From Candidatus Nanohalobium sp. (GTDB lineage: Archaea > Nanohalarchaeota > Nanosalinia > Nanosalinales > Nanosalinaceae), in NCBI GenBank assembly GCA_042217545.1, contig JBDGSM010000073.1, positions 1-11,525 of the forward strand: a stretch of DNA of 11,525 bases. The letters are read 5' to 3'. Shown here one piece after another: positions 1-11,525 of this stretch. The notes under the pieces are model-generated. The model saw only the letters and a list, made by a program, of their open reading frames with translations. It did no database searches and had not been told where the DNA came from. Each line of letters starts with the position of its first letter. Within the stretch, counting starts at the first letter, position 1. A program made the translations under genes and the position numbers.

Positions 1-340
1 GCTCCTCGACATCCTCTACTTCGACGTAGGCCTCCACATGACCCTGGACCACGTGTCCTCCCATGCGATCCTCCGCTCTGAGAGCCTTCTCAAGGTTGAC
101 TTTCTGCCCCTGAGAGAGTTTTGAGAACCATGTCTTGTTCAGTGTTTCCTCCGCCAGGAAAAATTCTGCTCCGGACTCCGAGAGGCTTTCGATGGTGAGA
201 CAGGTGCCCGAAACGCTGATCGAGTCGCCTACCTGGTCGTCTTCAAAGAAGCTTCCGGCCTCTATCACTGCTCTGAGGCCTTCCCCTGCCTCGCTGAGTT
301 CTTTGATTTTCCCTGTCTTCTGTACAAGGCCTGTGAACAT
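1..340 (-). CDS. ribE: Riboflavin synthase, bacterial-type alpha chain (runs off the left edge of the window)
   Basis: Not in the ORF track. Manual minus-strand translation from ATG at 340: MFTGLVQKTGKIKELSEAGEGLRAVIEAGSFFEDDQVGDSISVSGTCLTIE...VNLEKALRAEDRMGGHVVQGHVE. The MFTG(L/I)V, GDSI.V.G.CLT, VNLE.AL and GGH.VQGH motifs are diagnostic. Symbol is ribE or ribC depending on nomenclature. Confidence 0.95.
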   Translation of the reverse strand, partial: MFTGLVQKTGKIKELSEAGEGLRAVIEAGSFFEDDQVGDSISVSGTCLTIESLSESGAEFFLAEETLNKTWFSKLSQGQKVNLEKALRAEDRMGGHVVQGHVEAYVEVEDVEE

Positions 341-423
341 ACTGGAATTTTTTCTTCTGAAATCTTTTATCTCTCTATCAGGGGGGTGTCGTTTTTTCAA
401 TACCGGAGTAGAAATAATTTGCC

Positions 424-1281
424 ATGGCAGATGATTTTGCGGGCAAGGCCTCGGATTTCTACATGGATCTGTTCACTCTGGAGTGGAAGAAACTTGTTTT
501 ACCAGTTCTCATGGTTTTACTGCTTTCAGCCAGTGCTTTCTCTACTCTGAGCCTGAGGAAGAATCCCGATATGAACAGGAGGCTGGATGCAAGCGTCCAG
601 ACAATGACAAATGTCTCCGTGGCGTTCCTGGAAACAGAATACTTCAATGACTCCATTAATTTGTCGCGCAGGGAGCTTACAAGACAGATAACCAGTAAAG
701 GGGACAGGATGGCAAAGGAAGCAACGCCGAGCCACTTCAGCCAGTTGGCTGCTGCAGGAAAGATTCAGAAGATAGGTATCTTCCCGTATGCTCCGGAGCT
801 GGACACTCCTGTCCCCGCCCCGAGGAAGAAGTTCTTTGCCTCGATCGCTGTGGTCGGCTACAGGCAGGAAAGCTTTTCCCGGCTCGGGAAACAGCTGAAC
901 TCATCAAGTAACATTTCTCTGAAGGAGTTCAACTCACGGGTCAGGGATATCATATCGGTCTCGTGGAAGGACAGCGAGGTAAAGGCCTATCTCAGGAACT
1001 ACAGCTCAAATACTTCGCCAGGCCGTGCCGGAGGCATAGACCTTCCGGAGAAGACGAGGCAGCAGATTATCGATGAGGATATTCCGGAGCTTGGCTTTTC
1101 CAGTTACATCCCTGCCCTTGTAGCAACATTCCTGCTGTACTACGTTGTGAACGCCGTTCTGGTTGAATCAGGTCGGAAAGCGATGGGAGGTATCAGAGAG
1201 ACCTCCGAACCTGGTTCAGGCGAGAGCGAAGACTCCGGAACTGGAGAGGAGGAATCCTCCGATGAACAGGAGAAGGCCTGA
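424..1281 (+). CDS. Hypothetical membrane protein, 285 aa (N-terminal TM, probable extracellular loop, C-terminal TM, acidic tail)
   Basis: Long ORF with hydrophobic segments LVLPVLMVLLLSASAF and YIPALVATFLLYYVVNAVLV. N-x-S/T sequons (NVS, NDS, NLS, NSS, NIS, NYS, NTS) lie between them, followed by an E/D/S-rich tail. No family recognised. Confidence 0.8.
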   Translation: MADDFAGKASDFYMDLFTLEWKKLVLPVLMVLLLSASAFSTLSLRKNPDMNRRLDASVQTMTNVSVAFLETEYFNDSINLSRRELTRQITSKGDRMAKEATPSHFSQLAAAGKIQKIGIFPYAPELDTPVPAPRKKFFASIAVVGYRQESFSRLGKQLNSSSNISLKEFNSRVRDIISVSWKDSEVKAYLRNYSSNTSPGRAGGIDLPEKTRQQIIDEDIPELGFSSYIPALVATFLLYYVVNAVLVESGRKAMGGIRETSEPGSGESEDSGTGEEESSDEQEKA

Positions 1282-1420
1282 TAGATAGGATGTCTCTGCG
1301 TCCTGTTGCCTCCAAATTTGATTATTGAGAGGTTTAAGCGGAGGGATAGAGTTCTGGCGTAGTTAAAGGGAGGCAAATCCCAGAAAACGGGATTTGCTGG
1401 AGGGAGAGTGTGGATGGAAT

Positions 1421-1429
1421 ATAAAAACA
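1421..1429 (-). terminator. T-rich terminator after the 5S rRNA
   Basis: TGTTTTTAT immediately 3' of the 5S on the minus strand. Confidence 0.45.
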
Positions 1430-1545
1430 GTCCGGCAACGTCCTGTGCATCCCGCCGTCAGGCAGTACGACACAGATCGATGGAGGACTTAACTTCCGTG
1501 TTCGGGATGGGTACGGGTGTTTCCCCTCCTCTTTGGTCGCCGGTA
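1430..1545 (-). rRNA. rrf: 5S rRNA, stand-alone
   Basis: Reverse complement of 1543-1432: CCGGCGACCAAAGAGGAGGGGAAACACCCGTACCCATCCCGAACACGGAAGTTAAGTCCTCCATCGATCTGTGTCGTACTGCCTGACGGCGGGATGCACAGGACGTTGCCGG. It contains the conserved CCCATCCCGAACACGGAAGTTAAG, helix I CCGGCGAC/GTTGCCGG and helix II GGAGG/CCTCC. Ends approximate. Confidence 0.95.
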
Positions 1546-1566
1546 ACCAGTAAACAATGTGTAACC

Positions 1567-1572
1567 TTTAAA
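1567..1572 (-). promoter_or_regulatory. TATA box of the 5S rRNA gene
   Basis: TTTAAA about 22-27 nt upstream of the 5S 5' end, which is archaeal spacing. Confidence 0.6.
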
Positions 1573-1640
1573 TACCTAAACCAGGTGCGGATTTGAGGCC
1601 TTTCGCAGGATATAAAATAAATCCTGTGGAAAAAGTATCT

Positions 1641-1892
1641 ATGGCAAACTTTGGAAGCAGTGGAGGTTTACGGGAGAAGATAGAGGGTTCGACTGTCGTC
1701 GACCTGATGACTGTTTTCGTGCTTGTATATGATTTCTTCCTTCTGAGGCAGGCAGGCCTTACAGCCTCTTTCAACAGTCCTTCTTCGCTGCTGACGATTT
1801 CAGGGGATGCTAATGTTATCGCTGCGCAGGCGACAGGCCTTTTGCTTGCGATCTACGTGGTAGAGGCTGTAATCGACAAGTCCTCTCACTGA
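1641..1892 (+). CDS. Small hypothetical membrane protein (83 aa, 2 TM)
   Basis: ATG at 1641 preferred over the TTG at 1593 because TATAAAAT at 1611-1618 sits at leaderless-promoter distance. Hydrophobic segments VVDLMTVFVLVYDFFLL and VIAAQATGLLLAIYVVEAVI. Confidence 0.65.
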   Translation: MANFGSSGGLREKIEGSTVVDLMTVFVLVYDFFLLRQAGLTASFNSPSSLLTISGDANVIAAQATGLLLAIYVVEAVIDKSSH

Positions 1893-2015
1893 TCAATAAC
1901 GGGAAATTCTTTGCTTGCAGTGGGTTGTATCCGTCTTCATGCAATAATGGGTGTTTATCTTCTCTTATCTTTTTTGAAAAATCTTCATGCTCCTTATTCA
2001 GGACAAAAAACAGTT

Positions 2016-2498
2016 CTAAAGAGTGCCAAGAAGCTCTTTAGCCCTTCCCTCCGGTATCCGAGAGGAAACAAGCTCATCCATATAGAATCCGCATCCGTAG
2101 ACCTTGCCCTCAAACTTCACAGCGACGTAGCCCTTACCGGAAGCGTTCCACGAGTTCTCATCACTTACTGAGGCCTCCGGGTCTTTTACTCCTTTTCTCT
2201 CGATCATTTCTCCGCTCAGAAGTGCTTTAAAATCCTTCCTGTCCACTTCAACAACGTTCCCGGAGATTCTATCCCCCATCAGCTGCAGGAAGTATGTGGT
2301 TGGCTTGAGCCCTATATCCATGAATCTTACTGCCCTGATTCCACAGGTCTCTGGTTCAAGACCGGTTTCCTGCGCTGATGATAGCCATACATCTCCAGAT
2401 ACTTCCCTGAACCCGAGGCCCGATATATTATCTATTTCGACCCCGAACCTTTGTCTAACGTACTTCCGGGCTTTCTCAGGTTTTCCTGAACTTTGCAA
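2016..2498 (-). CDS. RsmF C-terminal-like / NIP7-PUA-like RNA-binding partner of the adjacent methyltransferase
   Basis: GIR...LKPTTYFLQLMG...NVVEVD...LLSGE...GYVAVKFEG..YGCGFY pattern resembles the RsmF/YebU C-terminal PUA-like region and the small protein that follows RsmB/NOP genes in haloarchaea. The TTG start overlaps the methyltransferase 3' end, so the start is uncertain. Confidence 0.7.
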   Translation of the reverse strand: MQSSGKPEKARKYVRQRFGVEIDNISGLGFREVSGDVWLSSAQETGLEPETCGIRAVRFMDIGLKPTTYFLQLMGDRISGNVVEVDRKDFKALLSGEMIERKGVKDPEASVSDENSWNASGKGYVAVKFEGKVYGCGFYMDELVSSRIPEGRAKELLGTL

Positions 2499-3351
2499 CG
2501 AAGATCACCCCCGAGTTAAGATGATGAGGATATATGCGAACCGTTTTCCGCATCTCCTCACCGTAGATTTCTCCTTCAAACTTTTCCACACCTTCTGAAT
2601 GTGGAAATTCCGTGTCGATTTTCTCAAGTTCCAGGCCCTGTTCCAGCAGATGTCTCACTACGCCTTCATTTTCCTGCGGGTTAATCGTACATGTCGAGTA
2701 GACGAGAACGCCGTCCGGTTTCAGAAGATTCTTCGCCTTGTCAACCAGTTGTTTCTGGAGCTCTGAAAGGCCTTCTACCTCTTCTTCGCTAGCCGGCTCG
2801 AAATTACGATAGAATCGGTCTCCTTCACCGCTGCACGGCGCGTCCACAAGTACTCTATCATATTTCTCATCTTCAGGTATGGCTCTGCCATCATAGTTCG
2901 TCGCTGTTATGCATGCAGATCCTGTACGGTAGACGTTCGCATGCAGGCTTTTCATCCTCTGCGCTGAGTCATCGTTAGCGACCACAAGGCCTTTATTATT
3001 CATTTTTTCCGCGATCTGCGTGGCTTTTCCTCCAGGTGCTGCGCACATATCCAGGATTTTCTCTCCTGGCTGCGGATCAAGGATATGTGCCGGGAGGGAA
3101 GCAGATTCTTCCTGTACGTAGTACTCTCCTCTCCAGTGCATCGACGTTTTACCTGGCGTCTCAGTGCTTTTCAGCCTGTAGATCTTCCTGTTCCATGAGG
3201 CCTGTTCTACGTCTTCGAACCTCTCCTTTATCTGCTGGTCGAAGTTCTCTGAGGCCTTCAGGTCGTTTCTGCGTGCGGTATTGGTGGGATGGCTTTCTCT
3301 TTCCTTTTTGAAGGCCTGCCAGTCGTCTATTATCTCCCGGTATTTCTGCAT
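2476..3351 (-). CDS. RsmB/NOP2/NSUN-family RNA m5C methyltransferase
   Basis: Motifs YYVQEESAS, LDMCAAPGGK, VLVDAPCSGEG (motif IV Cys) and VYSTCTINPQENE (motif VI catalytic Cys). Confidence 0.95.
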   Translation of the reverse strand: MQKYREIIDDWQAFKKERESHPTNTARRNDLKASENFDQQIKERFEDVEQASWNRKIYRLKSTETPGKTSMHWRGEYYVQEESASLPAHILDPQPGEKILDMCAAPGGKATQIAEKMNNKGLVVANDDSAQRMKSLHANVYRTGSACITATNYDGRAIPEDEKYDRVLVDAPCSGEGDRFYRNFEPASEEEVEGLSELQKQLVDKAKNLLKPDGVLVYSTCTINPQENEGVVRHLLEQGLELEKIDTEFPHSEGVEKFEGEIYGEEMRKTVRIYPHHLNSGVIFVAKFRKT

Positions 3352-3464
3352 CGTCTATCTTTGTTTCTGGTTTAGTTACTGTTAAGACCCCTTTTCTTCC
3401 GTGGAATTTTAGCGTTTTTTCCTTAGATGGGTTTTTGAGTTTTGAAGTTTATCCTGTACTGTAT

Positions 3465-4193
3465 ATGGCCAGTGAGCTGCTTGAACGGGATGAGGAGGGA
3501 AACTACGTGAAGACCTACGGAGATACCTTGAACCCTCTGAGACAGCAGTACCGGCATCTGAGCTTTTCCGATCCTCTGCCTCCAGGTAAGGCGGAGAGAG
3601 TGATGAACGAGGTCAGGGCCGCGGATAATTTTACGGAGAAGTATATTCCTCACCCTGAAGTCCTTGATTACTCGATAGAGGACGGATCGGTCAAGCTGGA
3701 GAACGTCGGAGGCGCTGAGACGGTGAAGGAGTACCTTGAGTCAGCAGAGGAAGATGCCTCAGAGCTGGGCGAGATGATGGGGCGGCTTATAGCGGATATA
3801 CACGGCTTCGGATCCCACGGCGACCCAGAGTTGGATAACTTCCTTTACTGCCATGGAGACATACTATCCCTGGACCACGAGTTCTACAGCGAAGAAAAAA
3901 ATATTGAAGACATCAGAGGAGACCTGAGACTGATCGAATCCGACGCAAGAACCCTGAAAAAGGAGACCTATATCGAATTCATGAAGGCCTTTGAAGAAGC
4001 CTACAGGGAGGAAACGGAGTCAAGAGGCGATTTCCCTGTTGAAACCGATTTCACAACCGGGGAAAAGACTTTCCAGTTCATTGAAGGCCTGGCTCTTACG
4101 AAGAAACGCCAGGAAGATGTAGATATAGAAAATGTGCTTCAGAGATCCTACAATCTTTTCAGGAACACTGTGGACGACTCTAGAAATCCGTAA
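3465..4193 (+). CDS. Atypical protein-kinase-fold protein, Bud32/RIO/Kdo-like
   Basis: VKTY Lys, alphaC-like RVMNEVR, PHPEVLDY, IADIHGFGSHGDPELDNF catalytic loop, LSLDHE metal-binding Asp, and DLRLIE matching Bud32 DL.VL. ATG 3465 preferred over TTG 3435. Confidence 0.75.
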   Translation: MASELLERDEEGNYVKTYGDTLNPLRQQYRHLSFSDPLPPGKAERVMNEVRAADNFTEKYIPHPEVLDYSIEDGSVKLENVGGAETVKEYLESAEEDASELGEMMGRLIADIHGFGSHGDPELDNFLYCHGDILSLDHEFYSEEKNIEDIRGDLRLIESDARTLKKETYIEFMKAFEEAYREETESRGDFPVETDFTTGEKTFQFIEGLALTKKRQEDVDIENVLQRSYNLFRNTVDDSRNP

Positions 4194-4746
4194 ACTTTCT
4201 CTGACCAGACTCTTCTTTGCCAAAGGCCTTTCTGAGATCTTCTTCCAGTTCAGGGCCTTTACTGCGGTCGTAAAGCGTGGCCGCGGGATGGTAGACCGGC
4301 ATAATTTTCTGGCCTTCACGGGTGAATACCCGTCCGTGAATCTTCGAGATGCCCTGGCTTGTGTCGAGAACATGTTTCGAGGCGAAGTTGCCCAGCGTCA
4401 CGATCATATCCGGGTTAACCTCTTCCAGTTCTCTTTCAAGAAGTGGCGCCCAGGCCTCGATCTCTTCGCTTTTCGGATCCCGGTTGTCTGGGGGCCTTAC
4501 CTTCACAAGGTTGGTTATGTATATCTCGCTTCGGTCCACACCGATCTTGGATAGTATTTCGTTCATCCGTTCTCCTGCACGGCCTACAAACGGCTCCCCC
4601 TCTTCCACTTCGTTTGCTCCTGGCGCTTCACCTATGAAGACTACTTGAGCATCTTCAGGCCCTGTCGCTGGAACGAACCGTTCATCATTCATGTAGTTCG
4701 GATGTATGGTTTCGAAGAAATCCGAGTATTTCTCCCTGAAATCCAT
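4180..4746 (-). CDS. udg: Uracil-DNA glycosylase, family 4-like, lacking the Fe-S cysteines, with a C-terminal PIP-like motif
   Basis: GEAPG, GEPFVGRAG, ITNLVK.RPP.NRDP and YHPAA motifs. Ends in QRKFTDF, resembling an archaeal PCNA-interacting box. Overlaps the convergent kinase gene by 14 bp. Confidence 0.92.
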   Translation of the reverse strand: MDFREKYSDFFETIHPNYMNDERFVPATGPEDAQVVFIGEAPGANEVEEGEPFVGRAGERMNEILSKIGVDRSEIYITNLVKVRPPDNRDPKSEEIEAWAPLLERELEEVNPDMIVTLGNFASKHVLDTSQGISKIHGRVFTREGQKIMPVYHPAATLYDRSKGPELEEDLRKAFGKEESGQRKFTDF

Positions 4747-4782
4747 ACAGTTTTAACGGCGGCAAAGACTTTTTACAGTTTC

Positions 4783-5139
4783 TCAGAACAGATCCTCAAG
4801 CTCTTCTACGGCATCGTAGACAACATCTTCATCGACATCTTTGACTTCCCTGGATCCTTCACCGTAAACCTCGACCCTGAAATCCCTGTCGCTATTCCTG
4901 TGAACGTGGAAATCGCCTGGTTCCAAACCTGAGCCAGTTATCTGGTCGTAGGCTTCTTCAGCGGCATCCAAGTCAATCACTGTGTTCGGTTCCCCTGGGT
5001 ACTGGTTGCCAGAGTTAGCTATAGGGCCTTCGCCGTGCATAAATACGTCATCTCTCAGTACTTCGCCGGTCGCTACATCTACAGTATATCTTGGACCTGT
5101 GCTAAAATCCGTGAAGTACTCAACCTCAAAACCCTTCAT
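4783..5139 (-). CDS. Hypothetical acidic protein (118 aa)
   Basis: Strongly D/E-rich halophile-type composition. TTTATA box on the minus strand at about 5167-5172. No family recognised. Confidence 0.75.
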   Translation of the reverse strand: MKGFEVEYFTDFSTGPRYTVDVATGEVLRDDVFMHGEGPIANSGNQYPGEPNTVIDLDAAEEAYDQITGSGLEPGDFHVHRNSDRDFRVEVYGEGSREVKDVDEDVVYDAVEELEDLF

Positions 5140-5231
5140 CGTAACATATTTTTTTTACCAAAGAATTATAAAAACATTCTCGTATGTGTTTCTCCACTGT
5201 TTTTCCCCACCTGCAGAGGCCTATGAACCAT

Positions 5232-5480
5232 TCAGGAATAGATGCCTTCAGGTCGTATAATCGCTGCAAGAAGAGATAGAAGAAAGTTTACCGTCCGGAA
5301 GACCAACGCCAGGACCAGAAGGAAAAGAGTTATCAGCCGGGCCTGGAACCAGGCAAGCACTTTTTTGTCCGTGGAAGGCCTTCCAACCGAGGACCTCTCC
5401 CTCTTCTTTCCGCCGGATACCGTGTCTTCGTAAAGTATGAACCCTTTCTCCGTGTACCTGACCTCGGCCTTTCCAGACAT
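5232..5480 (-). CDS. Small hypothetical membrane protein (82 aa)
   Basis: Basic N-terminus followed by a long hydrophobic C-terminal stretch (LITLFLLVLALVFRTVNFLLSLLAAII). Co-oriented with its neighbours. Confidence 0.55.
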   Translation of the reverse strand: MSGKAEVRYTEKGFILYEDTVSGGKKRERSSVGRPSTDKKVLAWFQARLITLFLLVLALVFRTVNFLLSLLAAIIRPEGIYS

Positions 5481-5581
5481 ACAGGAAGATTACTTCCGAG
5501 ACCTACTTGAGCACTTTTACACAGCGAAAATCACTTGACAGGACAACAATACCTCTGAAGCAGATCGACAGTTCTAAAACC

Positions 5582-5600
5582 AAAAAAACACAGGAAAAAA
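5582..5600 (-). terminator. Oligo-T terminator of the tRNA-Tyr transcription unit
   Basis: TTTTTTCCTGTGTTTTTTT on the minus strand directly after the duplicated tRNA 3' end. No T-run follows the tRNA proper. Confidence 0.55.
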
Positions 5601-5622
5601 TCCCGACTCCAGGATTTGAACC
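5601..5622 (-). repeat. Exact 22-bp direct repeat of the tRNA-Tyr 3' end
   Basis: TCCCGACTCCAGGATTTGAACC at 5601-5622 is identical to 5677-5698. It is adjacent to the hairpin GAAGCTC-GCCTCCGG-GAGCTTC (5624-5645). Confidence 0.95.
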
Positions 5623-5676
5623 CGAAGCTCGCCTCCGGGAGCTTCTTACATCAAATGCTGGCGAGGGAACGAAGTT

Positions 5677-5750
5677 TCCCGACTCCAGGATTTGAACCTG
5701 GGACAAGCCGCTCTACAGGCGGCCGCTCTGCCAGCCTGAGCTAAGTCGGG
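5677..5750 (-). tRNA. tRNA-Tyr (GTA), intronless, CCA not encoded
   Basis: CCCGACTTAGCTCAGGCTGGCAGAGCGGCCGCCTGTAGAGCGGCTTGTCCCAGGTTCAAATCCTGGAGTCGGGA. Acceptor CCCGACT/AGTCGGG, D stem GCTC/GAGC, anticodon stem GCCGC/GCGGC with loop CTGTAGA, T arm CCAGG-TTCAAAT-CCTGG. C1:G72, A73 and a short variable loop are archaeal/eukaryal Tyr identity elements. Confidence 0.97.
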
Positions 5751-5797
5751 GTTGGTGATACGGGTTCTTAGCTCTTTGAGAAGCCTTCTGGCTTCGA

Positions 5798-5822
5798 CCT
5801 GAGCTAAGTTGGGGAGTGATAT
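5798..5822 (-). repeat. Imperfect direct repeat of the tRNA-Tyr 5' end plus leader
   Basis: CCTGAGCTAAGTTGGGG (5798-5814) matches CCTGAGCTAAGTCGGGG (5735-5751) at 16/17 positions, and both are followed within a few nt by GTGATA. Part of the nested hairpin CTTAGCTC-N5-GAAGCC-TTCT-GGCTTC-N5-GAGCTAAG (5767-5808). Confidence 0.85.
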
Positions 5823-5946
5823 GTAGTTGATCTGTCCGGGTTTTGAGGCCTTGAAGCAGGCCTTGTAACCGATATCCGTGGATGGGGTACGAAGATTTAA
5901 GAGGGTTACCGGAAGCTTGTGGAAGGTTTCTCCGGGGGAAAGAATG

Positions 5947-7302
5947 TTATGGGCGGAAGTTTGTCTCTACTTTGTCTGATTTCTTGATGACTTCGTCTTT
6001 TTCCTTCAGTACTGCCTCCTGGAGTTCTGCTCCGCCTTCTACTTCGACTTTAGGCCTTATTACGTACTGGAGGATTCTCTGGTCGCCCGGTTCAAGGTCT
6101 TCAAGGCCCCAGACCAGTTTTGTACCGTCATTTGTTCTTCTGACTGTTGGTGCGCCCATTTCAAAGTCTTTGTCTACTTCTGCTATGTCCGGTATGAAGT
6201 CTTCTACCGTGGCATGTGTGAGTGTTCTGTCGGAGATATTTTCAATTTCTATGGATACTTTGAGACCTTCTGGATCGTCTTCTACTGTTTTCCTTATTTC
6301 TACCGTGTTGCTGAGTTTTTTGAGGGCTGCGAGCGCCACTATTATTCCTATGAGTGCTATTCCTGGCATCCAGTAGTTTGTGGTCCTGGTTAGGGTAAAT
6401 TCTTCTCCAGGTTCCAGGCTTGTCTTCCAGTAGTATACCTGCTGCGGCCCGTTCTTGTCTGCTGAGTCCGGTGACTTGCTGAATCCTGTTATCGGCGCCA
6501 GGTAGCTGGCAACCGTCCTGTTGACAGTGTAGTTTTCCTTGGCGTTTCCCTCGTTCCGGACGCTGATGGAGCCTCTGTACGTTAGAATGTTGTCTTGAGT
6601 ATTTTCCTTTACGTTGATGTCGGTTACCTTGCCCACTGAGAAGTTCCTTGTTTCTCTGCGGACTTCACTTCCTCCAAGCTGGAGAGAGGCATTCAGACCG
6701 TATATTCCCGGCTTCTCCCCCTTCTTGACAGGCAGTGTGAACTCCAGTTCTCTTGTTCCTCCCGGAAGGATGGGAGAACTCTTCTCCGTGGTGCTGAAGT
6801 TCTTGTAGCTGAAAACTGCCCTGTAGTTCTTCAGTACGTTAGATGATATGCTTCTGATCTTCATAGATCCTTTCAAACTGTCGCCGGGCATGTAGCTGGT
6901 GTTCTCCAGTGAGAAGTCTTCAAGTATGAGTTTTCTTGACCTTTTCACGTGGAACGAACTTTTTAATTTCTTCGATTCGTTTATTCCGGAGGCCTTGACA
7001 TATATACTGAATGAGTACGTGTTATCTACAGCGTATTTTCCTGGAGTAACTGTTATATCGAAGTTGTGGACTTCTCCCGGTTTCAGCGTCTTTGATTCTT
7101 CAGTGTAGATCCAGGAAGGCTTTGGGGAGAAAACTCCTATGCTGTATCCGACTTCCTGGTTGTAGGTATTGTTTACCTTTACCTGTATCAGTGCAGGACT
7201 GTCCGGAGAGGCTGTGGGATCAGGTCTGTGAACGGTGGCCTGGAATGCGGAGACCGAACCGATCAGGAGAAGAAATACTATCAGGCCTGAAAGCTTCTTC
7301 AT
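5947..7302 (-). CDS. Membrane-anchored surface protein with Ig-like beta domains (CARDB/COG1361/DUF11-like), 451 aa
   Basis: Signal peptide MKKLSGLIVFLLLIGSVSA, repeated L.PGE / V.V.N Ig-fold signatures, about 8 N-glycosylation sequons, TM WMPGIALIGIIVALAAL, and a C-terminal DUF11-like domain (V.D.IP...LVWGLEDLEPGDQRILQY). TTAAATA box at 7326-7332. Confidence 0.8.
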   Translation of the reverse strand: MKKLSGLIVFLLLIGSVSAFQATVHRPDPTASPDSPALIQVKVNNTYNQEVGYSIGVFSPKPSWIYTEESKTLKPGEVHNFDITVTPGKYAVDNTYSFSIYVKASGINESKKLKSSFHVKRSRKLILEDFSLENTSYMPGDSLKGSMKIRSISSNVLKNYRAVFSYKNFSTTEKSSPILPGGTRELEFTLPVKKGEKPGIYGLNASLQLGGSEVRRETRNFSVGKVTDINVKENTQDNILTYRGSISVRNEGNAKENYTVNRTVASYLAPITGFSKSPDSADKNGPQQVYYWKTSLEPGEEFTLTRTTNYWMPGIALIGIIVALAALKKLSNTVEIRKTVEDDPEGLKVSIEIENISDRTLTHATVEDFIPDIAEVDKDFEMGAPTVRRTNDGTKLVWGLEDLEPGDQRILQYVIRPKVEVEGGAELQEAVLKEKDEVIKKSDKVETNFRP

Positions 7303-7354
7303 ATAGTAGTTTTAGGCCTCAAGATTATTTAAGATTGGAGTTCAGCTGGAGCGG

Positions 7355-8218
7355 CTAGATTCCGGCGGCCAGTCTGAGCAGGACCCTGAGGCCTGTTGCT
7401 ATGCCGATTGAATATAGTACGATGAGTGCTATGGCCTTGAATGTTTCTTCTTCCAGGTCTTCTTCGATTATGTAGATTGCGAGGCCCGCTATACCTGCTT
7501 TCAGGACCAATATACCTGGCTGTCCGAAGATTGATGTGAAGGCCTGTGTTAGTAGTTGTTTCTGATGGTAGCCGTATGATAGGCTGACCATGCTTGCTGC
7601 TGCTCCGAAGAACTGGCTGAATGCGACGAGAACGTATTCTTTGCTGCCGTATCCTGTTTTCCGGGTTGCTGAGTAGTAGATTACTGTGAGGACTGTGCTG
7701 ATCGCGATCGGAGGGATCAATGCGTAAGGCCTTTTTCCAGTTAGAACGAGGTAGAGGGAGAAGACGAGGAAAGGTGTTAGGGCGGCGTATCCTATGGCCT
7801 GGAGGATTTTATCCCTTGTGTATCCGTATCTGGGGGCGAGTCTGGAGGCTACTGCTAACGCCGTGAGGAATACTGCGGCGATGAGGAAGTAGATGAATGG
7901 TGTTATTATGAGAGGCCTTACAATGAAGGGTGCTACTGCTGCGTCCTCCAGGAATCTTAGAACTCCTCCGAGTGCTATGAAAGGTATTGCGCTGATAGCG
8001 GTAGTTGTTGTTATCTGTATATCTCTCTTTCCCAGTTCTCTGCGTACGATAAAGATCGCTGCCACCGCTATTATACCCCAGGTCGCCGTGTTGATTATGT
8101 TGTATCCTGTGTGGGCGGTTACTCCGTGCCATGCCGCTGTTTTTGCGTTCCTGGCGTCTGCTATCACAGGGCCTAGCAGGTATTTCCAGATGAACTCCAG
8201 CGGCGTCATTTCATTCAT
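7355..8218 (-). CDS. DUF63-family polytopic membrane protein
   Basis: GP.IADA...GYNIINTATWG and PF..LGG.LR.LEDA...ITPFIYF motifs typical of archaeal DUF63, with about 8 TM segments. AGGAGG upstream; the true start may be the in-frame ATG at 8209. Confidence 0.8.
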   Translation of the reverse strand: MNEMTPLEFIWKYLLGPVIADARNAKTAAWHGVTAHTGYNIINTATWGIIAVAAIFIVRRELGKRDIQITTTTAISAIPFIALGGVLRFLEDAAVAPFIVRPLIITPFIYFLIAAVFLTALAVASRLAPRYGYTRDKILQAIGYAALTPFLVFSLYLVLTGKRPYALIPPIAISTVLTVIYYSATRKTGYGSKEYVLVAFSQFFGAAASMVSLSYGYHQKQLLTQAFTSIFGQPGILVLKAGIAGLAIYIIEEDLEEETFKAIALIVLYSIGIATGLRVLLRLAAGI

Positions 8219-8326
8219 TCCTCCTGTCTTTGCTTTCAGTTTTCAGGACCTAATAACTTGGGGGGATCTGTCTGTTAGATGTTTCTATCAATTAAACTTT
8301 TCTAATATGTAGACGTTTGCTTCTGT

Positions 8327-8695
8327 ATGACTGATACCGCCGAGGTGGTTGAGGCAGCAGTTAGAGAAGAGAGAGGTCAGAGTTTCACAGATCTGAAGGA
8401 GAAGACAGGCCTCTGTAACGGCGTTCTCCAGTACCATATCAGGAAGAACGATGAGCTATTAAGCAGGAACGGGGCCATCCATTACAGGGGGTGCTGTGAG
8501 ACCTGTCCGTTCAGGGAGGACTGTGAGGACCGCTGTATCCAGAAGGAGCTGCGGAAGACAAGGACCCGGGAGATCCTGAAGATGATGAGGGATGGAATGA
8601 TTCAGGCCGATATTGCGCGTGAACTGGACCTGAGCCGGGCTACAGTCAACTATCATGTCGACAAGTTGAGGGAAATGAACTTGATCGAGAGTTAG
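8327..8695 (+). CDS. Double winged-HTH transcriptional regulator (ArsR-like/COG3398-like) with a central cysteine cluster
   Basis: HTH1 SFTDLKEKTGLCNGVLQYHIRK, linker CCETCPFREDCEDRC, HTH2 IQADIARELDLSRATVNYHVDKLREMNLI. Confidence 0.8.
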   Translation: MTDTAEVVEAAVREERGQSFTDLKEKTGLCNGVLQYHIRKNDELLSRNGAIHYRGCCETCPFREDCEDRCIQKELRKTRTREILKMMRDGMIQADIARELDLSRATVNYHVDKLREMNLIES

Positions 8696-8717
8696 AGAGT
8701 TCTACGGGGAAACAGTT

Positions 8718-8724
8718 TTTATTA
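8718..8724 (+). promoter_or_regulatory. TATA box of the dehydrogenase gene (leaderless)
   Basis: TTTATTA preceded by purine-rich GGGGAAAC (BRE-like), 22-28 nt before ATG 8746. Confidence 0.55.
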
Positions 8725-8745
8725 GAGAGTGCGCCATAACGTTTT

Positions 8746-9732
8746 ATGGACGTTGCTTGGTTCGATGCTGAGGAATGGGAGAGGAAGTACCTTGCAGAGG
8801 TAGAGCCGGGCTTTGAAATAGATTTCTATGAGGAACCGCTGAACGAGGATAACATGGATAAGGCCTCGGACTATGATGTCGTAACGGTCTTCGTCGACTC
8901 GGATATTTCCGAGAAAGTTATAGACTGCTTTGATGGACGGATGATCGCCTGTAGGTCTACAGGATACGATCACGTTGCTACAGAGTATGCATCAAGTCAG
9001 GGAATCGCTGTCTGCAACGTCCCTGAGTACGGAGACAGTACTGTTGCGGAGCACACGTTCGGCTTGATCCTTGCGTTGAACAGAAAGATCTTCTCCGCGA
9101 TCAAGAAAGTGCAAGAAGGAAATTTCAATCATGAAGGCCTTAGAGGCCATGATCTGAAGGGAAAGAAGCTTGGAGTTATCGGGACCGGTTCTATCGGTAA
9201 GAGAGTGATCGATATTGCGAACAGTTTTGACATGGATGTTATCGCCTCTGATCCCTACCCGGATATGGAGGCCGCAAACAGCAAGGGCTTCATGTATGTC
9301 TCACGCAAGGATCTTCTCAGACAGGCGGATATAGTCACACTTCACTGCCCTCTAACTGATGAGACCGATCACCTGCTTTCAGAGGAAGAATTCGAACTTA
9401 TGGACAGTACTGTATTGATCAATACTGCCAGAGGGAAGCTTATCGATACAGATGCTCTGATAGAAGGCCTTGAAAACGGGAGCGTGCGGCATGCAGGCCT
9501 TGACGTTCTCGAGGAGGAGGCCTATATCGAGGATGATATTGAACAGCTTTCAAAACTTGAGGACAGGAGAGATATAGAGACGGTCCTGGAGGATCACGTC
9601 CTTATGGATCGGGATGACGTGCTGATCACGCCGCACAACGGTTTTAACAGCGTGGAGGCGATGCAGAGGATCGAGGATATGACTGTTGAGAACATTGAGA
9701 AGGGAAGAAATATTGTGAACAGGCCTGGTTAG
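8746..9732 (+). CDS. ldhA: D-isomer 2-hydroxyacid dehydrogenase, D-lactate dehydrogenase-like
   Basis: RSTGYDHV, NVPEYG..TVAEH, Rossmann GTGSIG, LHCPL, INTARG (Arg), LDVLEEE (Glu), TPHNGF (His). The family is secure; lactate as substrate is inferred. Confidence 0.85.
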   Translation: MDVAWFDAEEWERKYLAEVEPGFEIDFYEEPLNEDNMDKASDYDVVTVFVDSDISEKVIDCFDGRMIACRSTGYDHVATEYASSQGIAVCNVPEYGDSTVAEHTFGLILALNRKIFSAIKKVQEGNFNHEGLRGHDLKGKKLGVIGTGSIGKRVIDIANSFDMDVIASDPYPDMEAANSKGFMYVSRKDLLRQADIVTLHCPLTDETDHLLSEEEFELMDSTVLINTARGKLIDTDALIEGLENGSVRHAGLDVLEEEAYIEDDIEQLSKLEDRRDIETVLEDHVLMDRDDVLITPHNGFNSVEAMQRIEDMTVENIEKGRNIVNRPG

Positions 9733-9780
9733 AGGCCTGGAAGGATAGAAAAATTATGTTTTGAAGGCTTTGAAGGGCCT

Positions 9781-10770
9781 TTATTTCATGTCGATGTCGA
9801 GTTTGTCGGCGATGTCGCTGTAGTTCTTTCTGACCGTGACTTCTGTGACTCCGACTTTTTCCGCGATCTCTTTCTGCGTCAGCTCCTTGTTTTCCACGCT
9901 GGATACGATGTAGAAAACTCCTGCGACTACGGATTTCGGACTTTTTCCTGCGAGCAGGCCTTCTCCTCTTGCTTCATCGATGATTCTTTTGGCGTGGGCC
10001 TGTTCTTCACCTGTGAAGCCGAGCTGTTCTCCGAATCTTGGTACGAAGTCTTCAGGCTTTGCTGGCTGGATTGGAATGTCCAGTTCTCTGGCCGCGTACC
10101 TGTAAGTTTTTCCAAGTTTTCTTTTCTTGGTGGAGATTGCTTCTGCGAACTCGTCGAGAGTTCTCGGTGTTCCCTGGTTTCTTGCTACAAGGAATGTCAG
10201 TGCTGCTACAAGTACTTCGAGGTTTCTGCCTTTTACGATGCCTTCTTCTCTTGATTTTTCCAGTAGTCTTGCTGCTTCTTCGCTTACGCTGTCAGGCAGG
10301 TCGAGCTGTGAGACCAGTTTCTTCATCTCCGATAGACCTCTCTGCAGAAGTCTTTCCTTTGAGTTGCTGGTCCTGTTGTCCCATTTCTTCATCCTGTAGT
10401 ACTGCTGTCTCTTGTGTCCTTTGACGTTGTTGAGTTCTCCACTGCTTCCGATCTTGGTCTTCATTCCCTTGTCCGACTTTGTGAACGTTATGCTGCTTCC
10501 GGACCTGGACTTCTTGTCCTTCTCCGCTGCGTCGAAAGCTCTCCATTCCTCGGAGAAGTCGATCCTGTCCTCATCGATGATGGACCCACAGTCAGAGCAG
10601 TAAAGCTCTCCTTTTGCTGAGTCCTCGGAGAATCCTTCGCTCCCACAGTTAGGACAGCGCGGCTCGTCGGACTGCGCCTGCTTCTGTTCTCTTTTCACTG
10701 GAATAGTTTCTTCGCTGGAGTTTGAAATATCTACTTCGGAGTTCGAAGAATCCTCTTTTACGTTGGGCAT
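9781..10770 (-). CDS. tfb: Transcription initiation factor IIB (TFB)
   Basis: Zn ribbon CPNC...CSDCG, B-reader EWRAF, two cyclin repeats (PRTLDE; TQKEIAEKVGVTEVTVR). Start set at ATG 10770 because the annotated 10821 extension contains the TATA box. Confidence 0.95.
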   Translation of the reverse strand: MPNVKEDSSNSEVDISNSSEETIPVKREQKQAQSDEPRCPNCGSEGFSEDSAKGELYCSDCGSIIDEDRIDFSEEWRAFDAAEKDKKSRSGSSITFTKSDKGMKTKIGSSGELNNVKGHKRQQYYRMKKWDNRTSNSKERLLQRGLSEMKKLVSQLDLPDSVSEEAARLLEKSREEGIVKGRNLEVLVAALTFLVARNQGTPRTLDEFAEAISTKKRKLGKTYRYAARELDIPIQPAKPEDFVPRFGEQLGFTGEEQAHAKRIIDEARGEGLLAGKSPKSVVAGVFYIVSSVENKELTQKEIAEKVGVTEVTVRKNYSDIADKLDIDMK

Positions 10771-10794
10771 AAATACCACAAAAGACCAAAAATC

Positions 10795-10807
10795 TTTAAA
10801 TAATTTT
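10795..10807 (-). promoter_or_regulatory. BRE/TATA promoter of tfb
   Basis: AAAATTATTTAAA on the minus strand, with TTTAAA about 25-30 nt upstream of ATG 10770. Confidence 0.6.
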
Positions 10808-10883
10808 TGTATACACGTCAATAAAATTCCTGGAGTTCCTGATAGAAGAAATTAAACAGGTACTTCTTCTATATACCTTTCTC

Positions 10884-11030
10884 TTACTCCTCTTCCTTCA
10901 GCTCAAGCTTGTAACCAAAGGGATCTTCTACATAGATCGCTGGTGCCCTGCCCTGGCTTCCCAGTGGCTCACCAGTCCTAAGGACATTGAAACCTTTCTC
11001 CTCCGCCTCCTGCTTCAACGCGTCTACATC
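10884..11030 (-). pseudogene. C-terminal fragment of a VOC/glyoxalase-family gene
   Basis: DVDALKQEAEEKGF...GSQGRAPAIYVEDPFGYKLELK is the second beta-alpha-beta-beta-beta VOC module. The upstream in-frame sequence (TTG start, MWRAFSELL...) lacks the N-terminal H....V.D...S..FY module. Confidence 0.7.
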
Positions 11031-11146
11031 GAAGAAGTCAGAGAAAACCTGGAATAGAGAGTCGAGAACCGGATTAACGAACCAACCGTCAGAAGAAGCA
11101 GTTAACAATTCTGAAAAGGCCCTCCACAAAATGCCTCCTGATGTTA

Positions 11147-11270
11147 AAAACTTTCAGAAGTTTTGGCAGGTCGCGGATTCGAAACTCGGTAGAGTTTCTG
11201 CATCTCGCAGATTTTTCTAAAAAATCTGCTTCAAACAGCTTTTCAGCTGTGTCCAGAAAATCCTACGGAT
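11147..11270. repeat. Cluster of short inverted repeats
   Basis: AAAACTT-TCAG-AAGTTTT (11147-11164), GAAACTC-GGTA-GAGTTTC (11181-11198), GCAGATTTTT-CTA-AAAAATCTGC (11207-11229), ACAGCT-TTTC-AGCTGT (11235-11250), ATCC-TAC-GGAT (11260-11270). Confidence 0.75.
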
Positions 11271-11398
11271 CTTCGATGGATTTGAACCGGAATCAAGGCA
11301 AATGCAATTGGAAGTTTCCGGAATTGATTTAGAATAGTTTCATCAACCGTTAGATTTATTACTTTAGTGCTACTATAGAATTCATAGGTGAAACAATT

Positions 11399-11525
11399 AT
11401 GGCTTCGGTTTCAGTTAAACTACCTGACTCTCTAAAAAAGCAGATAGAGGAAAGAACGGAGGAGGAAGGTTACATGAACACTTCCGAGTATATCCGACAG
11501 GCTGTAAGAGAAAAGGTCAAGGAAG
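11399..11525 (+). CDS. Ribbon-helix-helix (CopG/ParD-like) protein, possible antitoxin (runs off the right edge)
   Basis: Not in the ORF track. MASVSVKLPDSLKKQIEERTEEEGYMNTSEYIRQAVREKVKE has the RHH pattern (V.V.LP...GY.N.SEYIR.AVR). SD AGGTGA at 11386-11391 and TTTATTA at about 11355-11361. Confidence 0.85.
   Translation, partial: MASVSVKLPDSLKKQIEERTEEEGYMNTSEYIRQAVREKVKE

Follow-up and report, generated by a model that had tools for sequence, protein, structure and literature searches.

AGGCCT is a genome-wide, lineage-specific and highly iterated palindrome maintained by an active force, and we tentatively propose, with a probability of roughly three in ten, that DNA bearing it has a recognition-dependent transmission advantage. 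The window, i.e. the whole stretch of 11,525 nucleotides that was analysed, holds 40 copies, and an exact recount returned every start position given in an earlier note on this DNA, which had also rightly placed the organism among DPANN-type archaea (its named relatives are entered as Candidatus Nanohaloarchaea archaeon). On average, 200 dinucleotide-preserving shuffles give 3.38 copies (sd 1.98, largest 11), and none of them reached 40; in addition, 40 of the 72 GGCC tetramers in the window belong to AGGCCT. According to a crude ORF caller, by which short ORFs are not called, 31 copies lie in genes, with 4, 15 and 12 in codon phases 0, 1 and 2, respectively, and 9 are intergenic. The copies, to which no strand is assigned, are:

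28..33, AGGCCT, ORF 2-340(-), codon phase 1
276..281, AGGCCT, ORF 2-340(-), phase 2
327..332, AGGCCT, ORF 2-340(-), phase 2
446..451, AGGCCT, ORF 424-1281(+), phase 1
983..988, AGGCCT, ORF 424-1281(+), phase 1
1274..1279, AGGCCT, ORF 424-1281(+), phase 1
1596..1601, AGGCCT, intergenic
1754..1759, AGGCCT, intergenic by the caller, within uncalled 99-aa ORF 1593-1892
1835..1840, AGGCCT, intergenic by the caller, within uncalled 99-aa ORF 1593-1892
2171..2176, AGGCCT, ORF 2016-2321(-), phase 1
2768..2773, AGGCCT, ORF 2476-3351(-), phase 2
2987..2992, AGGCCT, ORF 2476-3351(-), phase 2
3198..3203, AGGCCT, ORF 2476-3351(-), phase 1
3252..3257, AGGCCT, ORF 2476-3351(-), phase 1
3312..3317, AGGCCT, ORF 2476-3351(-), phase 1
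3985..3990, AGGCCT, ORF 3465-4193(+), phase 1
4085..4090, AGGCCT, ORF 3465-4193(+), phase 2
4224..4229, AGGCCT, ORF 4180-4746(-), phase 1
4452..4457, AGGCCT, ORF 4180-4746(-), phase 1
5217..5222, AGGCCT, intergenic
5376..5381, AGGCCT, intergenic by the caller, within uncalled 82-aa ORF 5232-5480
5846..5863, AGGCCT pair 12 bp apart (5846, 5858), intergenic
6052..6057, AGGCCT, ORF 5947-7302(-), phase 0
6990..6995, AGGCCT, ORF 5947-7302(-), phase 1
7283..7288, AGGCCT, ORF 5947-7302(-), phase 2
7314..7319, AGGCCT, intergenic
7389..7394, AGGCCT, ORF 7355-8218(-), phase 2
7540..7545, AGGCCT, ORF 7355-8218(-), phase 1
7727..7732, AGGCCT, ORF 7355-8218(-), phase 0
7913..7918, AGGCCT, ORF 7355-8218(-), phase 0
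8407..8412, AGGCCT, ORF 8327-8695(+), phase 2
8861..8866, AGGCCT, ORF 8746-9732(+), phase 1
9135..9140, AGGCCT, ORF 8746-9732(+), phase 2
9465..9470, AGGCCT, ORF 8746-9732(+), phase 2
9495..9500, AGGCCT, ORF 8746-9732(+), phase 2
9518..9523, AGGCCT, ORF 8746-9732(+), phase 1
9721..9738, AGGCCT pair 12 bp apart, 9721 in phase 0 and 9733 intergenic, spanning the stop codon of ORF 8746-9732
9956..9961, AGGCCT, ORF 9781-10770(-), phase 2

The codon phases that the note had quoted for 9135, 983 and 9721 were found again, and its six intergenic sites are all among the nine, the extra ones (1754, 1835 and 5376) lying in short uncalled ORFs. The 5846/5858 pair is located about 100 bp upstream of tRNA-Tyr 5677-5750(-) and could form a 6-bp stem; the 9721/9733 pair could form a 7-bp stem followed by a T-rich stretch, a terminator-like arrangement.

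The enrichment is not confined to the window. In the 1.03 Mb genome of this salt-lake archaeon AGGCCT is the top hexamer, with 3,699 copies, 15-fold above composition, and every contig is included (1.3-5.9 per kb). The idea that composition, codon usage or a dispersed repeat produces the excess as an artefact deserves practically no credence, being refuted on several counts. Coding sequences hold 3,089 copies, against 586.1 ± 20.3 (maximum 623) in 30 synonymous-codon shuffles and 294 upon shuffling of codon order; the excess is present in all codon phases and is as strong in non-coding DNA, where observed/expected (O/E) is 19.75. The flanking sequence carries at most 0.16 bit, and the enrichment recurs in independent assemblies, four single-contig genomes among them. 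In favour of an artefact stands a pentamer-based Markov O/E of merely 1.11 (2.41 when tetramer-based), but such ratios are circular, because most AGGCC pentamers and GGCC tetramers are themselves within AGGCCT (7,398 of the 9,205 AGGCC and 58% of the GGCC); consequently, tetramer or pentamer composition, which the earlier note had named as a possible full explanation, does not provide one. The pentamer excess is not present in G043, a non-enriched relative, and GGGCCC, CGGCCG and TGGCCA are depleted (O/E 0.17, 0.31 and 0.43, respectively).

Among relatives the trait behaves like a switch, turned on in certain lineages within a single nanohaloarchaeal family and turned off in sister lineages. 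Enrichment was detected in 13 of 70 genomes of the phylum, all from this family and none among the 20 genomes from other families; within the family (50 genomes), the ratio of AGGCCT to the reversed control word is at least 4.3 in these 13 and at most 1.63 in the remainder. In an RNA-polymerase tree the enriched genomes form four groups with non-enriched relatives in between, and in genus g2 two of six species are enriched. Some relatives strongly avoid the word in comparison with the control word (73 vs 491 in G017, 55 vs 362 in G018 and 97 vs 344 in G043). Since it is avoided in some relatives and hyper-abundant in others, AGGCCT may be regarded as a contested word in the community, and a host or virus factor, e.g. 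a haloarchaeal host restriction or anti-restriction system, might favour AGGCCT-rich symbiont genomes. The polyphyletic distribution and a search that gave no intrinsic determinant would be in line with such an extrinsic pressure; nevertheless, restriction is not known to make a site more frequent, and we regard this explanation as very improbable.

The word is recognized whole, with a stringency like that of a restriction enzyme: GGCC is required as a core, and each of the outer A/T bases contributes about 3-5-fold. One-mismatch variants, described as common in the earlier note, exceed their G043 levels (4-20-fold per Mb) where one of the two outer bases differs, whereas those with an inner mismatch are at baseline. 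For 1,441 aligned sites of the window's genome (G000), the orthologous positions of non-enriched relatives show every type of one-off variant, transversions included (AGGACT 82, AGGTCT 42, AAGCCT 31, AGACCT 30). Because all variant types occur at orthologous positions, no neighbour pool is depleted and outer variants are raised, we infer that the force acts on whole alleles and not on one kind of mismatch. In the window's genome, AGGCCT occupies about two-thirds (61-70%) of the positions tolerated by proteins (0.70, 0.61 and 0.69 in the three codon phases), with 0.83, 0.72 and 0.71 in the enriched genome G003 and 0.03-0.05 in G043. The force needs time and gives way to constraint. Proteins that share 75% identity or more with those of G043 have 2.56 copies per kb, and less conserved ones have 3.6-3.8 per kb; in the low-GC islands of G003 the density is about 1.2 per kb, and the rRNA of G003 has 3 copies in 4.4 kb, the same as in G043. 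Likewise, a second copy within about 20-50 bp is disfavoured: in a protein-aware permutation, filled-filled spacings below 50 bp number 245 vs 364.8 ± 12.7 in G000 and 376 vs 433.9 ± 12.3 in G003, and 0 of 1,000 permutations were as low. This short-range interference may equally reflect hairpin avoidance, because any two copies form an inverted repeat.

The earlier note had suggested an active DNA-level process that makes or keeps the word independently of codon usage, which is supported, and methylation-directed repair as its cause, which is not. The abundance of AGGCCT is tied to no detectable DNA methyltransferase, Vsr or MutS, and methylation and repair routes are ruled out within the reach of the tools used. 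Searches with PF00145, PF01555, PF02384 and PF02086 revealed no methyltransferase common to the enriched genomes and nothing convincing in the single-contig genomes G001 (98% complete) and G049 (96%), while the sole strong match in G003 sits in a foreign-looking island of low AGGCCT and low GC. The Vsr-like neighbours that the note had envisaged came down to one sub-threshold match (16 bits vs a cut-off of 27), and MutS was missing in all 5 genomes examined. A GGCC or AGGCCT methyltransferase whose class escapes detection, or which the host cell provides, could still bias repair toward the word, as in Elhai's model for HIP; in the excerpted account of PMC4390886 each alternate cyanobacterial HIP has a cognate methyltransferase and 1-nt deviations favour the first or last base, as they do here, a nanohaloarchaeon and its host have been suggested to engage in trans-cellular methylation (in part of PMC11001535), and GGCC-type enzymes circulate within the family. 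However, the full-length M.HaeIII-like enzyme belongs to G017, in which AGGCCT is avoided, and the distribution of two small SAM methyltransferases does not follow that of the trait. AGGTCT/AGACCT and AGGCTT/AAGCCT, the products of deamination, show no depletion, and transversion neighbours are converted as well; we consider this route quite unlikely. Unlikely too is a methylation-independent bias, in which mismatch or break repair, e.g. recombination triggered by NucS/EndoMS, resolves heteroduplexes toward AGGCCT. NucS is present, so that mismatch-triggered breaks and recombination are available, and the force works on every class of DNA and gives way under constraint; but NucS occurs in enriched and non-enriched genomes alike, no enzyme of 6-bp specificity was identified in the search, and a mismatch-specific drive should drain particular neighbours, none of which is consistently drained (AGACCT/AGGTCT 914, 337 and 722 per Mb in enriched genomes vs 800 in G043).

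The earlier note had also put forward a chromatin-protein site and self-DNA recognition or uptake, either of which may still apply. A possible, if doubtful, explanation is that an abundant protein of chromosome architecture, segregation or replication binds AGGCCT and that weak selection preserves each copy. The all-or-none core with graded outer positions is what a dimeric binder predicts, the interference of close sites fits a footprint or diminishing returns, and density is even (5-kb windows: mean 17.75, variance 17.75, minimum 7). Furthermore, the near-equal density in genes and spacers suggests that about 4 sites per kb are needed, as opposed to an open-ended build-up, the same permissive columns have been filled in different lineages (of 38 RNA-polymerase columns, 23 recur in two or more of the four enriched groups), and HIP1, by analogy, is conserved by selection according to the excerpted text of Xu et al. 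(2018) (PMC5861425). On the other hand, a trait-linked DNA-binding protein was looked for and none was found, there is neither kilobase periodicity beyond that of the control word (p = 0.036 vs 0.054) nor helical phasing, sister species live without the enrichment, and some 3,700 weakly selected sites with an amino-acid cost would be demanding for a reduced symbiont.

In the transmission-advantage reading that we prefer, AGGCCT-bearing DNA would be preferentially taken up, transferred, recombined or retained through a candidate DNA-handling protein, probably dimeric, and molecular drive would build up the word in the way it does bacterial uptake signals (USS/DUS). The patchy distribution might then reflect lineages in which that protein was lost or gained. 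No determinant gene was found among the candidates: ComEC is missing from 50 of 50 genomes (with controls positive in bacteria only), and NCBIfam and PADLOC gave no nuclease, methylase or defence match for the 21 candidates submitted to each. Rad50-like, Toprim and Ogt proteins and the two small SAM methyltransferases, which G000 and G003 have in common and G043 lacks, are not distributed like the trait. Also against this reading, the enriched G000 and G003 show no surplus of shared or unusually similar genes over G043 (47 vs 43; tails 28 vs 24). To our knowledge, uptake signals are asymmetric and 9-12 bp long, none being like a 6-bp palindrome such as AGGCCT, and we know of no archaeon with sequence-specific DNA uptake. 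The length and asymmetry of the known signals are backed in part by PMC3458573.

The statistics of AGGCCT, its short-range interference included, nonetheless resemble those of DNA uptake signals as much as those of cyanobacterial HIP1. Two features count against the parallel: whereas only 34.5-65% of USS/DUS lie in ORFs, AGGCCT is barely denser in spacers than in genes (4.0 vs 3.5 per kb), and whereas genes without homologues lack USS, it saturates lineage-specific ORFs like core genes (3.64 vs 3.40 per kb), both comparisons referring to parts of PMC2817400. In the H. influenzae uptake motif, as described in part of PMC3458573, four core bases are critical and the remainder weaker, and AGGCCT too has an essential four-base core with weaker outer bases. 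USS "approximately doubled" their tripeptides (excerpt of PMC2817400); AGGCCT-compatible peptide contexts are likewise about doubled (2.66 vs 1.17, 5.73 vs 2.97 and 7.19 vs 4.60 per 1,000 codons), with an O/E of 1.41 vs 0.80 for the R-P dipeptide. Finally, USSs have termination functions (part of PMC3458573), and AGGCCT shows a genome-wide 2-fold peak in the first 25 bp beyond stop codons, where extended hairpins lead into T-runs; some close pairs may have been co-opted as terminator-like hairpins.

The 40 AGGCCT starts that the earlier note had listed in the window were all exact on recount, against 3.38 ± 1.98 copies in dinucleotide-preserving shuffles (largest 11; none of 200 reached 40). 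Nor is the enrichment confined to the window, since a genome-wide count in the assembly to which it belongs (G000; 1,032,751 bases in 82 contigs, 92% complete, the window being contig 71) returned 3,699 copies, one per 279 bp. AGGCCT is the commonest hexamer of this genome, with an observed/expected ratio (O/E) of 15.1 on base composition, and the second-ranked palindromic hexamer reaches only 2.33; in G003, another enriched member of the family, the O/E is 19.6. Under Markov models of orders 1 to 4 the value for G000 becomes 13.0, 5.1, 2.4 and 1.11. An explanation by pentamer composition, which the last figure would allow, was rejected on the NGGCCN table and the baseline of G043, a complete non-enriched relative: the order-4 value is circular, because AGGCCT itself accounts for 7,398 of the 9,205 AGGCC pentamers in G000, counted on two strands, and for 58% of the 6,377 GGCC tetramers. 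In fact, the other NGGCCN palindromes are depleted in G000 (GGGCCC 0.17, CGGCCG 0.31, TGGCCA 0.43). The flanks carry at most 0.16 bit, chiefly an avoidance of T before the site, and no 8-mer is enriched beyond what the hexamer explains; thus the hexamer is the unit of repetition, and a longer dispersed repeat is ruled out.

Codon usage had been judged insufficient to account for the word, and the present figures agree. In G000, where gene-based values derive from a crude ORF caller (1,035 ORFs, 86% of the genome), sites occur in codon phases 0, 1 and 2 (548, 1,054 and 1,484, respectively) and at similar density within genes (3.46 per kb) and outside them (4.01 per kb; non-coding O/E 19.75). 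Permutation of synonymous codons within genes left 586.1 ± 20.3 sites (maximum 623 in 30 runs) and permutation of codon order 294.3 ± 15.2, against 3,089 observed, which rules out both codon usage and amino-acid order as the cause. Positions at which the encoded residues permit the word are filled to 70, 61 and 69% (phases 0, 1 and 2) in G000, to 83, 72 and 71% in G003 and to 55, 54 and 64% in the first 360 kb of the enriched genome G048, versus 5, 4 and 3% in G043. Peptide contexts that permit the word are also roughly twice as common in G000 as in G043 (2.66 vs 1.17, 5.73 vs 2.97 and 7.19 vs 4.60 per 1,000 codons), and we conclude from this that protein sequences have been bent by AGGCCT; likewise, the R-P dipeptide has an O/E of 1.41-1.54 in enriched genomes and 0.80 in G043. 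Among 1,441 G000 sites lying in columns aligned to G043 orthologues, G043 has AGGCCT at 17, and all encoded residues are the same at 435, within the 25-39% expected from a background identity of 62.7%.

The density of the word falls to 2.56 per kb in genes for proteins at least 75% identical to G043, whereas genes for less conserved ones have 3.6-3.8 per kb. Eight stretches of G003 are of low density. One is its rRNA operon, with 3 copies in 4.4 kb, the same as in G043. Another, a 17-kb island (669,001-686,000, loci L102-L103), has 41.5% GC and 1.2 AGGCCT per kb and probably represents recently acquired DNA; since such arrivals would be visible as low-AGGCCT islands, the density of the word could be used as a clock for foreign DNA. 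Density is even along genes, except that it dips right after start codons and peaks 2-fold within the 25 bp that follow stop codons. There, pairs spaced 11-15 bp make up extended stems with T-runs behind them; the pair at 9721 and 9733 of the window is one of these. Spacings below 50 bp number 339 versus 606 for an exponential. In a protein-aware test, in which filled and unfilled labels were permuted among permissive positions, filled-filled spacings below 50 bp amounted to 245 against 364.8 ± 12.7 in G000 and to 376 against 433.9 ± 12.3 in G003 (none of 1,000 permutations as low), and occupancy within 20 bp of another site drops to 0.43-0.51. This short-range interference fits diminishing returns and hairpin avoidance alike, the latter because any two copies of AGGCCT constitute an inverted repeat. 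No kilobase periodicity specific to AGGCCT was detected by a simple FFT with permutation p, a method other than the damped-sine analysis of Xu et al. 2018 (best peak in G003 at 52 kb, p = 0.036 versus 0.054 for a control word), and no helical phasing of the sites was found. A selected binding site of a chromosome protein is a possibility that we take seriously without favoring it.

Across 70 genomes of the phylum the ratio of AGGCCT to a control word, AGGCCT reversed, is bimodal, being 4.3-17 in 13 genomes and at most 1.63 in the rest, and the enriched genomes represent 13 of 50 in the family of the window and none of 20 in four other families. Enrichment is found in all three genomes of the window's genus (g1), in all five of genus g26, of which G032 is by far the sparsest (about 950 per Mb), in all three of genus g29 and in just two of the six of genus g2. 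Relatives that avoid AGGCCT with respect to the control word include G017 (73 vs 491), G018 (55 vs 362) and G043 (97 vs 344), and GGCC as a whole stands at about one third of expectation in G043 by arithmetic on the tables. A FastTree phylogeny built on a concatenation of four RNA-polymerase subunits (41 genomes less three that had fewer than three of the genes, leaving 38; midpoint-rooted, support values not inspected) distributes the enriched genomes over four groups, with non-enriched sisters beside each, a pattern that four gains could have produced, or a single gain and many losses. The codon alignment of these genes has 7,059 columns, in which strongly enriched genomes contain 15-23 sites and those of g29 contain 5-6. 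Some enriched genome has a site at 38 columns; 23 of these are common to at least two groups and 6 to all four, a degree of sharing to be expected from an occupancy of about two-thirds at few permissive positions; at the 23 shared columns non-enriched genomes have 0-4 AGGCCT. G032 displays synonymous one-off variants (AGGACT, AGACCT, AGGTCT) at sites common to its three congeners. The named relatives found for a window gene were all Candidatus Nanohaloarchaea archaeon, with 31 AGGCCT in 21 kb of a complete genome and 2 and 7 in two MAGs.

The nine word pairs one mismatch away from AGGCCT show no depletion and no strong enrichment in G000 (O/E 0.76-1.87). Variants at inner positions are as frequent as in G043 (759 vs 743 per Mb for AGGACT/AGTCCT and 686 vs 717 for AAGCCT/AGGCTT), whereas outer-position variants (BGGCCT/AGGCCV) are raised 4-20-fold, to 436-1,272 per Mb in enriched genomes from 50-162 in G043, and consequently the GGCC core is indispensable. 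Each outer A or T multiplies abundance by about 3-5-fold, according to arithmetic on the NGGCCN tables in which G048 behaves as purely multiplicative and G000 and G003 lie 2-4-fold above that model. Neighbors derivable through T:G mismatches are not depleted in G000 (O/E 1.87 for AGGTCT/AGACCT and 1.41 for AGGCTT/AAGCCT), and per Mb both pairs are close to G043, except that AGACCT is 2.4-fold lower in G003. Non-enriched relatives have, at orthologous columns, one-off variants of all kinds, including the transversion AGGACT, and a process limited to T:G mismatches therefore cannot be the whole story.

The mechanism advanced in the earlier note, methylation-directed repair around a GGCC or AGGCCT methylase with Vsr-like neighbors, found no support in profile searches with PF00145, PF01555, PF02384 and PF02086, which revealed no DNA methyltransferase common to the enriched genomes. 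C5 enzymes (PF00145) are absent from G000-G003, G048, G049, G036 and G052 and present in G035 and six non-enriched family members; for PF01555, G048 and eight non-enriched genomes have genuine N4/N6 enzymes, the enriched genomes otherwise giving only a weak match. Strong PF02384 matches were obtained only in G048 and in G003, whose sole strong methyltransferase match is an HsdM-like N6 enzyme (349 bits, 683,444-684,397) inside the low-GC island. PF02086, to which Elhai (PMC4390886) assigns a GGCC-specific cyanobacterial enzyme, is absent from six enriched genomes, and G049 and G001, each a single contig, gave no convincing match in any of the four families. A weak PF01555/PF02384 match on C19 was discarded, as the same profile stretch recurs in most relatives whatever their enrichment; its sequence contains DLPYG and may be that of a tRNA methyltransferase. 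The only Vsr match scored 16.1 bits, below the cut-off of 27. The avoiding relative G017, on the other hand, encodes the following pair.
L017:1456-2469 (-), C5 methyltransferase of G017, full-length match to M.HaeIII (1dct; 326 bits versus 115 for M.HhaI)
L017:2474-3355 (-), adjoining 293-aa ORF without annotation, a candidate GGCC restriction enzyme

With a HaeIII-like enzyme in an AGGCCT-avoiding genome and none common to the enriched ones, the association of methylase and word is the reverse of that proposed. A modification enzyme outside the known classes, or one supplied by the host, could still lie behind AGGCCT; for another consortium with a nanohaloarchaeon, methylation across cells has been suggested (PMC11001535), the methylated motif there being GDGCHC, as given in a second report (PMC10266531). 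Overall, we regard methylation-linked repair as quite unlikely. Methylation-independent biased repair we also consider unlikely; a search of five genomes detected no MutS, and four of the five (G001, G003, G049 and G043) have NucS/EndoMS irrespective of enrichment, while it was not found in G000, possibly owing to a contig end. In those four genomes NucS/EndoMS lies within about 1 kb of the RNA-polymerase region fetched.

In order to find a determinant, genes were compared between enriched and non-enriched genomes. Fifty-nine of the 1,035 G000 ORFs have a homologue in G003 and none in G043; 51 distinct G003 orthologues (three references with stops dropped, duplicates merged) were scanned against Pfam, and 15 identity outliers were scanned as well. 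The 51 orthologues include a Rad50/Mre11-like pair, a Toprim protein, Ogt, an OB-fold protein, three small HTH regulators, an HD-domain nucleotidase, two generic SAM methyltransferases, transporters and metabolic enzymes, and about 14 belong to no Pfam family; NCBIfam and PADLOC, with 21 candidates each, returned only enolase-like, Bud32-like and coiled-coil labels, and nothing relevant. None of five proteins followed over 50 genomes tracks enrichment: the Rad50-like protein occurs in 6 of 50, non-enriched G040 and G014 among them, Toprim in 36 and Ogt in 26, and the two small SAM methyltransferases fail likewise. ComEC (PF03772) was found in none of the 50 genomes, the positive controls responding in bacteria only. 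G000 is about equidistant from G003, G043 and G048 (median identity about 61%), and preferential gene flow among enriched lineages was dismissed, since identity tails are symmetric and presence/absence favors no enriched partner; for G048 the checks cover 360 kb of 1,047 kb, so that presence in a third enriched lineage was checked for that third alone. It is possible that the determinant is one allele of a universal protein; a comparison of presence and absence would hide such a difference.

Several loci came to light in the course of this search.
G000 contig 12, 131-3,116, and G003, 703,727-706,718: operon of a Rad50/SbcC-like ATPase and an Mre11/SbcD-like phosphoesterase, found in 6 of 50 family genomes (G000, G001, G003, G052, G040 and weakly G014)
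G000 contig 26, 39,432-39,596 and 39,693-39,851: Ogt (O6-alkylguanine-DNA alkyltransferase) in two separate pieces
G000 contig 17, 34,386-35,393, and G003, 506,677-507,660: extra Orc1/Cdc6-type AAA+ paralogue, 46% identity between the two
Window 3465-4193 (+): 242-aa acidic protein with an ortholog in G003 and none in G043
Window 5677-5750 (-): tRNA-Tyr (GTA)
Window, about 11,150-11,290: second stretch matching at 92-95%, not called as a tRNA

The Rad50/Mre11-like break-repair pair seems to be lacking in most of the family. The split of Ogt suggests a frameshifted or decaying gene in G000, and several relatives have in-frame stops in theirs. Only distant relatives (about 25%) of the extra Orc1/Cdc6 paralogue exist in G043 and in the 360-kb part of G048. 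The G003 orthologue of the acidic protein gives weak matches to Bud32/RIO-type kinases (52 bits, below cut-off), and the tRNA-Tyr accounts for the many short high-identity DNA matches of its stretch in other genomes.

Pressure from outside the cell, by a host or a virus, is in our judgment very improbable. As a separate matter, a scan of the viral collection for motif clusters gave at least 121 stretches. Among the 80 loci read there was no resemblance to G000 proteins, and the densest are a WGGCCW-rich contig and tandem repeats; these figures do not extend to nanohaloarchaeal viruses. The former, L232 (an IMG/VR contig of 10.1 kb, 55.6% GC), contains 30 AGGCCT together with many AGGCCA, TGGCCT and TGGCCA and has no similarity to G000 proteins. 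In the IMG/VR contig L206, a 63-bp tandem repeat at 3921-5384 carries AGGCCT in each unit, and 19 of the 24 GGCC of the locus lie in AGGCCT.

What the data require is something that recognizes the whole word as stringently as a type II enzyme, acts on alleles of every mutational origin, is strong enough to fix amino-acid changes and can be switched on and off between sister species. Two known systems match it in most features, the cyanobacterial HIPs and the bacterial uptake signals. Like HIP1 (GCGATCGC) and its alternates, AGGCCT is a short GC-rich palindrome at least 15-fold over expectation, present in all frames and in spacers independently of codon usage, present or replaced between relatives and unexplained in its cause, with one-base deviants concentrated at the first and last positions. 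The description of AGGCCT as HIP-like consequently holds for abundance, frames, spacers and outer deviants, and fails for the cognate methyltransferase and for kilobase periodicity. The alternate HIP closest in form is the hexamer GGCGCC of Calothrix PCC 7103, and in the accessible text of the same survey every HIP has a specific methyltransferase (Elhai 2015, PMC4390886). In contrast, AGGCCT is archaeal and occurs without MutS and without a cognate methyltransferase tracking it; compared with HIP1 it is denser (1 per 250-280 bp), with about two-thirds of permissible positions saturated, and it lacks the motif-specific kilobase-scale periodic distribution reported for HIP1, whose sites are conserved more than control palindromes in what is available of that study (Xu et al. 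2018, PMC5861425).

With the uptake signals USS (Pasteurellaceae) and DUS (Neisseriaceae), as far as the accessible parts of the two sources describe them, AGGCCT shares thousands of copies in genes and spacers, a doubling of the encoded peptides, pairs acting as terminators, lineage specificity and an accumulation opposed by protein constraint (PMC2817400, PMC3458573). It shares also a critical core of four bases with weaker flanks, established here from genome statistics. However, AGGCCT is a perfect palindrome of 6 bp and not an asymmetric word of 9-12 bp, is about four times denser, is hardly richer in spacers than in genes and comes with no detected competence machinery (ComEC being the protein sought); moreover, genes without homologues in relatives, which lack the uptake signals, are not poor in AGGCCT (3.64 per kb in 302 lineage-specific ORFs versus 3.40 in the core).

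Other systems resemble it less. Dcm/Vsr very-short-patch repair in E. coli raises CCWGG and lowers CTAG-containing words, and is alike in that a repair-type process shifts oligonucleotide abundances genome-wide; AGGCCT, though, occurs without Vsr, C5 methyltransferase or a depleted T-containing neighbor, and the effect is an order of magnitude larger. StuI recognizes AGGCCT and HaeIII recognizes GGCC, the word and the all-or-none stringency are the same, and the family includes a full-length M.HaeIII-like enzyme. Genomes normally avoid restriction sites, as G017, G018 and G043 do, whereas AGGCCT is hyper-abundant in genomes without such enzymes. Chi hotspots are over-represented short words that mark self DNA for the repair machinery, but they are asymmetric and strand-oriented; AGGCCT is symmetric, far more enriched and much less sparse, and the Rad50/Mre11-like operon does not track it.

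Based on the likenesses to HIPs and uptake signals, and on the absence of the methyltransferase that is the hallmark of HIPs, we hypothesize that AGGCCT may owe its abundance to a recognition-dependent transmission advantage, that is, a molecular drive resembling that of an uptake or transfer signal, to which we assign a probability of roughly 0.3. The fuller proposition, that AGGCCT would be the first sequence-specific signal for DNA uptake, transfer or self-recognition in Archaea, read by a candidate restriction-enzyme-like dimer in ectosymbionts and spread by methylation-free molecular drive with repeated gain and loss in one family, is doubtful; if true, it would mean that hyper-iterated palindromes can arise without a methyltransferase, against the leading model for cyanobacterial HIPs.

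To our knowledge, hyper-iterated palindromes have gone unexplained for some 30 years, and the only concrete model is tied to methyltransferases. In the full-text literature searched, which lies mostly outside subscription journals, no description of AGGCCT abundance in nanohaloarchaea or in any archaeon was found, the sole joint match being an Alcanivorax methylome paper unrelated to the matter. New here are the phylum-wide bimodal census with four enriched groups; the exclusion of methyltransferases, Vsr, MutS and ComEC over all four, along with the presence of a HaeIII-like enzyme in a relative that avoids the word; the profile of core and outer specificity, with a complete non-enriched genome as reference; the interference test that takes proteins into account; the parallels to uptake signals; and five negative phyletic tests. 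The archaeal case offers a stronger signal, with about two-thirds of permissible positions filled and proteins bent to fit, in a system without matching methylase, Vsr or MutS; its occurrence in four groups, and in two of the six species of a single genus, gives natural on/off contrasts between sister species. Given these contrasts and a strong signal without a methylase, the cause should be findable by full phyletic profiling. The word also distorts the codon-usage, dipeptide and k-mer-based binning statistics of these genomes. Finally, the window is present as contigs in two salt-lake metagenome runs.

Follow-up and report, generated by a model that had tools for sequence, protein, structure and literature searches.

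Palindromic modules with copies of tRNA ends flank the tRNA-Tyr gene of a nanohaloarchaeon and recur beside other tRNA genes in Nanohaloarchaeota

The tRNA-Tyr locus

The tRNA-Tyr gene studied here is found on contig JBDGSM010000073.1 of Candidatus Nanohalobium sp. (GenBank assembly GCA_042217545.1). We analysed positions 1 to 11,525 of this contig, and this 11,525-nt stretch is referred to as the window. The gene lies between copies of its own two ends, each of which adjoins a hairpin. An initial annotation of the window had described this arrangement, and on re-examination of the sequence all of its elements are present on the minus strand, base for base. The features are listed below in minus-strand order.

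5895–5900, minus strand: candidate TATA box TTAAAT, within a promoter-like block of about 35 nt whose promoter function is putative
5798–5813, minus strand: sense copy E of tRNA nucleotides 1–16 (CCCAACTTAGCTCAGG), with A in place of G4
5780–5795, minus strand: core hairpin of the 5' module, GAAGCC-AGAA-GGCTTC, closed by C..T
5767–5774, minus strand: antisense copy E' (GAGCTAAG), which pairs with CTTAGCTC of copy E (5808–5801)
5751–5766, minus strand: 16-nt linker between the 5' module and tRNA-Tyr
5677–5750, minus strand: intact tRNA-Tyr (GTA), 74 nt, without an encoded CCA (ARAGORN; Rfam tRNA model, 62.3 bits)
5623–5676, minus strand: 54-nt spacer between tRNA-Tyr and the 3' copy, containing the core hairpin of the 3' module
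5669–5676, minus strand: loop aacttcgt between the tRNA-Tyr 3' end and antisense copy S'
5651–5668, minus strand: imperfect antisense copy S' of the tRNA 3' end (TCCCTCGCCAGCATTTGA), matching at 14 of 19 aligned positions
5624–5645, minus strand: core hairpin of the 3' module, GAAGCTC-CCGGAGGC-GAGCTTC, closed by A..G ('type 1')
5601–5622, minus strand: exact 22-nt sense copy S of tRNA nucleotides 52–73 (T loop to discriminator)
5595–5600, minus strand: T6 run immediately 3' of copy S, a likely archaeal terminator

The T6 run is presumably a terminator, in line with oligo-T termination in archaea. Copy E has one mismatch within its first 15 nt. The antisense relationship of GAGCTAAG (5774–5767) to CTTAGCTC, noted in the initial annotation, is confirmed. 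To this we can add the imperfect antisense copy of the 3' end in the spacer, and the finding that the arrangement is genome-wide and order-wide. S' includes ATTTGA, the anti-T-loop motif conserved in the module family described below. Upstream, the block aaccctcttaaat.ttcgtac..atccacg is kept 5' of the tRNA-Tyr 5' module in a complete congener, SG9 (locus L009).

A search of positions 5300–6200 against Rfam at E-values up to 10 matched the tRNA alone, the other three hits being far under the gathering scores. Reading the flanks as tandem pseudo-tRNAs was rejected, because the Rfam model does not see the module as tRNA-like and one hairpin serves different tRNAs.

Statistics and assembly

Copies of tRNA ends were counted as matches to the 13-nt tRNA end with at most one mismatch, at most 300 nt downstream. 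The initial annotation had suggested a scan of tRNA loci for flanking fragments, and such fragments are indeed frequent: a copy of the tRNA's own 3' end is found downstream of 8 of the 33 tRNAs in this genome (G000) and 9 of the 37 in SG9. There are none in the tRNAs' own upstream flanks and none as reverse complement, and the flanks of other tRNAs give matches in 1/956 and 0/1216 pairs. A chance origin of the end copies is excluded.

The contigs of this assembly and of related metagenome-assembled genomes (MAGs) frequently end at these repeats, as an assembly artefact, the first refutation foreseen by the initial annotation, might lead one to expect. We consider the chance of such an artefact to be negligible. 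Logan contigs of two runs, which may be source samples, cover 5450–5705 and 5677–6000 with no differences. Both repeat junctions are thus spanned, one contig containing the copy, spacer and proximal 3' end and another the tRNA and 5' module. The same layout is found in closed genomes, namely SG9 and the single-contig genome G015.

The module family

Searches at phylum and order level cover the same 70 Nanohaloarchaeota genomes; reach beyond the phylum comes from a search of species genomes. A strict 3' module pattern has matches in 34 of the 70 genomes, the reversed pattern in none. The type-1 hairpin followed by a T loop is found in 36 stretches among 185,579 species genomes, all of them labelled as Nanohaloarchaeota-type or as unnamed archaeal MAGs.

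All 38 distinct modules examined lie 2–30 nt 3' of a tRNA and on the same strand. Their order is constant: first an ATTTGAW motif that is antisense to the T loop, next the conserved hairpin GAAR..YTTC, and last a copy running from the T loop to the discriminator. The 20-nt copy is exact in 32 modules, has one mismatch in five and two in one. It ends at the discriminator (N73) in 35/38, the duplication extending at least 8 nt into the trailer in the other three. In simple modules the exact copy is 15–24 nt long with its outer end fixed at N73, and the spacer is 47–56 nt; across modules the direct repeat varies between 13 and 24 nt. By reading of the sequences all 38 copies lack a following CCA, and a retro-copy of mature tRNA was dropped on this account. 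A run of at least five T residues lies ahead of the module in 3/38 cases, so that not all modules need be co-transcribed with the tRNA, and no such strong run is present in the other 35.

Copies on the 5' side begin at about +1 and end in the D loop, and 8 of 15 have 1–5 mismatches. The 5' module of tRNA-Tyr is present in 12 of 19 related loci, one of them in a second family. A strict 5' module pattern matched just 5/70 genomes and is too narrow to gauge distribution. The closing bases of the hairpin form a conserved asymmetric foot which gives the modules an orientation, being A..G in 30 of 37 3' modules and C..T in 12 of 15 5' modules. As C..T is the reverse complement of A..G, the 5' module corresponds to the 3' module in the opposite orientation. 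The closing mismatch, and an extra C in the 3' arm of type 1, are kept across families. The tRNA-specific part of the antisense segment is weak, with a mean score of 7.68 against 6.67, the observed mean being reached in 0 of 2000 permutations.

The GAAR..YTTC hairpins are a family of short, imperfect-palindromic, multi-copy extragenic sequences, with about 102 perfect sites in this genome and 81 in SG9. In this genome 24 of the sites are within the 2.4% of the sequence near tRNAs; the remainder are mainly intergenic or within tRNA introns. Direct repeats around hairpin units are enriched (score of at least 10 in 7.0%, against 0.6% of controls). No end copies are found at the 5S rRNA genes of 3/3 genomes.

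Turnover and conservation between relatives

Module presence or absence is polymorphic between close relatives. Different sets of tRNAs bear modules in this genome and in SG9. Comparison of orthologous tRNA-Tyr loci, proposed in the initial annotation, was informative: by reading of the sequences 5 of 19 are without both modules, and the core type varies, or the core is absent, among these loci. The 44-nt core of the tRNA-Tyr module in the window is identical to one found 3' of a tRNA-Ser(GGA) in another genus (L127), and the orthologous module of SG9 has a different loop and spacer. The tRNA-Tyr 3' core hairpin, loop included, is also found in other genera and in another family.

Modules form arrays of two to three copies and nested inserts, and the window contains an orphan array at about 11160–11300. 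In G015 two tRNA-Ser genes are identical from their 3' half through linker and module to the copy, showing that conversion acts here. The 3' arm of the hairpin (..CTTC) often fuses with the TTC of the T loop, as at tRNA-Ala(TGC), tRNA-Lys(TTT) and the third copy at tRNA-Ala(GGC).

Between this genome and SG9 the copies are unchanged at tRNA-Tyr (22/22), tRNA-Gly(TCC) (15/15) and tRNA-Ala(CGC) (16/16), and the hairpin stems are identical, whereas the rest of the spacers can barely be aligned. The tRNA-Ala(CGC) copy in SG9 retains the state of this genome although the tRNA of SG9 itself has changed. At this one site the sequence looks like selection on the copy rather than a neutral scar or simple gene conversion.

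Folding and candidate enzymes

The 65-nt stretch with the 5' module has a predicted folding energy of -20.9 kcal/mol (z-score -5.4); the z-scores of the 79-nt stretch with the 3' module and of the whole 221-nt locus are -2.5 and -4.0. The initial annotation had also proposed alternative pre-tRNA folds that control processing or release tRNA-like small RNAs; the predicted folds are self-contained hairpins with no clear switch. The minimum-energy structure predicted for the 221-nt locus pairs the distal copy with the 5' acceptor strand. Pairs of G with U are not clearly commoner on the sense strand (27/589 versus 15/573), a comparison that is not decisive for RNA-level selection.

No mobilising enzyme fits the modules. 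A Y1 transposase (PF01797) is found in 1 of 41 relatives and was not found in this genome. TnpB-type domains are found in 11 of 26 relatives (five over the cut-off) and tyrosine recombinases (PF00589) in 15 of 26. Among the relatives profiled none of these three is linked to modules or consistently present, and two genomes (G008 and G014) have modules without a PF00589 match. An unsystematic view noticed no parent element with the same ends, TnpB-type and integrase matches being sporadic. Loss of RNase P as the background to the odd leaders is unsupported: RNase P RNA is found in 14 of 26 relatives, and at E<=0.001 it was not detected in the three genomes of this genus.

Origin of the modules

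Several explanations may account for the observed anatomy, statistics, distribution, two-fold symmetry, core sharing and turnover of the modules. We tentatively favour a palindromic repeat element, specific to this lineage, that spreads as DNA and duplicates the adjacent tRNA end. The flanks of tRNA-Tyr would then be two oppositely oriented copies of one Nanohaloarchaeota-specific module. Read outwards from a tRNA end X, this module would consist of a linker, a weak antisense copy of X, the core hairpin and a sense copy of X. The antisense copy would end in or next to an ATTTGA-like motif, the GAAR..YTTC core would have a fixed mismatched closing pair, and the sense copy would begin in the T loop (3' side) or the D loop (5' side) and stop at the tRNA terminus. 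Modules would be gained, lost, nested and exchanged as non-coding DNA repeats, each gain bringing a duplication of a tRNA end. As a guess, the copies may be made at the hairpin by fold-back or backward template switching, perhaps helped by the match of the hairpin foot (YTTCG) and the ATTTGA motif to the T loop (GTTCRAATC); alternatively, some enzyme may act on folded single strands. In the transcript each module would pair internally without disturbing the cloverleaf, and could for that reason be tolerated.

The initial annotation had suggested insertion of a tiny palindromic tRNA-targeting element with target duplication. Of its three alternatives this is the one that the evidence favours: cores common to different tRNAs and genera, differences between congeners, arrays, nests and the orphan array look like the behaviour of a mobile element, and the reversal of A..G to C..T is a symmetry of the DNA type. 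Against this, no transposase was found, and the duplication stops at the tRNA terminus instead of having the fixed length of an ordinary target duplication. Copies bounded by the tRNA (N73 and about +1) are not accounted for by a mechanism that takes no notice of tRNA structure, and the constant strand relative to the tRNA, together with the 35/38 modules that no strong T run precedes, suits a role at the RNA level.

The main rival, a possible but doubtful one in our judgement, takes the modules to be working leader and trailer hairpins of the pre-tRNA, acting in processing, stability or folding. The 3' module might, for example, be a minihelix resembling the acceptor and T stems that draws RNase P or tRNase Z, or modules might be precursors of small RNAs shaped like tRNA fragments. 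Such a role agrees with the position of the modules, always on the tRNA strand and 2–30 nt from its end with mostly no T run ahead, and with copy limits (N73; about +1 and the D loop) that are boundaries of the tRNA molecule. The stable folds, the copies and stems kept between congeners while spacers diverged, the closing mismatch and extra C conserved across families, the persistence of the tRNA-Tyr 5' module and the negative transposase searches all point the same way. However, most tRNAs have no module and congeners have them at different tRNAs, so that no given tRNA can require one, and a 5' module that is the reverse complement of the 3' module is odd for an RNA function. The G-U counts do not help this explanation, mismatches in 5' copies break acceptor pairing (A4 here), three modules lie behind a terminator-like T run, and the orphan array exists. 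Rather unlikely is that modules are made or used through a mechanism that recognises the structure of the tRNA and not the sequence of the DNA, an idea that comes from copies bounded by +1, the D loop, the T loop and N73 and lacking CCA. In one version a hairpin element would integrate into a tRNA gene folded as a single-stranded cloverleaf, with cuts at acceptor-stem ends and loops, like folded attC or CTX-type substrates under host recombinases. In another, the hairpins of transcribed modules would give rise to gene-encoded RNAs with the shape of tRNA fragments or, as a variant, the modules would be minihelix mimics active in tRNA end processing.

Modules could also arise without any mobile element, as by-products of replication or repair at pre-existing hairpins beside heavily transcribed tRNA genes, through templated insertion, quasi-palindrome extension or slippage, with local gene conversion preserving their likeness. 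Sense and antisense copies adjoining around palindromes, hairpin arms merging with the T-loop TTC at the junction, duplications that run into the trailer, the negative transposase searches and the conversion seen at the G015 tRNA-Ser pair are consistent with this. We nevertheless regard it as unlikely, since it does not account for cores that recur, loops included, beside different tRNAs and across genera and families, for the constancy of the ATTTGAW motif and of the spacing, or for the absence of end copies at 5S rRNA genes. Integration into tRNA genes classically leaves a direct repeat of the segment from the T loop to the 3' end. The 22-nt exact repeat and the tyrosine recombinase genes of relatives would accord with decayed attL/attR scars, but the initial annotation had doubted a plain att scar and its doubt is borne out. 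The 54-nt spacer has a conserved hairpin and no remains of an element, the 5' end is duplicated too, which such integration would not lead one to expect, and a Pfam scan of 10 ORFs in the 11.5-kb window agrees with the annotation in finding no recombinase. In addition, G008 and G014 have modules without PF00589, copies mostly stop at N73, the same cores serve many different tRNAs, and a full element between the same repeats, which the annotation had named as part of a refutation of its own readings, is seen in none of the 19 tRNA-Tyr loci. Its suggestion of decoy att sites is unsupported, modules having no linked integrase and 5' copies not being predicted by decoys; scars and decoys alike are very improbable. 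Just as improbable is that the distal copies are the true exons, the tRNA having D-loop and T-loop introns that the splicing endonuclease removes, or that alternative 3' ends are used. Pairing of the acceptor strand with the distal copy in the predicted fold would allow this, long canonical introns with the same hairpins are present in many tRNAs of this genome, and DPANN endonucleases with broad specificity have been reported (PMC5829648). A strict search for bulge-helix-bulge (BHB) motifs in 5830–5580 gave nine weak candidates, none of which joins proximal to distal copy; the inner tRNA is complete alone, and the mismatch in the 5' copy would weaken the acceptor stem.

Significance and comparison with known systems

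Nanohaloarchaeota have genomes of about 1 Mb and single-copy tRNA genes, yet about a quarter of these genes carry modules. If selfish, the favoured palindromic element would be a compact repeat able to persist within an essential gene because it rebuilds the displaced end, and would bear on the disruption of archaeal tRNA genes. If functional, the modules would point to a new layer of pre-tRNA handling in DPANN archaea. Recognition of tRNA structure, in either version above, would give these organisms a tRNA-linked genetic system of a new kind. In practice the modules break assemblies at tRNA genes, and they may mimic CRISPR-like arrays and mislead the annotation of tRNAs and att sites. In the literature that the search covered, no tRNA-flanking end copies or hairpin modules are described for Nanohaloarchaeota.

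REP, BIME and REPIN sequences are bacterial elements mobilised by RAYT (Y1) transposases. Like the modules, they are non-coding imperfect palindromes of 20–50 nt with an asymmetric conserved foot, multi-copy and extragenic, often in inverted pairs and close to gene ends (compare PMC3733652). Here a Y1 enzyme, the cognate RAYT type, was found in just 1/41 genomes, and not in this one. REPs are not known to carry a copy of the neighbouring gene end, whereas the modules are enriched at tRNA genes and have a motif complementary to the T loop. MITEs are likewise small, non-autonomous and variably present, with inverted ends and flanking direct repeats. Their target duplication is short and fixed, while that of the modules is 13–24 nt, variable and bounded by the tRNA terminus, and the inverted arms of the modules are partly copied from the target.

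Duplication of an echo of a tRNA end is, to our knowledge, not a feature of mitochondrial double-hairpin elements, repetitive hairpin-forming elements or GC clusters. These are also hairpin or double-hairpin repeats, and they invade intergenic regions, introns and structural-RNA genes of small compact genomes (compare PMC2800124 and PMC4478555). They differ from the modules in domain of life and in sequence. Att duplications, and the mobile element-driven disruption of tRNAs reported for Caldiarchaeum (PMC3293823), share with the modules a direct repeat of part of a tRNA beside an intact tRNA gene. Unlike att duplications, the modules have no element or recombinase between the repeats, and they include a conserved hairpin spacer of about 50 nt and 5' and antisense copies.

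At the tyrT locus of E. coli the downstream repeats contain the last nucleotides of tRNA-Tyr, so that, as with the modules, the 3' end of tRNA-Tyr is repeated downstream. The tyrT repeats are longer tandem units at one locus and are not known to include an antisense copy or core hairpin, whereas the modules are genome-wide. Spacer integration in CRISPR duplicates the repeat, and casposons duplicate their target at tRNA 3' ends. In these systems, as in module arrays, every added insert comes to lie between two copies of the target segment. The inserts of module arrays are one conserved hairpin family, in contrast to the captured spacers of CRISPR.

The tRNA-Tyr locus

The tRNA-Tyr gene of the window is nested between copies of its own 5' and 3' ends and their hairpins, as the initial annotation described; all of these elements are present, on the minus strand.

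Features of the locus, with the 5S rRNA gene of the window (read from the sequence unless a tool is named)
5900-5895, minus strand: candidate TATA box, TTAAAT
5813-5798, minus strand: copy of tRNA nt 1-16 in which G4 is replaced by A
5795-5780, minus strand: hairpin of the 5' module, GAAGCC-AGAA-GGCTTC
5774-5767, minus strand: antisense stretch GAGCTAAG, pairing with CTTAGCTC in the 5' copy
Minus strand: 16-nt linker from the 5' module to tRNA-Tyr
5750-5677, minus strand: intact tRNA-Tyr(GTA) (ARAGORN; Rfam, 62.3 bits)
5676-5623, minus strand: 54-nt spacer
5668-5651, minus strand: imperfect antisense copy of the tRNA 3' end (14/19 positions) inside the spacer, after a short loop (sequence comparison)
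5645-5624, minus strand: spacer hairpin GAAGCTC-CCGGAGGC-GAGCTTC, 3' of the antisense copy
5622-5601, minus strand: exact 22-nt copy of tRNA nt 52-73
5600-5595, minus strand: T6
1430-1544, minus strand: 5S rRNA gene

An assembly artefact is ruled out because 5450-5705 and 5677-6000 are covered with 0 differences by Logan contigs from two runs (possibly those of the source samples), and because closed genomes show the same layout. In predicted folds of the locus every module is able to close on itself, leaving the cloverleaf free. The predicted global minimum-energy fold pairs the distal copy with the 5' acceptor strand, which is not decisive as the copies are identical in sequence.

The source genome (G000) comprises 1.03 Mb in 82 contigs, with 49% G+C and 92% completeness. 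The window encodes a topoisomerase VI-B-like C-terminal domain, a DUF63 protein, a 2-hydroxyacid dehydrogenase, TFB, an RsmB/F-type methyltransferase and a uracil-DNA glycosylase; no recombinase is found among its genes. A plain TATA-like box precedes the 5S rRNA gene by about 25 nt and a T5 run follows it, a pattern also seen in the complete genome of the congener SG9 and in the related genome G015. End copies are absent beside the 5S rRNA gene in all three genomes.

Distribution of tRNA-end copies

Copies were defined as 13 nt of a tRNA's own end with at most one mismatch within 300 nt. Copies of the 3' end lie downstream of 8 of the 33 usable tRNAs in G000 and 9/37 in SG9, and copies of the 5' end lie upstream of 1/33 and 3/37. 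Controls are close to zero, with no copy in the tRNA's own opposite flank, none as reverse complement, and 1/956 and 0/1216 in the flanks of other tRNAs. The affected tRNAs differ between the two genomes, only Tyr, Gly-TCC and Ala-CGC being common to both by this criterion; tRNA-Met also has a copy in both, its G000 gene being divided between two contigs. The tRNA-end copies are a system, not a single locus.

We use module for the hairpin unit beside a tRNA gene end, made up of an antisense stretch, a core hairpin and a sense copy of that end. A strict 3'-module pattern (GATTTGAW, 8-45 nt, YTTC, 0-8 nt, GTTCRAATC) matches 34 of the 70 genomes of the order, which are also the phylum set, and occurs in 22/49, 5/10 and 6/8 genomes of three families. 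The reversed pattern has no match in the 70 genomes. The type-1 core hairpin (GAAGCTC..GAGCTTC, closed by A..G) followed by a T loop is found in 36 stretches among 185,579 species genomes, all labelled as nanohaloarchaeal or archaeal MAGs.

Anatomy of the modules

The loci examined contain 38 distinct 3' modules, all on the same strand as the tRNA and 2-30 nt (median 19) past its 3' end. They follow tRNAs for Ser, Leu, Pro, Arg, Tyr, Thr, Phe, Met, Trp, Ala, Lys, Gly and Glu. ATTTGAW, which is antisense to the T loop, opens each module, and the stretch ahead of this motif has weak complementarity to the tRNA's own acceptor/T-stem strand (mean score 7.68 vs 6.67), which is significant (0/2000 permutations reach 7.68). 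The stem of the central hairpin starts with GAAA or GAAG in 28/37 and has an A..G closure in 30/37. The sense copy that follows (T loop plus 12 nt) is exact in 32 of 38 modules, with one mismatch in five and two in one. It ends at the discriminator, extending at least 8 nt further in only 3/38, and in the printed sequences none of the 38 is followed by CCA. A run of at least five T precedes the module in 3/38 and lies within 30 nt past the copy in 7/38.

Fifteen 5' modules are present at 12 of the 19 tRNA-Tyr loci examined. Their copy of nt 1-15 matches the species' own acceptor (CCCGAC, CCCGGC, CCCTCC or CCCGCC), with no mismatch in seven modules, one in six, two in one and five in one. In all 15 a predicted hairpin pairs part of the copy with the downstream antisense stretch. 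The central stem has a C..T closure in 12/15, the reverse complement of the A..G of 3' modules, and a motif of the TCAAWG, TGAATG or TCGATG type comes after it in 9/15. We read the reverse complement of this motif as resembling ATTTGA. Both the closure and the motif correspond in this way, so the two types of module would share a common plan when each is viewed from its gene end outward.

A hairpin family beyond tRNAs

The GAAR..YTTC hairpin family is not tRNA-specific. G000 has about 102 sites with a perfect hairpin of this kind (stem of at least 7 bp), and SG9 has 81. Of the G000 sites, 24 lie within 300 nt of a tRNA, a zone equal to 2.4% of the genome. The remainder are mainly intergenic and often paired as a C..T hairpin, a linker and an A..G hairpin, whose loop carries the ribosome-binding motif GGAGGTG directly ahead of a start codon. 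In these units the C..T-closed hairpin, of the GAAAATC type, comes after a stop codon, and a linker of about 10 nt separates it from the A..G-closed hairpin before the next start (G000 C26:27379-27430, C26:28061-28110, C23:31961-32010 and C7:13070-13115). Such units may be relevant to the processing of mRNA or the control of its translation.

GAAR..YTTC hairpins are also present in long canonical introns of many tRNAs. The motif A(A/T)CTGGTTACGC(TC) opens such introns in G000 (C37 Trp, C58 Ala-TGC, C17 Glu-CTC, C29 Thr-TGT). It recurs after N73 of tRNAs or copies, in the SG9 Gly-TCC and Asp-GTC trailers and at loci L097, L105, L119, L121 and L126, so intron-like sequence is also found outside tRNAs.

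Direct repeats are enriched around hairpin units (score of at least 10 in 7.0% vs 0.6% of controls; at least 12 in 4.4% vs 0), the highest-scoring cases being almost exclusively tRNA ends. At one orthologous site away from tRNAs (G000 C28:12016, SG9 1016079), a GAAAACC hairpin is flanked by a direct repeat, TGAC.CAAAAC...GTCCCAA, of about 28 nt; Rfam gives no match there at the gathering threshold.

Turnover, exchange and arrays

Comparison of orthologous Tyr loci reveals differing core types, and some loci have no module. The 44-nt core of the window's Tyr module is identical to that after a tRNA-Ser(GGA) in another genus (L127), and the identical hairpin, including its loop, follows a tRNA-Leu(TAA) in another family (L130); the orthologous SG9 Tyr module has an unlike loop and spacer. 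Tyr in the related genome G014 and Arg-TCT in G000 carry near-identical long modules of about 110 nt.

Arrays of two to three copies follow G000 Ala-GGC, Glu-CTC and Ala-TGC and G035 Phe, and nested inserts lie within a copy at SG9 Pro-TGG and Ala-CGC. Runs of N within the arrays after tRNA-Glu(CTC) and tRNA-Ala(GGC) (G000 C17:16800-16970 and C17:20270-20400) leave these not fully readable. An orphan array without an upstream tRNA lies at about 11160-11300 of the window, on the minus strand. It runs from a T-loop piece through a double hairpin, GAAGATCC..GGATTTTC followed by ..GATGCA GAAACTC..GAGTTTCG, to AATCCGCGACCTGCCA, a tRNA-Pro-like 3' end whose trailer matches that of SG9 tRNA-Pro(TGG). 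Contig C81 has the 5' part of G000 tRNA-Pro(TGG) at its end.

In the loci L129 (G050 C27:9700-10173) and L112, tRNA-Pro(CGG) is followed by a module copying a tRNA-Arg 3' end with its linker, and a second module elsewhere precedes the tRNA-Pro end. The explanation is either recombination mediated by the modules or a chimeric join made in assembly where modules are identical. The tRNA-Ser(CGA) and tRNA-Ser(TGA) loci of G015 (L135 and L136; C1:317600-318200 and 792550-793150) share 3' half, linker, module and copy, and their identity ends exactly at the discriminator of the copy.

For strain SVXNc, PMC10266531 gives six potential CRISPR regions from CRISPRFinder, just one of them intact; tRNA-end arrays like those above might account for some of the false regions. 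No published description of the modules was found, including in the accessible parts of PMC5829648, PMC10266531, PMC9765267 and PMC3293823.

Nature of the modules

A known RNA family is ruled out by an Rfam search of the locus, and an intron with displaced exons by a strict bulge-helix-bulge search, which joins no proximal with a distal copy. The view of the initial annotation that a plain att scar does not fit is borne out: the spacer is made up of a conserved hairpin and has no recombinase nearby, 5' ends are copied too, and modules occur in genomes without a recombinase match. The Y1 transposase is found in 1/41 genomes, a TnpB-type domain in 11/26 and a tyrosine recombinase in 15/26; none of these three candidate mobilising enzymes was found to track the modules. 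RNase P loss is rejected as the cause of the odd leaders because RNase P RNA occurs in 14/26 genomes of the family. Set against a model of 288 positions, these matches are 306-465 nt long and mostly score below the cut-off, and none is found at E<=0.001 in the three genomes of this genus; insertions into the RNA are possible.

We tentatively place first a DNA-level repeat element. In its favour are the two-fold symmetry relating 5' to 3' modules, a hairpin family spread through the genome, cores common to different tRNAs and genera, the ways in which congeners differ, the existence of arrays, nested inserts and an orphan array, and modules behind T runs. A working RNA element, which we place second at lower confidence, is favoured by constancy of strand and distance, by copy boundaries at +1 and N73, by asymmetric features that are conserved and by the lack of a transposase. 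It is also favoured by copies that are unchanged between G000 and SG9 (22/22, 15/15 and 16/16), together with their hairpin stems, other spacer parts having diverged. The SG9 Ala-CGC copy retains the G000 state though its own tRNA has changed, which argues, at one site, against plain gene conversion. A DNA-level element and a working RNA element are not mutually exclusive.

Comparison with known systems

We favour template switching at the hairpin as the process by which the copies would have been made, because the T loop is matched by the hairpin foot and ATTTGA, and because TTC is where some junctions merge. Template switching does not account for copies that stop exactly at the tRNA terminus. 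The known systems with which the modules can be compared are REP/RAYT, MITEs, mitochondrial hairpin elements, tyrT repeats, casposons and the sublocation rules of integrases.
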